A stretch of 64,000 bases of DNA, from the NCBI RefSeq assembly GCF_045037415.1, contig NZ_CP173438.1; one strand, written 5' to 3'. The notes below the pieces were generated by a model. The model worked only from the letters and a program-made list of their open reading frames with translations. It was not told where the DNA came from and did not search any database. Source of the DNA: Escherichia coli (GTDB taxonomy: Bacteria > Pseudomonadota > Gammaproteobacteria > Enterobacterales > Enterobacteriaceae). Numbering within the stretch: the first letter of the stretch is position 1; every line of letters starts with the position of its first letter. Both the position numbers and the translations under genes were made by a program. Positions 1-64,000 of the stretch are shown piece by piece.

Positions 1-93
1 GAAGCAATAATAGCATCTAACGCACGGCCAGCCGCAGCTTTAGAGATATCAGCCCCTGCAGCAATCTTGTCGATCAATTGAGATTTATTCACT
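1..93 (-). CDS. hupB: DNA-binding protein HU-beta, N-terminal ~31 codons only (gene continues past window start)
   Basis: Minus-strand translation from GTG at 91-93 gives [31 protein letters not shown], recognised as HU-beta N-terminus; lies downstream of lon as expected. Confidence 0.8.
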
Positions 94-231
94 CTTCTCT
101 TCCTCTTTATAATTTATATCGCACTTGAATCCTTCAAGGTACGAACGCGCAGCAGTTATATCAGGCCAGCCATCCCCTTACAACACCCCTTAATAAGGGC
201 AAGCCCGATCCGCCATCTAACTTAGCGAGAC

Positions 232-278
232 AAAAAAAGGCTGGCAAGCCCGAATTAGCCTGCCAGCCCTGTTTTTAT
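232..278 (-). terminator. Rho-independent terminator after lon (hairpin flanked by A-run and T-run, so bidirectional in form)
   Basis: GGCTGGCAAGCC..loop..GCCTGCCAGCC stem ~239-270, preceded by AAAAAAA and followed by TTTTT; 30 nt past the lon stop. Confidence 0.7.
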
Positions 279-300
279 TAGTGCATTTTGCGCGAGGTCA

Positions 301-2655
301 CTATTTTGCAGTCACAACCTGCATGCCAGACGGTTCATTTTGTAGCGCCAGAGTCAGAACTTCCTCAATGCGCTTCACAGGATGAATGTCCAGATCGGCA
401 ATTACGTTGTCAGGAATCTCTTCCAGATCGCGTTTATTTTCGAACGGAATTAACACTGTTTTAATCCCGCCGCGATGCGCTGCCAGTAGTTTTTCTTTCA
501 AACCACCGATCGGCAGTACCTGACCACGCAGAGTGATCTCACCGGTCATTGCCACATCGGCACGAACCGGGTTACCGGTCAGGCAAGAAACCAGCGCGGT
601 GCACATGGCAATACCGGCACTCGGACCATCTTTCGGCGTCGCACCTTCCGGTACGTGGACGTGGATGTCACGTTTTTCGTAAAAATCAGGGTTGATCCCC
701 AGTTTTTCCGCACGCGCACGAACCACCGTTAACGCCGCCTGAATAGACTCCTGCATCACTTCGCCGAGCGAACCGGTATAGGTCAGTTTGCCTTTCCCCG
801 GAACGCACGCGGTTTCAATGGTCAGCAAGTCACCGCCCACTTCCGTCCACGCCAGACCGGTTACCTGGCCGACACGGTTTTCGTTATCCGCGCGCCCATA
901 GTCGAAACGCTGAACACCGAGGTAGTCATGCAGGTTATCACCGTTAATTTCGATATGTTTTAATGACTTATCGAGCAGTAACTGCTTAACCGCTTTGCGA
1001 CACAGTTTGGAGATTTCACGCTCCAGACCACGCACGCCCGCCTCACGGGTGTAGTAACGAATAATGCCGATAATGGCGCTATCGTCGACGGTCAGCTCAC
1101 CTTTTTTCAATGCATTACGTTCAATCTGCTTCGGCAGCAGGTGACGTTTGGCGATGTTCAGTTTTTCATCTTCGGTATAACCGGAGAGGCGAATCACTTC
1201 CATACGATCCAGCAACGGTGCCGGAATGTTCATGGAGTTCGACGTAGCGACAAACATTACGTCGCTGAGATCGTAATCCACTTCCAGGTAGTGGTCGCTG
1301 AACGCTACGTTCTGCTCTGGATCCAGCACTTCAAGCAGTGCGGAGGCCGGATCACCACGCATGTCAGAAGACATTTTGTCGATCTCATCGAGCAGGAACA
1401 GCGGGTTTTTCACGCCCACTTTCGCCATTTTCTGGATCAGTTTACCCGGCATAGAACCGATGTAAGTACGGCGGTGACCACGGATTTCCGCTTCATCACG
1501 CACGCCGCCCAGCGCCATACGGACATATTTACGCCCGGTGGCTTTGGCGATGGACTGACCCAGGGACGTTTTACCTACCCCCGGCGGCCCTACCAGGCAG
1601 AGGATCGGACCCTTGATTTTGTTGACACGGCTTTGAACCGCAAGATACTCAAGGATACGATCTTTCACGCGCTCCAGACCATAATGGTCGGTATCAAGGA
1701 TTTCCTGCGCCTGACGCAGGTCTTTTTTGACCTTGCTACGCGCATTCCACGGCACCTGTACCATCCAGTCGATATATCCACGCACTACGGTCGCTTCTGC
1801 CGACATCGGAGACATCATTTTCAGCTTCTGCAGCTCTGCTTCCGCTTTCTCTTTTGCCTCTTTCGGCATCTTCGCCGCGTCGATTTTGCGCTTCAGGGCT
1901 TCGTTTTCGTCCGGCGCGTCGTCCATTTCACCGAGTTCTTTCTGAATAGCTTTCATTTGCTCGTTCAGATAGTACTCACGCTGGGATTTCTCCATCTGCT
2001 TTTTAACGCGGTTGCGAATGCGTTTCTCAACCTGCAGCAGATCGATTTCCGATTCCATCATTGCCATCAGATATTCCAGACGTTCGTTAACGTCGGACAT
2101 CTCCAGAACGGACTGTTTGTCAGCCAGTTTCAGCGGCATATGTGCAGCAATGGTATCCGCCAGACGCGCCGGATCGTCGATGCTATTCAGCGACGTCAGC
2201 ACTTCTGGTGGGATTTTTTTGTTTAGCTTGATGTAGCCTTCGAACTGGCTGATTGCAGTACGCACCAGCACTTCCTGTTCCCGCTCATCAATGGTCGGCG
2301 ACTCCAGATACTCCGCCTTCGCAGAAAAGTGTTCGCCATTGTCAGAGAGCGCAGAAATACGCGCGCGCTGTAACCCCTCGACCAGCACTTTGACGGTGCC
2401 GTCAGGCAGTTTCAGCATCTGCAATATAGAGGCCACGGTCCCGACGGTGAAAAGATCGTTTACACCCGGCTCATCCGTTGAAGCTTCTTTCTGCGCGACC
2501 AGCATAATTTTTTTATCATGGTCCATCGCCGCTTCCAGACAACGGATGGATTTTTCCCGCCCGACAAATAAGGGGATGACCATGTGCGGATAAACCACCA
2601 CATCGCGCAGCGGCAATACGGGGATTTCAATGCGTTCAGAACGCTCAGGATTCAT
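301..2655 (-). CDS. lon: ATP-dependent protease Lon
   Basis: ORF 301..2700 trimmed to internal Met (784 aa) starting [16 protein letters not shown]; Walker [12 protein letters not shown]; protease domain [11 protein letters not shown]. Confidence 0.95.
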
Positions 2656-2738
2656 AGAGCTCTCTCTTAGTTTAATTTCCGCCAGGTAATCAGATGACAC
2701 GACTGTGCTTCACGCCATCTATTAACATGTACGTCAGT

Positions 2739-2769
2739 ATATGGGGATGTTTCCCCCACATTCAACGCC
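2739..2769 (-). promoter_or_regulatory. Sigma-32 (heat-shock) promoter of lon
   Basis: Minus strand reads GGCGTTGAA (-35-like CTTGAA) ... CCCCATAT (-10), matching the heat-shock consensus and the lon promoter as I recall it. Confidence 0.65.
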
Positions 2770-2780
2770 GAGAATAGAGG

Positions 2781-2809
2781 AAAAATTAAAGGGGAGATAA
2801 AATCCCCCC
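2781..2809 (-). terminator. Terminator-like hairpin downstream of clpX
   Basis: G/C-rich stem GGGGGGAU..AUCUCCCC on the minus transcript followed by U-rich tract; ~35 nt past the clpX stop. Confidence 0.55.
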
Positions 2810-2842
2810 TTTTCGGTTAACTAATTGTATGGGAATGGTTAA

Positions 2843-4117
2843 TTATTCACCAGATGCCTGTTGCGCTTCCGGCTTACCATAAATCAGCAACGGTTTGCTT
2901 TGACCATCAATTACCGACTCGTCGATAACCACTTTTTCGACATCTTCCATGGACGGCAGATCGTACATGGTATCGAGCAGTGCGGCTTCTACGATGGAAC
3001 GCAGGCCACGGGCACCGGTTTTACGCGCCATCGCTTTCTTAGCGATAGCATCCAGCGCCTCGTCACGGAATTCCAGATCCACGCCTTCCAGATTAAACAG
3101 CGCCTGATACTGCTTGGTCAGGGCGTTTTTCGGCTCTTTGAGGATCTGAATCAGAGCTTCTTCGCTCAGTTCATTCAACGTTGCGACAACCGGCAGACGA
3201 CCAATGAACTCAGGGATCAGACCAAACTTGATCAGATCTTCCGGTTCAACCTGCGCCAGCAGTTCACCTTCGCTGGCTTTGTCGGACTTGGCTTTCACCG
3301 TCGCGCCAAAACCAATGCCGGAGCCGGTTTCAACACGATTGGCAATCACTTTATCCAGGCCAGCAAATGCGCCGCCACAGATGAACAGGATCTTAGAGGT
3401 ATCAACCTGCAAGAATTCCTGCTGCGGATGTTTACGCCCACCTTGCGGCGGAACAGCAGCTACCGTACCTTCGATCAGTTTTAACAGTGCCTGCTGTACG
3501 CCTTCACCGGAAACGTCTCGGGTAATGGACGGGTTGTCTGACTTACGAGAAATCTTGTCGATTTCATCGATGTAGACAATCCCGCGCTGCGCTTTCTGTA
3601 CGTCGTAATCGCACTTCTGCAACAGCTTCTGAATGATGTTTTCAACGTCTTCGCCCACATAACCGGCTTCGGTCAGCGTGGTTGCGTCAGCCATGGTGAA
3701 CGGAACGTCCAGCAGGCGCGCCAGCGTTTCGGCCAGCAGCGTTTTACCGGAACCGGTCGGACCGATCAGCAGAATGTTACTTTTGCCCAACTCGACGCCA
3801 TTGCTGGTATCTCCGTTGCGCAGACGTTTGTAGTGGTTGTATACCGCGACCGCCAGCACTTTTTTCGCCTGTTCCTGACCGATAACGTAATCGTCCAGGT
3901 GGTTGCGAATTTCATGCGGCGTCGGTAGCGCACTGCGTTCACGATGCGGTGCAACTTCTTTAATCTCTTCGCGAATGATGTCGTTACATAAATCAACACA
4001 TTCGTCGCAGATATACACGGATGGACCGGCAATCAGCTTGCGCACTTCATGCTGGCTTTTGCCGCAAAAAGAGCAATACAGCAATTTGCCTGAGCCATCT
4101 TTGCGTTTATCTGTCAT
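2843..4117 (-). CDS. clpX: ATP-dependent Clp protease ATP-binding subunit ClpX
   Basis: 424 aa; N-terminal zinc-binding CSFCGK..CDEC; Walker A GPTGSGKT; matches ClpX. Confidence 0.95.
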
Positions 4118-4242
4118 GGGTCAAAACCTCTTCTTTGTTCTTTGTGCCGCACACGACGACGCAAATGCCATTCTCAGGCGCAAGCCGCTTACAGCGTTGT
4201 GCCGCCCTGGATAAGTATAGCGGCACAGTTGCGCCTCTGGCA

Positions 4243-4866
4243 TCAATTACGATGGGTCAGAATCGAATCGACCAGACCGTATTCCACCGCTTCAGGGGCA
4301 GAAAGGAAGCGATCGCGCTCGGTATCACGTTCAATCTGTTCTAATGATTGACCCGTATGAAGCGCCATAAGTTCATTCATGCGCCCTTTAACTTTCAGAA
4401 TTTCACGGGCATGAATTTCGATATCGGTCGCCTGGCCCTGGTAGCCGCCCAACGGCTGGTGAATCATCACGCGCGAATTCGGCAGGCAGAAACGTTTACC
4501 TTTTGCCCCTGCAGTCAGCAAGAAAGCGCCCATCGAGGCCGCCTGGCCCATACAGATGGTGCTGACATCAGGCTTGATAAACTGCATGGTGTCATAGATA
4601 GACATCCCGGCAGTAATCACCCCGCCTGGAGAGTTAATGTACAGATAGATATCTTTTTCTGGGTTTTCTGCTTCCAGGAACAGCATCTGCGCCACAATCA
4701 GGTTAGCCATGTGGTCTTCAACCTGGCCAGTCAGAAAAATGACGCGTTCCTTAAGTAGACGAGAATAGATATCAAAAGAGCGCTCACCTCGTGAGGTCTG
4801 TTCAATGACCATCGGCACCAGCGCCATATGGGGTGCAAAGTTATCTCGTTCGCCGCTGTATGACAT
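4243..4866 (-). CDS. clpP: ATP-dependent Clp protease proteolytic subunit ClpP
   Basis: 207 aa starting [20 protein letters not shown]; active-site Ser context GQAASMGA. Confidence 0.95.
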
Positions 4867-4944
4867 TTCCGTCTCCTGGATAAAATTGAAAAAACCTGCT
4901 GTACCGATTGTAACCTTATGGACGGATTATCAGCTAGTCCCTGT

Positions 4945-4975
4945 GTTATGGGTACGGCATCACCATATTTCAAGC
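4945..4975 (-). promoter_or_regulatory. Sigma-32-type promoter upstream of clpP
   Basis: Minus strand GCTTGAAA ... CCCATAAC resembles heat-shock -35/-10; clpP is known to be heat-shock regulated. Confidence 0.5.
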
Positions 4976-5044
4976 ATAACAATCTTTTGTTGTTACGCTA
5001 ACACCGAAAGAGGCTTTTCGCACGGTTCCATGCAAAATTCATGA

Positions 5045-5077
5045 CAAAAAAAAGCCCACCACCTGGCGGTGACGGGC
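5045..5077 (-). terminator. Rho-independent terminator of tig
   Basis: 10-bp G/C-rich stem (GCCCGUCACC/GGUGGUGGGC) followed by U8 on the minus transcript, ~35 nt past the tig stop. Confidence 0.75.
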
Positions 5078-5111
5078 CTTTGTGCGAATTTAGCGCGTTA
5101 TGCTACGTAAA

Positions 5112-6419
<1,308 letters not shown>

Positions 6420-6671
6420 TCAAAAAATCACAGTGCTCGGTCAACTCTTACCCCGCAAGCACAGGTTGTTGGCTTCGCGGAACCGGGATGTTCTTATAAT
6501 CAATCACATTCCCTGTTACCAGAATCATCCCGAAAGCATTCAAATAGGACGCGGCATTATAGCGGCATCACTTTTATGAGTCGAGAACGGTTATTGCGCG
6601 CTGTCGCGTATTTTTTCACAATTCCCGGGCGATTTTCGTCTGAATGCTGGGCAAAAAGCGCAAAATCCAGA

Positions 6672-6700
6672 CAAAACAAAACGGCCCGCAGGCCGTTTTT
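6672..6700 (-). terminator. Rho-independent terminator of bolA (bidirectional in form)
   Basis: AACGGCC-CGCA-GGCCGTT hairpin flanked by A-run and T-run, ~55 nt past the bolA stop. Confidence 0.7.
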
Positions 6701-6753
6701 CATAAAATCTTTAGCAACATACTGGAAAAGCGCCGACAGTTGCAAATGCGTTT

Positions 6754-7071
6754 TTACGCGATGCTTCCTGCTCCACGACAGGGAGGAGAGGCAAAGACGG
6801 TGTCCTGCAACCCTTCCCACTCCTTAATAGTGTAAGTATGCAGAGCCAGCGCATGAACGGTAGTAGAGAGTTCCTCCGCTAAAGTACTGTAAATCATTCG
6901 ATGACGATTCAGAAAACGTTCACCCGTAAAACGATCGCTGACCAGCACAACTTTAAAATGGCTTTCAGAGCCGGCTGGGACATTGTGACGATAGCTTTCA
7001 TCCACTACTTCGAGGAATACGGGTTGGAACGCCGCCCTTAATTTTTCTTCTATCCGCTCACGTATCATCAT
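6754..7071 (-). CDS. bolA: Transcriptional regulator BolA
   Basis: ORF 6754..7104 trimmed to internal Met (105 aa) [15 protein letters not shown]. Confidence 0.9.
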
Positions 7072-7375
7072 GAAATATCTCCTCCGACAACGCTGAGATG
7101 TCATCCATCCCTTTAAATACTAGCCGCTTTTACCGTTTCCATTGCAGCTTAACAACAAATATTTAGGTTTCGTCCTGGTTTTTCCGTCAAGCGTATGAAG
7201 TTTACTGATTTAAAGATTGAAACACAGGCCTCGCATCAGCGTTTCTTTTACCAGGGGTGATTATTTCGTCAACATGATGAATTTACATGCCTTACCCACT
7301 TCCCCTCGCCGTTGGCAATGTTATGATGGCGGGAATTTTTACCAAACACGCTTAAGAGTCTCTGAGAGCCCGAAC

Positions 7376-7954
7376 ATGTTCAAAAAAATCCTCTTCCCGT
7401 TAGTTGCTCTGTTTATGCTTGCAGGATGCGCAAAACCGCCAACAACTATCGAAGTTTCCCCGACGATTACACTGCCACAGCAGGATCCAAGCCTGATGGG
7501 CGTCACCGTAAGCATTAATGGTGCCGATCAGCGTACCGATCAGGCGCTGGCAAAAGTCACCCGCGATAATCAAATCGTTACCCTGACCGCCTCCCGCGAT
7601 CTGCGTTTCCTGCTGCAAGAAGTGCTGGAAAAACAAATGACCGCCCGTGGATACATGGTTGGTCCGAATGGCCCGGTTAATCTGCAAATCATCGTTAGCC
7701 AACTGTATGCTGACGTGTCCCAGGGCAACGTGCGCTACAACATCGCGACCAAAGCGGATATCGCCATCATCGCTACCGCGCAGAATGGCAACAAAATGAC
7801 CAAAAACTATCGTGCCAGCTACAACGTTGAAGGTGCGTTCCAGGCCTCCAACAAAAATATCGCCGATGCGGTTAACAGTGTGCTGACCGATACCATCGCT
7901 GATATGTCTCAGGACACCAGCATCCACGAATTCATCAAGCAGAACGCGCGTTAA
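7376..7954 (+). CDS. yajG: Lipoprotein YajG
   Basis: ORF 7217..7954 trimmed to Met54 (192 aa); signal peptide with lipobox MFKKILFPLVALFMLAGC. Confidence 0.85.
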   Translation: MFKKILFPLVALFMLAGCAKPPTTIEVSPTITLPQQDPSLMGVTVSINGADQRTDQALAKVTRDNQIVTLTASRDLRFLLQEVLEKQMTARGYMVGPNGPVNLQIIVSQLYADVSQGNVRYNIATKADIAIIATAQNGNKMTKNYRASYNVEGAFQASNKNIADAVNSVLTDTIADMSQDTSIHEFIKQNAR

Positions 7955-7997
7955 TTTCTGCCCTCTGGCCCGGTGCAAGCCGGGCCTGTAGACGCCC

Positions 7998-9473
7998 ATG
8001 TCCAGTCAATATTTACGTATTTTTCAACAGCCGCGTTCAGCCATATTGCTGATCCTGGGTTTTGCTTCCGGGCTACCGCTCGCCCTGACGTCCGGCACCT
8101 TACAGGCCTGGATGACGGTCGAGAATATCGATCTCAAAACCATTGGTTTCTTCTCTCTGGTAGGCCAGGCTTACGTTTTTAAATTCCTCTGGTCACCACT
8201 GATGGACCGCTACACGCCCCCATTTTTCGGGCGGCGGCGCGGTTGGCTGCTCGCCACGCAAATTCTGTTATTAGTCGCCATTGCGGCGATGGGTTTTCTC
8301 GAACCAGGCACCCAGCTCCGCTGGATGGCGGCACTGGCGGTGGTGATCGCTTTTTGCTCTGCCTCCCAGGATATTGTCTTCGATGCGTGGAAAACCGATG
8401 TGCTCCCGGCAGAAGAACGTGGTGCGGGCGCGGCAATCAGCGTGCTGGGTTACCGTTTAGGGATGCTGGTTTCCGGCGGCTTAGCCCTGTGGCTGGCAGA
8501 TAAATGGCTGGGCTGGCAGGGCATGTACTGGTTGATGGCGGCGCTGTTGATCCCCTGTATTATCGCGACGTTGCTTGCACCAGAACCCACCGACACCATT
8601 CCTGTGCCCAAAACGCTGGAACAAGCGGTTGTTGCACCTCTGCGAGATTTCTTTGGTCGCAATAATGCCTGGCTTATTTTGCTTCTTATCGTGCTGTATA
8701 AGCTGGGCGACGCATTCGCTATGAGCCTGACAACCACGTTTTTGATTCGCGGCGTCGGGTTTGATGCGGGTGAAGTAGGCGTGGTTAACAAAACGCTTGG
8801 CTTACTGGCGACCATTGTTGGCGCATTGTACGGTGGGATTTTGATGCAGCGCCTGTCGCTGTTCCGTGCACTGCTGATTTTCGGCATTTTACAAGGTGCA
8901 TCTAACGCCGGTTACTGGCTGCTGTCGATTACTGATAAGCATCTCTACAGCATGGGTGCAGCCGTCTTTTTCGAAAACCTCTGTGGCGGGATGGGTACAT
9001 CAGCCTTTGTCGCGCTGTTAATGACGCTGTGTAATAAGTCATTTTCCGCTACTCAATTTGCCCTGCTCTCAGCGCTTTCTGCTGTAGGGCGAGTTTATGT
9101 CGGCCCCGTGGCGGGTTGGTTTGTTGAAGCACACGGCTGGTCGACATTCTATCTATTCTCCGTCGCCGCTGCCGTACCAGGGCTTATTTTGCTGCTGGTT
9201 TGCCGCCAGACGCTTGAATATACACGAGTAAATGACAACTTTATCTCCCGTACCGAATATCCTGCAGGTTATGCCTTTGCCATGTGGACACTGGCGGCGG
9301 GCATCAGCCTGTTGGCCGTGTGGTTACTGCTGTTGACGATGGACGCGCTGGATTTGACGCACTTCTCTTTCCTGCCTGCGCTGCTGGAAGTCGGGGTTTT
9401 AGTCGCCCTCTCTGGCGTCGTGCTTGGTGGTTTGCTGGATTATCTGGCGCTACGAAAAACACATCTGACGTAA
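7998..9473 (+). CDS. ampG: Muropeptide (anhydromuropeptide) permease AmpG, MFS family
   Basis: 491 aa multi-pass membrane protein starting MSSQYLRIFQQPRSAILLILGFASG; position next to yajG. Confidence 0.9.
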   Translation: MSSQYLRIFQQPRSAILLILGFASGLPLALTSGTLQAWMTVENIDLKTIGFFSLVGQAYVFKFLWSPLMDRYTPPFFGRRRGWLLATQILLLVAIAAMGFLEPGTQLRWMAALAVVIAFCSASQDIVFDAWKTDVLPAEERGAGAAISVLGYRLGMLVSGGLALWLADKWLGWQGMYWLMAALLIPCIIATLLAPEPTDTIPVPKTLEQAVVAPLRDFFGRNNAWLILLLIVLYKLGDAFAMSLTTTFLIRGVGFDAGEVGVVNKTLGLLATIVGALYGGILMQRLSLFRALLIFGILQGASNAGYWLLSITDKHLYSMGAAVFFENLCGGMGTSAFVALLMTLCNKSFSATQFALLSALSAVGRVYVGPVAGWFVEAHGWSTFYLFSVAAAVPGLILLLVCRQTLEYTRVNDNFISRTEYPAGYAFAMWTLAAGISLLAVWLLLLTMDALDLTHFSFLPALLEVGVLVALSGVVLGGLLDYLALRKTHLT

Positions 9474-9932
9474 TCTGTAAATATTATTTAGCTGTAGTAA
9501 TCACTCGCCGTAATTATTACGGCTAAATAAACATCAGCATCGCTTATTGATATTTGTTCTTTTGTGCGGCTTAGCGTCTGGAAATTATTGACGCCATTTA
9601 TGAATTCTATTTTTTTTACACGATTCAGCTGATGAGTCCTTATTTTCTCACCACCCAGTTGTCACCCTAATGATAGTTATTTGTTAAATAATTGTTTTAT
9701 TTTATATTGATTATACCAATTGCCCGCCCAAACTCCTTCTGCACTTCCCTTTCGTTATAACGCCCTTTTGCAACAGCTTCTTAAAATCAACTTGATATGT
9801 TTTGCAACATATGTGACCTGATAGCCAAATCCAAGTAACAGGAATTTAATCATGTTTACAGTAATGTAACCTTCCCGTAAAATGCCCACACACTTTAAAC
9901 GCCACCAGATCCCGTGGAATTGAGGTCGTTAA
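9474..9932 (+). promoter_or_regulatory. cyoABCDE promoter/regulatory region (459-bp AT-rich intergenic region)
   Basis: Long AT-rich non-coding stretch upstream of cyoA; cyo expression is known to be controlled by several global regulators; individual sites not resolved by eye. Confidence 0.6.
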
Positions 9933-10880
<948 letters not shown>

Positions 10881-10889
10881 AGGGGTTGA

Positions 10890-13826
<2,937 letters not shown>

Positions 13827-13837
13827 GAGCGGCGGTT

Positions 13838-14728
13838 ATGATATTTAAGCAATACCTGCAAGTAACGAAACCAGGCATCATCTTTGGCAACCTGATCTCG
13901 GTGATTGGGGGATTCTTGCTGGCCTCAAAGGGCAGCATTGATTATCCCCTGTTTATCTACACGCTGGTTGGGGTGTCACTGGTTGTGGCGTCGGGTTGTG
14001 TGTTTAACAACTACATCGACAGGGATATCGACAGAAAGATGGAAAGGACGAAGAATCGGGTGCTGGTTAAAGGCCTGATCTCTCCTGCTGTCTCGCTGGT
14101 GTACGCCACCTTGCTGGGTATTGCTGGCTTTATGCTGCTGTGGTTTGGCGCGAATCCGCTGGCCTGCTGGCTGGGGGTGATGGGCTTTGTGGTTTATGTC
14201 GGCGTTTATAGCCTGTACATGAAACGTCATTCTGTCTACGGCACATTGATTGGTTCGCTCTCCGGCGCTGCGCCTCCGGTGATCGGTTACTGTGCGGTAA
14301 CCGGCGAGTTCGATAGCGGCGCAGCGATCCTGTTGGCTATCTTCAGCCTGTGGCAGATGCCTCACTCTTATGCCATAGCCATTTTCCGCTTTAAGGATTA
14401 TCAGGCGGCAAACATTCCGGTACTGCCGGTGGTGAAAGGCATTTCGGTGGCGAAGAATCACATCACGCTGTATATCATCGCCTTTGCCGTTGCCACGCTG
14501 ATGCTCTCTCTTGGCGGCTACGCTGGGTATAAATATCTGGTGGTCGCCGCTGCGGTGAGCGTCTGGTGGTTAGGCATGGCTCTGCGCGGCTATAAAGTTG
14601 CTGATGACAGAATCTGGGCGCGCAAGCTGTTCGGTTTCTCTATCATCGCTATCACTGCCCTCTCGGTGATGATGTCCGTTGATTTTATGGTGCCGGACTC
14701 GCATACGCTGCTGGCTGCTGTGTGGTAA
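13838..14728 (+). CDS. cyoE: Heme O synthase (protoheme IX farnesyltransferase)
   Basis: ORF 13793..14728 trimmed to Met16 (296 aa) [22 protein letters not shown]; UbiA-family prenyltransferase motif NNYIDRDID. Confidence 0.9.
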
Positions 14729-14743
14729 CACAACCTCTCAGTT

Positions 14744-14770
14744 AAAAAGGTGCTACGGCACCTTTTTTCT
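14744..14770 (+). terminator. Rho-independent terminator of the cyo operon
   Basis: AAAAAGGTGC-TACG-GCACCTTTTTT, 16 nt past the cyoE stop. Confidence 0.85.
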
Positions 14771-14876
14771 TAGCATTAGAATCATATCCCTCTCGAAATA
14801 TTTACTAAAAAATCCGCATGTTTACCCCATTCGTTTGCCGCTTTACACTAGTCGCGAATTTAAAACAGAGGTGGTA

Positions 14877-16241
14877 ATGAACGATTATAAAATGACGCCA
14901 GGTGAGCGGCGCGCGACCTGGGGTTTAGGGACCGTATTTTCATTACGCATGCTGGGCATGTTCATGGTTCTGCCGGTTCTGACCACGTACGGCATGGCTC
15001 TGCAAGGTGCCAGCGAAGCATTAATCGGTATTGCCATTGGTATTTATGGTCTGACTCAGGCCGTTTTTCAGATTCCGTTTGGCCTGCTTTCAGACCGCAT
15101 TGGTCGCAAACCATTAATTGTCGGTGGGCTGGCGGTGTTTGCCGCCGGTAGCGTTATCGCTGCGCTCTCTGACTCCATCTGGGGAATTATTCTGGGCCGG
15201 GCGCTACAAGGCTCCGGTGCGATTGCCGCAGCCGTTATGGCGCTGCTTTCCGATCTCACGCGCGAACAAAACCGCACCAAAGCGATGGCGTTTATCGGCG
15301 TGAGCTTTGGCATTACCTTTGCCATTGCGATGGTGCTTGGCCCGATCATCACTCACAAACTTGGGCTGCACGTGCTGTTCTGGATGATCGCTATTCTGGC
15401 AACAACCGGCATTGCGTTGACCATTTGGGTTGTGCCCAACAGTAGCACTCATGTACTTAATCGTGAGTCCGGAATGGTAAAAGGCAGTTTCAGTAAAGTG
15501 CTGGCGGAACCGCGGCTGCTGAAACTCAACTTTGGCATTATGTGTCTGCATATTTTGCTGATGTCGACCTTTGTTGCCCTGCCCGGACAGATGGCTGATG
15601 CGGGGTTCCCGGCGGCTGAACACTGGAAGGTCTACCTGGCAACGATGTTAATCGCCTTTGGCTCGGTCGTGCCTTTCATTATCTACGCTGAAGTTAAGCG
15701 CAAAATGAAGCAAGTCTTTGTCTTCTGCGTCGGGTTGATCGTGGTTGCGGAAATTGTGTTGTGGAACGCACAAACGCAGTTCTGGCAACTGGTGGTCGGC
15801 GTGCAGCTTTTCTTTGTGGCGTTTAATTTGATGGAAGCCCTTCTGCCTTCACTTATCAGTAAAGAATCGCCAGCAGGTTACAAAGGTACGGCGATGGGTG
15901 TTTACTCCACCAGCCAGTTTCTTGGCGTGGCGATTGGCGGTTCGCTGGGCGGCTGGATTGACGGCATGTTTGACGGTCAGGGAGTATTTCTCGCTGGCGC
16001 AATGCTGGCCGCAGTGTGGCTGGCAGTCGCCAGTACCATGAAAGAACCGCCGTATGTCAGCAGCTTGCGCATTGAAATCCCGGCGAACATTGCCGCAAAC
16101 GAGGCGTTAAAAGTGCGTTTGCTGGAAACTGAAGGCATCAAAGAAGTGTTGATTGCAGAAGAAGAACATTCAGCTTATGTGAAAATCGACAGCAAAGTGA
16201 CGAATCGCTTTGAGGTTGAACAGGCAATTCGCCAGGCATAA
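14877..16241 (+). CDS. yajR: MFS transporter YajR
   Basis: ORF 14679..16241 trimmed to Met67 (454 aa) MNDYKMTPGERRATWGLGTVFSLRMLGMF; 12-TM-like hydrophobic pattern. Confidence 0.85.
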   Translation: MNDYKMTPGERRATWGLGTVFSLRMLGMFMVLPVLTTYGMALQGASEALIGIAIGIYGLTQAVFQIPFGLLSDRIGRKPLIVGGLAVFAAGSVIAALSDSIWGIILGRALQGSGAIAAAVMALLSDLTREQNRTKAMAFIGVSFGITFAIAMVLGPIITHKLGLHVLFWMIAILATTGIALTIWVVPNSSTHVLNRESGMVKGSFSKVLAEPRLLKLNFGIMCLHILLMSTFVALPGQMADAGFPAAEHWKVYLATMLIAFGSVVPFIIYAEVKRKMKQVFVFCVGLIVVAEIVLWNAQTQFWQLVVGVQLFFVAFNLMEALLPSLISKESPAGYKGTAMGVYSTSQFLGVAIGGSLGGWIDGMFDGQGVFLAGAMLAAVWLAVASTMKEPPYVSSLRIEIPANIAANEALKVRLLETEGIKEVLIAEEEHSAYVKIDSKVTNRFEVEQAIRQA

Positions 16242-16256
16242 AAGCGAGGCGAAATT

Positions 16257-16340
16257 GCCTGCTGCGCTACGCTTATCAGGCCTACTAAGTTCCTGAGTTA
16301 CAAACCTTTGTAGGCCGAATCAGGCGTTCATGCCGCATCT
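16257..16340. repeat. REP/BIME-like palindromic elements at the convergent yajR/yajQ junction
   Basis: Two units resembling REP consensus (..GCGCTACGCTTATCAGGCCTAC.. and ..GTAGGCCGAATCAGGCGTTCATGCCGCATC..) in opposite orientation. Confidence 0.7.
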
Positions 16341-16368
16341 GACATGAACAAAGCGCAGGTTGTCGCGA

Positions 16369-16860
16369 TTAATCGCGGAAGTTTTTGAACTGGAACGGCT
16401 GACCCAGATCGCCACCACGTACCATCGCCATGACAGCCTGTAAATCATCACGAGATTTGCCCGTCACACGGATCTCATCGCCCTGAATTTGCGCCTGCAC
16501 TTTCAGTTTGCTGTCTTTGATCATTTTGACGATTTTCTTCTGAGTCGCGCTCTCAATGCCCTGTTTCAGTTTCGCTTCCACAAACCAGGTTTTACCGCTA
16601 TGAACGATATTTTCCGGTACATCCAGTGAACTGCCTTCAATGCCGCGCTTCAGCAACTTGGCACGCAGAATATCCAGCAACTGATTGACCTGGAAGTCGG
16701 ACTCGCTCAACACTTTGATGGTTTTGCTGGCGTCATTCAGCTCAAATGAGGCTTCAACGTTACGGAAGTCAAAACGGGACTCCACTTCGCGGCTCGCGTT
16801 ATCGACCGCGTTACGTGCTTCCTGAAGATCAACTTCAGAGACAATATCGAAAGATGGCAT
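16369..16860 (-). CDS. yajQ: Nucleotide-binding protein YajQ (UPF0234 family)
   Basis: ORF 16369..17028 trimmed to Met57 (163 aa) [22 protein letters not shown]. Confidence 0.85.
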
Positions 16861-16937
16861 CTTTTCCTCTCCCTTCATTTTTGATGCGAAGCATAATACC
16901 TGCAAAGTTAAATAACCAACAGTCCTGCACCAGGACG

Positions 16938-16985
16938 TATCCCTTAATTGTGCATAGTCGCAACAGCATGCACAATTAAGGGATA
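16938..16985. other. Perfect 18-bp inverted repeat (TATCCCTTAATTGTGCAT / ATGCACAATTAAGGGATA) with 12-nt spacer, yajQ/panE divergent region
   Basis: Read directly from sequence; arms are exact reverse complements. Confidence 0.85.
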
Positions 16986-17027
16986 GCCTTATTGAACACC
17001 CGGAGTGGTTGCGGGTGAGGAGGAACA

Positions 17028-18492
<1,465 letters not shown>

Positions 18493-18493
18493 T

Positions 18494-18533
18494 GTCGGAT
18501 GCGGTAAGCGTCGCATCTGACCAGATGCGACGT
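18494..18533. repeat. REP-like palindromic element / hairpin at the convergent yajL/thiI junction
   Basis: CGTCGCATCT-GACC-AGATGCGACG perfect 10-bp stem plus overlapping GATGCG..CGCATC palindrome. Confidence 0.6.
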
Positions 18534-18545
18534 TACAACCACATA

Positions 18546-19994
18546 TTACGGGCGATACACCTTCACATTGTTAAAGCCCTGCTCGCGCAGATAGAGCGCC
18601 TGCAGGCGGCTCATCACCCCGCGCTCACACCACAACAGCCAGTTTTTGCTCTGGTCGAGATCGCCAAATTTGGTGCTCAGTTTATAGAACGGCAGAGAAA
18701 CCACATCAATCCCTTCGACTTTCAGTGGCTTATCTTCCTGTTCATCGATAGAACGGATATCGAGGATCACGTCGTTCGGGCCGAAGCCATTGACGGTTTC
18801 CACTTCCACCACTTCCTGCTCGGTCTGCTGGGCGATTTCGCGGATATCAACGTTATTCGCTTCCTCCACCACTTTATCGAGAATGCTGAAGTCGAACTTC
18901 TCTTCTTCCGCTTCAATCTTCGATTTAACCGCTTTCACCGTCGGGCTTTTGGAAATCACGCCGCAATATTCCGGCATCGTGCGGGCAAAGTCTTCGGTGC
19001 CAATCTGGCGAGCCAGGTTGATGATGTGCTCTTTGTCGTAAGAGATCAGCGGACGCAGGATCAGCGTATCGGAGACGTTATCAATCAGGCGCAGGTTGGT
19101 CAGCGTCTGGCTGGACACCTGGCCGAGCGCTTCACCGGTAACCAGCGCCTGTACGCCGTAACGTTCTGCCACTTTGGACGCGGCACGCACCATCATACGT
19201 TTGAGGATAACGCCCATCTGACCGTCGTCGATTTTCTCGAGAATTTCACCGACGACCGGCTCAAAGTTAATGGCGACAAAACGCACGCGGTGGGAGCTAC
19301 CAAAACGGTTCCACAGATAATGCGCCACCTGACGAACACCAATTTCATGCGCCGCGCCGCCGAGATTAAAGAAGCAGTAATGCACGCGGCAGCCGCGACG
19401 CATCAACATATAACTGGAAACACCGGAGTCGAAACCACCGGAAATGAGCGACAACACATCTTCCTGGGTGCCGATCGGGAAACCGCCAATACCTTCGTAG
19501 CGGCCTTTAATCAGCAGCAGACGATCGTCTTCCACTTCCAGATGGACAGTCACTTCCGGATTGGTCAGCTTCACGCGCGCGGATTCAATATGCTGATTTA
19601 AACCGCCGCCGACGTAACGTTCCACATCAATCGAGCTAAAATCATGTTTGCCGCGGCGCTTCACGCGTACGCAGAAGGTTTTGCCTTCCAGCTGATCGCG
19701 ATATTGAACCAACGCTTTCTCGAAAATATCGTGCATGTCGGTAAACGGCACGTCTTCGACTTCGAGAATATGGTGGATACCCGGAATACGGGTCAGGGCG
19801 TCGCGAATAGCCAGACGCTGGTTTTCATCTTTTGCGCGAACTTCGATGTTATCCCAGTGGCGGACGACAGCGAGCGTCTCATCATAGTGCTTTAAAACGT
19901 TACGAATGTTCCCGGTAAGGATTTTTATAAAGCGCAAGCGCACAGATTGGCTTTTGATGGTGATTTCCGGGAACAATTTAATGATAAACTTCAT
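18546..19994 (-). CDS. thiI: tRNA 4-thiouridine synthase / thiazole biosynthesis protein ThiI
   Basis: 482 aa; PP-loop SGGFDS; C-terminal rhodanese-like domain with active Cys (CERGVMS region). Confidence 0.9.
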
Positions 19995-20199
19995 GGCGGC
20001 AATGGTTCGTTGGCAAGCCTTAAGCGACTTGTATAGGGAAAAATACAGCAGCCCACACCTGCGGCTGCATCCAGGCGCGGAAGTATACCACTAACATCGC
20101 TTTGCTGCGCACATCACCTTACCATTGCGCGTTATTTGCTATTTGCCCTGAGTCCGTTACCATGACGGGGCGAAAAATATTGAGAGTCAGACATTCATT

Positions 20200-20442
20200 A
20201 TGCCGAAGAAAAATGAGGCTCCCGCCAGCTTTGAAAAGGCGCTGAGCGAGCTGGAACAGATTGTAACCCGTCTGGAAAGTGGCGACCTGCCGCTGGAAGA
20301 GGCGCTGAACGAGTTCGAACGCGGCGTGCAGCTGGCACGTCAGGGGCAGGCTAAATTACAACAAGCCGAACAGCGCGTACAAATTCTGCTGTCTGACAAT
20401 GAAGACGCCTCTCTAACCCCTTTTACACCGGACAATGAGTAA
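20200..20442 (+). CDS. xseB: Exodeoxyribonuclease VII small subunit
   Basis: 80 aa [36 protein letters not shown]; recognised XseB. Confidence 0.9.
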
Positions 20443-21341
20443 TGGACTTTCCGCAGCAACTCGAAGCCTGCGTTAAGCAGGCCAACCAGGCGCTGAGCCG
20501 TTTTATCGCCCCACTGCCCTTTCAGAACACTCCCGTGGTCGAAACCATGCAGTATGGCGCATTATTAGGTGGTAAGCGCCTGCGACCTTTCCTGGTTTAT
20601 GCCACTGGTCATATGTTCGGCGTTAGCACAAACACACTGGACGCACCCGCTGCCGCCGTAGAGTGTATCCACGCTTACTCATTAATTCATGATGATTTAC
20701 CGGCGATGGATGATGACGATCTGCGTCGCGGTTTGCCGACCTGCCATGTGAAGTTTGGCGAAGCAAACGCGATTCTCGCTGGTGACGCTTTACAAACGCT
20801 GGCGTTCTCGATTCTAAGCGATGCCGATATGCCGGAAGTGTCAGATCGCGACAGAATTTCGATGATTTCTGAGTTGGCGAGCGCCAGCGGTATTGCCGGA
20901 ATGTGCGGTGGTCAGGCATTAGATTTAGACGCTGAAGGCAAACACGTACCTCTGGACGCGCTTGAGCGTATTCATCGTCATAAAACCGGCGCATTGATTC
21001 GCGCCGCCGTTCGCCTTGGTGCATTAAGCGCCGGAGATAAAGGACGTCGTGCTCTGCCAGTACTCGACAAGTACGCAGAGAGCATCGGCCTTGCCTTCCA
21101 GGTTCAGGATGACATCCTGGATGTGGTGGGAGATACTGCAACGTTGGGAAAACGCCAGGGTGCCGACCAGCAACTTGGTAAAAGTACCTACCCTGCACTT
21201 CTGGGTCTTGAGCAAGCCCGGAAGAAAGCCCGGGATCTGATCGACGATGCCCGTCAGTCGCTGAAACAACTGACTGAACAGTCATTCGATACCTCGGCAC
21301 TGGAAGCGCTAGCGGACTACATCATCCAGCGTAATAAATAA
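20442..21341 (+). CDS. ispA: Farnesyl diphosphate synthase (geranyltranstransferase)
   Basis: 299 aa; two Asp-rich motifs (IHDDLPAMDDDDLRRG and FQVQDDILD); start overlaps xseB stop. Confidence 0.95.
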   Translation: MDFPQQLEACVKQANQALSRFIAPLPFQNTPVVETMQYGALLGGKRLRPFLVYATGHMFGVSTNTLDAPAAAVECIHAYSLIHDDLPAMDDDDLRRGLPTCHVKFGEANAILAGDALQTLAFSILSDADMPEVSDRDRISMISELASASGIAGMCGGQALDLDAEGKHVPLDALERIHRHKTGALIRAAVRLGALSAGDKGRRALPVLDKYAESIGLAFQVQDDILDVVGDTATLGKRQGADQQLGKSTYPALLGLEQARKKARDLIDDARQSLKQLTEQSFDTSALEALADYIIQRNK

Positions 21342-21365
21342 ACAATAAGTATTAATAGGCCCCTG

Positions 21366-23228
21366 ATGAGTTTTGATATTGCCAAATACCCGACCCTGGC
21401 ACTGGTCGACTCCACCCAGGAGTTACGACTGTTGCCGAAAGAGAGTTTACCGAAACTCTGCGACGAACTGCGCCGCTATTTACTCGACAGCGTGAGCCGT
21501 TCCAGCGGGCACTTCGCCTCCGGGCTGGGCACGGTCGAACTGACCGTGGCGCTGCACTATGTCTACAATACCCCGTTTGACCAGTTAATCTGGGATGTGG
21601 GGCATCAGGCTTATCCGCATAAAATTTTGACCGGGCGCCGCGACAAAATCGGCACCATTCGTCAGAAAGGTGGCCTGCACCCGTTCCCGTGGCGCGGCGA
21701 AAGCGAATATGACGTATTAAGCGTCGGGCATTCATCAACCTCCATCAGTGCCGGAATTGGTATTGCGGTTGCTGCCGAGAAAGAAGGCAAAAATCGCCGC
21801 ACCGTCTGTGTCATTGGCGATGGCGCGATTACTGCTGGCATGGCGTTTGAAGCGATGAATCACGCGGGCGATATCCGTCCTGATATGCTGGTGGTTCTCA
21901 ACGACAATGAAATGTCGATTTCCGAAAATGTTGGCGCGCTCAACAACCATCTGGCGCAGCTGCTTTCCGGTAAGCTTTACTCTTCACTGCGCGAAGGCGG
22001 AAAAAAAGTTTTCTCTGGCGTGCCACCCATTAAAGAGCTGCTCAAACGTACCGAAGAACATATTAAAGGCATGGTAGTGCCTGGCACGTTGTTTGAAGAG
22101 CTGGGCTTTAACTACATCGGCCCGGTGGACGGTCACGATGTGCTGGGGCTTATCACCACGCTTAAGAACATGCGCGACCTGAAAGGCCCGCAGTTCCTGC
22201 ATATCATGACCAAAAAAGGTCGTGGTTATGAACCGGCAGAAAAAGACCCAATCACCTTCCACGCCGTGCCTAAATTTGATCCCTCCAGCGGTTGTCTGCC
22301 GAAAAGTAGCGGCGGTTTACCAAGCTATTCAAAAATCTTTGGCGACTGGTTGTGCGAAACCGCAGCGAAAGATAACAAGCTGATGGCGATTACTCCGGCG
22401 ATGCGTGAAGGTTCCGGCATGGTCGAGTTTTCACGTAAATTCCCGGATCGCTACTTTGACGTGGCAATTGCCGAGCAACACGCAGTAACCTTTGCTGCGG
22501 GTCTGGCGATTGGAGGCTACAAACCCATTGTCGCGATCTACTCCACCTTCCTGCAACGCGCCTATGATCAGGTGCTGCATGACGTGGCGATTCAAAAGCT
22601 TCCGGTCCTGTTCGCCATCGACCGTGCGGGCATTGTTGGCGCTGACGGTCAAACCCACCAGGGCGCTTTTGATCTCTCTTACCTGCGCTGCATACCGGAA
22701 ATGGTCATTATGACCCCGAGCGATGAAAACGAATGTCGCCAGATGCTCTATACCGGCTATCACTATAACGATGGCCCGTCCGCGGTGCGCTACCCGCGCG
22801 GCAACGCAGTTGGCGTGGAACTGACGCCACTGGAAAAACTGCCAATTGGCAAAGGCATTGTGAAGCGTCGTGGTGAGAAACTGGCGATCCTTAACTTTGG
22901 TACGCTGATGCCAGAAGCGGCGAAAGTCGCTGAATCGCTGAACGCTACGCTGGTCGATATGCGTTTCGTGAAACCGCTTGATGAAGCGTTAATTCTGGAA
23001 ATGGCCGCCAGCCATGAAGCGCTGGTTACCGTAGAAGAAAACGCCATTATGGGCGGTGCAGGCAGCGGCGTGAACGAAGTGTTGATGGCCCATCGTAAAC
23101 CAGTACCCGTGCTGAACATTGGCCTGCCGGACTTCTTTATTCCACAAGGAACTCAGGAAGAAATGCGCGCCGAACTCGGCCTCGATGCCACCGGTATGGA
23201 AGCCAAAATCAAAGCCTGGCTGGCATAA
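21366..23228 (+). CDS. dxs: 1-deoxy-D-xylulose-5-phosphate synthase
   Basis: 620 aa [23 protein letters not shown]; ThDP-binding [18 protein letters not shown]; recognised Dxs. Confidence 0.95.
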
Positions 23229-23282
23229 TCCCTACTCCACTCCTGCTATGCTTAAGAAATTATTCATGGCAGGAGTGGCAGC

Positions 23283-24257
23283 ATGCAATACAACCCCTTA
23301 GGAAAAACCGACCTTCGCGTTTCCCGACTTTGCCTCGGATGTATGACCTTTGGCGAGCCAGATCGCGGTAATCACGCATGGACACTGCCGGAAGAGAGCA
23401 GCCGTCCCATCATTAAACGTGCGCTGGAAGGCGGCATAAATTTCTTTGATACCGCCAATAGCTATTCCGATGGCAGCAGCGAAGAGATCGTCGGTCGCGC
23501 ACTGCGGGATTTCGCCCGTCGTGAAGACGTGGTCGTTGCGACCAAAGTGTTCCATCGCGTTGGTGATTTACCTGAAGGATTATCCCGTGCACAAATTTTG
23601 CGCTCTATCGACGACAGCCTGCGCCGTCTCGGCATGGATTATGTCGATATCCTGCAAATTCATCGCTGGGATTACAACACGCCGATCGAAGAGACGCTGG
23701 AAGCCCTGAACGACGTGGTAAAAGTCGGGAAAGCGCGTTATATCGGCGCGTCATCCATGCACGCTTCGCAGTTTGCTCAAGCACTGGAACTACAAAAACA
23801 GCACGGCTGGGCGCAGTTTGTCAGTATGCAGGATCACTACAATCTGATTTATCGTGAAGAAGAGCGCGAGATGCTGCCGCTGTGTTATCAGGAAGGCGTG
23901 GCGGTGATTCCATGGAGCCCGCTGGCGCGGGGCCGTCTGACGCGTCCTTGGGGAGAAACCACCGCACGGCTGGTGTCGGATGAAGTGGGGAAAAATCTCT
24001 ACCAAGAAAGCGATGAAAATGACGCACAAATTGCAGAACGCTTAACGGGCGTCAGTGAAGAACTTGGTGCAACGCGAGCACAAGTTGCGCTGGCCTGGTT
24101 GTTGAGTAAACCGGGCATTGCCGCACCGATTATCGGAACTTCTCGGGAGGAACAGCTTGATGAACTGCTAAACGCGGTGGATATCACCTTGAAGCCGGAA
24201 CAAATCGCCGAGCTGGAAACGCCGTATAAACCGCATCCGGTCGTAGGATTTAAATAG
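23283..24257 (+). CDS. yajO: Aldo-keto reductase YajO
   Basis: 324 aa; AKR-family features; recognised YajO downstream of dxs. Confidence 0.85.
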   Translation: MQYNPLGKTDLRVSRLCLGCMTFGEPDRGNHAWTLPEESSRPIIKRALEGGINFFDTANSYSDGSSEEIVGRALRDFARREDVVVATKVFHRVGDLPEGLSRAQILRSIDDSLRRLGMDYVDILQIHRWDYNTPIEETLEALNDVVKVGKARYIGASSMHASQFAQALELQKQHGWAQFVSMQDHYNLIYREEEREMLPLCYQEGVAVIPWSPLARGRLTRPWGETTARLVSDEVGKNLYQESDENDAQIAERLTGVSEELGATRAQVALAWLLSKPGIAAPIIGTSREEQLDELLNAVDITLKPEQIAELETPYKPHPVVGFK

Positions 24258-24262
24258 GTATA

Positions 24263-24303
24263 CAGGCCTGATGAGACGTGACAAGCGTCACATCAGGCAT
24301 CGG
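24263..24303. repeat. REP element at the convergent yajO/pgpA junction
   Basis: AGGCCTGATGAGACGTGACAAGCGTCACATCAGGCATCGG, typical REP palindrome. Confidence 0.75.
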
Positions 24304-24310
24304 TGCACAA

Positions 24311-24829
24311 CTACGACAGAATACCCAGCGGCCAGTGATGTCCAATAAAGTACAGGATGACTGCGGAGATCACCCCGGCGACAATATCGTCAATCATGAT
24401 CCCCATGCCGCCATGTACATTGCGATCAAACCAGCGGATCGGCCACGGCTTCCACATATCCAGAATACGGAAAATCACAAATCCGGCGGTAACCCACTGC
24501 CAGTCATTGGTCGGCAGCGCCATGAGCGTAATCCACATACCAATAAATTCGTCCCAGACAATACTGCCGTGATCGTGCACGCCCATGTCTTTCGCCGTTT
24601 GATGACAAAGATAGACGCCGATACAGATCCCCAGCATCACCACCAGCGAATAGAGCTGCCAGGGCAAAAAAGTCATCAGATACCAGAAGGGAATCGCCGC
24701 CAGCGACCCCATCGTGCCAGGAACGATCGGGCTTAATCCACTTCCGAATCCGACAGCAAGCAGATGCCACGGATTACTCATTTTCAGGCGACTTTTCGCG
24801 ACATCTTTATGGCGTGGCAAAATGGTCAT
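24311..24829 (-). CDS. pgpA: Phosphatidylglycerophosphatase A
   Basis: 172 aa membrane protein [31 protein letters not shown]; recognised PgpA; overlaps thiL 3' end by 23 nt. Confidence 0.9.
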
Positions 24830-25784
24830 ATCCTTTCCAGTCTAACGTGACAGGTTCGCCGTCACGAATAAAACAAAGCCCTTCGATATCGGCGGTCATT
24901 TGCCCGATACAGGTAAACGGTACGCCCAGGTGTCCGAGAGCCACATCCAGCGCGCCACGGTTCAGTTCCGGCACCGTAAAACACAACTCGTAATCTTCGC
25001 CGCCAGAGAGCGCCCAGCGCAGCGCCTGTTCCGGTTCAACATGGCGAGAAAGCGCATCAGAAAACGGCAGCAATGCCAGGTCAATACGTGCGCCGCAGTC
25101 GCTGGCTTTCACGATATGCCCGAGATCGGAAATCAGACCGTCAGAGAGATCGATAGCTGAATTTGCCAGATCGCGCAGTGCCTGCCCCTGTAAAATACGT
25201 GGCGACGGACGGAGATGACGTTTGATCAAGTAGTCCGCATCTTTAGCATCGGCAACCTGCAAACGGTTTTGCAAAATCGCCAGCCCGGCAGCGCTATCGC
25301 CCGGTGTACCGGTCACATAGATCCAGTCACCCGGTTTCGCCCCAGAGCGCGTTAAGGCTCGTCCCATCGGAACAAAGCCGTGGATACCCAACGTCATTGA
25401 TAATGGCCCACGCGTGGTATCGCCGCCAATAAGTTGCATATCGTAATAATTGAGAAGATCAAACAAGCTGTCGCTGAAGGACTCAAGCCACGCTTCGTCT
25501 ACGTCCGGTAAGGTTAATGCCAGCGTCAGCCAGGCCGGATCGGCCCCCATCGCTGCCAGATCGCTTAGGTTCACCGCCAGTGCTTTATAAGCCAGATCAG
25601 CAGGATCGATATCAGGGAGGAAGTGGTTGCCCGCCACCAGCGTATCAGTGCTGATCGCCAGGGTCTGTTTCTCGGGGATATTGAGAAGAGCGCAATCGTC
25701 GCCGATGCCCAGTTCGACATCAAGACGAGAACTTCTTACACGGTCAAAATAACGGGCAATCAGGGAGAACTCGCCACATGCCAT
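24807..25784 (-). CDS. thiL: Thiamine-monophosphate kinase
   Basis: 325 aa [16 protein letters not shown]; AIR-synthase-related fold; recognised ThiL. Confidence 0.9.
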
Positions 25785-25861
25785 ACGTTACGCCTCAGCA
25801 GATAAAAAAGAAAAGGCCGGCGATCATGGAACGGTCTTCCGTGAATCTACCGGCTTGGATA

Positions 25862-26281
25862 TTACTTTTTGTTAGGGCGAATCACAGGTGCTGCTTTATC
25901 GAGTACGCCGTTGACGAACTTATGGCTGTCTTCTGCGCCGAACGATTTCGCCAGTTCGATCGCTTCGTTAATGGCCACTTTGTATGGCACATCGCTACGT
26001 TTAGACAGCTCGTACAGCGCAATGCGCAGTACTGCTTTTTCTACCTGGCCCAGTTCTTCCAGCAGACGGGACAGGTACGGCTTCATCAGTCCGTCGAGGT
26101 ATGCGGTGTTAGTCGCCACCCCGGCCAGCAGCTCACGGAAGTACAGGACGTCAACGTCTTTTACATCCTGTTCAGCCAGGAACTGGTATTCAACATCAGC
26201 GATGTCGTTCTGGGACAACTGCCAGGAGTAGAGCGCCTGGACGGCACACTCACGAGCGCGGCGACGAGCAGCAGGTTTCAC
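25862..26281 (-). CDS. nusB: Transcription antitermination factor NusB
   Basis: 139 aa [25 protein letters not shown]; recognised NusB; ORF-track start is a non-ATG codon. Confidence 0.9.
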
Positions 26282-26300
26282 GGATTTCCCCTTACTAATT

Positions 26301-26771
26301 TCAGGCCTTGATGGCTTTCAATACATTAATCATTTCAAGCGCGGTCAGTGCAGCTTCTGCACCTTTGTTGCCAGCTTTGGTGCCAGCACGTTCGATCGCT
26401 TGTTCAATGCTTTCAGTGGTCAGAACACCAAAAGCAACCGGAATTTCGCTGTCCTGGGCAACATGCGCCAGGCCGTTGCTTGCACCACCAGCGACATATT
26501 CAAAGTGGGCAGTGCCACCACGAATAACCGTACCCAGCGCAATCACCGCGTCGTATTTACCGGTTTTAGCCAGTGCACCCGCCGCCAGCGGCAGCTCATA
26601 GGCACCAGGCACCCAAACAACGGTAATGTTTTCATCTTTTACCTGACCGATACGTTTCAGTGCGTCAATTGCACCTTCCAGCAGGCTGTCATTGATAAAG
26701 TTGTTGAAACGCGCGATGGTGATGGCGACGCGAGCGTCCGGGGTAGCAACGTTAGCTTCAATAATGTTCAT
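26301..26771 (-). CDS. ribH: 6,7-dimethyl-8-ribityllumazine synthase
   Basis: ORF 26301..26867 trimmed to Met33 (156 aa) [26 protein letters not shown]; also called ribE. Confidence 0.9.
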
Positions 26772-26859
26772 TTTCTTCCTTCGGGTTCGAGTATGGCCCC
26801 GCAGGGGGGCGGATTTTAGCATAATATTTCGTGCGCTGCTTCCCTTTCGAGCCGGGAGA

Positions 26860-27963
26860 TCATGCACCCACTAAATGCAGGCAAACATCCGGGCCTACAT
26901 GACGTATCTCTTTGAATTTAAATTGGGGAGCGTCGGCTAATTTCTCAAGCCCTGGCAGCGTGCATAATCCACGGGCGTCGTTGCCTAATAGTTTAGGTGC
27001 GATATAGACAATCAGCTCATCGACTAAACCCGCCTGTAGCAATGCGCCAGCGAGCGTTGGCCCCGCTTCCACCCAGATGCTGTTAATCTGCTGTTTACCC
27101 AGTTGCATCATTAGTACAACCAGATCCAGGTGACCTTTATGCTCTGGAATCAGCAAGGTACGCACCGTTTCCGGCCACTCACGAGAATCTTCCTGCGTAC
27201 GCGCGAACCAGGTTTCGCCGGGCTGCTGCACAATGCGATGTTCCGGCGTCACGCGATTTTGGCTATCAATCACAATACGTACTGGCTGACGGAGATTTTG
27301 TTGCGGGTAGAGCCCCTGAGTTTGTTCATCCAGTTCAGACCAACGCACTGTTAAGGCTGGATCATCCGCCAGCACCGTGGCGCTGCTGGTTAAAATGGCA
27401 TGACTTTGCGCGCGCAGTCGTTGTACGTCGCGTCGCGCCTGAGGCGAAGTGATCCACTGGCTTTCGCCACTCGCCATCGCCGTGCGACCATCAAGCGATG
27501 CGCCAAGTTTTAACTGAATATAAGGAAAGCCGGTGCGCATCCGCTTGAGAAAGCCTTTATTCAATTGCTCAGCTTCACTCATCATCAGCCCGTGGCTGAC
27601 GTCAATGCCAGCCTGTTGCAGACGGTAAAGTCCACGTCCAGCAACCTGCGGATTGGGGTCTTGCATTGCAGCAACCACGCGCGCCACGCCCGCAGCAATT
27701 AATGCATCACAACACGGTGGCGTACGACCATGATGGCTACAGGGTTCGAGTGTGACATACGCCGTTGCGCCTTTGGCTTTTTCGCCGGCCATGCGCAACG
27801 CGTGTACCTCGGCATGCGGTTCACCCGCTCGTTGATGGTAACCTTCACCGACAATTTCGCCATCTTTGACAATGACGCACCCGACATTCGGGTTGGGATG
27901 CGTGGTAAAACGTCCTCGTTGCGCCAGCTTTAGCGCCCGCGCCATGTAATACTCGTCCTGCAC
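26860..27963 (-). CDS. ribD: Bifunctional riboflavin biosynthesis deaminase/reductase RibD
   Basis: 367 aa; CMP/dCMP deaminase zinc motif [15 protein letters not shown]; C-terminal reductase domain. Confidence 0.9.
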
Positions 27964-27966
27964 GGC

Positions 27967-28452
<486 letters not shown>

Positions 28453-28566
28453 TTACCCTGAACTGACGATACAACAAAGGCGCAACGCTTTTGAGATAAA
28501 GGATCGATGCTTTCACTGCTTTTACCCTCTACCATTAGGCTAATTGCGACGAGAAAGGGACGACCT

Positions 28567-29106
28567 ATGAATACTAACGTTTTTCGACTGCTCCTGCTGG
28601 GAAGCCTGTTCAGCCTTAGCGCCTGTGTGCAGCAAAGTGAAGTGCGACAGATGAAACACAGCGTCAGCACGCTGAACCAGGAGATGACGCAACTCAATAA
28701 AGAAACGGTCAAAATCACTCAGCAAAACAAGCTGAATGCAAAATCCAGCAGTGGGGTTTACCTTCTGCCTGGAGCAAAAACACCAGCAAGACTGGAAAGC
28801 CAGATCGGTACTTTACGTATGTCGCTGGTGAATATTACGCCTGACACAGATGGCACTACCCTGACGCTACGTATTCAGGGCGAATCCAATGACCCTTTAC
28901 CCGCATTCAGCGGAACCGTTGAATATGGGCAAATTCAGGGAACAATAGACAACTTTCAGGAAATCAATGTGCAGAATCAATTGATTAACGCCCCTGCCAG
29001 CGTCCTCGCCCCCAGCGATGTTGATATTCCGTTACAGTTAAAGGGTATTTCTGTGGATCAGTTAGGCTTTGTACGTATCCACGACATTCAACCTGTTATG
29101 CAGTAA
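28567..29106 (+). CDS. yajI: Lipoprotein YajI
   Basis: ORF 28507..29106 trimmed to Met21 (179 aa) MNTNVFRLLLLGSLFSLSAC lipobox signal. Confidence 0.8.
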   Translation: MNTNVFRLLLLGSLFSLSACVQQSEVRQMKHSVSTLNQEMTQLNKETVKITQQNKLNAKSSSGVYLLPGAKTPARLESQIGTLRMSLVNITPDTDGTTLTLRIQGESNDPLPAFSGTVEYGQIQGTIDNFQEINVQNQLINAPASVLAPSDVDIPLQLKGISVDQLGFVRIHDIQPVMQ

Positions 29107-29111
29107 ACGTA

Positions 29112-29150
29112 TTGCGGGGCGATATTGTGCGTCCCGCAACATCTTTCTCC
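29112..29150 (+). terminator. Terminator-like hairpin after yajI
   Basis: UUGCGGGGCG..CGUCCCGCAA stem followed by CAUCUUUCUCC; 6 nt past the yajI stop. Confidence 0.6.
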
Positions 29151-29404
29151 GTCATTTTGTTACTCCGCTTACATCACCTGGATTGATAGTAAAAGTTTGC
29201 AACAAGGGTGAAAGTCAGTACAATCCCCGCCCGAATGTGTGTAAACGTGAACGCAATCGATTACGTAAATGATAGAACTGTGAAACGAAACATATTTTTG
29301 TGAGCAATGATTTTTATAATAGGCTCCTCTGTATACGAAATATTTAGAAACGCAATTTGCGCCTTTTTCACTCCCGCAAGGGATTTTCAAACAGTGGCAT
29401 ACAT
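29151..29404 (+). promoter_or_regulatory. tsx promoter region (known in E. coli to carry two promoters under CRP/CytR/DeoR control)
   Basis: ~250-bp AT-rich region upstream of tsx with TGTGA-containing CRP-like half sites (e.g. CTGTGAAACGAAACATA); site-level assignment not resolved by eye. Confidence 0.5.
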
Positions 29405-30289
29405 ATGAAAAAAACATTACTGGCAGCCGGTGCGGTACTGGCGCTCTCTTCGTCTTTTACTGTCAACGCAGCTGAAAACGACAAACCGCAGTATCTTTCC
29501 GACTGGTGGCACCAGAGCGTTAACGTTGTCGGAAGCTATCACACCCGTTTCGGACCGCAGCTCCGCAACGATACCTACCTTGAGTACGAAGCATTCGCTA
29601 AAAAAGACTGGTTCGACTTCTATGGTTATGCGGATGCGCCGGTATTCTTCGGCGGTAACTCCGATGCAAAAGGTATCTGGAACCACGGTTCTCCGCTGTT
29701 TATGGAAATCGAACCGCGTTTCTCCATTGACAAGCTGACCAATACTGACCTTAGCTTCGGTCCGTTCAAAGAGTGGTACTTCGCGAACAACTACATTTAC
29801 GACATGGGTCGTAATAAAGATGGCCGCCAGAGCACCTGGTACATGGGTCTGGGTACCGACATCGATACTGGTCTGCCGATGAGCCTGTCCATGAACGTCT
29901 ATGCGAAATACCAGTGGCAGAACTACGGCGCAGCGAACGAAAACGAGTGGGACGGTTACCGTTTCAAAGTGAAGTACTTTGTGCCGATTACCGATCTGTG
30001 GGGCGGCCAGCTGAGCTACATCGGCTTCACCAACTTCGACTGGGGTTCCGACCTGGGCGATGACAGCGGTTATGCGAACAACGGTATTAAAACACGTACC
30101 AATAACTCTATTGCGTCCAGCCATATTCTGGCGCTGAATTACGATCACTGGCACTACTCTGTCGTTGCCCGTTACTGGCATAACGGTGGTCAGTGGAATG
30201 ACGATGCAGAACTGAACTTCGGCAACGGCAACTTCAACGTTCGCTCTACCGGCTGGGGTGGTTATCTGGTAGTAGGTTACAACTTCTAA
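29405..30289 (+). CDS. tsx: Nucleoside-specific outer-membrane channel Tsx (phage T6 / colicin K receptor)
   Basis: ORF 29357..30289 trimmed to Met17 (294 aa) [22 protein letters not shown] signal peptide; beta-barrel-like aromatic-rich sequence ending ..GYNF. Confidence 0.9.
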
Positions 30290-30299
30290 TTGTGAGAAT

Positions 30300-30325
30300 G
30301 CCGGATTTCATATCCGGCATTTTTT
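30300..30325. terminator. Terminator between convergent tsx and yajD
   Basis: GCCGGATTTCATATCCGGC hairpin followed by TTTTTT on the plus strand, between the two stop codons. Confidence 0.8.
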
Positions 30326-30326
30326 A

Positions 30327-30674
30327 TCACTTCTTCTTGTTCATCATCGCTTTCAAATCAGCGAATGGGTTGTACTTCGCTTCACCGACATCTTTCTGCG
30401 CATCTTCCCCTGCGATAACGGTCGTACCATACTGATCCGCTTCGGTGTATTTCGAATGCTCATGATCGTGGCAATAGAGACAAAGTAATTCCCAGTTACT
30501 GCCATCTTCCGGGTTATTAGTATGGTCGTGATCAATGTGGTGAACGGTAAGTTCACGCAGGTTGGAATAAACAAACTCGCGGGAACAGCGACCGCAGACC
30601 CACGGATAGATTTTTAATGCTTTTTCGCGATAGCCGCTTTCTAACCGCGCATAGTTTTTTGGGATGATAGCCAT
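30327..30674 (-). CDS. yajD: HNH endonuclease-family protein YajD (function unknown)
   Basis: ORF 30327..30743 trimmed to Met24 (115 aa); HNH-like motif HHIDHDHTNN..CLYCHDHEH. Confidence 0.8.
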   Translation of the reverse strand: MAIIPKNYARLESGYREKALKIYPWVCGRCSREFVYSNLRELTVHHIDHDHTNNPEDGSNWELLCLYCHDHEHSKYTEADQYGTTVIAGEDAQKDVGEAKYNPFADLKAMMNKKK

Positions 30675-30751
30675 GAAAAAGTTACCTGGATGAAATGTAG
30701 GGTTACGCGCAGTTTCCCAAGATGCGGGGATTTTCGCAATCACCTTACATC

Positions 30752-30780
30752 AAAAAAAATCCCGATCTTCTGACCGGGAT
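30752..30780 (-). terminator. Rho-independent terminator after secF (end of the yajC-secDF transcript)
   Basis: AAAUCCCGGUCAGAAGAUCGGGAUUUUUUUU on the minus transcript, ~25 nt past the secF stop. Confidence 0.8.
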
Positions 30781-30803
30781 TTTCAACATCAGCTGAAACT
30801 TGA

Positions 30804-31775
30804 TTAAGGCAGAATTGACGGCTGATCCGCCCCTTCTTTTTCCACTTTCTGCTGCAACATGTGTTCGCGCTTCATACCCAGTTTCAGAGCCAGCGCAGAT
30901 GCCACATAGATGGAAGATGCAGTACCGATGGAAACACCGATAAGCATGGTCAGCGAGAAGCCTTCCAGTACCGGACCACCGAAGAGGTACAGCATCAGGA
31001 TAACCATCAAGGTAGTACCGGATGTGATCAAGGTACGGTGCAGCGTCTGGGTCAAGGACACGTTAAAGATTTCGTAAGGCGTACCGCGACGGATCTTGCG
31101 GAAGTTTTCACGAATACGGTCCGATACCACGATACTGTCGTTAAGCGAGTAACCGATAACCGACATCAACGATGCCACAATGGTCAGGTCAATCTCGATA
31201 TGGAATAACGACAAAATACCCAGCGTAATGATAACGTCGTGCGCCAGCGCAATAACAACCCCTGCCGCCAGTCGCCACTCAAAGCGGAAACCAACGTACA
31301 CGAGGATAGACAGCAGCGCCGCCATCAACGCCATCGCACCGGTTTGCGCAAGGTCTGCCCCCACGCTCGGACCGACGAACTCAATACGCTTCACTGCCGC
31401 ATTCTGATTGGTGGATTCGTTAATCACCTTCAGAACCTGGCTGCCCAGCACCTGACCACCGGTTTCGCCTTCAGCAGGCGGCATACGGACCATGATGTCG
31501 TGGCTGCTACCAAAGTTTTGCAGCATCGGCTCTTCAAAACCGGCTTTTTGCAATGCATCACGCATTACGTCAATTTCAGCCGGTTTTTCGAGCGTAATTT
31601 CAATAACCGTACCACCGGTGAAATCCAGCCCCCAGTTAAAGCCGCGCACGCCCATAATAACGATAGCGGCGATTAACAGCAGACCAGAGATGCCGAAAGC
31701 CCAGTAGTCCCAGCGCATAAAGTCATAGACTTTACGGCCGTGGTTTAGTTGTTCAACAGTATATTCCTGTGCCAC
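30804..31775 (-). CDS. secF: Protein translocase subunit SecF
   Basis: ORF 30804..31820 trimmed to GTG at codon 16 (323 aa) (V/M)[27 protein letters not shown]; GAGGAG SD upstream. Confidence 0.9.
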
Positions 31776-31785
31776 ATCGCACTCC

Positions 31786-33633
31786 TCAGATTGACAGCTT
31801 CTTGACGCGCTTGCCGCCATATAGCAGGTTTACGATGGCACGCGTACCGACAATCGCGGTAAACATCGACGTCGCCACACCGATACCGGTAGTAATCGCG
31901 AACCCTTTAATTGCCCCGGTACCCACTGCGTACAGGATGATGACTTTAATCAGCGTGGTGATGTTCGCATCGAAGATGGAACTGAATGCGCCACGATAAC
32001 CTTCATCAATTGCCTGTTGAACAGTACGTCCGTTGCTCAACTCTTCTTTAATACGTTCGTTGATCAGTACGTTCGCATCGACCGCTACCGCAAGGGTTAA
32101 GACGATACCCGCGATACCTGGCATACTCAGCGTTGCGCCTGGCAACAGCGACATAATACCGACAATCAAGATCAAGTTGGCAATCAGAGCACTGGTCGCA
32201 ATCAGACCAAACTTCTTATAGAAGATGATCATGAACAGAATAGAAACCAGCAGACCGGCAAGGCAAGCCTCCAGCCCCTGCTCAATGTTCTGCATACCCA
32301 GGGTTGGGCCAATGGTACGTTCTTCAACAATCTGAATCGGCGCGATCAACGCACCGGCACGCAGCAGCAGTGAAAGCTGACGCGCTTCGCTTGGGTTATT
32401 GATGCCAGTAATACGGAAGCTGTTACCCAGACGAGACTGGATGTTGGCGATATTAATCACCTCTTCCTGTTTCACCAGAACCGCACGACCGTTTGCATCT
32501 TTCTTACCGCTGTCTTTGTACTCCACAAACAGGGTTGCCATCGGTTTGCCGATGTTGTCCTTGGTGAAGTTAGACATGATGTTACCACCCGCGCTATCGA
32601 GAGAGATGTTAACCTGCGGCTGGTTGTATTCGTCCTGGCTGGAAGTGGAGTCGGTGATATGGTCACCGGTCAGAATTACGCGTTTGTACAGCACAACCGG
32701 CTGACCTTCGCGGGTCTGTTTCACTTCAGAGTCGCCCGGTACGCGACCGGATGCCGCAGCGGCCTGATCAACGTTGGTGTTTACCAGACGGAATTCCAGC
32801 GTTGCCGTCGCACCCAGAATCTCTTTCGCACGCGCAGTGTCCTGAATACCTGGCAGTTCAACAACGATACGGTCAGCACCCTGACGCTGAACCACCGGCT
32901 CCGCCACGCCAAGTTGGTTTACACGGTTACGCAGGATATTGATGTTCTGCTGCACCGCATATTCACGCGCTTCACTCAGACGAGCATCGCTCATTACCGC
33001 ACGCAGCTGGTTGCTGCCCTGGCTGCTAATCACCAGGTCCGGATGGCGCTTGCTCAGATACGCAATGGCTTCATCACGAGCTTTAGCATCGCGGAAAGTG
33101 ATGCTCAGGCCGTAGTTGTTTTCTTTACGAACGGTGGTATACGGGATGCCCTTTTCACGCAGGTCGCTGCGCAGGCTATCGATATTTTGTTCCTGGAGTT
33201 TGCCAAGCGCGGTGTCCATATCCACTTCCATCAGGAAGTGAACGCCGCCACGCAGGTCAAGGCCGAGCTTCATCGGCTCAGCATGAATAGCTGCCAGCCA
33301 GCGCGGCGTTGCCGGGGCAAGATTAAGCGCCACGACGTATTTGTCACCCATAACGCCCATTAATGCTTCACGAGCGCGCAGCTGGGTGTCAGTGGAGTCG
33401 AAGCGCGCAAGAATAGCGCCCTCTTCCAGTGCCACAGACTTAGCAGTTATTTTTTCTTCTTGTAACGTTTTCTGGACCTGGATCAGCGTTTGCTCACTGG
33501 CGGCGACTCCGCGCGCACCAGTGATCTGAACAGCCGGATCCTCACCAAACAGGTTGGGAAGCGCATACAGCAGACCGATGACAATCACCACGATCAGCAT
33601 GACGTACTTCCACAAAGGATAACGGTTTAACAC
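31786..33633 (-). CDS. secD: Protein translocase subunit SecD
   Basis: 615 aa [30 protein letters not shown]; large periplasmic domain; recognised SecD. Confidence 0.95.
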
Positions 33634-33660
33634 GGCAATTCCCTTAGGGAAAAATTTTAA

Positions 33661-33993
33661 TTACAGCGCCTTCATGGTGCCTTTCGGCAGAACGGCAGCT
33701 ACGAAGTCACGTTTAATAACTACTTCAGTGGTGTCATTCAGTGCGATAGCAATGTAGCCGTTTTCCGCTACTTTGGTTACGCGACCGACCAGGCCACCGT
33801 TCGTCAGCACTTCATCACCTTTAGCGATGGAGTCCATCAGCTTTTTGTGTTCTTTGGTGCGCTTCTGCTGTGGACGCAGGATCATGAAATAGAAAATCAG
33901 ACCGAATACCACCAGCATCAAAATCAAAGACATCGGGCTACCTTGCGCCGGTGCACCCGTTGCCGCTACCGCATCAGAAATAAAAAAGCTCAT
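33661..33993 (-). CDS. yajC: Sec translocon accessory subunit YajC
   Basis: ORF 33661..34023 trimmed to Met11 (110 aa) MSFFISDAVAATGAPAQGSPMSLILMLVVFG. Confidence 0.9.
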   Translation of the reverse strand: MSFFISDAVAATGAPAQGSPMSLILMLVVFGLIFYFMILRPQQKRTKEHKKLMDSIAKGDEVLTNGGLVGRVTKVAENGYIAIALNDTTEVVIKRDFVAAVLPKGTMKAL

Positions 33994-34015
33994 TAAATTT
34001 CCCTCATTATTAATA

Positions 34016-35158
<1,143 letters not shown>

Positions 35159-35197
35159 TCAGAAAAACAGTCCAACGTTTAAACCAGCGCCGCGGAA

Positions 35198-36268
35198 TTA
35201 CTCCCCAACGCGCTCATTAATTGCCTGCGGATTGTACGTGATAAACATCGCATCACCGTAACTAAAAAAGCGATATTTCTCTTCTACCGCCGCTTTATAG
35301 GCATTCATGGTGTGTTGATAACCAGCAAATGCCGAAACCAGCATAATCAGCGTCGATTCCGGAAGGTGGAAGTTCGTCACCAGCGCATCGACCACTTTGT
35401 ACTGGAAGCCCGGATAGATAAAGATTTGGGTATCGTCAAAGAACGGTTCAATGAGATCGTTTTTCGCTGCCTGAGCCGCACTTTCCAGCGAACGTACTGA
35501 GGTGGTGCCAACCGCAATCACCCGGTTACCGCGCGCTTTCGCCGCCAGTACCGCGTCTACCACATCCTGCGGCACTTCAGCGTATTCCGAGTGCATGATG
35601 TGATCTTCAATGGTGTCGACGCGCACCGGCTGGAAGGTGCCCGCACCAACGTGCAACGTCACAAACGCCATCTCCACGCCTTTGGCGCGTAATTTTTCCA
35701 GCAAAGGTTCGTCAAAGTGCAGTCCGGCGGTCGGTGCTGCTACCGCGCCGGGTTTTTCGCTATAAACCGTTTGATAAAGTTCGCGGTCTGCATCTTCGTC
35801 CGGACGGTCGATGTACGGCGGCAGCGGCATATGGCCGATGCTGTTGAGAATATCCAGCACCGAACGTTGATCATTAAATTCGACTTCAAACAGTGCGCCG
35901 TGGCGCGCGGTCATTGTTGCGTTAATACTTTCGTCATCGCCCAGCAGCAGTTCTGCGCCAGGTTTTGGCGCTTTCGAGGCGCGAATATGCGCAAGAATGC
36001 GTTTGTCGTCGAGCATCCGCTCAACCAGCACTTCAATCTTGCCGCCGCTGGCTTTACGCCCAAACAGACGCGCCGGGATCACGCGGGTATTATTAAAAAC
36101 CAGAAGATCGCCGGGGTTGAGCTTATCGAGTAAATCGGTGAAAGTACCGTGCGTCAGCGCGCCCGTCGGCCCGTCCAGCGACAGTAAACGACAGCTACTG
36201 CGTTCAGGCATGGGATAGTGGGCAATCAGGGATTCGGGCAATTCAAAAGAGAAATCGGTAACGCGCAT
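35198..36268 (-). CDS. queA: S-adenosylmethionine:tRNA ribosyltransferase-isomerase QueA
   Basis: 356 aa [29 protein letters not shown]; recognised QueA. Confidence 0.95.
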
Positions 36269-36360
36269 GACACTGACTCAGACTAAAATAAGAGGCGGGT
36301 AGTCTAGTGCCGGGGCGCTCTCCCTGCAACCTTTACCCCCCTTTGGATAGAATATAATCG

Positions 36361-36942
36361 ATGAATTTTTTAGCTCACCTGCATTTAGCCCATCTCGCGG
36401 AAAGCTCGCTTTCCGGCAATTTACTGGCTGATTTCGTACGCGGAAATCCTGAAGAAAGTTTTCCGCCCGACGTCGTGGCTGGCATTCATATGCATCGGCG
36501 AATCGACGTATTAACCGACAATCTGCCAGAAGTCCGCGAAGCGCGGGAGTGGTTTCGTAATGAAACGCGCCGTGTCGCGCCTATTACGCTGGATGTGATG
36601 TGGGATCACTTTCTGTCCCGCCACTGGTCGCAGCTGTCGCCCGATTTTCCGCTACAGGAATTTACCTGTTATGCCCGGGAGCAAGTGATGACTATTCTTC
36701 CAGACTCACCGCCACGCTTTATCAATCTGAACAACTACTTATGGTCAGAGCAGTGGTTGGTGCGCTATCGCGATATGGATTTCATCCAGAGCGTGTTAAA
36801 CGGCATGGCAAGCCGTCGCCCACGTCTGGATGCCCTGCGTGACTCCTGGTACGATTTAGACGCCCATTACGATGCTCTCGAAACCCGCTTCTGGCAGTTT
36901 TATCCGCGGATGATGGAGCAGGCGTCACGCAAGGCGTTATAA
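36361..36942 (+). CDS. acpH: Acyl carrier protein phosphodiesterase
   Basis: 193 aa [28 protein letters not shown]; recognised AcpH (yajB). Confidence 0.9.
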
Positions 36943-36946
36943 GACG

Positions 36947-38761
36947 TTAATTCATCCACACCGTAGCCGAAATGGCAGGCAAAGCCAGAATCCCGTCCGT
37001 CAGTTGCCCGTGACCTTCTTTGCGTTGCCATTGCGCGACATTAAGCAACGGCGACGCGGGTAGCACCACTTCACAGGCTTCGCCACGGTTGATTGCCACC
37101 AGTACACGCTGCTGATTCAGCACGCGGACAAATACCACCACGTTATCTTCCGCATACAGCACCTGACAGCCGCCACGACGCAACGCCTGACTTTTCTTAC
37201 GCAGCGCAATCATTCGCTGGTACAGCGCGAATAACGCCGAATCCTGCTTTTCCACCTGCCAGGGGAACGGCTTACGGCAAAACGGATCGTTTTTGCCATC
37301 CAGTCCCACTTCATCACCGTAATAAATGCACGGTACACCAGGCCAGGTGAACAGCCAGACCACCGCCAGGGGCAGGCGCGCAACATCCCGACCGAGCAGC
37401 GTTTTAAATCGCGCAGTATCGTGGCTGTCGAGCTGATTAAACATACGTAATTGTTGTTGATGAGAAAGCCCTGCGCGGTAATTATCCATCCAGGCCATAC
37501 AGGTTTGGGCGTCAATTTGCTGCGGATCGTAAGAGATATCGGTGTTGGCAAGAAATCCCCACAACGGGAATGTGAAGCCGCGATAGTTCATGGCGGCATC
37601 TTCCACATCGGCCTGTAACCATTGCCGTGCATCGCCAAAATGTTCGCCGACAATATACGCATCCGGCTGGGTTTCTTTCGCCGCTTCGGTGATCCCGGCA
37701 ACGTGCTGCAAATTATTGCGCGCCCCACCCGCTTCCCCCAGCATATGCACCACATCCAGCCGCCAGCCATCCATATTCCACGGCGCTTTCAGCCAGTGGC
37801 GGACAATACTGTCTTCCCCGCGATAAATTTCATTCACCAGACTTTCCGACTGATAATCCAGCTTCGGCAAGCTGGCATAGCCCAGCCAGTCGAGCGCCGT
37901 GCCATCATCACTAAACGAGTACCAGTCACGCCAGGGTGATTCGGGGTTGTGACAAGCTCCCCCCGTGCCACGATTGTGCCTGTCAAACCAGGCATGGGAA
38001 TCGCCACTGTGGTTAAACACGCCGTCCAGCACCAGTCGTATTCCCAGCTGCTGCGTATTGTGTCGCAAACGCAGCAACGCCCCATCACCGCCAAACTGCG
38101 GATCGACATGGCGATAATCCTCGGTATCGTATTTATGCACGCTGGGAGCTTTAAACACCGGATTGAGATACAGCGCCGTCACGCCAAGTTTTTTCAGATA
38201 CGGCAGTTTTTCACTTATCCCGTCCAGATCGCCGCCATAGAACGTTGATCCGCCAGCCTGCGCCGTGACCGGTTCATCCCAGTCACGCAATATGATCTCT
38301 TGTCCGGCTGCGTGATGGTAATAGACATGATCCTGTTCAGCTTCACGAGGAAGATTACGGGCGAAACGATCAGGGAAGATCTGATAAAAAATCTGATCCG
38401 CAGCCCATTGTGGGCCGATATCCGGTACATCGATGGCAAACTGCTCCTGTCGTGCCGGCGGCATTCGGCTGAAGCCTTGCGGTGTAAACCAACGCTGGCG
38501 ATCGTGCCACAGCAATTTGAAACTATAACGCCGCCGAGGTTGTCCGCAGGAGAGCTCGATCGCCGCCCGCCATGCGGTGACGCCAGGCTGCGGCTGACTG
38601 CGCTGCTTATGCATCGGTACTGACATTTCTTCGTTATCGTGTTCTGTACGCAGCATAATGCGCTGCGGTGGGTCTTCGCCCGTCAGCCACAGTGTAATGA
38701 GCAGTTGATCTTTGCTTTGTTTAACAAATGGGGGCACCGGCAGATGCCATGCATTTAACAT
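36947..38761 (-). CDS. malZ: Maltodextrin glucosidase
   Basis: GH13 alpha-amylase family sequence (..[11 protein letters not shown].., ..GWRLDVVHM..); tandem ATG-ATG start, so 38764 is the alternative start; I took the second (604 aa). Confidence 0.9.
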
Positions 38762-38839
38762 CATAATTCCCCTGTGATGAAAATCTGATCACCTTGCCAT
38801 AGCCTAATGCAGGATCACTCATCATCTGAAGGATATTTG

Positions 38840-38849
38840 GGGGAGGAGG
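38840..38849 (+). promoter_or_regulatory. MalT-box-like motif GGGGAGGAGG upstream of malZ
   Basis: Exact match to the MalT box consensus GGGGA(T/G)GAGG as I recall it, ~80 bp upstream of the malZ start; malZ is a known MalT-activated gene. Confidence 0.4.
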
Positions 38850-38874
38850 ACGGGGGCGGATAACTTTCGGAATA

Positions 38875-38903
38875 GCCGGATCAGGATTTCCTCCTGAACC
38901 GGC
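38875..38903 (-). terminator. Terminator-like hairpin downstream of proY
   Basis: GCCGGATCAGGA / TCCTGAACCGGC near-perfect 12-bp inverted repeat, 17 nt past the proY stop; weak U-tract. Confidence 0.4.
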
Positions 38904-38919
38904 TTACAGAACGCAAGGA

Positions 38920-40293
38920 TTACTGGTTTTCAGCCAGCTGACGATCGTGGCGGCGCTTAAACATCCAGCCAATCAACAGCACAACAATCCACGCGAAACC
39001 AACATACAGCGAGATACGCGTATCAGGGTGATAACCAATCAACCCGATAATAAAGAGCAGGAAAATCAAACCGCCGATGGTCGTTGCTACCCCACCCGGC
39101 ACTTTAAATTTCAGCGCCTTAACTTCTTCTGGCGGCAAACGGCGACGGAAGGCGATTTGCGACAGCAGGATCATAATCCACACCCACACCGTGGCGAAGG
39201 TTGCCAGCGAAGCGATCACCAGGAAGACGTTTTCCGGCATGATGTAGTTCAGATACACCGCAAACAGCAGCGCGGTAGTCATCACCAGCACCGTAACCCA
39301 CGGAATACCGCGACGCGAGGTTTTGCTGAAAATTTTTGGCGCGCTGCCCTGCTCTGCCATACCGTGGAGCATACGGCCTACACCAAATACGTCACTGTTA
39401 ATTGCCGACAGCGAAGCGGTCAGCACAACAAAGTTAAGAATGCTGGCGGCAAAGGTAATGCCCATATGCTGGAACGTCAGCACAAACGGGCTACCGGCAG
39501 TGCCAACCTGATTCCACGGGTAGATAGACATAATGACGAACAGCGTACCGACGTAGAACACCAGAATACGCATCGGCACGGAGTTAATCGCACGCGGAAT
39601 CGATTTCTCAGGATCTTTCGCTTCACCGGCGGTAATCCCGATAATTTCGATCCCACCGTAAGCAAACATCACCATTTGCAACGACATCACCATACCAAGC
39701 CAGCCGTTACTGAAGAAGCCGCCGTTGCTCCACAGGTTATGAATACCGGTCGGTTGCCCGCCGTTGCCAATCCCCCAGATGATGATGCCGAAACCGGCGA
39801 CAATCATGATGATGATAGTGGCGACTTTAAAGAACGAGAACCAGAACTCCAGCTCACCGAATACCTTCACGCTCATCAGGTTTACGGCGCAAATGATCAG
39901 CACCACACTCAGTACCCAAATCCAGTGCGGCACCGTCGGGAACCAGACACCCATATAGATACCAAAAGCGGTCACATCGGCGATGGCGACAATAAGGATT
40001 TCAAAGCAGTAGGTCCAGCCGGTAATGTAACCTGCCAGCGGGCCGAGGTTTTCCTGCGCATAACGCGAGAAAGAGCTGGCTGCCGGGTTATGTACCGACA
40101 TTTCCCCCAGCGCACGCATAATGATATACGCCGCGATACCACCGATAATATAGGCCAACAACACGCTTGGACCGGCCATTTTGATGGCATCTGCCGAACC
40201 GTAAAACAGCCCGGTGCCAATTGCTGAACCCAGTGCCATAAAGCGTATGTGTCGGGTACTTAGCCCACGCTTTAGCTTGTTCTTACTTTCCAT
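38920..40293 (-). CDS. proY: Proline-specific permease ProY (APC family)
   Basis: ORF 38920..40296 trimmed to first ATG (457 aa) [33 protein letters not shown]. Confidence 0.9.
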
Positions 40294-40313
40294 CAATTCC
40301 TAACCCATCAACA

Positions 40314-40349
40314 CAATAAAAAACCACGGGGCATCGCAGCCCCGTGGTT
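40314..40349 (-). terminator. Rho-independent terminator of brnQ
   Basis: AACCACGGGGC-UGCGAU-GCCCCGUGGUU followed by UUUUUAUUG on the minus transcript, 20 nt past the brnQ stop. Confidence 0.8.
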
Positions 40350-40368
40350 AAAACAAATGTTCAGTGAT

Positions 40369-41688
40369 TTAGTGAGCGCTGGAGGTCACCTGACGACCTG
40401 CCGCGCGATCCCAGATAATGGCCAGAACCACCATCACCACTGTTGGCATTAACCACGCCAGACCTTGTTCGGCCAGCGGTAAACGCTGCGCCCAGGACGG
40501 TAAGATATCGCTGAATGCAGATGCCTTGATCCCGTCGAGAATACCAAAAAGCAGGCTGATAAACATCGGCGGAGCAATCACGCGGGACGAATTATGCCAC
40601 CATGAGCGTGTAAAACTTAATACAACCAGTGCGATACACGGCGGATAAATGGCGGTCAGCACCGGTACAGAGATCTGAATCAGCTGGCTCAAGCCGAGGT
40701 TAGACACCACCATCGAGAAGCCGCCGAGGATAAACACCAGCGTACGATAAGAGAGCGGTACGTACTGGGCGAAGAATTCTGCACAAGCACAGGTCAGGCC
40801 AACCGCCGTGACCAGGCAGGCGATGAAGATTAACGCCGCCAGCAGGAAGCTACCGCCGCCGCCAAAGGTATGCTGAACGTAAGCATGCAGGATCGCCGCA
40901 CCGTTTGCAGACTGATCGACCAGCGACGCGCTGTCTGAACCCAGACGGAACAGCGCCAGGTACAGCAGAGTCAGACCAACACCCGCCATCAGGCCAGCCC
41001 AGACGGTATAACGGGTCAGCAGACGCGCTTCGGTAACGCCACGAGAACGCGCCGCGTTAACAATAACGATACCAAACACCATTGCGCCCAGCGTATCCAT
41101 GGTCAGATAGCCGTTGACGAAGCCGTTAGAAAACGCAGCGTTTTGATAAGCCTCAGTCGCCGTGCTGATAGAACCCGCCGGCCAGATAATTGCGGCAACA
41201 GACAGGATGACCAGCGCGATAATTTTCAGCGGCGCAAGGAAGTTGCCCACGGTATCCAGCAGCTTGCCCGGATAGAGCGAAACCAGAATAACGATAGCGA
41301 AATAGACCAGGCTGTAAATAAACAGCGGCAGCGCGGAATCACCCGTCAGCGGCGCAATGCCCACTTCAAAAGAAACGGTAGCTGTACGCGGCGTAGCGAA
41401 AAGCGGCCCCACCGCCAGGTAACAAACTGTTGCCAGCAGTACGCCAGCGACTTTACCAATTGGCGTGCTGAGACTGTCAACACCGCCGCCAACTTTTGCC
41501 AGCGCCACTACCGTTAATACCGGTAGGCCAACGGCAGTAATGAGGAAGCCGAATGCCGCAGTCCAGACGTGTTCGCCTGCCTGCAAGCCGACCATTGGAG
41601 GGAAAATAATGTTACCTGCGCCGACGAACAACGCAAATGTCATAAAGCCCAGAGCGATGATATCGCGCGATCTTAATTGATGGGTCAT
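40369..41688 (-). CDS. brnQ: Branched-chain amino acid transport system II carrier BrnQ
   Basis: 439 aa polytopic membrane protein [31 protein letters not shown]. Confidence 0.9.
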
Positions 41689-42039
41689 AAATCATACTGC
41701 CTGTGGATGTGGTGTTGTAACGTTAAATTTTTGTGCCAATCCCTGGGGATGATACAGCGGTATATTTAAACAATTTTAGCGGGAAATACTCCCAACCAGG
41801 CGCGGCGAAGAATAGTTTTTCGATTTACCGCGTAAATGCAGTCAGTATGACAGCACCTGAAGCGCAATTTAAACGCTTATAACGTTTTAAAGCAAGAAGG
41901 GATCTAAAAACCAGAGGTATATAGCGATAAGAAATCACCAACCAGTATAAAACACTATTTCAATGAAAAAGACATGGCTAATCATGCGAACAAAAAATCA
42001 CCAACCATTGTAAAATCTAACGCCCGTATTTCGACTGCA

Positions 42040-42068
42040 AAGAAAATAAGCCAGCATCGGCTGGCTTA
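42040..42068 (-). terminator. Terminator of phoBR
   Basis: AAGCCAGC-CGAU-GCUGGCUU hairpin followed by AUUUUCUUUG, ~30 nt past the phoR stop. Confidence 0.7.
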
Positions 42069-42094
42069 TGGCAATAAAAGATGACAAAGGCGAA

Positions 42095-43390
42095 TTAATC
42101 GCTGTTTTTGGCAATTAAACGTTCCGGGATAATAAAACTGAAACGTGTACCTTTTCCTACTGTACTCTCAATATTCAGGCGACTTTCGTGATGATTCACC
42201 GCATGTTTCACGATCGCTAACCCTAATCCGCTACCACCGGTTTGCCGGGAACGCGCTTTATCAACGCGATAAAAACGCTCGGTCAGGCGCGGAATATGCT
42301 CCGGTGCAATGCCCGGTCCGTTATCTTCAACACTAAATTCGGCACCGTGCGGCACTCGCTGCCAGCGTACGGTGATATGCGTGCCTTCCGGCGTATGATT
42401 CACGGCGTTATAGACCAGGTTCGAAATCGCACTACGTAGCTGATCTTCGTTGCCTGACACCTTGAGGCCGTTATCTATCTCAAAGGTAAATGTCTGTTTT
42501 TTCTGACTCAGAGTCTGAGCCTCGCGCTCAACGACGCGCAGCATCATCGGCACATCAACCTTTTCATTGAGCAAATGCGTCGGTGCGGCTTCTATTTTCG
42601 ACAGCGTCAGCAATTGCTTCACCAACCCTTCCATCCGCTGGGTCTGCTCACGCATGGTGTGCAACGCTTTTTCACGTACCGCGCCTTCCAGCGGTTGCTC
42701 ATCCATCATCTCCAGGTAACCCTGTAACACGGTCAATGGCGTACGTAACTCATGGCTCACGTTGGCAAAAAAGTTACGCCGCGCCCCTTCCAGTTGATGC
42801 ATTTGCGTGACATCTCGCGCCACCATCAGCAACTGTTTGTGGGTATAAGGCATGACGCGAATCTCCAGATGCCGCCCGGTATTGAGCACCAGATTGAGCG
42901 GGCGAGAGAAATCACGCGTTTTCAGATATTGCGTAAACTCCGGGTAACGCAGCAAGTTAAGGATGTTCTGCCCGTTATCTTCCGGCCAGCGCAAGCCAAG
43001 AATCTGTTGCGCCAGACCGTTGCACCAGAAAATACCGCCCTCTTCCGTGGTCAGCACCACCGCGTCGGGCAGCGACTCCGCGCCGCTACGAAAGCGTTTA
43101 ATCAGATTGCCCAGTTCACGGCGGCGTTTTTTATTTCGCAGCTGCATCTGGTGTAAGCCGTATAGTAGCGGTTCCCAGCTACCACGCCCCGGTGGCGGGG
43201 TCATACTACGATCCACCCACAGCCACCATGAAAGGCGCAATAAATTCCAGAAATGCCAGATAAGCAGTCCTGTTACCGATGCCAGCAAAAACCAGGGCAG
43301 GTAACCCAAAAATGCACCCAGGATGAAAGCCGGGAGGCAGCAAAATAGCAGCTCCAGCACCAGCCTTTTCCACGACAGCCGTTCCAGCAC
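42095..43390 (-). CDS. phoR: Phosphate regulon sensor histidine kinase PhoR
   Basis: 431 aa; H-box [14 protein letters not shown]; ATPase G-boxes [30 protein letters not shown]; ORF-track start is a non-ATG codon. Confidence 0.95.
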
Positions 43391-43447
43391 GTAAGATACT
43401 CCAGTTAAGAAATCATAAGCCCTGCTCTACGTCCGATGAGCAAGGCC

Positions 43448-44137
43448 TTAAAAGCGGGTTGAAAAACGATACCCTGTACCGCGCACGGTCTGCACCATGC
43501 GGTCATGCCCGCCGGGCTCCAGTGCTTTACGCAGGCGACGAATGTGGACATCGACCGTACGATCTTCCACATACACGTTGGTTCCCCATACGTGATTTAA
43601 CAGTTGCTCGCGACTGTACACGCGCTCGGGATGCGTCATAAAAAAGTGCAGCAGTTTAAATTCAGTTGGCCCCATCTCCAGCGGTTCTTCGCCCGCCATC
43701 ACCCGGTGAGATGTCGGATCGAGACTTAGCCCCTGCATCTCAATCACCTCTTCCACCGCCATCGGCGATATACGGCGCATTACCGCTTTAATTCGCGCCA
43801 CCAGCTCCTTCGGAGAAAACGGCTTGGTGATATAGTCATCCGCACCGGTTTCAAGGCCGCGCACGCGATCTTCTTCTTCCCCTCTGGCGGTCAACATCAC
43901 CACTGGAATATCCCGGGTCATCGACTCGCGCTTGAGGTGTTTGATGAACTGGATACCGGAGCCGCCAGGTAACATCCAGTCAAGGAGAATTAAATCCGGC
44001 CAGGGTTCATTCAGTTGATTCACAGCACTGTCATAATCTTCCGCTTCGACCGGCTGAAAGCCATTTTGTTCGAGCACGAAGCAGACCATTTCGCGAATTG
44101 GAGCTTCATCTTCTACGACCAGAATACGTCTCGCCAT
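43448..44137 (-). CDS. phoB: Phosphate regulon response regulator PhoB
   Basis: 229 aa [27 protein letters not shown]; receiver Asp in [13 protein letters not shown]; OmpR-type winged helix. Confidence 0.95.
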
Positions 44138-44191
44138 GATTTGCCCTGTTGTAATAAATAGGTTGCGATCATTAATGCGACGTCATTATGC

Positions 44192-44218
44192 GTCAGATTT
44201 ATGACAGATTTATGAAAA
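44192..44218 (-). promoter_or_regulatory. Pho box (PhoB binding site) in the phoB promoter
   Basis: Minus strand reads TTTTCATAAATCTGTCATAAATCTGACG, two CTGTCAT-type repeats with 4-nt spacing as in the Pho box consensus. Confidence 0.8.
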
Positions 44219-44326
44219 GCTCGTCGCACATATCTTCAGGTTATTGATTTCCGTGGCACAGAAAAAAGCAAATGGCACATCTGTTTGGGTATAATCGCGC
44301 CCATGCTTTTTCGCCAGGGAACCGTT

Positions 44327-45529
44327 ATGCGCATCCTTCACACCTCAGACTGGCATCTCGGCCAGAACTTCTACAGTAAAAGCCGCGAAGCTGAACATCA
44401 GGCTTTTCTTGACTGGCTGCTGGAGACAGCACAAGCCCATCTGGTGGATGCGATTATTGTTGCCGGTGATGTTTTCGATACCGGCTCGCCGCCCAGTTAC
44501 GCCCGCACGTTATACAACCGTTTTGTTGTCAATTTACAGCAAACTGGCTGTCATCTGGTGGTACTGGCAGGAAACCATGACTCGGTCGCCACGCTGAATG
44601 AATCGCGCGATATCATGGCGTTCCTCAATACTACCGTGGTCGCCAGCGCCGGACATGCGCCGCAAATATTGCCCCGTCGCGACGGGACGCCAGGCGCAGT
44701 GCTGTGTCCCATACCTTTTTTACGCCCGCGTGACATTATTACCAGCCAGGCGGGGCTTAACGGTATTGAAAAACAGCAGCATTTGCTGGCGGCTATTACT
44801 GATTATTATCAACAACATTATGCCGATGCCTGCAAACTGCGCGGCGATCAGCCTCTGCCCATCATCGCCACTGGACATTTAACGACCGTGGGTGCCAGTA
44901 AAAGTGACGCCGTGCGTGACATTTATATTGGCACGCTGGACGCGTTTCCGGCACAAAACTTTCCACCAGCCGACTACATCGCGCTCGGGCATATTCACCG
45001 CGCGCAGCTTATTGGCGGCATGGAACATGTTCGCTATTGCGGCTCCCCCATTCCACTGAGTTTTGATGAATGCGGTAAGAGTAAATATGTCCATCTGGTG
45101 ACATTTTCAAACGGCAAATTAGAGAGCGTGGAAAACCTGAACGTACCGGTAACGCAACCCATGGCGGTGCTGAAAGGCGATCTGGCGTCGATTACCGCAC
45201 AGCTGGAACAGTGGCGCGATGTATCACAGGAGCCGCCTGTCTGGCTGGATATCGAAATCACTACTGATGAGTATCTGCATGATATTCAGCGCAAAATCCA
45301 GGCATTAACCGAATCATTGCCTGTCGAAGTATTGCTGGTACGCCGGAGTCGTGAACAGCGCGAGCGTGTGTTAGCCAGCCAACAGCGTGAAACCCTCAGC
45401 GAACTCAGCGTCGAAGAGGTGTTCAATCGCCGTCTGGCACTGGAAGAACTGGATGAATCACAGCAGCAACGTCTGCAGCATCTTTTCGCCACGACGTTGC
45501 ATAGCCTCGCCGGAGAACACGAAGCATGA
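44327..45529 (+). CDS. sbcD: Nuclease SbcCD subunit D (Mre11-like phosphoesterase)
   Basis: ORF 44285..45529 trimmed to Met15 (400 aa) [13 protein letters not shown]; phosphoesterase motifs GDVFD, GNHD. Confidence 0.9.
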
Positions 45530-48500
45530 AAATTCTCAGCCTGCGCCTGAAAAACCTGAACTCATTAAAAGGCGAATGGAAGATTGATTTCACCCGCGAG
45601 CCGTTCGCCAGCAACGGGCTGTTTGCTATTACCGGCCCAACCGGTGCGGGGAAAACCACCCTGCTGGACGCCATTTGTCTGGCGCTGTATCACGAAACTC
45701 CGCGCCTCTCTAACGTTTCACAATCGCAAAATGATCTCATGACCCGCGATACCGCCGAATGTCTGGCGGAAGTGGAGTTTGAAGTCAAAGATGAAGCGTA
45801 TCGCGCGTTCTGGAGCCAGAATCGGGCGCGTAACCAGCCGGACGGTAATTTGCAGGTGCCACGCGTAGAGCTGGCGCGCTGTGCAGACGGCAAAATTCTC
45901 GCCGACAAAGTGAAAGATAAGCTGGAACTGACGGCGACGTTAACCGGACTGGATTACGGGCGCTTCACCCGTTCGATGCTGCTTTCGCAGGGGCAATTTG
46001 CTGCCTTCCTGAATGCCAAACCCAAAGAACGCGCAGAATTGCTCGAGGAGTTAACCGGCACTGAAATCTACGGGCAAATCTCGGCGATGGTTTTTGAGCA
46101 GCACAAATCGGCCCGCACAGAGCTGGAGAAGCTGCAAGCGCAGGCCAGCGGCGTCGCGTTGCTCACGCCGGAACAAGTGCAATCGCTGACAGCGAGTTTG
46201 CAGGTACTTACTGACGAAGAAAAACAGTTAATTACCGCGCAGCAGCAAGAACAACAATCGCTAAACTGGTTAACGCGTCTGGACGAATTGCAGCAAGAAG
46301 CCAGCCGCCGTCAACAGGCCTTGCAACAGGCATTAGCCGAAGAAGAACAAGCGCAACCTCAACTGGCGGCGCTCAGTCTGGCACAACCGGCACGAAATCT
46401 TCGTCCGCACTGGGAACGCATCGCAGAACACAGCACGGCGCTGGCGCATACTCGCCAGCAGATTGAAGAAGTAAATACTCGCTTACAGAGCACAATGGCG
46501 CTTCGTGCGAGCATTCGCCACCACGCGGCGAAGCAGTCAGCAGAATTACAGCAGCAGCAACAAAGCCTGAATGCCTGGTTACAGGAACACGACCGCTTCC
46601 GTCAGTGGAACAACGAACTGGCGGGTTGGCGTGCGCAGTTCTCCCAACAAACCAGCGATCGCGAGCATCTGCGGCAATGGCAGCAACAGTTAACCCATGC
46701 TGAGCAAAAACTTAATGCGCTTGCGGCGATCACGTTGACGTTAACCGCCGATGAAGTTGCTAGCGCCCAGGCGCAACATGCTGAGCAACGCCCACTGCGT
46801 CAGCGCCTGGTCGCACTGCATGGGCAGATTGTTCCCCAACAAAAACGTCTGGCGCAGTTACAGGTCGCTATCCAGAACGTCACTCTGGAGCAGACGCAAC
46901 GTAATGCCGCACTTAACAAAATGCGCCATCGTTATAAAGAAAAGATGCAACAACTTGCCGATGTGAAAACCATTTGCGAGCAGGAAGCGCGCATTAAAAC
47001 GCTGGAAGCCCAGCGCGCACAGTTACAGGCGGGTCAGCCTTGCCCACTTTGTGGTTCCACCAGCCACCCGGCGGTCGAGGCGTATCAGGCGCTGGAACCG
47101 GGCGTTAATCAGGCCCGGCTATTAACGCTGGAAAAAGAAGTGAAAAAGCTCGGCGAAGAAGGTGCGACGCTACGTGGGCAACTGGACGCCTTAACAAAGC
47201 AACTTCAGCGCGATGAAAACGAAGCGCAAAGCCTCCGACAAGATGAGCAAGCACTTACTCAACAATGGCAAGCCGTCACGGCCAGCCTCAATATCACCCT
47301 GCAGCCACAGGACGATATTCAACCGTGGCTGGATGCACAAGATGAGCACGAACGCCAGCTGCGGTTACTCAGCCAACGGCATGAATTACAAGGGCAGATT
47401 GCCGCGCATAATCAGCAAATTATCCAGTATCAACAGCAAATTGAACAACGCCAGCAGCAGCTCTTAACGGCATTGGCGGGTTATGCACTGACATTGCCAC
47501 AGGAAGATGAAGAAGAGAGCTGGTTGGCGACGCGTCAGCAAGAAGCGCAGAGCTGGCAGCAACGCCAGAACGAATTAACCGCGCTGCAAAACCGTATGCA
47601 GCAGCTGACGCCGATTCTGGAAACGTTGCCGCAAAGTGATGAACTCCCGCACAGCGAAGAAACTGTGGCGCTGGAAAACTGGCGGCAGGTTCATGAACAA
47701 TGTCTCGCATTACACAGCCAGCAGCAGACGTTACAGCAACAGGATGTTCTGGCGGCGCAAAGTCTGCAAAAAGCCCAGGCGCAGTTTGACACCGCGCTAC
47801 AGGCGAGCGTCTTTGACGATCAGCAGGCGTTCCTTGCGGCGCTAATGGATGAACAAACACTAACGCAGCTGGAACAGCTCAAGCAGAATCTGGAAAACCA
47901 GCGCCGTCAGGCGCAAACGCTGGTCACTCAGACAGCAGAAACGCTGACACAGCATCAGCAACACCGACCTGGCGGGTTGTCTCTCACTGTGACGGTGGAG
48001 CAGATTCAGCAAGAGTTAGCGCAAACTCACCAAAAGTTGCGTGAAAACACCACGAGTCAAGGCGAGATTCGCCAGCAGCTGAAGCAGGATGCAGATAACC
48101 GTCAGCAACAACAAACCTTAATGCAGCAAATTGCTCAAATGACGCAGCAGGTTGAGGACTGGGGATATCTGAATTCGCTAATAGGTTCCAAAGAGGGCGA
48201 TAAATTCCGCAAATTTGCCCAAGGGCTGACGCTGGATAATTTAGTCCATCTCGCTAATCAGCAACTTACCCGGCTGCACGGGCGCTATCTGTTACAGCGC
48301 AAAGCCAGCGAGGCGCTGGAAGTTGAGGTTGTTGATACCTGGCAGGCTGATGCGGTACGCGATACCCGTACCCTTTCCGGCGGCGAAAGTTTCCTCGTCA
48401 GTCTGGCGCTGGCACTGGCGCTTTCAGATCTGGTCAGCCATAAAACGCGTATTGACTCGCTGTTCCTTGATGAAGGTTTTGGCACGCTGGATAGCGAAAC

Positions 48501-48669
48501 GCTGGATACCGCCCTTGATGCGTTGGATGCCCTGAATGCCAGTGGCAAAACCATCGGGGTGATTAGCCACGTTGAAGCGATGAAAGAGCGTATTCCGGTG
48601 CAGATCAAAGTGAAGAAGATCAATGGACTGGGCTACAGCAAACTGGAAAGTGCGTTTGCAGTGAAATAA
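45526..48669 (+). CDS. sbcC: Nuclease SbcCD subunit C (Rad50-like SMC ATPase)
   Basis: 1047 aa; Walker [10 protein letters not shown]; long Q-rich coiled coil with central CxxC hook (CPLCGS); C-terminal signature [17 protein letters not shown] and Walker [12 protein letters not shown]; ATG overlaps sbcD stop (ATGA). Confidence 0.95.
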
Positions 48670-48794
48670 CTATTCAGCAGGATAATGAATACAGAGGGGC
48701 GAATTATCTCTTGGCCCGACTGGTCGTTATCCTGCAAGCTATCACTTTATTGGCTACGGTGATTGGTAGCCGTTCTGGTGGTTGTGATGGTGGT

Positions 48795-49979
48795 ATGAAA
48801 AAAGTTATTTTATCTTTGGCTCTGGGCACGTTTGGTTTGGGGATGGCCGAATTTGGCATTATGGGCGTGCTCACGGAGCTGGCGCATAACGTAGGAATTT
48901 CGATTCCTGCCGCCGGGCATATGATCTCGTATTATGCGCTGGGGGTGGTGGTCGGTGCGCCAATCATCGCGCTTTTTTCCAGTCGCTACTCACTCAAACA
49001 TATCTTGTTGTTTCTGGTGGCGTTGTGCGTCATTGGCAACGCCATGTTCACGCTCTCTTCGTCTTACCTGATGCTCGCCATTGGTCGGCTGGTTTCCGGC
49101 TTCCCGCATGGTGCATTTTTTGGCGTCGGCGCGATCGTGTTATCAAAAATTATCAAACCCGGCAAAGTCACCGCCGCCGTGGCAGGGATGGTTTCCGGGA
49201 TGACAGTCGCCAATTTGCTGGGCATTCCACTGGGAACGTATTTAAGTCAGGAATTTAGCTGGCGTTACACCTTTTTGTTGATCGCTATTTTTAATATTGC
49301 GGTGATGGCATCGGTCTATTTTTGGGTGCCGGATATTCGCGACGAGGCGAAAGGAAAACTACGCGAACAATTTCACTTTTTACGCAGCCCTGCCCCGTGG
49401 TTAATTTTCGCTGCTACGATGTTTGGCAACGCAGGTGTGTTTGCCTGGTTCAGCTACGTAAAGCCATACATGATGTTTATTTCCGGTTTTTCGGAAACGG
49501 CGATGACCTTTATTATGATGTTAGTTGGGCTAGGGATGGTGCTGGGGAATATGCTAAGTGGCAGGATTTCAGGACGTTATTCACCACTGCGCATTGCAGC
49601 AGTGACTGACTTTATCATTGTACTGGCACTGCTGATGCTCTTTTTCTTCGGCGGTATGAAAACAACGTCGCTTATTTTTGCTTTTATTTGTTGCGCGGGA
49701 TTATTTGCCCTTTCAGCACCTCTACAAATATTATTACTGCAAAATGCCAAAGGCGGAGAGTTATTAGGTGCCGCAGGTGGGCAAATAGCGTTTAACCTCG
49801 GTAGCGCCGTCGGCGCATATTGCGGTGGTATGATGCTGACGCTGGGGCTGGCATATAATTACGTGGCGCTGCCCGCCGCCCTGCTTTCGTTTGCTGCGAT
49901 GTCGTCGTTGCTGCTGTATGGTCGCTATAAGCGCCAGCAAGCGGCGGATAGTCCGGTGCTGGCGAAACCACTGGGGTAG
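48795..49979 (+). CDS. araJ: MFS transporter AraJ (arabinose-inducible, substrate unknown)
   Basis: ORF 48711..49979 trimmed to Met29 (394 aa) MKKVILSLALGTFGLGMAEFGIMGVLTELA. Confidence 0.85.
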   Translation: MKKVILSLALGTFGLGMAEFGIMGVLTELAHNVGISIPAAGHMISYYALGVVVGAPIIALFSSRYSLKHILLFLVALCVIGNAMFTLSSSYLMLAIGRLVSGFPHGAFFGVGAIVLSKIIKPGKVTAAVAGMVSGMTVANLLGIPLGTYLSQEFSWRYTFLLIAIFNIAVMASVYFWVPDIRDEAKGKLREQFHFLRSPAPWLIFAATMFGNAGVFAWFSYVKPYMMFISGFSETAMTFIMMLVGLGMVLGNMLSGRISGRYSPLRIAAVTDFIIVLALLMLFFFGGMKTTSLIFAFICCAGLFALSAPLQILLLQNAKGGELLGAAGGQIAFNLGSAVGAYCGGMMLTLGLAYNYVALPAALLSFAAMSSLLLYGRYKRQQAADSPVLAKPLG

Positions 49980-50006
49980 ATTGCAGTCACGGTGCACGTT
50001 GCTTAT

Positions 50007-50223
50007 TGCCGGATGCGGCGTGAACGCCTTATCCGGCCTACGGGACTGTTCATTTTGTAGGCCTGATAAGACACGCCAGTGTCGCATCAGGCATCGGAGC
50101 ACCGGGGGGTTGCCGCCACTGTGCGCGTTATTTGTTGCCGGATGCGGCGCGAGCGCCTTATCCGGCCTACCGGACGGCTCACTTTGTAGGCCTGATAAGA
50201 CGCGGCAAGCGTCGCATCAGGCA
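50007..50223. repeat. BIME cluster: four REP elements in two tandem REP pairs between araJ and mak
   Basis: TGCCGGATGCGGCG(T/C)GA(A/G)CGCCTTATCCGGCCTAC occurs twice and GTAGGCCTGATAAGAC(A/G)CG..GTCGCATCAGGCA occurs twice in alternating order. Confidence 0.9.
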
Positions 50224-50247
50224 TGATACGCCAATTGCCTGGGTTTT

Positions 50248-51156
50248 TTACTCTTGTGGCCATAACCATGCAGCGCCGCGTACGCCGCTCGAATCACCAT
50301 GTTTCGCCTTGTGTACCGGCGTTTCACATTCTCCGCCGAAGACAAATTGTTTAATCAACTGCGGAACCGTTTGATATAAACGGTCTACATTGCTCATTCC
50401 GCCGCCCAGGACAATCACATCCGGATCGAGAATATTCACGACATGTGCCAGCGATTTTGCCAGCCGCAGCTCGTAGCGACGCAATGCCAGTTCCGCTACC
50501 GGATCGCTTTCTTCAACCAGGCGGATAATTTCACTGCCTTTCAGCGCATGTCCGCTCAAACGACGATAATCCGTCGCGAATCCCGTGCCTGAAATAAAGG
50601 TTTCAATACAACCTTGTTTACCGCAATAACAAGGGACTTCCTCGCGATAACGCAGTTCGTCTTCGTCCATCCACGGTAGCGGATTGTGTCCCCACTCGCC
50701 TGCCGTGCCATTGCCGCCGATATGCGCCCGCCCATTGAATGCCACGCCCGCGCCGCATCCCGTGCCGATAATCACGGCAAAAACCGTCTGCGCTCCCGCT
50801 GCCGCGCCATCTACCGCTTCTGAAACCGCCAGACAGTTGGCGTCATTTGCCAGCCGCACTTCCCGCTGCAACCGCGCGCTTAAGTCTTTATCGAATGGCT
50901 GACCGTTGAGCCAGGTTGAATTGGCATTCTTCACCACGCCGGTGTAGGGCGAAATCGAACCTGGAATGCCCATACCTACCGTTCCGCGCTGCCCTGTTGC
51001 CTGCTCCGCCATATCAACCAACGTGGCGATCGTTTCAATAGTCTGCCGGTAATCATCACGCGGCGTGGGCAGACGATGGCGGTACAACTGCTCCCCTGCA
51101 TCGCCCAATGCAATCACTTCAGTTTTGGTGCCGCCTAAATCGATACCTATACGCAC
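50248..51156 (-). CDS. mak: Fructokinase / manno(fructo)kinase Mak (ROK family)
   Basis: ORF 50248..51294 trimmed to GTG at codon 47 (302 aa) (V/M)[15 protein letters not shown]; AAGGAG SD upstream; ROK zinc motif CYCGKQGC. Confidence 0.85.
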
Positions 51157-51280
51157 GGTACTCTCCTTATTTTTTTCAATATCAATAGCGTAGAGACGGA
51201 CAACCGGATTGGCAATGCAAGGCCGCCGACAATTCGTTATCATGCCCGCTAAATTTAACGACAAGGCCGTGGAAATTATC

Positions 51281-52192
51281 ATGCTGTGGTTCAAAAATTT
51301 AATGGTTTACCGTCTTAGCCGCGAGATTTCGCTGCGTGCAGAAGAGATGGAAAAACAGCTAGCCTCGATGGCATTTACCCCATGCGGCAGCCAGGACATG
51401 GCGAAGATGGGCTGGGTACCTCCGATGGGATCGCACAGCGATGCGTTAACGCACGTTGCCAATGGTCAAATTGTTATCTGTGCGCGCAAAGAAGAAAAAA
51501 TCCTCCCGTCCCCGGTGATTAAACAGGCGCTGGAAGCGAAAATCGCCAAACTGGAAGCGGAACAGGTGCGTAAGCTGAAGAAAACCGAAAAAGATTCGCT
51601 GAAAGACGAAGTGCTGCACTCTCTGCTGCCGCGTGCTTTCAGCCGTTTTAGCCAGACAATGATGTGGATCGATACGGTTAACGGTTTGATTATGGTGGAC
51701 TGCGCCAGCGCCAAAAAAGCGGAAGATACGCTGGCACTGCTGCGTAAAAGCCTGGGGTCGTTACCGGTTGTACCATTGAGCATGGAAAACCCGATTGAAC
51801 TGACGCTGACCGAATGGGTACGTTCCGGCAGCGCGGCACAGGGCTTCCAGCTGCTTGATGAAGCCGAGCTGAAATCGTTGCTGGAAGATGGCGGCGTGAT
51901 CCGCGCGAAGAAACAAGATCTGACCAGCGAAGAGATCACCAACCACATTGAAGCCGGAAAAGTGGTGACTAAACTGGCGCTCGACTGGCAGCAGCGCATT
52001 CAGTTTGTGATGTGCGACGATGGTTCGCTCAAGCGTCTGAAGTTCTGCGACGAGCTGCGCGATCAAAACGAAGATATCGACCGTGAAGATTTCGCCCAGC
52101 GCTTTGATGCCGATTTCATCCTGATGACTGGTGAACTGGCAGCGTTAATTCAAAACCTGATTGAAGGATTAGGTGGCGAAGCACAACGTTAA
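51281..52192 (+). CDS. rdgC: Recombination-associated protein RdgC
   Basis: ORF 51209..52192 trimmed to Met25 (303 aa) [27 protein letters not shown]. Confidence 0.9.
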
Positions 52193-52208
52193 TTGCTGAT
52201 TTACCTTT

Positions 52209-52247
52209 AATGCCGGATGCGACGCCTGCCGCGTCTTATCCGGCGTA
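52209..52247. repeat. REP element downstream of rdgC
   Basis: AATGCCGGATGCGACGCCTGCCGCGTCTTATCCGGCGTAC palindromic REP-like unit. Confidence 0.7.
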
Positions 52248-52349
52248 CGAAGCCACACCAGGAATATAATCGTTAGCTACAGCGGGCAATAATTCTTAGC
52301 GCAGCAATATTATGCGTTTTATGCTGTAACTTGCTCCAGGGGCGTTGTG

Positions 52350-52631
52350 TCATTGTTTTTCCTCAAGCCGGTGACGCGCTTCACTGCGAATTTTTCGCGT
52401 TGCCCCGGTTTTCACTAAATCACGTAACAGCGAAAGATCGGGTTGTTCGACAAATAAGAGTAATGATGGATCCTCTTTTAACCACGCCGTTTTCACATCG
52501 GCAGCCAGCTGTGAATTATTAATAGCCAGCGACCGCTCCTGAGGCTCAGTCAATGTCGTTAACAACAACACCGGGGTATGTGCGTTGTGCAATGCCGTTT
52601 GGCGCAAATGATCATTGCGACTTTGCAGCAA
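52350..52631 (-). CDS. Hypothetical small protein (possibly the ykiA locus); start and true extent uncertain
   Basis: 93-codon ORF (..LLLFVEQPDLSLLRDLVKTGATRKIRSEARHRLEEKQ) in the rdgC-ppnP gap where K-12 carries ykiA as I recall; begins at a non-ATG (TTG) codon and has no internal Met. Confidence 0.4.
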   Translation of the reverse strand: MLQSRNDHLRQTALHNAHTPVLLLTTLTEPQERSLAINNSQLAADVKTAWLKEDPSLLLFVEQPDLSLLRDLVKTGATRKIRSEARHRLEEKQ

Positions 52632-52794
52632 TGCACGCCACCATTCATCATCTGATTTATCTTTTATCGTCGCCAGTTCCGCAACAATATCTGGAGATCT
52701 TCGCTGATATTGATATCAACCTTGATGAATTATGAATATATCGGAAATCGAAAAAATCCCAGCAAAGGAAATATTATTATGGGTTAAAGAGAGG

Positions 52795-52835
52795 ACATTT
52801 CAGAAAAATGCCCTCCCGTTCAAGGGGAAGGCGAG
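52795..52835 (-). terminator. Terminator-like hairpin downstream of ppnP
   Basis: GCCUUCCCC..GGGAGGGC stem followed by AUUUUU on the minus transcript, just past the ppnP stop. Confidence 0.5.
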
Positions 52836-52838
52836 GAA

Positions 52839-53123
52839 TTACAGATAGCGGCACAGATAAGAGGTGGGTTCGGCAACTTGCAGATGAAACTCGCTGTGAC
52901 CGGGAACATTAAACACCGAACCGGCTTCATACACTTGCCAGTCGGTCGCGTCAGGCAGTAACACATTCAGCGCGCCACTGATTACCGTCATCTCTTCAGG
53001 CTCAGCGGTGCTGAAGGTGTATTCACCTTCAACCATAACACCCACGCTGGCGCGACCAGTGCTGCTGCTGGAAAAGCCGATCGATTTCACTTTGCCGGAA
53101 AAGTACTCATTACTTTGAAGCAT
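52839..53123 (-). CDS. ppnP: Pyrimidine/purine nucleoside phosphorylase PpnP
   Basis: 94 aa [30 protein letters not shown]; recognised PpnP (yaiE). Confidence 0.9.
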
Positions 53124-53194
53124 AAACTGGCCCTGTCTGGTAGTTGAACATCTACTTCACTATAGGGGCCAGAGGCGCTGGCTGTCACGCAAAA

Positions 53195-53872
53195 TTACAT
53201 CAGTAATTCCGCAGCCAGCCGTGCAATCAATACGTTAGAGAGCAAGACAGGAACATCGAGCTGTTTTTGCAGTAAATCGCGATGACGCTGGTTAAATCCC
53301 AAACAATCCAGCATGATGACATCTGCACCTTTTGCCAGTAATTCTTTCCCGGCATCAATGATTTTTTGTTCCGAATCATGAATGGGGTTACCCAATGAAA
53401 ATACTGGCGGTTTCTGCAAAATTTGCCATTTTTGCGCCTGAACGGTCAGCAACTCCTCAACCGGTACGATAACCCCCACCTGATGATCTTCAACAATAGA
53501 GGAAACCAGCGGTGGCAATATCCGCGACGGCTCAAGAAAGATCGTATTACGCGCGGTCATACTACTAATGTTTGCTGTACTCATTAATATAATGACGTCG
53601 TAACCCTGATTATCGAGCACTTCAACCACACCTTGCAGGTCTCGCTCAACTTTGCGACGCGAAACATGGGCCAGATGGTTGTCATTTAATAATGTGAGAA
53701 TTGTGTCTTCGCCTGCTTCTGGCGCGTACTCCGCCATCACTTCTTCGCGGCTTAACTTCCCCAGCAGGCTATGATGGGAAATATTATCTTCGTCAATGTA
53801 TTCTGTCAGGAGCGGCAAAACTTCCTGCATAGGTACAATGCCGATAGTCAGGATCGCCAACGACGCACTCAT
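53195..53872 (-). CDS. aroM: Protein AroM (function unknown, aroL operon)
   Basis: 225 aa [30 protein letters not shown]; position downstream of yaiA-aroL. Confidence 0.85.
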
Positions 53873-54129
53873 TGTTCTTCCACCTTACTTTTATTTCGTC
53901 GTTAATTACCGGGCAAGTGTTAAGCACCACTGCTGACACTTACTTGTGCTACAAATGACAAAAAGCGTAGCAGCAGACCTGCACTGCATAATGTAAAGAT
54001 TCCAAATGATTCCAGTAATGGATTGTTATTGTTTAATATTCTAATTATTTGAAAAACATGAATTGTGAAAAATGTGACGCAGATCCCTTGTGGCGGCACT
54101 CAGAATCCCTTCCGAGCGGTCTGATGCGG

Positions 54130-54330
<201 letters not shown>

Positions 54331-54370
54331 TTATTTCACGGGATGAACGTTAAGTATAGGCGCTCGAAAA

Positions 54371-54895
54371 TCAACAATTGATCGTCTGTGCCAGAGCGCT
54401 GCGAATTTCAGAAATCACCTGGCTGGGTTCGTTTGTTGCGTCGATGATAATATGCGCAACTTCGCGATATAGCGCATCGCGTTCTTCCAGCACTTCCTGA
54501 ACTTCTTCGCTCAGTGGTTTTCCCGTTAAGGTTGGCCGTAAATCTTCTTCCGGTGCAGCTTGCAGTCGGTTAACCAGGACTGATACTGGCGCACACAAAT
54601 AAACCACGATCCCGTTATTTTGCATGAAGTGACGATTAAATTCCGTCAGAATAATGCCGCCGCCCGTGGCGATAACGGTGGATGGCGCAGTTACCGCTTC
54701 CAGTGCCGCCGTTTCTCTGGCGCGGAATCCCGCCCACTCTTCCCTTTCGACGATCTCCGCGACCGTCATATTGAGCTGTGATTGCAACCACTGGTCGGTA
54801 TCGACAAACCGACGGTTAAGCGAATCGGCAAGGGCCATTCCGACCGTTGTTTTACCACAGCCCCGAGGCCCGATCAGAAAAAGAGGTTGTGTCAT
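54371..54895 (-). CDS. aroL: Shikimate kinase II
   Basis: 174 aa [19 protein letters not shown] (P-loop); recognised AroL. Confidence 0.95.
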
Positions 54896-54962
54896 CGTGG
54901 GTTTTCCCCAATAGGTCGCAATGCGGCGAAAGCCGGTGTCATGAGAATGGCGATCATACCAT

Positions 54963-55076
54963 CAAACTAGTACAATTTCGATTGTAAAGAAAAAATTCCA
55001 CTTAAAGTGAAAATCTCAATACATCCCTTACTATACCAATAAATATTCAAGAATGAAGTGTAAATAATAAATTACA
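54963..55076 (-). promoter_or_regulatory. aroL regulatory region: two TyrR boxes plus a TrpR-operator-like ACTAGT core
   Basis: TGTAAATAATAAATTACA (~55059-55076) and TGTAAAGAAAAAATTCCA (~54983-55000) fit TGTAAA-N6-TTTACA; CAAACTAGTAC (~54963-54973) resembles the trp operator core; aroL is known to be TyrR- and TrpR-regulated. Confidence 0.75.
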
Positions 55077-55077
55077 T

Positions 55078-55536
55078 TTAGCCACGACTACGTTGCACTT
55101 CCAGCCACCACTTCTCCAGCTCCGCAGCAAAAGCCTGGCGGTCACGTTGTGAAAGACTATCTGGTCCTCCGGTCTGGATCCCACTGGCACGTAAGGTATC
55201 CATAAAATCGCGCATCGTCAGGCGCTCACGAATGGTCGCTGGCGTATAACGTTCGCCGCGCGGATTAAGCGCCGCCGCGCCTTTCTCAATGGCTTCAGCA
55301 GCCAAAGGTATATCTGCGGTGATCACCAAATCGCCCGCTTCACACTGCCGAACAATTTCGTTATCGGCAACGTCGAAACCTGCCGCGACGCGCAGCGTAC
55401 GAATAAATCGTGATGGCGGCACGCGTAAACTCTGGTTTGCTACCAGTACCAGCGGCATCTGCATACGTTCCGCCGCGCGATACAAAATCTCTTTAATTAC
55501 ATTGGGACACGCGTCGGCATCCACCCAAATTGTCAT
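55078..55536 (-). CDS. yaiI: UPF0178 family protein YaiI
   Basis: ORF 55078..55656 trimmed to Met41 (152 aa) [26 protein letters not shown]. Confidence 0.85.
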
Positions 55537-55655
55537 AAAGTCATCCTTTGTTGGGTAATCCTCTATTGTGTCGCGCTTTTGCCTTCCGGCATAGTTCTGT
55601 TTATGCTTCTGCCAGCGATTATCAAAACAATGAATTTCACGGCAGGAGTGAGGCA

Positions 55656-56465
55656 ATGGAAAAGAAAATCGGTTTTATTGGCTGCGGCAATATGGGAAAA
55701 GCCATTCTCGGCGGTCTGATTGCCAGCGGTCAGGTGCTTCCAGGGCAAATCTGGGTATATACCCCCTCCCCGGATAAAGTCACCGCCCTGCATGAACAGT
55801 TCGGCATCAACGCCGCAGAATCGGCGCAAGAAGTAGCGCAAATCGCCGACATCATTTTTGCCGCCGTTAAACCAGGCATCATGATTAAAGTGCTTAGCGA
55901 AATCACCTCCAGCCTGAATAAAGACTCTCTGGTCGTTTCTATTGCTGCAGGTATCACGCTCGACCAGCTTGCCCGCGCGCTGGGCCATGACCGGAAAATT
56001 ATCCGCGCCATGCCGAACACTCCCGCGCTGGTTAATGCCGGGATGACCTCCGTAACGCCAAACGCGCTGGTAACCCCAGAAGATACCGCTGATGTGCTGA
56101 ATATTTTCCGCTGCTTTGGCGAAGCGGAAGTGATTGCTGAGCCGATGATCCACCCGGTGGTCGGTGTGAGCGGTTCTTCGCCAGCCTACGTCTTTATGTT
56201 TATCGAAGCGATGGCCGACGCCGCCGTGCTGGGCGGGATGCCACGCGCCCAGGCGTATAAATTTGCCGCTCAGGCGGTAATGGGCTCCGCAAAAATGGTG
56301 CTGGAAACGGGAGAACATCCGGGAACACTGAAAGATATGGTCTGCTCACCGGGAGGCACCACCATTGAGGCGGTACGCGTACTGGAAGAGAAAGGCTTCC
56401 GTGCCGCAGTGATCGAAGCGATGACGAAGTGTATGGAAAAATCAGAAAAACTCAGCAAATCCTGA
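55656..56465 (+). CDS. proC: Pyrroline-5-carboxylate reductase
   Basis: ORF 55548..56465 trimmed to Met37 (269 aa) [21 protein letters not shown] (NADP-binding). Confidence 0.95.
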
Positions 56466-56481
56466 TGGCTTTTGCCGGACG

Positions 56482-57597
56482 TCAGGCCGCCACTTCGGTG
56501 CGGTTACGTCCGGCTTTCTTTGCTTTGTAGAGCGCCAAATCTGCCGATTTCAACCACTCGCGATAGTGACTCATTTGTGGATTCAGCGGCGCAACCCCCA
56601 CACTAATCCGTAAAGTTACCTGTGGCGTATTCGGCAAGCGTAACGTGTTTAGCCCTTCATGCACCCGTAACATGGCGGTGATGGCGCTCTCAGCTGGCGT
56701 ACCGGACATGATTACTGCAAACTCATCGCCGCCAAACCGACCAATCACATCGCTACCGCGCAGGGTAATTTGTAACTGTCGGGTAAGCGCCACAATCGCT
56801 TCATCACCCACATCATGGCCCCAGGTATCGTTGATGCTCTTGAAATGGTCGATATCGATAATCAGTAACGTTGCATCGCGATTATGCCGCCGACAGTTAT
56901 CAAATTCATTGCGTAACATAGTTTCCCAATGACGTCTGTTATACACGCCCGTCATACCGTCGCGGGTACTCATGACCTGCAACCTGCGTTTATGTTCCGC
57001 CAGTTTAGTCGCCGTCTGGTAGCTGACCCAGCCAAACAGCAGAGGATAAATGACAATAATGGGAAGGGAGAGCCACCATTCCAGCGGTGCGCTATTGAAC
57101 GACACGGTGATGCCCGTCAGTTCGAGGGTGACAAGGCAGGAAACCACCATCAACACCAGACCCGCAACAAACAGACGGGGGCCGCCTGCCCCCATCAAAT
57201 TCAGACACATAATCATCAACATCGCGGTGGAAGGCAGCACGTTTACGCCCATTACGCCTACCCACATTCCCGCTAATACTGCATCGGTTTTTAAGTTGTA
57301 AATTTCCCGGCTAAGCGGATCGACGGCCCTGCTCGCTATCTGCCAGGCTAAATGCGGCCAGACGAACGCCCAGCCGACCAACACCAGCCACCACCAGCCC
57401 GGCGGCGGGTGCGAAACCAGCGTTGAAGCAATCGGTAAGAACATGCCAGCCAGACCAACCGCGCGGGGTAGTCTGACGCGACGGGCGAAGCGCAGCCCGG
57501 ACCGCTGATGTTCGTTTTGAGGAGTTAAAGGAGGTTCCTCCCCATGCGCCGCCGCTTTTTTGAAAAAGTTTTCATCATTCATTATTTTTGGGAACAT
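56482..57597 (-). CDS. dgcC: Diguanylate cyclase DgcC (AdrA/YaiC)
   Basis: 371 aa; N-terminal multi-TM MASE2-like region; C-terminal GGDEF domain with RFGGDEFAV. Confidence 0.9.
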   Translation of the reverse strand: MFPKIMNDENFFKKAAAHGEEPPLTPQNEHQRSGLRFARRVRLPRAVGLAGMFLPIASTLVSHPPPGWWWLVLVGWAFVWPHLAWQIASRAVDPLSREIYNLKTDAVLAGMWVGVMGVNVLPSTAMLMIMCLNLMGAGGPRLFVAGLVLMVVSCLVTLELTGITVSFNSAPLEWWLSLPIIVIYPLLFGWVSYQTATKLAEHKRRLQVMSTRDGMTGVYNRRHWETMLRNEFDNCRRHNRDATLLIIDIDHFKSINDTWGHDVGDEAIVALTRQLQITLRGSDVIGRFGGDEFAVIMSGTPAESAITAMLRVHEGLNTLRLPNTPQVTLRISVGVAPLNPQMSHYREWLKSADLALYKAKKAGRNRTEVAA

Positions 57598-57644
57598 TCA
57601 GAAACAATTTTCCCAAATTATAGAGACGGGACTAAAGGCAGAAG

Positions 57645-57681
57645 TATGAAATTTCGGGTGAGCCATTTTCGTAGCTCACCC
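57645..57681 (-). terminator. Terminator-like hairpin after psiF
   Basis: GGGTGAGC..GCTCACCC perfect 8-bp stem with 10-nt loop, 18 nt past the psiF stop. Confidence 0.5.
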
Positions 57682-57698
57682 GTTAGCACTATCAGGTA

Positions 57699-58019
57699 TC
57701 AGGCGGCTTTCTTGAGGCAGGCACTCATAAACTTATTACGATCATCCCCTTTCAGAGATTGTTGTGTTGCTTGATTATTACATTCGCGCATCTTTTGCTG
57801 CTGTGGCGTCAAACTTTTTTCACCAGGCGCAGATTTGCTGTTCTTCAGGCAATCACTCATGTAGGTCTTACGAGCATCCCCTTTCAACGCCTGCGCCGTC
57901 GCCTGCTGATTACAAGAGGTCATACGCTGTTGTTGTGGGGTTAAGGTTCTCTCGGCAGCGCCGACGGTGGTTAAAAAAACCAGACCGAAAAGCAAGGTAA
58001 CCAGTAATGTAATTTTCAT
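57699..58019 (-). CDS. psiF: Phosphate starvation-inducible protein PsiF
   Basis: ORF 57699..58037 trimmed to Met7 (106 aa); signal peptide MKITLLVTLLFGLVFLTTVGAA; internal repeat LTPQQQ(R/K)M..CN(Q/N)QAT. Confidence 0.85.
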   Translation of the reverse strand: MKITLLVTLLFGLVFLTTVGAAERTLTPQQQRMTSCNQQATAQALKGDARKTYMSDCLKNSKSAPGEKSLTPQQQKMRECNNQATQQSLKGDDRNKFMSACLKKAA

Positions 58020-58093
58020 CGCACCATCCCTCTTCATGTTTTAACCATGAGCGTATGCGCCCGTGATCTGTCATTAAGTCTGGTTGCTAACAG

Positions 58094-58130
58094 CAAAAAA
58101 ACCACCCGGCAGCGAAAATTCACTGCCGGG
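58094..58130 (-). terminator. Hairpin plus U-tract between phoA and psiF (partial intra-operon terminator)
   Basis: CCCGGCAG..CUGCCGGG stem followed by UGGUUUUUUUG on the minus transcript, 8 nt past the phoA stop. Confidence 0.7.
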
Positions 58131-58137
58131 CGCGGTT

Positions 58138-59553
58138 TTATTTCAGCCCCAGGGCGGCTTTCATGGTGTAGAAGAGATCGGTCTGGTCGGTCAGTCCAAC
58201 AACATTGGCGGCATGCGGGCCATACGCCGCAATACGCAACTGACTGCCGGTATGTTCTTGTGAATCCTCTTCGGAGTTCCCGTAACTCATCACCATCACT
58301 GCGCCATCTTTGGTATTTAGCGCCTGGGTGAGGCCCGGAGCTTTGGTATCTGGCGCAACTATCTGGCTGGCATGGGCGTGATCAGCGGTGACTATGACCA
58401 ACGTGTTACCATCCTTTTTAGCGAATTCCAGCGCCCGTTGTACGGCTTCATCGAGATCGACCGTCTCGCCAATTTGCCCACAAGGATTCGCAGCGTGATC
58501 CTGTTTATCGATTGACGCACCTTCAACTTGCAGGAAAAAGCCTTTCTCATTTTTACTCAACAATTCAATGGCTTTGTCGGTCATCTGCGCCAGGGTCGGT
58601 ACACTGTCATTACGTTGCGGATTAGGCGTACAGGTGACTGCGGGCTTATCTATATTACCGTGGTACGTTGCTTTCGGTCCTTGCCAGCGCACTGGCATAT
58701 TGCCGTCAGCAAACAGTCCTAATAGGGGTTTTTGCTGATTCGCTTCCGTCACCGAATTCAGTGAGGCAGCATCGCTCACCAACTGATAACCACGCGCCTG
58801 TGCCTGTTCACGCAGCGTTTTTCCCTGCCATTCACCGGCGGTTGCCGTTTCAGCAAAGGTTTTTGCACCGCCGCCAAGCGTAACATCGGCACGGGCGTTA
58901 AGCAGCTGTTCGGTAATCGATCCTTTTCCGCCTTTTTCCAGAGCGTTACCCGGACATTTTTCACTGGTCGCACTTGGACCGTAGCATTTGCGCGAGGTCA
59001 CATGCGCCACCAGCGCAGCGGGCGTGGCATCCTGCAACTCTGCGGTAGAAACGTTACCGGTCGCCAGACCTGCGGCTTTTGCCATTTCCAGAATCGTTGG
59101 GTGATCTTTTTCGTGAATATCGACGCCCAGCGCGCCGTTATAGGTTTTGACACCAGTTGACCAGGCGGTTGCTGATGCAGCCGAGTCGGTGACGTAGTCC
59201 GGTTTGCCGGTTTTTTTATTCAGCGCATAGTGAGTGTATTGCCCGGTAAGCGGTAAGGCATCGATACCTTTAAAAAAGCCGCCCGCACCTTCGGCATAAT
59301 TGCGTGCGGCAGTAATTTCCGAGTCCCCCATCCCATCGCCAATCAGCAAAATAATATTTTTTGCAGGTTTATCGCTAAGAGAATCACGCAGAGCAGCGGT
59401 CTGATCACCCGTTAAGCGGCGAGCACCGCCGGGTGCAGTAATATCGCCCTGAGCTGCCCGGTTTTCCAGAACAGGCATTTCTGGTGTCCGGGCTTTTGTC
59501 ACAGGGGTAAACAGTAACGGTAAGAGTGCCAGTGCAATAGTGCTTTGTTTCAC
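58138..59553 (-). CDS. phoA: Alkaline phosphatase
   Basis: ORF 58138..59622 trimmed to GTG at codon 24 (471 aa precursor) (V/M)[20 protein letters not shown] signal peptide; GGAG SD (TACATGGAGAAAATAAAGTG); active-site region [12 protein letters not shown]. Confidence 0.95.
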
Positions 59554-59615
59554 TTTATTTTCTCCATGTACAAATACATTAAAAAATAAAAACAAAGCGA
59601 CTATAAGTCTCGGCC

Positions 59616-59633
59616 GTGACAACTTTATGACAG
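59616..59633 (-). promoter_or_regulatory. Pho box in the phoA promoter
   Basis: Minus strand reads CTGTCATAAAGTTGTCAC with a TATAGT-like -10 downstream. Confidence 0.85.
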
Positions 59634-59653
59634 CTGTTGAAAAGATTAACTTT

Positions 59654-59914
59654 TTACTGACGAGGATGCCTCAATAACTTCTTTACGTAATCGCGCAGCA
59701 GCTCCGTATCGTCGTCAGGAATGCTGGCATCGGGCTTTACCTCGTACAGCGCCCCCTCTACCTGATCAATCAACCGCTGTTGATCATTTTGCGCCATATT
59801 GCGAAGCATTGCCGTGACGATAATCTCCAAAGCTTCTACCTGCGCACACAGTTCTTTCGACTCTTCTTCTTTTTGGGCAAGCTTAAATAACAACTCAGCA
59901 ATGAGATTTTTCAT
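59654..59914 (-). CDS. iraP: Anti-adapter protein IraP (RpoS stabiliser under phosphate starvation)
   Basis: 86 aa [33 protein letters not shown]; recognised IraP (yaiB) upstream of phoA. Confidence 0.9.
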
Positions 59915-60376
59915 GTCTGTATTTCCTTATCCAAAGTATGGAGAAGTTAACATTATGTTTCACAACTTCATAGTGTCTGGAAGTATTATTTTTATGACAA
60001 AGGAAATACTTTGCGCAAATATTTTTTGTTTGATTACCAGCGAAACGTTTCTCTTATTTAAATAATTACCCACATAAAATATAGGTCTTTAATTATCAAC
60101 CTTTATTATAAATAAAAGTTATGAAATATATTCTCTTCGTTATCTTATAATTAAGAGAAAAAAACTCACCACATGGTCATTTAAGCCAGGAATAAATTAG
60201 CTTCCCGTTCATCATTTTTGTGATCTTGCACACATCTTTGAGATAACGCACTTTCTTCACCAGTACGTTGCTCGCTTTGTCAGCAGAAGATTGCAACATT
60301 CTGTCAGAAGGCCGCGAATCCCCCGTTTTGTCGTGGTAATGTATGCACTTTGTGTTAGACGGGATAGGTTTTTAAG

Positions 60377-61471
60377 ATGGAAAAACTGCGGGTAGGAATC
60401 GTTTTTGGTGGTAAATCAGCGGAACATGAAGTGTCTCTGCAATCGGCAAAAAACATTGTCGATGCCATTGATAAAAGTCGCTTCGATGTTGTGCTGCTGG
60501 GCATTGATAAACAAGGGCAATGGCACGTCAGCGATGCCAGCAATTATCTGCTAAATGCAGACGATCCTGCCCATATTGCGTTGCGTCCTTCGGCGACCAG
60601 CCTTGCGCAGGTGCCAGGTAAACATGAGCATCAGCTTATCGACGCACAAAACGGTCAGCCGTTGCCGACGGTGGATGTCATTTTCCCGATTGTCCACGGT
60701 ACGCTGGGCGAAGATGGTTCCTTGCAGGGAATGCTGCGGGTCGCCAATTTACCGTTTGTAGGTTCTGATGTTCTGGCTTCAGCGGCCTGTATGGATAAAG
60801 ATGTCACCAAACGTCTGCTGCGCGATGCCGGGCTGAACATTGCGCCATTTATTACCCTGACGCGCGCTAATCGTCACAACATCAGTTTTGCCGAAGTGGA
60901 GTCTAAACTGGGGTTACCGCTGTTTGTAAAACCGGCTAATCAGGGCTCTTCTGTTGGTGTCAGCAAAGTAACCAGTGAAGAACAGTACACAATTGCCGTC
61001 GATCTGGCGTTCGAGTTCGATCATAAAGTGATCGTTGAGCAAGGGATCAAAGGTCGTGAAATCGAATGCGCAGTTCTTGGCAACAATAACCCGCAAGCAA
61101 GCACCTGTGGCGAGATCGTACTCACCAGCGATTTCTATGCCTACGACACCAAGTACATTGACGAAGATGGCGCGAAAGTGGTAGTTCCGGCAGCCATTGC
61201 GCCAGAAATCAACGATAAGATCCGGGCGATTGCCGTTCAGGCTTATCAGACGTTGGGATGCGCAGGCATGGCGCGTGTAGACGTGTTTTTAACCCCAGAG
61301 AACGAAGTGGTGATCAACGAGATCAACACCCTGCCTGGCTTCACCAACATCAGTATGTATCCGAAGCTGTGGCAAGCCAGCGGTCTGGGTTACACCGACC
61401 TGATCACGCGTTTGATTGAGCTGGCGCTGGAGCGTCACGCTGCGGATAACGCACTGAAAACCACAATGTAA
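60377..61471 (+). CDS. ddlA: D-alanine--D-alanine ligase A
   Basis: 364 aa [27 protein letters not shown]; ATP-grasp fold; recognised DdlA. Confidence 0.95.
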
Positions 61472-61477
61472 TATTCA

Positions 61478-61512
61478 AACGCCCGGTAATATTCTTATTG
61501 GGCGTTTTCAGT
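61478..61512 (+). terminator. Terminator-like hairpin after ddlA (overlaps yaiZ 3' end)
   Basis: AACGCCC..GGGCGTT stem followed by TTCAGTTTCTT, 7 nt past the ddlA stop. Confidence 0.55.
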
Positions 61513-61707
61513 TTCTTCATCGCGACGACGAATAATCAATCCCGCCAGCCAGAAACTAATCACCCACGTCACCAGACCGACGGCATAGGTCTGCCAACCT
61601 TTTGCTTCAAATCCCAGTAACCCCACCACGCCATTAAGAATGAATATAAGGCCAATGGCGAACGCATAGTAGTGCCAGTCACGGCGGATTTTTACAGGCA
61701 GATTCAT
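61495..61707 (-). CDS. yaiZ: Small inner-membrane protein YaiZ (DUF2754)
   Basis: ORF 61495..61839 trimmed to Met45 (70 aa) MNLPVKIRRDWHYYAFAIGLIFILNGVVGLLGF; two predicted TM helices. Confidence 0.8.
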   Translation of the reverse strand: MNLPVKIRRDWHYYAFAIGLIFILNGVVGLLGFEAKGWQTYAVGLVTWVISFWLAGLIIRRRDEETENAQ

Positions 61708-61966
61708 GGCAGCTCCGTTAACGAAAAACAACATCTTTTCATATTCTGTAACAACTGTCTGTGGTGTAGACAACACTTTCGCAATTGTTAATAAATTTAA
61801 CTTAAGGTTGCTATTTTGTGACTCGCAACGAAGATTCACGCTTCGGGAATATTCCCAACATCAATTTACCATGATTCTGATATTGACAATCTAAATGACC
61901 TGTCAGACTTGCCATAAGCCGCTGGTATCACACCAGAAGAGAAGCAGATGACTTCCGGAGGTTTTT

Positions 61967-62275
61967 ATGGCTGATTTCACCCTGTCAAAATCGCTGTTTA
62001 GCGGAAAATATCGCAATGCCTCTTCAACGCCTGGCAATATTGCCTATGCGTTGTTTGTGCTGTTTTGCTTTTGGGCTGGGGCACAATTGCTGAACCTGCT
62101 AGTGCATGCGCCCGGCGTCTATGAGCGTTTAATGCAGGTCCAGGAAACAGGTCGCCCACGGGTGGAAATTGGTTTAGGTGTCGGCACCATTTTTGGGCTG
62201 ATCCCGTTTTTAGTAGGCTGCCTCATTTTTGCAGTAGTGGCGCTATGGCTGCACTGGCGACATCGCCGCCAGTAA
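61967..62275 (+). CDS. yaiY: Inner-membrane protein YaiY (DUF2755)
   Basis: 102 aa [33 protein letters not shown]; hydrophobic helices. Confidence 0.85.
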
Positions 62276-62279
62276 GATT

Positions 62280-62325
62280 TACGTTGCCAGATGCGGCCTA
62301 AAACGCCTTATCTGGCGTGACATTC
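62280..62325. repeat. REP-like palindromic element at the convergent yaiY/yaiW junction
   Basis: GCCAGATGCGGCCTAAAACGCCTTATCTGGC resembles a degenerate REP unit. Confidence 0.5.
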
Positions 62326-62333
62326 CTGTTTGA

Positions 62334-63428
62334 TCACTGTTTCATACAACGCGCCCGCCGTTCGTCTACGCGCTTCGCAAACCAGGCCGTAGTCAGATTG
62401 CGGGTGATTTTCGGGCTTTCCAGTTGAATGCCAGGCAACATTTCGCGGGGTAGTGATTTACCGGTTTTCGCTTCGGCAAGTTGATAAACTTTCTTGTACA
62501 GCGCCGTCTCCTCAAAAGAGAAGCTGTCCCCTTTCTCTAACTGACGGCGAATTTCGCTGTCACTCATCCCCAGTTTTCCCGCCAGTTTGCGCGTTGCCAG
62601 TTCGGTTTTCCCGGGCTCTTTACTGTCGTAACGAATTAAATCACCGTCCAGTGCCAGCTTCACGCCGCTGGCCTTACTGACCGCGTTCTGAAACGCGGCA
62701 TTACGGCTGGCGTACCAGCCAGCGTTAAAATCAGCAAAACGGTATATCGGCGCGCTATAGCTGGCGGGATAATTCAGTAAATGGTAAGTACCAAACCACA
62801 ACCCGCCGCGGCGACTGAAGACTTCCTGACGGACTGTACCGTCCATTTTCCACGGATACCCTTTGGTATGCTGTTCGGCAAAAGCAATACTGACCTGCAT
62901 CGGCCCACCGGTGCGCACCGGATTGAGCGAACCAAACAGCGTCTGCCCCATTGGCACCATGCTGATCAGATCGTCAAAAATCGCGCTCAATTGCTTTTCT
63001 GTACGCACCGAATCTAACCGTTCGCTATAGCTTTTGCCGTTTGGCGATTTGATTTTTAGCGCGGTATGCACCAGAAAAGCAGGAATGTGCATCCGTTCAG
63101 CACGACGGTCAATCTCTTGCCAGGCGATCTTGCTTAAGCCCGGAACGGCCGGATCTGCCTGATAATTTGACTCCTGCTGCGCCACCGCCAGCACCGAGCA
63201 GACGTTTTCCAGCGTCGGTGCCAGCCCCTGACTTTCAAAGGTGGTGGCGAGATCTTTCGCCCAGGCATCGCGGTCTTTCACGCTCGCAGGCATCTTCTGC
63301 CGCACGACGCTCGCCACATCTATCGCTTTTTCGCCCTTTTTCAACGGTTGCGGAGCCTGACTACTACACCCCGCTAAAACCAGAACCGCCAACAATGACA
63401 GCGAAGATAGAGGATTGACGCGCGACAT
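62334..63428 (-). CDS. yaiW: Lipoprotein YaiW (co-located with sbmA; surface-exposed OM lipoprotein)
   Basis: 364 aa; lipobox signal MSRVNPLSSLSLLAVLVLAGCSS; immediately downstream of sbmA on the same strand. Confidence 0.85.
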   Translation of the reverse strand: MSRVNPLSSLSLLAVLVLAGCSSQAPQPLKKGEKAIDVASVVRQKMPASVKDRDAWAKDLATTFESQGLAPTLENVCSVLAVAQQESNYQADPAVPGLSKIAWQEIDRRAERMHIPAFLVHTALKIKSPNGKSYSERLDSVRTEKQLSAIFDDLISMVPMGQTLFGSLNPVRTGGPMQVSIAFAEQHTKGYPWKMDGTVRQEVFSRRGGLWFGTYHLLNYPASYSAPIYRFADFNAGWYASRNAAFQNAVSKASGVKLALDGDLIRYDSKEPGKTELATRKLAGKLGMSDSEIRRQLEKGDSFSFEETALYKKVYQLAEAKTGKSLPREMLPGIQLESPKITRNLTTAWFAKRVDERRARCMKQ

Positions 63429-63440
63429 TACTTCTCCTTT

Positions 63441-64000
63441 TTAGCTCAAGGTATGGGTTACTTCCTGAATTTTGTCACCATCCAGCTCATGTTCAAAGCT
63501 GCGCAGACGTTTGTAGATAGACATCAACTCAACCAGTGTGGTCCATGAGTTAATCAGGTACTGGAAAGCACCGCGAACCTGACCAAAAACGTTAGTAATC
63601 TGCGTCATCAGGCCGAGTGTAATCGTACCGGCAACAATTGACGGAAACAGCAAGAACAAACCGAAAACGTTATCGACCTGCAAATAGAGAATGCGGGCGA
63701 TATTGAAATACATATAGTGAAAATAGAGGCGGAAATAGTTTTTCCGTACGGCGCTAAAAAGCTCGCGTACCGTAGGCGGCGTCACGCGCGTGGCATCGTC
63801 TTCACCATAAACCAGTTCTTTACGGTAGGCAGCCTCTACACGCTGGTTTTTAAACTCCAGCCCCGGCAGTTTGATCCCTACCACTGCCAGTAATCCGGTC
63901 CCCATCAGCGACCAGACGATAGCGGCAATCACCAGACCATACGGAATGTGCCCGACAATCGGCAGCTCCGGCACATGTGCGGAGAGCGTTACCAGCACCG
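63441..64000 (-). CDS. sbmA: Peptide antibiotic / microcin transporter SbmA, C-terminal ~186 codons only (gene continues past window end)
   Basis: Open frame running into the window edge, hydrophobic membrane-protein sequence ending ..[13 protein letters not shown]; identity assigned mainly from conserved position upstream of yaiW. Confidence 0.75.

Follow-up and report, generated by a model that had tools for sequence, protein, structure and literature searches.

The 406-bp spacer that separates phoR from brnQ in Escherichia coli is, with a probability that we put at about 0.8, the region that controls the brnQ(-proY) transcription unit. It holds the phoBR terminator, the brnQ promoters P1 and P2 and the CA-rich tract predicted to be the GcvB target, together with elements that would provide protein control of P1 and with a candidate stem-loop in the leader of the mRNA. 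Most of this region is known and it is an ordinary bacterial control region, since the start sites and the link with GcvB are already published. What is new here is the strict spacing of the conserved blocks, the dyad in the P1 spacer and the candidate stem-loop, none of which we found described in the literature searched; all three are elements of familiar kinds and not a new kind of system.

The window, that is the whole 64,000-nucleotide stretch of E. coli DNA that was analysed (contig NZ_CP173438.1), carries the spacer at positions 41689 to 42094, exactly between two genes of the minus strand (Table 1). Its G+C content is 0.394, compared with about 0.52-0.58 in the flanking genes. The longest open reading frame touching it has 49 codons, a GTG start and a plus-strand orientation, all others having at most 38 codons, and the RefSeq annotation of the K-12 MG1655 counterpart (NC_000913.3 419185-419590) contains zero features. 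The 406-bp AT-rich non-coding gap of the original prediction is thus confirmed to the base. The 601 bases around the spacer are found with 98-100% identity in 5424 of 5426 complete E. coli genomes, and in the matching genomes they always lie between phoR and brnQ. For a wider comparison, 80 loci of other Enterobacteriaceae species were fetched via the BrnQ protein; phoR lies upstream of brnQ in 78 of them, and the spacer measures 397-426 bp in 69 of these 78. A MAFFT alignment of 73 spacers revealed four strongly conserved blocks (0.79-0.87 identity to E. coli) with neutral-like segments between them: the variable segments show 0.48-0.56 identity to E. coli, compared with 0.49-0.54 at the four-fold degenerate sites of phoR and brnQ taken as the neutral reference. 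In atypical loci with longer spacers, the insertions are confined to the variable segments. Taken together, the phoR-brnQ synteny, the conserved length and the conserved blocks show that the spacer is more than a chance gap.

Table 1. Features of the phoR-brnQ region, in window coordinates.
Feature	Position	Strand	Basis or remark
proY	38920-40296	-	window gene call
brnQ	40369-41688	-	window gene call; ATG at 41688
Last 31 nt before brnQ ATG		-	conserved block; identity 0.87
CA-rich tract, CAACACCACATCCACAGGCAG	41697-41717	-	-29 to -9 from ATG; near-100% conserved
Variable-part leader hairpin	41733-41755	-	position recurs, sequence differs between genera; weak
P2 secondary promoter	41765-41778	-	Cappable-seq start; -10 TAAAAT (41778-41773)
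Small hairpin GGGAG-UAU-UUCCC	41781-41793	-	3' end of conserved leader module; weak
5' leader part (leader module)	41845-41780	-	conserved block; identity 0.79
Candidate leader stem-loop	41800-41833	-	+26 to +59; encloses conserved UAAAUCGAAAAACUAUUCUUCG
brnQ 5' leader, 170 nt	41689-41858	-	mapped start to ATG
P1 main start (A)	41858	-	published maps; 170 nt upstream of brnQ ATG
P1 core sigma-70 promoter	41866-41895	-	mapped start and conservation
17-bp dyad in P1 spacer	41871-41887	-	reads AAACGTTATAAGCGTTT in E. coli
Promoter block	41923-41859	-	conserved block; identity 0.84
Promoter-upstream segment (TATA..TCTGGTTTTTAGATCCC)	41898-41923	-	-65 to -41; near-invariant columns
Block A (TTTTTTGTTCGCATGATTAGCCATGTCTTTTTC)	41966-41997	-	-139 to -108 from P1; identity 0.86 vs about 0.5 neutral
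phoBR intrinsic terminator	42036-42069	-	terminator scan and inverted repeat
phoR	42095-43390	-	window gene call
phoB	43448-44137	-	window gene call

Three local variations of the spacer were also recorded. In Escherichia sp. MOD1-EC7003 (locus L004, 1388-2124), about 735 bp of extra DNA lie directly after the phoR terminator; the insert consists of six tandem copies of a REP/BIME-like unit of about 114 bp, a spurious 232-codon ORF reads through it, and every conserved brnQ control block downstream of it is intact. In Winslowiella and Pantoea (Erwiniaceae; loci L083 and L084, 1090-1500), the gene upstream of brnQ is not phoR but one encoding a Meth_synt_2 (metE-like) protein. The spacer there still measures about 400 bp; the P1 core, dyad included, and a CA-rich tract before the ATG are retained, while block A and the leader module are missing. 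Lastly, the window contains a 24-nt direct repeat (41929-41952 and 41992-42015, sense TTTTAyAnTGGTTGGTGATTTyTT), whose copies are 88% identical and 63 bp apart. K-12 shows two further base differences in the upstream copy, and in Kluyvera the homologous positions resemble each other with a different sequence, as if they were co-changing.

At its phoR end the spacer carries the phoBR terminator, made of a 10-bp GC-rich stem (ATAAGCCAGC/GCTGGCTTAT) with a 4-nt loop followed by a T-run (TTTTCTTT). The hairpin occupies positions 42069-42046, begins 26 nt past the phoR stop codon and is followed by the T-run to about 42036. Judged by eye from the alignment, the stem persists across genera, with changes in both arms, and the phoBR transcript ends at this hairpin-plus-U terminator (42069-42036). 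The gap that had been noted between the phoR terminator and the brnQ start therefore exists, but not over 406 bp, as the terminator lies inside the spacer and about 350 bp remain.

The position of the brnQ promoter is given by two published start-site maps. For E. coli, Kim et al. 2012 (PMC3415461, Table S1) report a single brnQ start, supported by 54 reads at 418645 of NC_000913.2, and give the leader as 170 nt long; the 50 upstream bases that they print end with ...GTTTAAATTGCGCTTCA. In Klebsiella pneumoniae, the start that they list for brnQ falls in this promoter as well (...GTTTAAATTGCGCCTG) and leaves a leader of 179 nt. The Cappable-seq entries for this region (PMC4782308) give the same E. 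coli base, 418645, with a score of 15.3, as well as a second start at 418738 (score 12.3) that is absent from the list of Kim et al. 2012 (PMC3415461) and thus comes from one data set only. Between phoB and 418645 these entries contain zero sense-strand starts. Because K-12 and the window align without gaps at the start sites, the two starts correspond to A 41858 (P1) and A 41765 (P2), and the main start at 41858 therefore defines a 170-nt leader. P1 has a -35 sequence TTGCTT (41895-41890, 3/6), an 18-bp spacer and a -10 sequence TAAATT (41871-41866, 4/6) directly followed by a GC-rich GCGC discriminator; the spacer length falls within the 16-18 bp of sigma-70 promoters and, in the published maps, transcription starts 7 nt downstream of the -10, within the 5-9 nt expected for sigma-70. 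The P1 core sequence is invariant across about 80 species. It was missed by a simple promoter scan whose threshold was set at 9/12 hexamer matches. For P2, whose start lies 77 nt upstream of the brnQ ATG, no recognisable -35 is present in the sequence, and its -10 is not conserved outside Escherichia, other genera having TGAAAT or TGGAAT. According to these maps, most brnQ transcription begins at A 41858, driven by a weak sigma-70 promoter, and 41765 serves as a minor start.

The brnQ promoter and long 5' leader that had been proposed for this region hold, given that the published main start precedes the ATG by 170 nt; neither map shows a start just before the ATG, even P2 being 77 nt away. 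As a description of the whole spacer, the leader accounts for 42% of the 406 bp, the remainder being the phoBR terminator and conserved promoter-upstream DNA. Two observations concern the beginning of the brnQ coding sequence itself. Three weak sense starts appear among the Cappable-seq entries within its first 90 nt, at window positions 41684, 41650 and 41602 (418819, 418853 and 418901 in K-12), and a simple scan detected, on the minus strand and about 50 nt inside the coding sequence, a terminator-like hairpin with a T-rich tail (41614-41638).

We then considered the conserved DNA upstream of and within P1. Block A and the promoter core lie exactly 117 bp apart in each of the 66 loci in which the two anchors were located, even though the 42 bp between block A and the promoter show neutral identity, and the promoter core is separated from the leader module by 58 bp in 63 of 66 loci. 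The outer distances vary: 89-109 bp from the phoR stop codon to block A (64/66 loci) and 105-126 bp from the leader module to the CA tract (65/66 loci). Some 230 bp free of indels, part of them neutral sequence, point to a fixed protein-DNA geometry. Block A coincides with no sense-strand start among the Cappable-seq entries and is presumed to be protein-binding DNA. The promoter-upstream segment, which contains a T-tract at -51 to -47 and a conserved GATC, may be an UP-like element or a factor site. The dyad of the P1 spacer reads AAACGC-TATAA-GCGTTT in most genera, a perfect 6+5+6 palindrome. It is unique within the 64-kb window, with 0 occurrences expected by chance, and remains recognisable in the most distant loci, even those of Winslowiella and Pantoea with their different upstream gene, which makes it a candidate operator. 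Given the nearly invariant dyad, the conserved -65 to -41 segment and block A at its fixed 117 bp, P1 would be controlled by one or several DNA-binding proteins, and the fixed spacing of block A would imply either a helically phased arrangement or a complex that is wrapped or looped.

Which protein might be involved was approached by comparison with known promoters and by consensus scans. Lrp controls the branched-chain amino-acid promoters ilvIH, livJ and livKHMGF. Like them, brnQ has several conserved upstream blocks at fixed spacing, the pattern expected for a wrapped Lrp complex, and a review passage cites brnQ-proY, second-hand, among the Lrp-affected GcvB targets. Unlike in these promoters, the conserved blocks of brnQ do not match the Lrp consensus: a scan with YAGHAWATTWTDCTR gave 3 matches compared with 1.3 expected, none of them in a conserved block, and the best one (13/15, 41957-41943) lies within a variable segment. 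Lrp site prediction, named as a check in the original prediction, found none at conserved positions. Growth-rate-controlled promoters of the rrnB P1 type combine a GC-rich discriminator, an upstream T/A tract and distal Fis sites. The brnQ P1 promoter bears a resemblance, and only a resemblance, to this type through its GCGC discriminator, its T-tract and a Fis-like match centred near -137, and differs from it by its 18-bp spacer and weak hexamers. The Fis-like match (GGTGATTTTTTGTTC, 42002-41988) overlaps the left edge of block A, and from so degenerate a motif we can only infer that it might be a Fis site. Lrp is a published candidate regulator of P1, and we regard both the Lrp-like and the Fis-like matches as weak leads. 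Consensus scans for CRP, IHF, ArgR, TyrR, PhoB, Nac, NtrC and GcvA gave matches at or below chance, and in the literature searched we found no account of brnQ transcriptional control.

A sigma-54 promoter (TGGCAC-N5-TTGCW) was also considered and rejected. The sequence TGGCAC-N5-TTTAA at 41738-41723 has a perfect -24 element and lacks the GC of the -12, other genera do not keep this -24 element, and none of the reported start sites of the spacer lies downstream of it. A published in vitro SELEX peak for the RpoN holoenzyme falls in the phoR/brnQ spacer near the brnQ start.

At the other end of the leader, the evidence concerns post-transcriptional control. GcvB is an Hfq-dependent small RNA that uses a G/U-rich R1 seed to repress amino-acid transporter mRNAs when amino acids are plentiful, and its R1 targets include dppA, oppA, gltI, livJ, livK, sstT and cycA. 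The CA tract that precedes the brnQ ATG is essentially invariant in every locus, the most distant included, and contains a weak Shine-Dalgarno-like AGG. Miyakoshi et al. 2021 place brnQ among the R1 targets of GcvB, with verification in Salmonella and conservation in E. coli. When duplexes were calculated along the leader with the K-12 GcvB sequence, the best one with R1 fell on the CA tract (leader positions 121-165) at -23 kcal/mol, compared with -18.9 ± 2.9 kcal/mol for composition-matched shuffled leaders, a value close enough that the duplex calculation alone is not decisive. As in dppA, oppA and the other R1 sites, the brnQ tract is C/A-rich, G-poor, predicted to pair with R1 and located directly upstream of a weak Shine-Dalgarno sequence; unlike them, it is preceded by a 140-nt leader with a conserved module of its own, and its direct validation comes from Salmonella only. 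The CA tract is the predicted GcvB R1 target and translational enhancer, and GcvB/Hfq-dependent repression is predicted for E. coli: in the final 30 nt before the ATG, the tract coincides with the binding region published for the R1 seed. The suggestion that the leader might hold a small RNA target site is thus supported by the presence of brnQ on the published R1 list and by the invariant tract at -29 to -9.

The leader module encloses a candidate stem-loop whose outer helix is CGCGG/CCGCG in the window, with a possible inner helix CGAA/UUCG. Across distant loci the arms that flank the near-invariant UAAAUCGAAAAACUAUUCUUCG change together. They read CGCGG/CCGCG in Escherichia and Citrobacter, GCGUGG/CCACGC in most genera and UUAACC/GGUUAA in Mangrovibacter, whereas three individual loci have CACGCGA/UCGCGUG (L057), UCGCGCGC/GUGCGUGA (L045) and UGUGG/CCACA (L087). 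Individual folds of 71 distinct homologues gave a mean z of -1.59. Among these 71, 18 folds were inspected, and in most of them the enclosing helix was the structure of minimum energy. In a register-free test, the arms of the same species paired at -9.17 kcal/mol compared with -7.46 ± 0.23 kcal/mol for arms swapped between species (0/2000 permutations). Fixed-column pair counts were made on three alignments, including one to which a covariance model had been fitted. There, 76.5% of the cells were paired, compared with 74.3 ± 0.4 in shuffles and 41-61% with a slid partner, and 52 cells showed double changes compared with 25.5 ± 4; the pair and type counts, which are least affected by sequence relatedness, were not significant (69/500 and 92/500). 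The fixed-column counts are therefore only suggestive for these helices. Moreover, G-U pairs are no commoner than A-C, so that the arm test cannot separate a sense RNA from an antisense RNA or from a DNA inverted repeat. Altogether, we consider the chances that the leader module forms a real RNA stem-loop to be about even.

Other structures were looked for in the leader. The small hairpin at the 3' end of the module has about 75% of its cells paired, with a G-C to A-U switch in 10 sequences, and the hairpin of the variable part gave a mean z of -0.76 in per-species folds, 8 of 45 being below -1.5. RNAalifold with default settings predicted zero consensus pairs in 45 leaders and their sub-regions; with ribosum scoring both strands scored alike, meaning that palindromes and conserved columns are detected and not a strand-specific structure. 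The stability of the whole E. coli leader is unremarkable (z -0.72). Partners of the module in the rest of the leader or in the first 400 nt of brnQ were inconsistent between species, and GcvB regions outside R1 paired with it no better than shuffles did. A 12-nt inverted repeat (41839-41850 and 41692-41703), 11/12 complementary, could pair leader positions +9 to +20 with the last 12 nt before the ATG in P1 transcripts, those from P2 being too short; only in Escherichia is it strong, and we estimate that chance would yield about 0.25 such repeats. This contact between the leader 5' end and the ribosome-binding site was rejected for want of conservation (mean z -0.3) and of the co-changes that it would predict. 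Also rejected was an ATTTAC-GCG-GTAAAT hairpin that shows no covariation and is broken in K-12. A scan of positions 41200-42600 against Rfam 15, on both strands and with E values up to 10, found nothing in the leader or the upstream blocks. The sole match inside the spacer is a sub-threshold tmRNA fragment (42066-42117; 8.6 bits compared with a gathering score of 47, E 0.65) that covers the phoBR terminator and the 3' end of phoR.

In the reading that we prefer, the 5' module of the leader would fold as a stem-loop displaying its conserved A-rich interior, and this stem-loop may dock Hfq or another RNA-binding factor and so assist GcvB control about 100 nt downstream. In the rpoS leader, upstream A-rich elements, (AAN)4 and A6, recruit Hfq for the action of small RNAs further downstream. 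The brnQ leader similarly presents a conserved A-rich CGAAAAAC in a folded 5' region about 100 nt upstream of the small RNA site; unlike in rpoS, its A-run is short, and the comparison is an analogy and not a membership, Hfq docking being putative here. By this analogy, the A-rich interior would suit an Hfq docking element if the stem-loop is real.

Two other roles of the module have to be weighed against that of a GcvB helper. The module (+14 to +79) could be a new structured cis-regulatory RNA and itself the main sensor, binding a metabolite such as a branched-chain amino acid or else a dedicated protein, in which case it would set brnQ expression by itself and not as a helper of GcvB. Co-varying arms around a 22-nt near-invariant interior would fit such a sensor, as would the lack of an Rfam family match and the fact that no brnQ-specific regulator was found in the literature searched. 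We nevertheless hold it to be unlikely, since no expression platform is apparent: there is no terminator after the module and no conserved pairing with the ribosome-binding site or another partner, the start codon is 110 nt away across a segment of variable length, the covariation is modest and not strand-specific, and the Erwiniaceae lack the module while keeping the promoter core. Alternatively, the module could act as DNA, either as a downstream operator at which a repressor of P1 binds or as an upstream activator region of P2, within one fixed protein-DNA assembly that includes block A and the dyad. This is a distinctly stronger contender, although the odds are still somewhat against it. 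It accounts for the indel-free path from block A through the module with its invariant 117-bp and 58-bp spacings, for the position of the module at -80 to -14 relative to P2, for the lack of G-U excess over A-C and for the absence of pairs in the default RNAalifold prediction. It fits less well with arms that co-change around a non-palindromic 22-bp centre, which would be unusual for a protein site, with the several lineages that restore the helix by a register shift, and with a P2 -10 that is not conserved outside Escherichia.

Classical explanations for a long leader or a long spacer fared worse. Leader-peptide attenuation operates in ilvGMEDA, ilvBN and leuABCD through ilvL, ivbL and leuL, and brnQ shares with these systems a long leader in front of a branched-chain amino-acid gene, so that a Leu/Ile/Val-rich uORF with alternative terminator and antiterminator hairpins was conceivable and had been raised in the original prediction. 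Unlike in ilvL, ivbL and leuL, neither a leader peptide nor a terminator/antiterminator pair is present: none of the leader ORFs shows a run of Leu/Ile/Val codons or a Shine-Dalgarno sequence, neither strand has an ORF whose position is conserved, the terminator scan found no terminator-like hairpin in 41858-41689, and the supplementary tables of a Term-seq study of 3' ends in eLife do not list a brnQ 3' end. Attenuation of brnQ is thus extremely unlikely. It is also very unlikely, if slightly less so, that the spacer hides an independent small RNA or small protein gene on either strand. One candidate is a plus-strand ORF of 36 codons (41974-42084) whose start and first 8 codons (MANHANKK) are conserved, a conservation that results from that of block A. 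This ORF diverges completely after codon 8, its length ranges from 12 to 36 codons, and its third codon positions show no less conservation than the first two; in addition, the spacer has no small RNA match in Rfam on either strand and no RefSeq annotation, and the sense-strand Cappable-seq entries show zero starts between phoR and P1.

BrnQ is the low-affinity, high-capacity importer of leucine, isoleucine and valine, and its deletion or overexpression is routine in strains built for amino-acid production. The constraint on its control region, the indel-free 230-bp architecture and a dyad that survives a change of the upstream gene offer precise and cheap targets for a regulator search. If nothing new binds there, the region stays a well-defined example of a promoter with a small RNA-controlled leader. 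A bolder proposal, which we consider improbable, is that the stem-loop (41833-41800) and the dyad are the recognition sites of a dedicated regulator of the LIV-II transporter, in its strongest form with the stem-loop as a branched-chain amino-acid-sensing RNA motif absent from Rfam. If this were true, the Enterobacteriaceae would possess a dedicated LIV-II regulator, and the stem-loop would sense branched-chain amino acids either directly or via a protein.

Follow-up and report, generated by a model that had tools for sequence, protein, structure and literature searches.

Classical Pho boxes at the phoB and phoA promoters in an 18-kb stretch of the Escherichia coli chromosome

The DNA analysed here (the window, a single strand of 64 kb read 5' to 3') is a piece of the E. 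coli chromosome, and its orientation is opposite to that of the K-12 map. The genes brnQ, phoR and phoB (minus strand) are followed by sbcD, sbcC and araJ (plus strand); then come mak, rdgC, ppnP, aroM, yaiA, aroL, yaiI, proC and dgcC (adrA), and after these psiF, phoA and iraP (minus strand) and ddlA (plus strand). The five genes with which we are concerned, phoR, phoB, phoA, psiF and iraP, all lie on the minus strand, as they do in the annotation of the matching RefSeq genome, and cover 17,820 bp from the phoR stop codon to the iraP start. The identity of their products is secure in that PhoB, PhoR, PhoA, PsiF and IraP each give an end-to-end match to an NCBIfam equivalog model, with a score above the curated cut-off in every case (Table 1).

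Several complete E. coli chromosomes match the stretch 41700-44400 at 100% identity, and of 5426 complete E. coli genomes 5424 contain it. Over positions 21700-62965, comparison with strain SK1144 reveals one mismatch in the 41 kb compared, and the sole structural difference is an IS1397 element (IS3 family) that SK1144 carries between araJ and mak and that is absent from the window. The site of this insertion corresponds to about 50022-50024 of the window (the SK1144 element occupies 28326-29757 of the retrieved locus L001), and the junction shows a 3-bp overlap, consistent with target-site duplication. Three further observations concern the rest of the window. The region upstream of iraP is very A/T-rich at about 59970-60170, and the interval from iraP to ddlA contains a pseudogene in the RefSeq annotation ('hypothetical protein, internal stop'). 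Across the whole window, the only Rfam match at the gathering threshold is the sRNA sraA, in the clpX-lon spacer (2727-2822, plus strand; 105.6 bits). A tRNA scan of the whole 64 kb found no tRNA genes.

Table 1. Genes and regulatory features of the phoBR and iraP-phoA-psiF regions, in window coordinates
Feature	Position	Strand	Basis
Terminator-like hairpin and T-run, 10-pair stem, 26 nt past phoR stop	42046..42069	-	consensus scan
phoR, sensor histidine kinase, 431 aa, GTG start at 43390	42095..43390	-	NCBIfam NF008235, 888 bits (cut-off 390); RefSeq
phoB, response regulator/transcription factor, 229 aa	43448..44137	-	NCBIfam NF007546, 540 bits (cut-off 471); RefSeq WP_000113933.1
Intragenic PhoB-bound site, antisense to phoB, 102-119 nt past ATG	44018..44035	+	PWM; published ChIP-seq
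phoB -10 hexamer CATAAT	44185..44190	-	begins 10 bp past box end; assigned from established Pho-promoter geometry
phoB Pho box, including third weak half-site CTGACGC	44190..44218	-	sequence read, consensus, PWM, ChIP-seq
psiF, phosphate-starvation-inducible protein, 106 aa, second gene of phoA-psiF operon	57699..58019	-	NCBIfam NF008560, 234.5 bits (cut-off 165)
Hairpin and U-run between phoA and psiF, 13-pair GC-rich stem	58103..58132	-	folding -29.9 kcal/mol, z = -4.85
phoA, alkaline phosphatase, 471 aa	58138..59553	-	NCBIfam NF007810, 897 bits (cut-off 540), residues 1-471; RefSeq CDS 1416 nt
phoA -10 hexamer TATAGT	59600..59605	-	begins 10 bp past box end
phoA Pho box, starts 20 bp past iraP stop codon	59616..59633	-	sequence read, consensus, PWM, ChIP-seq
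iraP, anti-adaptor stabilising RpoS, 86 aa	59654..59914	-	NCBIfam NF007598, 137.9 bits (cut-off 78)

A sequence-only reading of the window had placed Pho boxes at the phoB promoter (about 44192-44218) and at the phoA promoter (about 59616-59633), and direct inspection of the minus strand finds both where they were said to be. At phoB, the promoter reads GAGC-TTTTCAT-AAAT-CTGTCAT-AAAT-CTGACGC-ATAATGACG, the part from TTTTCAT to CTGACGC running from 44218 to 44190. The 18-bp core of this box, TTTTCATAAATCTGTCAT, occupies 44201-44218; the third, weak half-site (CTGACGC), which keeps the 11-bp register, extends the element to 44190 and so accounts for the range originally given. At phoA, the corresponding read is CAG-CTGTCAT-AAAG-TTGTCAC-GGCCGAGACT-TATAGT, the box itself being CTGTCATAAAGTTGTCAC. 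Both boxes consist of two 7-bp direct repeats close to CTGTCAT, set apart by a 4-bp A/T-rich spacer so as to give a period of 11 bp, and each is two mismatches away from the 18-bp consensus.

The two promoters also agree in their layout. From the end of the box to the -10 hexamer the distance is exactly 10 bp, both at phoB (CATAAT) and at phoA (TATAGT), and the -35 position, taken at a 17-bp spacer, is filled by ATAAAT or ATAAAG, with two of six matches to TTGACA at each promoter. A box in place of the -35 element and 10 bp before the -10 is the classical layout of a PhoB-activated promoter. A sigma-70 consensus scan called no promoter at the phoB or the phoA box; we do not regard this silence as counter-evidence, because promoters of this kind have no -35 element.

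When both strands of the 64 kb were searched with the consensus CTGTCATAWAWCTGTCAY, allowing up to three mismatches, three matches were recovered, all of them at the phoB and phoA promoters. We also built a position weight matrix (PWM) from 56 published PhoB ChIP-seq 18-mers (PMC10294691, Table 1), with the window's own three sites excluded. On this matrix the first two ranks among about 128,000 window positions go to the phoB box, with 21.3 bits, and the phoA box, with 19.9 bits, and the top three positions in the window are exactly the three ChIP-seq sites tabulated for the matching K-12 region in the same source.

While the motifs, their statistics and geometry, the gene identities and the conservation come from the present analysis, PhoB binding and PhoB-dependent RNA are taken from published K-12 data. 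PhoB ChIP-seq in MG1655 places one peak at 417093, assigned to sbcD/phoB (score 11), where the bound 18-mer is that of the window's phoB box, and another at 401676, assigned to phoA (score 20); the latter peak is centred on window position 59624, in the middle of the phoA box (PMC10294691). Table 1 of that study also marks the phoA ChIP region as bound by H-NS. In published RNA-seq, the ratio of wild type to phoB deletion is log2 7.6 for phoA (about 190-fold), log2 6.8 for phoR and log2 5.4 for psiF, and the RNA level of sbcD, transcribed divergently from phoB, does not change (274 vs 271).

The GTG start that the sequence-only reading gave to phoA (59553-59551), and its strand assignments, are likewise correct: GGAG stands 8 nt upstream of the GTG, the 471-residue product is matched end to end by its protein model, and RefSeq uses the same start. 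A mechanical ORF call, which would begin phoA at a TTG at 59622 (494 aa), was rejected. This codon lies within the Pho box, upstream of the -10, and therefore cannot be part of a transcript from the phoA promoter. The minus strand shows no terminator-like site from the end of iraP to the start codon of phoA (59554-59653), and iraP transcription or read-through may feed basal phoA expression.

Downstream of phoA, the GC-rich hairpin with its U-run separates the gene from psiF. Published K-12 RNA counts are roughly 10-fold lower for psiF than for phoA, dropping from about 310,000 to about 33,000, and the hairpin is probably a partial terminator, with psiF expressed via partial read-through. The hairpin that follows the phoR stop codon is likely to be where the phoBR operon ends.

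The 17.8 kb take in two of the roughly nine operons that PhoB activates directly, together with a third phosphate-starvation gene, and the nearness of phoBR to iraP-phoA-psiF (less than 18 kb) might be read as a selected arrangement, for instance a shared phosphate-starvation domain. We consider this unlikely. With nine points scattered randomly over a 4.64-Mb circle, to stand for the directly PhoB-activated operons of PMC10294691, the two nearest would be no more than 15.4 kb apart with a probability of about 0.22. Moreover, the 14 kb between the operons holds unrelated genes (sbcDC, araJ, mak, rdgC, aroLM, proC and dgcC), and the IS1397 insertion of SK1144 falls in this very interval. The linkage of the two Pho operons is here treated as coincidence.

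Additional Pho boxes had been suggested as worth seeking by PWM scan upstream of psiF, iraP, yaiI and dgcC; the scan returned none above background. Upstream of psiF, which has no box of its own, the best score is 3.2 bits; in the yaiI/proC spacer and upstream of dgcC, again with no Pho box, the best scores are 6.1 and 6.5 bits respectively, and scores such as these are equalled by 81 to 251 window positions. The RNA of yaiI is unchanged in a phoB deletion (published RNA-seq, K-12). The scan upstream of brnQ also gave nothing above background.

The case of iraP bears on how many Pho-regulon genes the region holds. In the 462-bp region upstream of the gene (59915-60376), the best PWM score is 8.4 bits, a background value reached by 36 window positions; the consensus search gives no Pho box match upstream of iraP, and the published PhoB ChIP-seq has no peak upstream of iraP or between 401676 and 417093 (PMC10294691). 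It could still be argued that PhoB acts directly on iraP through a distant or degenerate site, which would make it a genuine fifth gene of the PhoB regulon: iraP RNA is about 2.3-fold lower in a phoB deletion (log2 1.2, q = 3.7e-6; published RNA-seq, K-12), iraP is reported to be up 4.4-fold in an APEC pst mutant, and a lone TGTCATA half-site is present about 80 bp upstream of the iraP ATG. Direct activation nevertheless appears very improbable to us. Besides the background score and the lack of a peak, the effect of PhoB on iraP is about 80-fold smaller than its effect on phoA, and a passage of PMC4415409 (citing Bougdour and Gottesman 2007) attributes the induction of iraP by phosphate starvation to ppGpp acting at the iraP promoter, with passages in further review and genome-wide papers likewise crediting ppGpp. 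The roughly 2.3-fold drop shows some PhoB dependence, which we take to be indirect. We therefore regard iraP as a phosphate-starvation-inducible gene that is not a demonstrated direct PhoB target. Of the earlier statement that five Pho-regulon genes lie within 18 kb, the presence and the distance stand, and the number of direct members comes down to four.

As to the boxes themselves, the notion that they are a chance A/T-rich pattern in intergenic DNA with no regulatory meaning has next to nothing left to recommend it: weak PWM matches are indeed common (12 window positions reach 12 bits or more against 3.9 expected, and the maximum score in 200 Markov-randomised windows has a mean of 14.9, a 95th percentile of 17.9 and a highest value of 20.6), but the phoB and phoA boxes both exceed that 95th percentile, the three consensus matches stand against 0.19 expected by chance (a count reached in none of 100 shuffles), the two boxes share an identical spacing to the -10 and are conserved across E. 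coli, and their coincidence with strong ChIP-seq peaks and with PhoB-dependent transcription of 100-fold and more means that published data have already refuted it. Two weaker PWM candidates, at 29268-29285 (14.1 bits) and 34544-34561 (13.0 bits), were rejected: their scores fall short of the mean random maximum, and Table 1 of PMC10294691 lists no ChIP-seq peak for either of them.

Although the sequence-only reading was right about both promoter boxes, its count of two missed a third PhoB-bound site, ATTCACAGCACTGTCATA, located inside phoB. This site scores 16.2 bits, third-best in the window yet within the range of random maxima, so it is the published ChIP-seq, and not the score, that vouches for its reality; the sequence is the ChIP-seq site at MG1655 417245, with a ChIP score of 5 (PMC10294691). 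On the plus strand, the hexamer 10 bp downstream of the site is TCGACC, which is not -10-like. Intragenic PhoB sites were concluded to be transcriptionally inert in the ChIP-seq study (PMC10294691), and the site within phoB is probably inert too, in agreement both with that conclusion and with the TCGACC hexamer.

Both promoter regions are nearly universal in the species. The phoB-sbcD spacer occurs in 5424 of 5426 complete E. coli genomes, being at least 99% identical in 4098 of the 5424, and the phoA promoter region was found in 5420 of 5426. Among the phoB-sbcD spacers found, the one that diverges most is that of strain 2018-05-2CC, with 10 differences in 189 positions, a single one of which falls within the 18-bp box; that change, CTGTCAT to CTGTCAC, is compatible with the consensus, and the altered box scores 20.8 bits. 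Some E. coli strains have a variant phoA box, as in M2021-10044802/2-E (locus L005): the second repeat begins with C in place of T (window 59622), which turns TTGTCAC into CTGTCAC and brings the box nearer to consensus, its score rising from 19.9 to 20.9 bits.

Within its core, the phoB box contains a perfect tandem repeat, two copies of the 11-bp unit TCATAAATCTG at 44194-44215 on the minus strand (loci L002 and L009). Three of the 5424 complete genomes (N4220121, 2021CK-00607 and 30348_1#89) lack 11 bp here and have a one-unit allele. The two of these that were aligned, N4220121 and 30348_1#89, differ at a nearby SNP, which places the allele on at least two backgrounds. In the one-unit allele, the working register scores -2.7 bits on the PWM where the two-unit box has 21.3, and the best remaining match, 10.3 bits, is shifted 11 bp toward the -10; on these scores, the allele predicts loss of phoBR autoinduction. 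One might go further and propose that the repeat is a slippage-prone site through which phoBR autoinduction is occasionally and reversibly switched off in nature, as opposed to a place where rare neutral or harmful deletions, or assembly errors, have turned up. We hold this to be a long shot, and the one-unit allele may have its source in an assembly or laboratory artefact. The genome least like the deletion allele was at first suspected of a three-unit expansion of the repeat; it proved to belong to a divergent lineage that differs by point substitutions, and its box has the usual two units.

With the alternatives weighed in this way, we are all but certain that the two boxes mark the classical PhoB-dependent promoters of phoBR and phoA-psiF, that iraP responds via ppGpp, and that the site internal to phoB is probably inert. 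The phosphorylation of PhoB and the recruitment of polymerase are established steps, and the features of the window can be fitted to them as follows. When phosphate is low, PhoR would phosphorylate PhoB, and a PhoB dimer would bind head-to-tail on the pair of 7-bp direct repeats with their 11-bp spacing. The bound dimer would then recruit RNA polymerase, its promoter-proximal protomer contacting sigma-70, with the box replacing the -35 element. On this scheme the phoB box should confer positive autoregulation on phoBR, and the phoA box should switch on alkaline phosphatase, psiF being reached by read-through of the hairpin. The iraP gene, directly upstream of phoA on the same strand, would respond to the starvation via ppGpp and not through a Pho box.

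The Pho boxes of phoB and phoA, and the regulation of phoBR and phoA-psiF, are already known. These promoters are among the best characterised in bacteria, so the discovery value of the region is small and its usefulness is that of a control. In this role it is informative in that a reading made from the sequence without other aids placed the motifs to the base and chose the GTG where a mechanical ORF call chose the upstream TTG. The present analysis sharpens the picture to four genes that are direct PhoB targets and a third PhoB-bound site, inside phoB, with the extra boxes that had been suggested being absent.

Comparison with known systems places the region as follows. The ppGpp-activated iraP promoter answers the same signal as phoA, phosphate starvation, and adjoins that gene; it differs from the phoB and phoA promoters in having neither a Pho box nor a PhoB ChIP peak, and in that its regulator is ppGpp and not PhoB. 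The promoter of pstS carries tandem Pho boxes. The pstS site is the strongest for PhoB in E. coli; it is built from direct repeats in the same way as the boxes described here, and its sequence TGTCATAAAACTGTCATA scores 23.6 bits on the same PWM; pstS is located elsewhere on the chromosome, whereas in the window phoA has a single box and phoB one box plus a weak half-site. At the phoB promoter, every base from the box to the phoB ATG is the same in the window and in a K-12 derivative, and so is the 10-bp spacing from box to -10; nothing functional sets them apart, and the one SNP between them lies 40 bp upstream of the phoB box on the sbcD side. The phoA promoter of K-12 shows no differences from that of the window, the 18-mer CTGTCATAAAGTTGTCAC, the TATAGT -10 and the GTG start being the same in both.

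Follow-up and report, generated by a model that had tools for sequence, protein, structure and literature searches.

A BIME-2 array of two diverged Y-S-Z2 doublets between the convergent genes araJ and mak of Escherichia coli

The araJ-mak Locus

araJ, which encodes an MFS transporter, and mak, which encodes a fructokinase (manno(fructo)kinase), are convergent genes in the 64-kb stretch of Escherichia coli DNA analyzed here, hereafter called the window. The spacer between them (49980-50247, 268 bp) is mostly taken up by four REPs, which together make up a 218-bp feature (Table 1). RefSeq records that are 100% identical to the window annotate exactly araJ and mak as the flanking genes, in agreement with an earlier note on this DNA that had placed the array between them. 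The gene starts at 48795 and 51156 derive from the RefSeq lengths of araJ (1185 nt) and mak (909 nt), respectively. The K-12 RefSeq record annotates no REP features and supplies no curated REP name for the array.

To the right of the array, ATGATACGCCAATT (50223-50236), which includes the last two bases of REP 4, resembles the generic BIME-2 flank motif ATCGGAGCACAATT. The alternative 6-bp stem (-9.9 kcal/mol) that precedes a T6 run at 50244-50249 needs REP 4 to be unfolded, whereas the fold that keeps the REP reaches -24.0 kcal/mol. A terminator scan of 49600-50600 found no intrinsic terminator on either strand, and the spacer, which lacks a GC-rich hairpin followed directly by a T run, is not an intrinsic (Rho-independent) terminator. 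Long open reading frames that cross the array (e.g., 49891-50226 on the + strand and 50087-50269 on the - strand) are probably artifacts of the GC-rich repeats, as judged by their position. A promoter scan returned one promoter-like site within araJ, which is no more than chance would give.

Table 1. Features of the araJ-mak spacer and its flanking genes, in window coordinates.
Feature	Coordinates	Strand	Basis or remark
araJ (MFS transporter)	48795..49979	+	ORF end at 49979; 1185-nt RefSeq araJ under 100%-identical matches
araJ stop codon TAG	49977-49979	+	ORF list
Last 11 nt of araJ and 27-nt spacer ahead of REP 1	49969..50006	+	Local alignment reaches 49969
REP 1, Y type (TGCCGGATGCGGCGTGAACGCCTTATCCGGCCTAC)	50007..50041	+	REP pattern; hairpin -21.3 kcal/mol (+ strand), -20.9 kcal/mol (- strand)
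S linker 1, tail-to-tail, 15 nt, GGGACTGTTCATTTT	50042..50056		73% identical to S linker 2
REP 2, Z2 type (ATGCCTGATGCGACACTGGCGTGTCTTATCAGGCCTAC on - strand)	50057..50094	-	Inverted relative to REP 1; hairpin about -20 kcal/mol
Head-to-head linker, 41 nt	50095..50135		CGGAGCAC first, then a diverged copy of 49969-50006
REP 3, Y type	50136..50170	+	Differs from REP 1 at two loop bases and nowhere else
S linker 2, 15 nt, CGGACGGCTCACTTT	50171..50185		REP pattern and unit comparison
REP 4, Z2 type	50186..50224	-	Inverted; REP pattern
Right flank as far as the mak stop codon	50225..50247		Flank comparison
mak stop codon TAA	50250-50248	-	ORF list and RefSeq
mak (fructokinase/manno(fructo)kinase)	50248..51156	-	ORF list; 909-nt RefSeq mak

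The Four REPs

The spacer contains exactly four REPs, on the +, -, +, and - strands, as defined by a head/tail REP pattern with a variable loop. This pattern was used in place of a fixed-spacing one, which matched one of the four REPs, and it shifts the REP ends by 1-2 nt (50008-50041, 50057-50092, 50137-50170, and 50186-50222). A general repeat search reported no inverted repeats at its settings; the REP palindromes came from the dedicated pattern. In shuffles of the window, 0.00 matches to the REP consensus are expected; the window itself otherwise holds one REP, a single copy at 52212-52248.

REPs 1 and 3 (Y1 and Y2) are 34-35-nt Y units of the form GCCGGATGCGGCG....CGCCTTATCCGGCCTAC, and REPs 2 and 4 (Z2a and Z2b) are 36-39-nt Z2 units of the form GCCTGATGCGAC...GTCTTATCAGGCCTAC in the opposite orientation. 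Hairpins of the individual REPs reach -20 to -22 kcal/mol on either strand (z scores of -3.9 to -5.9), and the inverted doublet of unit 2 can fold as one long hairpin of about -50 kcal/mol. The spacer as a whole is also folded far more stably than its shuffled controls, with z scores of -4.6 and -3.8 for the two strands. The REP pattern, the hairpin folds, and the shuffle expectation bear out the earlier note's description of four REPs in two pairs.

Classification as a BIME-2

The araJ-mak feature is a BIME-2 of the Y/Z2 class, composed of two Y-S-Z2 doublets in direct repeat within a shared 3' untranslated spacer. Its REPs are Y and Z2, with no Z1 among them, and they fit the patterns of 76 Y-S-Z2 units from elsewhere with at most three mismatches. 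The partner REPs are called as other than Z1 on the basis of a short consensus that we take to be that of Z1, and the Z2 REPs also fit the naRNA4 model in its Z2 half. The REPs alternate in orientation and pair tail-to-tail across S linkers of 15 nt each, which compares with 10-25 nt at background BIME-2 loci. The doublets recur with a period of 129-130 nt and are joined by a head-to-head linker of the s/l/r type, whose CGGAGCAC motif also lies between units at other BIME-2 loci (e.g., L012) and whose remaining 33 nt are locus-specific. The number of copies differs between strains, as judged from the spread among 60 sampled genomes and from counts of diagnostic junctions.

These properties are those of the BIME-2 family described by Gilson, Bachellier and Hofnung, in which Z2 and Y REPs form multiple tandem copies with a short S linker and s/l/r flanks (summarized in PMC3333891). 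BIME-2 linkers differ between loci, same-locus tandem copies are well conserved, and copy number varies between strains (PMC3333891). The window shares with this family the alternating inverted Y and Z2 REPs, the short S linker, the head-to-head linker, the tandem units, the extragenic site, and the strain-variable copy number, and it differs from it in no respect of kind. What the earlier note had called a tandemly duplicated BIME is the normal architecture of the class, since BIME-2 elements consist of tandem Y+Z2 doublets; the BIME identity itself stands. The window allele departs from the family in degree: its head-to-head linker is unusually long (41 nt) and locus-specific, and its two units have 88% core identity, whereas typical same-locus units have 96%.

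Alleles across E. coli

The spacer was surveyed in 5426 complete E. coli genomes with the ends of araJ and mak only as the query; it matched 5424 genomes, and in 5302 of these the match ran across the spacer. Spacer lengths were sampled in 60 genomes spread down the ranking. The window's four-REP spacer of 268 nt is present in 12 of them, and the flanks of all 12 are 98.7% or more identical to the window; 11 of these genomes have exactly 268 bp, and the twelfth differs only by an IS1 in araJ. K-12-type four-REP spacers of 244-246 nt occur in 15 genomes, two-REP spacers of 127-143 nt in 31, and flanks split by more than 800 nt in 2.

Diagnostic junctions extend this picture to the full set of genomes. 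Of the 5426 genomes, 1037 (19.1%) contain the 41-nt head-to-head linker, each in a single copy at this locus only, and in 1036 the identity is 95% or higher. Its carriers include CFT073, ATCC 25922, F11, and a Nissle 1917 derivative, which we take to be phylogroup B2 strains. The K-12-type junction (Z2-CGGAGCACTTAT-Y) is found in 1382 genomes (25.5%), in single copy except for one genome that has two. About 55% of genomes have neither four-REP junction, and most of these have one Y-S-Z2 doublet, as judged from the 60-genome sample.

REP copy number at araJ-mak differs between strains, as the earlier note had expected, and the four-REP arrangement is not identical in all strains. The further expectation of a strain-typing polymorphism is not supported: the window allele occurs as a single copy that is fixed in a lineage, its spacer is kept in all 12 sampled relatives, and the variation marks lineages rather than individual strains. 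The three common spacer alleles are easily typed. In the small sample of 60 genomes they follow flank similarity, and they could therefore serve as a cheap PCR-length marker.

The K-12 mak-araJ BIME-2 (NC_000913, 411053-411296) lies at the same locus between the same genes and also contains four REPs in the order Y-Z2-Y-Z2. Its head-to-head linker opens with the same CGGAGCAC motif as the window's, but it is short and generic, with 12 nt that amount to CGGAGCAC plus TTAT, whereas the 41-nt linker of the window carries copied upstream flank. Both K-12 S linkers are of the GGTTCTGGCAC type, to which the two S linkers of the window are 56-67% identical. The Y-S-Z2 core of the araJ-proximal K-12 unit is identical to the single unit of the two-REP allele, and the mak-proximal K-12 unit is 94% identical to the araJ-proximal one. 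REP 4 of the window has the sequence of the Z2 in the mak-proximal K-12 unit and is one base apart from the single Z2 of the two-REP allele (GTAGG vs GCAGG). The K-12 array looks like a separate, younger amplification. The simplest reading of these sequences would be two independent amplifications at araJ-mak, of which the window's is probably the older in this unrooted comparison. A contig scan of other Escherichia species recovered no araJ-mak locus.

The araJ-mak BIME-2 is also a landing site for REP-specific IS elements, as seen directly in other strains. Both split genomes of the 60-genome sample carry a REP-targeting IS in the Z2 REP of the two-REP allele: strain P31_YH1_02.21 has IS1397 within the Z2 loop (between GTAGGCCTGATAAGACGCG and GCAAGCGTCGCATCAGGCAT), and in strain VL46, IS621 sits at the GTAG foot of Z2. 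IS1397 and IS621 are REP-specific inserters (PMC1525189), and their insertion sites in Z2 agree with the published specificity. The flanks are too far apart to be joined in 122 genomes (about 2%), two of which provide the IS identities given here.

Divergence of the Two Units

The two units are considerably diverged. Without gaps, the repeat is 85% identical over 98 nt and 90% identical over another 20 nt, and the best local alignment (49969-50094 vs 50100-50224) has 106 identical columns of 127 (83.5%), with 18 substitutions and 3 gap columns. The units had been described as near-identical, with only a few substitutions between them, and the alignment contradicts this. Tandem Repeats Finder, run on 49500-50700 at its lowest score threshold (30), reported nothing because two copies with this much divergence fall short of scoring.

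The REP stems contain no uncompensated change. The Y REPs are 94% identical, with both differences in the loop, and the Z2 REPs are 90% identical, with one loop substitution, one loop indel, and one compensatory stem pair, where REP 2 carries A-T and REP 4 has G-C. The S linkers differ by substitutions (73% identity), and the sequences upstream of the Y REPs (49969-50006 vs 50100-50135) differ by substitutions and a 2-nt gap (71% identity). The non-REP parts, at 71-73% identity, have thus drifted by nearly 30%.

A background set of 76 Y-S-Z2 units, drawn from 35 loci in the genomes of other Escherichia and of Pseudocitrobacter and Citrobacter, places this divergence in context. Tandem units at the same locus have a mean identity of 95.6% in the Y-S-Z2 core and 91% in the S linker, and units from different loci have means of 85.0% and 48%, respectively. 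The two units of the window have 88.4% core identity and 73% S linker identity. For the core, 18% of between-locus pairs are as good as the window pair and 1.7% of same-locus pairs are as bad; for the S linker, the corresponding values are 7% and 5.6%. In E. whittamii, the dld-pbpG BIME-2 (L020) is 90.7-90.8% identical to each window unit, a higher value than that between the two window units. For this reason, no signal of a local origin can be read from the REP parts.

Origin of the Array

The local origin of the duplication is supported by sequence outside the REPs. The stretch just upstream of REP 1 (49981-50006) matches the end of the head-to-head linker (50110-50135) in register at 19 of 26 positions (P = 2.3e-6), and the alignment of the units runs on across the araJ stop codon. 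The sequence upstream of Y1 has no counterpart at 35 other BIME-2 loci, and so it is not a generic BIME motif. The argument rests on register because the similarity between linker and left flank is at chance level in a free search. We propose that one doublet, together with about 26-38 nt of locus-specific upstream sequence, was amplified in tandem and in place long ago. The mechanism may have been unequal exchange, slippage, or recombination of the BIME by TnpA(REP), the REP-associated transposase of E. coli, which cleaves and recombines BIMEs in vitro (PMC3333891). The non-REP parts would then have drifted to about 72% identity, and the REP stems may have been kept by selection or gene conversion.

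An alternative would derive the second doublet, or else the inner Z2a-linker-Y2 block, from a different locus, with insertion into the S linker of an ancestral two-REP allele either through movement of a REP doublet by TnpA(REP)/RAYT, as in REPINs, or through gene conversion. The left flank, Y1, Z2b, and the right flank are indeed at or near identity with the two-REP allele, and the inner 144 nt (50042-50185) stand in place of its 18-nt S linker. The unit cores are also no more alike than those of unrelated BIME-2 units, with the E. whittamii paralog closer, and the in vitro activity of TnpA(REP) would suit such a transfer. However, a search for a donor with the linker by blastn against the 5426 E. 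coli genomes matched the araJ-mak locus alone, and when the linker was compared by Smith-Waterman with 353 kb of BIME-2-rich loci, no match rose above chance; neither these genomes nor the 35 other BIME-2 loci hold a second copy of it. The linker resembles instead the sequence of its own locus upstream of Y1, in register, the homology may reach into the araJ stop codon, and the two S linkers are more alike than 93% of between-locus pairs. Like REPIN/RAYT systems, the array has an inverted REP doublet that can fold as one long hairpin, but no RAYT gene adjoins araJ-mak, there is no sign of copy movement, and the flank homology points to amplification in place. An origin at another locus is thus unlikely.

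A further alternative is that the units are the product of a recent, strain-level slippage duplication of one REP pair, which would yield near-identical units and a fast strain-typing marker. The direct repeat with its 129-130-nt period, the in-register homology that takes in non-REP flank, and the variable number of REPs at this locus would all suit such an event. The identity of 83.5% overall and 71-73% in the non-REP parts would not, and by the standards of the family, in which tandem units at one locus average 95.6% and only 1.7% of pairs have diverged this far, the window pair is unusually diverged, which leaves the word "recent" unsupported. The linker is moreover present once each in 1037 genomes, at 95% identity or more in 1036, and 12 of 12 sampled close relatives keep the spacer. 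A recent duplication is very improbable on these grounds; the duplication in the window, as judged from sequence divergence and distribution, is old and not fresh. Of the "recent local duplication" that the earlier note had proposed, the local part is upheld by the in-register match, and the recent part is contradicted by the 88.4% core identity and the 1037-genome allele.

Relation to naRNA4 and BIME-1

naRNA4 (RF02564) is the only Rfam family to which the array has similarity beyond noise (e.g., mir-4863), with scores of 37-40 bits and a best score of 40.5 bits. All matches in the window fall below the gathering threshold of 59.5 bits, and the array is accordingly not a member of the family. 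The naRNA4 model describes a Z2-short linker-Y head-to-head module, and the window allele falls below its threshold because its linker is 41 nt long. CFT073, which has the same allele as the window, has no naRNA4 match at gathering. The K-12 and ES5 alleles of araJ-mak score 79.8 and 72 bits, respectively, and arrays at other loci in other species score 60-92 bits. The naRNA4 model therefore detects generic BIME-2 modules and not a specific gene. The Rfam naRNA4 family is not specific to REP325, which is worth bearing in mind for annotators.

It is conceivable that the array encodes a functional RNA of the naRNA4 type, a nucleoid-associated RNA from REP325, beyond its role as a 3'-UTR or DNA element. 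The Rfam similarity is to naRNA4 alone, and about 80% of annotated E. coli REPs are reported as transcribed (PMC4550694). REP325 (Qian et al. 2015) is likewise a tandem BIME-2 array of the same Y and Z2 palindromic units; by comparison, the window has two units instead of six, a long linker, and no sign of a processed RNA. The 41-nt linker breaks the Z2-short linker-Y module on which the model is built, every match is under threshold, and the scores of the K-12 allele and of other arrays mark the model as generic, all of which makes such an RNA highly improbable.

An IHF-binding BIME-1 of the RIB/RIP type, with which the array shares paired inverted REPs in an intergenic spacer and nothing more, is almost certainly the wrong reading: BIME-1 elements are single copies of Z1+Y with a long conserved L linker that often has an IHF site (PMC3333891), whereas the window has tandem doublets with 36-37-nt Z2 partners instead of Z1, 15-nt tail-to-tail linkers, and no IHF consensus (WATCAANNNNTTR) in the spacer at 0, 1, or 2 mismatches, against 2.3 matches expected at two or fewer from the density in the window. 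The BIME-1/IHF reading is rejected because of this lack of a consensus match, and the IHF binding that the earlier note had suggested belongs to the L linker of BIME-1 (PMC3333891).

Function and Significance

The REP array may act on the 3' ends of both flanking genes, as judged by analogy with its family. The REP hairpins, at -20 to -22 kcal/mol each, would serve as barriers to 3'-to-5' exonucleases on either transcript, which would define and stabilize the 3' ends of the araJ and mak mRNAs. The array may also limit read-through into the opposing gene, and Espeli et al. in 2001 reportedly linked attenuation of read-through to Rho. A REP that acts as a 3'-exonuclease barrier stabilizes upstream mRNA (PMC12306157). 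In addition, the array DNA is a candidate gyrase site where convergent transcription would pile up positive supercoils. Gyrase binding would make sense here because such supercoils accumulate between convergent genes. Gyrase cleavage is over-represented in BIME-2 elements, mainly in Y REPs, and strong sites are found in only a subset of BIME-2 (PMC6379681). The available supplement text of this gyrase map does not mention araJ, and its matches to "mak" are unrelated words.

Y1 is 28 nt away from the araJ stop codon, and Z2b is 25 nt away from that of mak. Stalling of ribosomes at stop codons needs a REP hairpin within about 15 nt, and at these distances the array does not belong to the REPs that cause it. 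This class of REPs, which directly follow stop codons and stall ribosomes, is cited in PMC12306157 (its ref. 17).

Considered as a whole, the account of the feature as a BIME-2 that arose by an old local amplification, with roles at 3' ends and for gyrase that are inferred from its family, is very probably correct. The element is a textbook one of a known kind, strain-to-strain variation in BIME-2 copy number is already documented, and the finding matters little in this respect; it holds no new biology, as the earlier note had also judged. It is very improbable that the four-REP allele with its long G-rich linker alters 3'-end processing, stability, or read-through of araJ and mak, or gyrase activity, relative to the other alleles. 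If it did, the spacer would underlie a small heritable difference in expression between E. coli lineages and would not be a neutral repeat polymorphism. On the reading favored here, araJ-mak would offer a clear case in nature of one BIME-2 that was amplified on two separate occasions.

Possible sequence turnover at the araJ-mak spacer

The two sides of the araJ-mak BIME differ in their similarity between E. coli CFT073 (L005) and the window. Over window positions 49480-50750, araJ is 96.8% identical across its last 500 nt, whereas mak reaches 99.6% across its last 503 nt. Alleles also vary widely in the stretch preceding Y1, the araJ-proximal REP, where about 7 of 27 positions differ in K-12 by hand count. 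These sequence comparisons hint that the BIME may be a recombination boundary or a site of fast turnover. In one genome, the K-12-type head-to-head junction is matched at two places, and this genome probably carries a six-REP (three-unit) araJ-mak allele.

An alternative stem is possible at the mak-proximal edge of the BIME, between CAGGCA (50218-50223) and TGCCTG (50236-50241); next come GG and a T6 run, which overlaps the mak stop codon. For the araJ transcript, this stem would amount to a weak terminator-like hairpin, in competition with the mak-proximal Z2 REP (REP 4). The stem forms only when that REP is excluded, with a fold of -9.9 kcal/mol versus -24.0 kcal/mol when REP 4 is kept.

Coordinates of features in the window and in comparison loci (L0xx) from other genomes
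Feature	Location	Strand	Remarks
Weak terminator-like hairpin, araJ transcript (candidate)	window 50218-50249	+	CAGGCA/TGCCTG pairing
Lone REP	window 52212-52248	+	just downstream of rdgC-side ORF (51209-52192)
IS1397 in araJ-mak spacer	L041 4381-5395		E. coli P31_YH1_02.21
IS621 in araJ-mak spacer	L042 4381-5700		E. coli VL46
araJ broken by IS1	L043 382-1149		E. coli AVS0193
BIME-2 array	L037 946-2503		Escherichia sp. MOD1-EC7003
naRNA4 above threshold	L001 1135-1214
naRNA4 above threshold	L003 584-663
naRNA4 above threshold	L012
naRNA4 above threshold	L037
naRNA4 above threshold	L006

Insertion sequences at araJ-mak

The araJ and mak ends are too distant to join in approximately 122 of 5424 genomes, two of which were inspected. 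In strain P31_YH1_02.21, the IS3-family element IS1397, whose transposase annotation is partial, lies exactly in the Z2 REP loop of a two-REP allele and is bordered by the REP halves GTAGGCCTGATAAGACGCG and GCAAGCGTCGCATCAGGCAT. In VL46, the Z2 REP carries IS621 at its GTAG foot; IS621 belongs to the IS110 family and is known to target REPs (PMC1525189). Strain AVS0193 has IS1 within araJ itself and otherwise carries the exact four-REP allele of the window.

REP and BIME-2 elements at other loci

The lone REP in the window is a hybrid composed of a Y-like outer stem (GCCGGATG...CATCCGGC) and a Z2-like inner stem and loop (CGACGCCTGCCGCGTC), and its tail is GGCGTAC rather than GGCCTAC.

The BIME-2 array of MOD1-EC7003 is very long, with at least 17 tandem Y-S-Z2 units at a 92-nt period. 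E. albertii (L006) and E. whittamii (L018) have four-unit arrays with near-identical S linkers, which suggests that the three arrays are one locus whose copy number differs greatly between species. A perfect E. coli-type Y-S-Z2 doublet is also present in the assembly of Alkalicoccobacillus porphyridii (Bacillales), on a tiny 720-bp contig with a low coverage of about 1 (L023, NZ_VLXZ01000038.1), and most likely reflects enterobacterial contamination.

Specificity of the naRNA4 model

Generic BIME-2 head-to-head modules exceed the gathering threshold of the Rfam naRNA4 model (RF02564) at several loci, in several species, and the K-12 mak-araJ spacer is among them (79.8 bits). Because such generic modules pass the threshold, RF02564 matches mark BIME-2 modules and not specifically REP325 RNA.

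Follow-up and report, generated by a model that had tools for sequence, protein, structure and literature searches.

The ykiA/ykiD locus of Escherichia coli as the probable decayed remains of a two-gene unit between rdgC and ppnP

The gap between rdgC and ppnP in Escherichia coli very probably contains what is left of a two-gene unit after its decay, and O157:H7-like strains still show this unit in its ancestral state. The open reading frame (ORF) found in this gap is, in all likelihood, the dead 3′ end (the last ~113 codons) of a 759-codon gene, i.e. a pseudogene remnant in which no recoding takes place. This reading is carried by homology, junctions, annotation and allele frequencies, which are observed directly. 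The locus itself is ordinary and already annotated, being a member of the known ykiA/ykiD locus. The sequence analysed here, referred to as the window, is a stretch of 64,000 nucleotides of E. coli contig NZ_CP173438.1.

In the window, the gap of 651 bp lies between rdgC (plus strand, ending at 52192) and ppnP (52839..53123, minus strand). Its sequence is 100% identical to that of E. coli ST131-type chromosomes, and 5424 of the 5426 complete E. coli genomes contain the gap. A first-pass annotation described a 93-codon ORF on the minus strand (52350..52631), which starts with TTG, contains no internal methionine and ends at a TGA (52352..52350), and reported that the same frame continues after the TGA for 17 sense codons (HNAPGASYSIKRIILLR) up to a TAA at 52298..52296. 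Both descriptions hold on re-reading of the sequence. The ORF begins at the first TTG of the open frame, a putative start set by a mechanical ORF call. The frame is open upstream to 52715, amounting to 121 codons, with no ATG, GTG or TTG between 52715 and this TTG and no ATG or GTG anywhere in the open frame. The ORF had also been described as the only protein-like frame in the gap, which is incorrect, as the annotated ykiD (52273..52353) is present in a different frame with its ATG overlapping the TGA.

The NCBI annotation pipeline PGAP labels 52350..52691 on the minus strand as an incomplete ‘DUF2773 domain-containing protein’ that is missing its N-terminus. The counterpart in K-12 MG1655 is ykiA (b0392), annotated in RefSeq as a pseudogene at 408609..408950. 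This agrees with the Pfam match of the open frame to DUF2773 (PF10971; E = 2.1e-43, 146.8 bits with a cut-off of 25 bits), which covers model positions 1-81 of 81 and residues 41-121 of the frame, corresponding to residues 679-759 of the intact protein. Based on the PGAP and K-12 annotations, Pfam and the alignment with O157, the ykiA pseudogene at 52350..52691 consists of codons 359-362 and 651-759 of the ancestral 759-codon DUF2773 gene, including its native TGA.

The intact unit is found in O157:H7, in which the region between ppnP and rdgC is occupied by two intact genes, encoding a 759-aa DUF2773 protein and a 149-aa protein of the SF0329 family; in the ancestral unit, the latter is 149-151 aa long. 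The 759-aa protein ends with ...RHRLEEKQ followed by TGA, and this stop codon overlaps (ATGA) with the start of the SF0329-family gene. The sequence context that joins the two genes, GAGGAAAAACAATGA, is the same as at the ykiA/ykiD ATGA of the window. In Escherichia sp. E4930, the 759-aa DUF2773 gene is likewise intact at the same locus, with a protein that is 73% identical. The suggestion of the first-pass annotation that the ORF could be a truncated or pseudogenised copy of a longer gene is thereby borne out by both strains. Its suggestion of a mis-called start is partly right: the TTG was picked by a mechanical ORF call, but the real start codon was deleted.

The 759-aa protein contains an N-terminal signal-like hydrophobic segment. 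With moderate confidence, it is predicted to consist of a beta-rich domain (residues ~68-177) followed by a HEAT/ARM-like alpha-solenoid of ~500 residues (~240-759). The structure model is mediocre (pLDDT 70, pTM 0.42) and matches generic HEAT/ARM solenoids only, with low TM-scores. As to the function of the ancestral proteins, Pfam and NCBIfam return DUF2773 and SF0329 only, a PDB sequence-profile search returned nothing, and nothing relevant was found in a literature search on DUF2773 and SF0329. The 3′ end of the SF0329 gene in O157 (L006:2088-2140) contains one extra A in an A-run, such that its last residues read KNYCPP, while KIIARRSE is typical for the family; even this ‘intact’ copy hence carries a C-terminal frameshift.

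A BLAST alignment of the window with the O157 locus (L006) yields four blocks. The first (window 52892..52697) covers the end of ppnP and the intergenic region and reaches to 2 nt before the intact O157 ATG. The second (52697..52680, TCTCCAGATATTGTTGCG) corresponds to O157 codons 357-362, with 18/18 nt matching (L006 3745..3728). The third (52691..52323) runs from O157 codon 647 to the stop and through the first 10 SF0329 codons; over codons 647-759, the nucleotide identity between the window frame and O157 (L006 2875..2507) is 95%. The fourth (52331..52140) comprises the last SF0329 codons, a REP element and the end of rdgC. The match with O157 thus defines a composite deletion junction on the minus strand at 52680..52697, where the end of the 5′UTR (GAAGAT) is joined to TCTCCAGATATTGTTGCG (ancestral codons 357-362) and then to GAACTG (codon 651 onwards). 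The window does not encode an intact DUF2773 protein of the 759-aa type, as only codons 357-362 and 651-759 are kept and the frame is devoid of ATG and GTG. It carries the pseudogene allele shared among E. coli strains, recognised by the junction GAAGAT/CTCCAGATATTGTTGCG/GAACTG between ppnP and rdgC.

These alignment blocks suggest three deletions, placed in the lineage of the window, K-12 and ~83% of the complete E. coli genomes. One would have removed the start codon through codon 356 of the 759-codon gene, and another codons 363-650, in frame, at the imperfect repeat GATATT(G/T)TTGCG. A third deletion, again in frame, would have taken out the 372 nt of SF0329 codons 11-134 that lay between two copies of AGTTAC(A/G)GC, resulting in ykiD. 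Both copies of this 9-nt direct repeat are present in O157 and in E. coli MS 145-7, and one copy is present in all ykiD alleles; in the window the sole surviving copy is AGTTACAGC (52323..52331, minus strand). What would be left after these deletions is the old promoter and 5′UTR, a start-less ykiA frame of 113-121 codons with its native TGA, the old Shine-Dalgarno sequence with its ATG, and the mini-ORF ykiD of 26-27 codons. The 5′ junction is common to all seven E. coli remnant alleles examined and to the SF0329-only allele of MS 145-7, which suggests that a single first deletion in an ancestor was followed by decay along diverging paths. The second junction occurs in two variants, because of which the number and order of the deletion events are only partly resolved. 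Neither this stepwise reconstruction nor the origin of YkiD from an SF0329 gene was found stated in the literature searched; they form a small addition and not a new kind of system.

The region upstream of the lost start codon has been retained. Positions 52698..52838 (minus strand) are 95% identical to O157 L006 4956..4815, directly upstream of the intact ATG, and on the basis of this alignment and a consensus scan they contain the ppnP terminator hairpin (52832..52810), promoter-like hexamers (52803..52776) and the 5′UTR. In K-12, the promoter upstream of ykiA is active and activated by BglJ-RcsB, and its start site was mapped by 5′-RACE (Salscheider et al., PMC3950696). This ‘ykiA promoter’ once belonged to the 759-aa gene and was orphaned when that gene was lost. 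It would transcribe the ykiA/ykiD stump, in which the ykiA frame, having no start, would not be productively translated into a functional product, while ykiD would be translated from the surviving initiation signals of the SF0329 gene, including its own Shine-Dalgarno sequence. Two further elements were noted in the gap. On the plus strand, 52369-52395 (CGGTGACGCGCTTCACTG CGAATTTTTC) resembles a terminator, with a hairpin and a T-run; this element is antisense to the 3′ end of ykiA, ~180 nt past rdgC, and may be a chance match to the consensus. Between ykiD and rdgC, a REP-type palindromic element (GCCGGATAAGACGCGGCAGGCGTCGCATCCGGC, 52198..52245) gives a partial, sub-threshold match to Rfam naRNA4 on both strands.

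PGAP annotates 52273..52353 on the minus strand as a 26-aa hypothetical protein (WP_122083095.1; MTQRPWSKLQHKTHNIAALRIIARCS), which is named ‘protein YkiD’ in K-12-like strains; the K-12 MG1655 gene is b4732 (408947..409030). Its ATG (52353..52351) and the ykiA TGA (52352..52350) form the ATGA overlap at 52350..52353, and a GAGG sequence 7 nt upstream of the ATG (52361..52364, minus strand) is the putative Shine-Dalgarno sequence of ykiD and formerly of the SF0329 gene. The 27-aa K-12 YkiD has been detected by means of a chromosomal SPA tag (VanOrsdel et al., PMC6001520). The window contains the same small ORF at the ATGA overlap, encoding MTQRPWSKLQ.KTHNIAAL.IIAR.., with synthesis being known for the K-12 allele only. 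An alignment of SF0329-family proteins from several phyla reveals two conserved motifs, WSKLQ at residues 6-10 and RKTHNxAAxK close to the C-terminus, and YkiD consists of the N-terminal and C-terminal ends with these motifs, joined together. It is therefore an internally deleted SF0329-family gene product, composed of codons 1-10 and the last ~16 codons. The 26-aa YkiD has no match in Pfam or NCBIfam, the family models PF25753/NF049912 (~150 residues) included; only its termini align with the family, and according to a model it cannot adopt the family fold. That ykiD is still translated is probably due to the initiation signals of the SF0329 gene having been kept.

A related stump is seen in E4930 (GCA_004745115.1), where a 21-codon ykiD-like ORF (MRLRRKTHNIAALKIIIRRSE, L008:7277-7345) lies behind the intact 759-aa gene, and here, too, stop and start overlap in ATGA. 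In the E4930 lineage as well, the SF0329 gene was thus cut to a stump, either by a separate in-frame deletion or by the K-12-type deletion followed by the loss of 18 more nt.

Among the 5426 complete E. coli genomes, 4500 (~83%) carry the ykiA+ykiD form and 444 the full module, the rest being mostly SF0329-only forms. A third allele class is represented by E. coli MS 145-7 (L003:1581-2037), in which the ykiA coding part is deleted exactly from GAACTG to the SF0329 ATG and the retained SF0329 gene is frameshifted by an extra C after codon 5. In a fourth class, known from metagenome and assembly sequences (protein clusters P0045-P0047, P0050 and P0051), ...RHRLEEKQ is fused in frame to KTHNIAALKIIARRSE, and the TGA and the ykiD start are gone. 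Insertion sequences have also entered the locus, with an IS1A in the gap in strain PEC408 (H8, NZ_CM168008.1) and an IS3-family element in the long-gene region in strain VE-T9 (H34, NZ_AP027963.1). Protein clusters from public assemblies contain further-decayed alleles with frameshifts, ykiA-ykiD fusions and a 3-nt indel; cluster P0012 (571 member sequences), for instance, carries a frameshift in the A-run before the ykiA stop. Pairwise dN/dS values of the E. coli ykiA remnants range from 0.34 to 1.24, being typically about 0.5 and mostly below 1, on small counts of 2-17 substitutions per pair. By comparison, the adjacent ppnP gives 0-0.1, and the same 113 codons give 0.18 when the intact genes of O157 and E4930 are paired. 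At the level of sequence, these values and the decayed alleles fit a relaxed constraint, and part of the sub-1 dN/dS may reflect the time spent as an intact gene.

Several findings could nevertheless be read as signs that ykiA encodes a functional short protein, i.e. a DUF2773 fragment that is maintained by selection and whose translation starts at the TTG at 52631 or at a non-canonical codon upstream. None of the seven remnant alleles examined interrupts the frame, 4500 genomes carry the form, the Pfam domain is complete, dN/dS is mostly 0.3-0.7, the K-12 promoter is active, and the TTG is preceded, at a distance of 6 nt, by GGTGG, a weak Shine-Dalgarno-like sequence. The open frame in seven alleles, the full domain, the mostly sub-1 dN/dS and the GGTGG make low-level translation of the 93-aa fragment possible. 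A selected function is, however, very unlikely. The frame offers no ATG or GTG, the fragment represents just the last approximately three hairpins of the ~500-residue solenoid with the signal peptide gone, and constraint is clearly relaxed relative to ppnP and the intact homologues. Furthermore, 3′-end frameshifts or fusions occur in large protein clusters such as P0012, and the lineage of MS 145-7 has deleted ykiA entirely. With ~17-24 substitutions between the most distant alleles, a 113-codon frame would also remain unbroken fairly often by chance.

Translation of the ykiA frame would be required if ykiD depended on termination-reinitiation at the ATGA. The overlap is conserved from the intact two-gene unit and the SPA-tagged YkiD is made in K-12, both of which are in line with such coupling. 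Still, it appears unlikely, since the well-placed GAGG should permit independent initiation, ykiA has no recognisable start codon, and the upstream ORF is gone from the SF0329-only allele, which keeps the ATG alone. YkiD could also be a micro-protein exapted from the two conserved SF0329 termini and not debris, although this is considered quite unlikely. The C-terminal helix KTHNIAALKIIARRSE is kept in a translated frame by three apparently different deletion alleles, namely the K-12 type (27 aa), the E4930 type (21 aa) and the ...EEKQ-KTHNIAALKIIARRSE fusion, and, judged from sequence, this retention together with the synthesis in K-12 could reflect selection for the peptide, for example as a remnant binding helix.

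The remaining alternative is that programmed recoding at the TGA, by readthrough or selenocysteine insertion, extends ykiA by 17 residues, as the first-pass annotation had suggested as one option; only the open 17-codon stretch itself speaks for it. Full-length homologues from O157, two other E. coli clusters, E4930 (73% identity) and a 49%-identical protein at another locus were aligned at their C-terminus, and all end at the same alignment column with EEKQ, EELK or EG-D followed by the stop, which identifies the TGA as the native terminator. The extension, 17 sense codons and a TAA (52296..52349, minus strand), is simply ykiD read in a different frame and is probably not translated. All seven E. 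coli remnant alleles have an extension of 17 codons; where the downstream gene differs, its length changes, to 15 codons in O157 and 11 in E4930. Its sequence varies among E. coli strains (HNAPGASYSIKRIILLR compared to HNVHGASYSVKRIILLR). The chance of 17 open codons is (61/64)^17 = 0.44, and within the window 47% of 77 long open frames are followed by at least 17 sense codons after their stop. The extension is thus no more than expected by chance, and neither it nor the TTG ‘start’ has special meaning. The RNA after the TGA folds into no stable or SECIS-like structure and does no better than shuffled sequence (z = 0.43), and an Rfam scan there gave no family match, with the sub-threshold REP-like match near rdgC as the sole signal. 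As the extension is not conserved, no stimulatory structure lies downstream, the downstream bases encode ykiD in another frame and the ykiA frame lacks a start codon anyway, recoding has almost no probability of being correct. The first-pass annotation had also considered a simple conserved short ORF, recognisable by the same stop and product in reference strains; the stop is indeed at the same position, but the product is a gene remnant and not a conserved 93-codon protein.

Beyond E. coli, SF0329 homologues are unusually conserved, with 55-68% identity across Proteobacteria, Bacteroidota, Firmicutes and others. In other phyla, the genes belong to long arrays of small genes that all lie on one strand, next to a tyrosine integrase (L010:387-9036, L011:726-10364, L009:2238-5471 and L012:4070-6252). 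Their neighbours include Imm10, SUKH-3, Macro and WGR/DUF4240 genes, and the arrays resemble acquired immunity-gene islands, which suggests that the SF0329 family may be related to polymorphic-toxin immunity. Because of these contexts and the ATGA overlap, the 759-aa protein and SF0329 were considered as a possible toxin-immunity pair. This pairing is weakened by E4930, which keeps the long gene with SF0329 cut to 21 codons, and by the 49%-identical homologue that lies at another locus without an SF0329 neighbour. A PADLOC scan gave no hits.

Taken together, the recoding question is of little consequence, as a known pseudogene without recoding is involved, and what the comparison of loci brings out is the step-by-step decay of a two-gene unit in most E. 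coli. YkiD, a ‘validated’ small protein of K-12, is what an in-frame internal deletion left of a 150-aa gene, with the ribosome-binding site retained. This calls for caution with small-protein catalogues, since detection of translation is not evidence of function. The BglJ-RcsB-activated ‘ykiA promoter’ of K-12 is accounted for by the orphaned promoter of the lost 759-aa gene.

In comparison with known systems, the resemblance to programmed readthrough or bacterial selenocysteine insertion is limited to a TGA followed by an open frame. A SECIS-like hairpin is missing, the extension lacks conservation, and proteins of the family end natively at this stop. Relative to the SF0329 family (Pfam PF25753, NCBIfam NF049912), YkiD keeps the first 10 and the last ~16-17 codons, including WSKLQ and KTHNxAAxK, but lacks 124 internal codons. 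The O157:H7 759-aa DUF2773 protein (WP_120795310.1) is matched by the window frame at residues 357-362 and 651-759, and its gene has the same stop codon and 5′ intergenic region. Codons 1-356 and 363-650 are absent from the window, and with them the start codon, signal peptide and beta-rich domain as well as the larger part of the alpha-solenoid. K-12 ykiA/ykiD shares with the window the locus, the junctions and the TGA/ATGA layout. The ykiA part of K-12 is 98% identical to the window at the nucleotide level, with four amino acid differences in the ykiA frame, while the 27-aa K-12 YkiD and the 26-aa YkiD of the window differ by R11H, K20R, R25C and E27stop.

Follow-up and report, generated by a model that had tools for sequence, protein, structure and literature searches.

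The validated small membrane proteins of E. coli are single-transmembrane proteins of <50 aa that were found by screens for Shine–Dalgarno (SD) sequences and conservation and by ribosome profiling with initiation inhibitors, and many of the validated small proteins of this species are young and poorly conserved. A candidate that invites comparison with this class is a 36-codon open reading frame (ORF) in the intergenic region between iraP and ddlA of an E. coli genome, within a stretch of 64,000 nucleotides that is referred to below as the window. The candidate resembles the validated proteins in its size of 36 aa, its intergenic site, its SD-like motif and the overall hydrophobic composition of its peptide. 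It is unlike them in that its peptide has no unbroken hydrophobic span of ~18–20 residues, its frame is not conserved even within Escherichia and shows no bias of synonymous over nonsynonymous change, and it lies outside the curated MG1655 gene list.

The same DNA is occupied by a second described system, the promoter and leader of iraP, which is activated by ppGpp and DksA in E. coli and by PhoP in Salmonella. ppGpp acts directly on the iraP promoter (PMC10957080), and in Salmonella, where there are also a second PhoP box and a start independent of PhoP, the leader of the PhoP-dependent iraP mRNA is 218 nt long (PMC3335776). Since this published control of iraP falls in the DNA considered here, the ORF region is iraP promoter or leader DNA, and the conserved blocks that we found in it are like those of such a region in that they resemble a −10 element, a discriminator and upstream elements. 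A third system may bear on the same locus through RpoS: a Salmonella delta-rbsR mutant has less RpoS protein while rpoS transcription is unchanged, by a mechanism left unexplained, and insertions in iraP came from the same screen and were not connected to rbsR there (PMC10965054, which also cites the RbsR paper by Mauzy & Hermodson). On the evidence set out below, we consider it very probable that the 36-codon frame is an accidental ORF running across the iraP control region and not the gene of a small membrane protein.

The 36-codon frame and what chance would give

As read from the sequence, iraP lies on the − strand of the window (59654..59914) and ddlA on the + strand (60377..61471), forming a divergent pair, with phoA next to iraP and also on the − strand. 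The gap between the pair (59915..60376) is 462 bp long with a GC content of 33.5%. Over positions 59600–60500 the window is 100% identical to E. coli SK1144; the IS1397 copy (IS3 family) that SK1144 carries between araJ and mak (16622–17970 in the SK1144 locus) is missing from the window at ~50022, and the two strains are otherwise near-identical. In order to compare the gap with the other intergenic regions of the window, their lengths and GC contents were obtained by mapping the RefSeq gene table of a near-identical strain onto the window. The sequence-only reading of this DNA had described the gap as the longest non-coding stretch in the window, which is true by just 3 bp (462 bp versus 459 bp for the ampG–cyoA gap). 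It had also described it as the most AT-rich, and this is nearly so: the 100-bp phoA–iraP gap is slightly lower in GC (30.0% versus 33.5%), but the lowest-GC 200-bp stretch of the window (24%) is at 59981, inside the ORF region.

The candidate ORF (59955..60065, + strand), which encodes the peptide MFHNFIVSGSIIFMTKEILCANIFCLITSETFLLFK and ends with TAA at 60063–60065, is preceded by the SD-like motif GGAGAAG (59940..59946, + strand), with 8 nt between the motif and the ATG at 59955; the coordinates and the translation are exactly those first claimed for it. Its counterpart in MG1655 is complement(401235..401345), and relative to the ATG of iraP it covers −151 to −41. Read backward from the ATG, the frame meets no stop codon before a TTG at 59799, which would give 88 codons, antisense to iraP. 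The predicted duplex between the motif and the anti-SD sequence (−6.4 kcal/mol) is as strong as that of phoA and ranks this ATG in the top 4.7% of those in the window. The GGAG core ends 11 nt ahead of the ATG, a spacing that is longer than usual, and the motif is not conserved outside Escherichia, Citrobacter and Salmonella having GGTTGAC or GGGTGAC instead.

The length of the ORF is not beyond chance. Among 5000 dinucleotide shuffles of the gap, 55% contained an ATG-initiated ORF of at least 36 codons, the median longest ORF being 37 codons, and the same was true of 16% of shuffles when only the 266-bp AT-rich part was used. An ORF of at least 36 codons with an equally good anti-SD match was present in 1.8% of shuffles of this one region, and the GRAVY of the peptide (1.22) places it in the top 2–4% of shuffled ORFs. 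For this one region the combination is therefore mildly unusual, but it was chosen post hoc out of 64 kb, and the DNA in question is not random sequence. The ORF is 41% T, and the hydrophobic look of its peptide arises because T-rich codons give Phe, Ile and Leu.

The peptide had also been judged hydrophobic enough to be a single-pass membrane micro-protein, and this judgement is not supported by its residues. Lys16 and Glu17 interrupt the hydrophobic stretch, so that at most 15 consecutive residues are free of D, E, K and R, short of the ~18–20 uncharged residues expected of a membrane span, and the best 19-residue segment on the Kyte–Doolittle scale (mean 1.66) itself includes K16 and E17. 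The equivalent frames in Citrobacter and Salmonella encode peptides that are polar, not hydrophobic.

Conservation of the frame and of the DNA beneath it

Conservation of the frame was assessed in 80 species-level loci encoding IraP, together with eight further E. coli records and K-12. Within E. coli the frame depends on the length of a T6 homopolymer inside the ORF (60022..60027, + strand), which varies among strains such that T5 and T7 alleles shift the frame. The T6 allele was found in 5,055 of 5,426 complete E. coli genomes, indicating that the frame is intact in at least 93% of them. The T5 allele, which is carried by YZB902 and is present in 72 of the 5,426, leads to a stop at 25 aa; the T7 allele of E. 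coli EcPF5 replaces the last 12 residues and so creates a new C-terminus; and a deletion in E. coli KR2009 leaves 14 codons. Beyond the species, Escherichia sp. E1V33 and E. whittamii have a TGA stop at codon 9, while the 3′ half carries a frameshift in MOD1-EC7003, SCPM-O-B-8794, E69 and E. albertii, and in all six of the other Escherichia lineages sampled the frame is cut or shifted. The result that the sequence-only reading had itself named beforehand as refuting its translated micro-protein, frame-disrupting indels in close relatives, was thus obtained among E. coli strains as well as for each of the other Escherichia lineages sampled. In more distant relatives, a frame of 35–36 codons opens from the same ATG in three Citrobacter sp., C. 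koseri and two Salmonella subspecies; across the whole set, an ATG is present at the equivalent site in 33 of the 80 species, and the frame from there ranges from 2 to 47 codons.

The pattern of substitutions was then compared with that of the adjacent iraP gene in the same genomes. Relative to E. coli, the differences in the ORF at codon positions 1, 2 and 3 numbered 9, 15 and 8 in Citrobacter and 15, 16 and 6 in Salmonella, with dN/dS values of 0.5–2.3, compared with 12, 2 and 28 differences and dN/dS values of 0.10–0.12 for iraP. The three polymorphisms observed in the ORF within E. coli were all amino-acid-changing. The outcome, with changes relative to Citrobacter and Salmonella mostly at positions 1 and 2, is not a coding-type pattern. 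Judged by these substitutions, the 36-codon frame appears to be free of purifying selection.

Annotation and protein collections gave a similar picture. Curated MG1655 has no annotated feature in the iraP–ddlA gap, and nothing is annotated under the ORF in 59 of 60 E. coli records evenly sampled from 5,421, the single exception being the deletion strain KR2009, in which a 'hypothetical protein' is annotated on the minus strand beneath the match. Neither the E. coli peptide, nor its natural variants, nor the Citrobacter and Salmonella versions were present among ~15 billion predicted proteins; the 36-aa frame had no NCBIfam match; and the microproteome supplements of Fesenko et al. contained no match to iraP, ddlA or the peptide.

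The conservation that does exist in this DNA is blocky, not periodic. This is seen when Escherichia, Citrobacter and Salmonella are aligned and also when the alignment is broadened to 81 Enterobacteriaceae sequences, in which the conserved non-coding blocks are at −138..−124, −80..−66 and −43..−29 from the iraP ATG, in addition to the iraP SD, which reads TAAGGAAAT in the iraP direction. The block at ~−43..−29 reads CATAATGTTAACTT in that direction. A scan against the consensus, together with conservation, identified a sigma-70 promoter-like site in the iraP direction (59952..59979, − strand), consisting of CAGACA, 16 nt and CATAAT, and the ATG of the ORF (59955–59957) is the complement of the CAT in this −10-like hexamer. 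Downstream of the hexamer, TGTTAAC-TT is strongly conserved in the 81 sequences. The block TCATAAAAATAATAC (59981..59995, − strand, iraP orientation; ~−81..−67 from the iraP ATG), where the ORF reads 'IIFM', may be either a second −10-like element or another regulatory footprint. Of these blocks, 59952..59979 is our candidate for the working iraP promoter. The ROSE supplement contained no entry at the iraP–ddlA locus.

A possible RNA structure of the leader also involves this DNA. The iraP SD region (59919..59928, − strand), which reads AAGGAAAUAC on the mRNA, is perfectly complementary to 60000–60009, a segment inside the ORF (codons K-E-I-L) that would read GUAUUUCCUU on any long iraP leader (− strand) and could be an anti-SD partner. 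This perfect 10-nt inverted repeat is used by the minimum-free-energy fold (z = −2.1), and the UUCCU:AGGAA core of the pairing is kept in 12 of 12 sequences, without covariation. We regard an SD-sequestering hairpin in a long iraP leader as possible and as a lead only, given a modest z and pairing that does not covary. A search of Rfam returned only two sub-threshold chance matches, to a snoRNA and a miRNA.

Taken in the iraP direction, these elements offer an explanation of the frame. The ORF would sit opposite the iraP promoter and leader strand by accident, and its conserved 'residues' would be DNA signals read in the iraP direction, namely CATAAT with TGTTAAC, the TCATAAAAATAATAC block and an RbsR-type palindrome described below, such that the amino-acid conservation of 'IFM' and 'SETFL' is best read as conservation at the level of DNA. 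Indels would be rare beneath the frame because spaced iraP regulatory elements lie there, and it is because indels are rare, and because the T-rich strand avoids stops in frame, that the frame would be open in most E. coli and of equal length in a few Citrobacter and Salmonella. The fallback offered by the sequence-only reading, that the region is just iraP and ddlA promoter DNA, agrees well with these observations, as the positions at which the ORF is conserved fall on blocks that look like promoter or operator DNA in the iraP direction.

Gene loss between ddlA and iraP and other readings of the frame

In most Enterobacteriaceae the distance between ddlA and iraP is 1.6–2.4 kb, and in Salmonella, Enterobacter and most other genera the interval contains an extensin-like ORF (~230 aa) and an MdtG-like MFS transporter gene. 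Both genes are missing in Escherichia, where the gap is 450–464 bp, and in three Citrobacter sp., where it is ~600 bp. By this comparison of gene order, the ddlA–iraP gap of E. coli is a deletion scar from which two genes have been lost, and the loss of the extensin-like ORF and the MdtG-like gene accounts for its unusual length and AT-richness. The gap (59915..60376) is composite, made up of a conserved regulatory stretch of ~200 bp on the iraP side, a middle rich in AT, a conserved island of 23 bp and 82 bp of conserved ddlA-proximal DNA, the three conserved pieces being what E. coli has retained. Using blastn and tblastx, the Salmonella and Citrobacter loci matched gap positions 1–82, 154–176 and ~254–457 only, numbered in the iraP orientation. 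The ddlA-proximal 82 bp (60295..60376, + strand), which are 83% identical to Salmonella and Citrobacter, are presumed from their position to be the ddlA promoter and leader.

The 23-bp island contains a CRP-like site, TGTGA-TCTTGC-ACACA (60219..60234), with one mismatch to TGTGA-N6-TCACA. Most species that have retained the MdtG-like gene carry a perfect version, which in other genera lies upstream of that gene, and 39 of the 80 loci have the site with no more than one mismatch; in all Escherichia it is kept with one mismatch despite the loss of the gene. These comparisons indicate that the predicted CRP-like site is a relic of the promoter region of the lost MdtG-like transporter gene. Any promoter served by this relic would now face iraP.

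The gap also carries a 67-codon 'hypothetical protein' called by PGAP (60096..60299, − strand), which spans the CRP-like island and which an internal stop makes a pseudogene in this strain. In K-12 the frame is whole yet unannotated; it has no NCBIfam match and belongs to a cluster of 677 members confined to E. coli and Shigella, with stops or frameshifts in every other Escherichia species. With its frame disrupted both here and in every Escherichia species other than E. coli, the 67-codon call is likely spurious. The 36-codon frame behaves like this neighbor and in that respect resembles spurious ORF calls in AT-rich intergenic DNA; the two differ in that annotation pipelines leave the 36-codon frame uncalled.

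Three other accounts of the 36-codon frame were weighed against an accidental ORF. That the frame is the gene of a real small hydrophobic protein, young and restricted to E. coli, whose + strand transcript begins within or slightly past the 5′ end of iraP, would be consistent with the SD-like GGAG (−6.4 kcal/mol), with the joint occurrence of ORF and SD in 1.8% of shuffles, albeit for a combination chosen after the fact, with the GRAVY of 1.22, with a frame that is intact in ~93% of E. coli genomes, and with a read-length + strand fragment in an RNA-seq compendium (Tjaden). The frames of 35–36 codons from the same ATG in some Citrobacter and Salmonella likewise speak against an accidental ORF. 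We nonetheless consider the young protein very unlikely, in view of the natural frameshift and deletion alleles in E. coli, the disruption of the frame in all other Escherichia lineages sampled, the lack of purifying selection, the SD spacing of 11 nt, the charged residues that split the hydrophobic run, and the absence of the peptide from curated MG1655 and from the protein collections. In addition, there is no promoter-like site upstream on the + strand, as both + strand matches would start ≤10 bp from the ATG or downstream of it. The fragment in the compendium is 51 nt long and on the ORF strand (K-12 401297–401347, minus; window 59953–60003). It starts 2 nt before the ATG, is itself of read length, does not include the SD and covers 16 codons only. 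It is important to note that the compendium lists three minus-strand K-12 fragments in the gap, that its 'Other transcripts' sheet consists mostly of read-length pieces, to which we gave little weight, and that its authors call this class of fragment rarely expressed and possibly noise.

The same fragment would suit a short non-coding RNA, divergent or antisense to iraP, that arises from the symmetric AT-rich −10 region of iraP acting as a bidirectional promoter, on which any ribosome loading would be incidental and which, itself or through being transcribed, could affect the iraP promoter. On the + strand the complement of CATAAT is CATTAT, which would be a −10-like hexamer with four of six matches, and there are two + strand promoter-like matches (59947–59974 and 59994–60023). 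The number of promoter-like matches in the consensus scan equals what shuffles lead one to expect (3 versus 2.4), the fragment comes from the class that the compendium authors doubt, and no Rfam family was found, so that we hold such an RNA to be unlikely, if less so than the young protein. The gene loss described above raised one further account, in which the frame is what decay has left of an ancestral protein-coding gene between ddlA and iraP, as two genes have indeed been lost from the gap in Escherichia. This was rejected on synteny, and we consider its probability negligible: the ORF lies in the iraP-proximal 200 bp, which are intergenic and downstream of the stop of the MFS gene where those genes persist (the Salmonella coordinates are 2204 for the end of the MFS gene and 2495/2501 for the start of iraP), and tblastx matched the gap to none of the coding sequence of the lost genes.

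An operator-like palindrome upstream of iraP

The 'SETFL' codons of the ORF coincide with an invariant palindrome, AGCGAAACGTTTCTC, an operator-like element of the RbsR type (LacI/GalR family) that reads CAGCGAAACGTTTCTCTT at 60038..60055. In the iraP orientation the block reads AGAGAAACGTTTCGCTGG and lies at −141..−124 from the iraP ATG. Its 15-bp core (60039–60053) is invariant in 16 of 16 aligned sequences from Escherichia, Citrobacter and Salmonella, and ~58 of 80 Enterobacteriaceae species have a recognizable palindrome whose distance upstream from the iraP ATG is 123–141 nt, with clusters at 137–141 nt and 123–129 nt. All 40 matches with ≤3 mismatches in 410 kb of fetched loci were at the position of the iraP palindrome, and none were elsewhere. 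With regard to spacing, a change in the length of the T-run alters the distance between the palindrome and the promoter-proximal blocks by 1 bp, and in E. albertii 12 bp are deleted from the same interval (~2380–2400 in its locus versus 60020–60035 in the window).

The closest counterpart of the palindrome is CAGCGAAACGTTTCGCTG, just upstream of rbsD in K-12, which we take to be the RbsR operator and with which CAGCGAAACGTTTCTCTT is identical at 16 of 18 positions. The two have the same central AAACGTTT, and the iraP palindrome has one perfect half-site, GTTTCGCTG in the iraP orientation. They differ in that the second half-site of the iraP palindrome is degenerate (AGAGAAAC or AGAAAAAC) and in that it lies far upstream of the iraP start codon, whereas the rbsD operator overlies the core promoter and SD. 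The PurR and Cra consensus sequences fit the palindrome worse, with 6 and 8 mismatches, respectively, and RbsR is the candidate binding protein.

Five RbsR peaks are reported from genomic SELEX, and no RbsR binding at iraP was described in the literature that we searched for both terms. We speculate, as a tentative proposal on which we would sooner bet against than for, that the palindrome at 60038–60055 is a working RbsR operator, which would place iraP and, through IraP, the stability of RpoS under the ribose repressor across the Enterobacteriaceae. If true, such an operator would directly explain the lower RpoS protein level in the Salmonella rbsR mutant (PMC10965054).

The analysis of this locus removes a false lead, as it illustrates that base composition and regulatory elements on the opposite strand can by themselves yield a hydrophobic ORF with a good-looking SD. 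Its by-product may be the more useful outcome, namely a strongly conserved RbsR-type operator-like site at a fixed distance upstream of iraP that, if functional, would link sugar sensing to the control of RpoS proteolysis.
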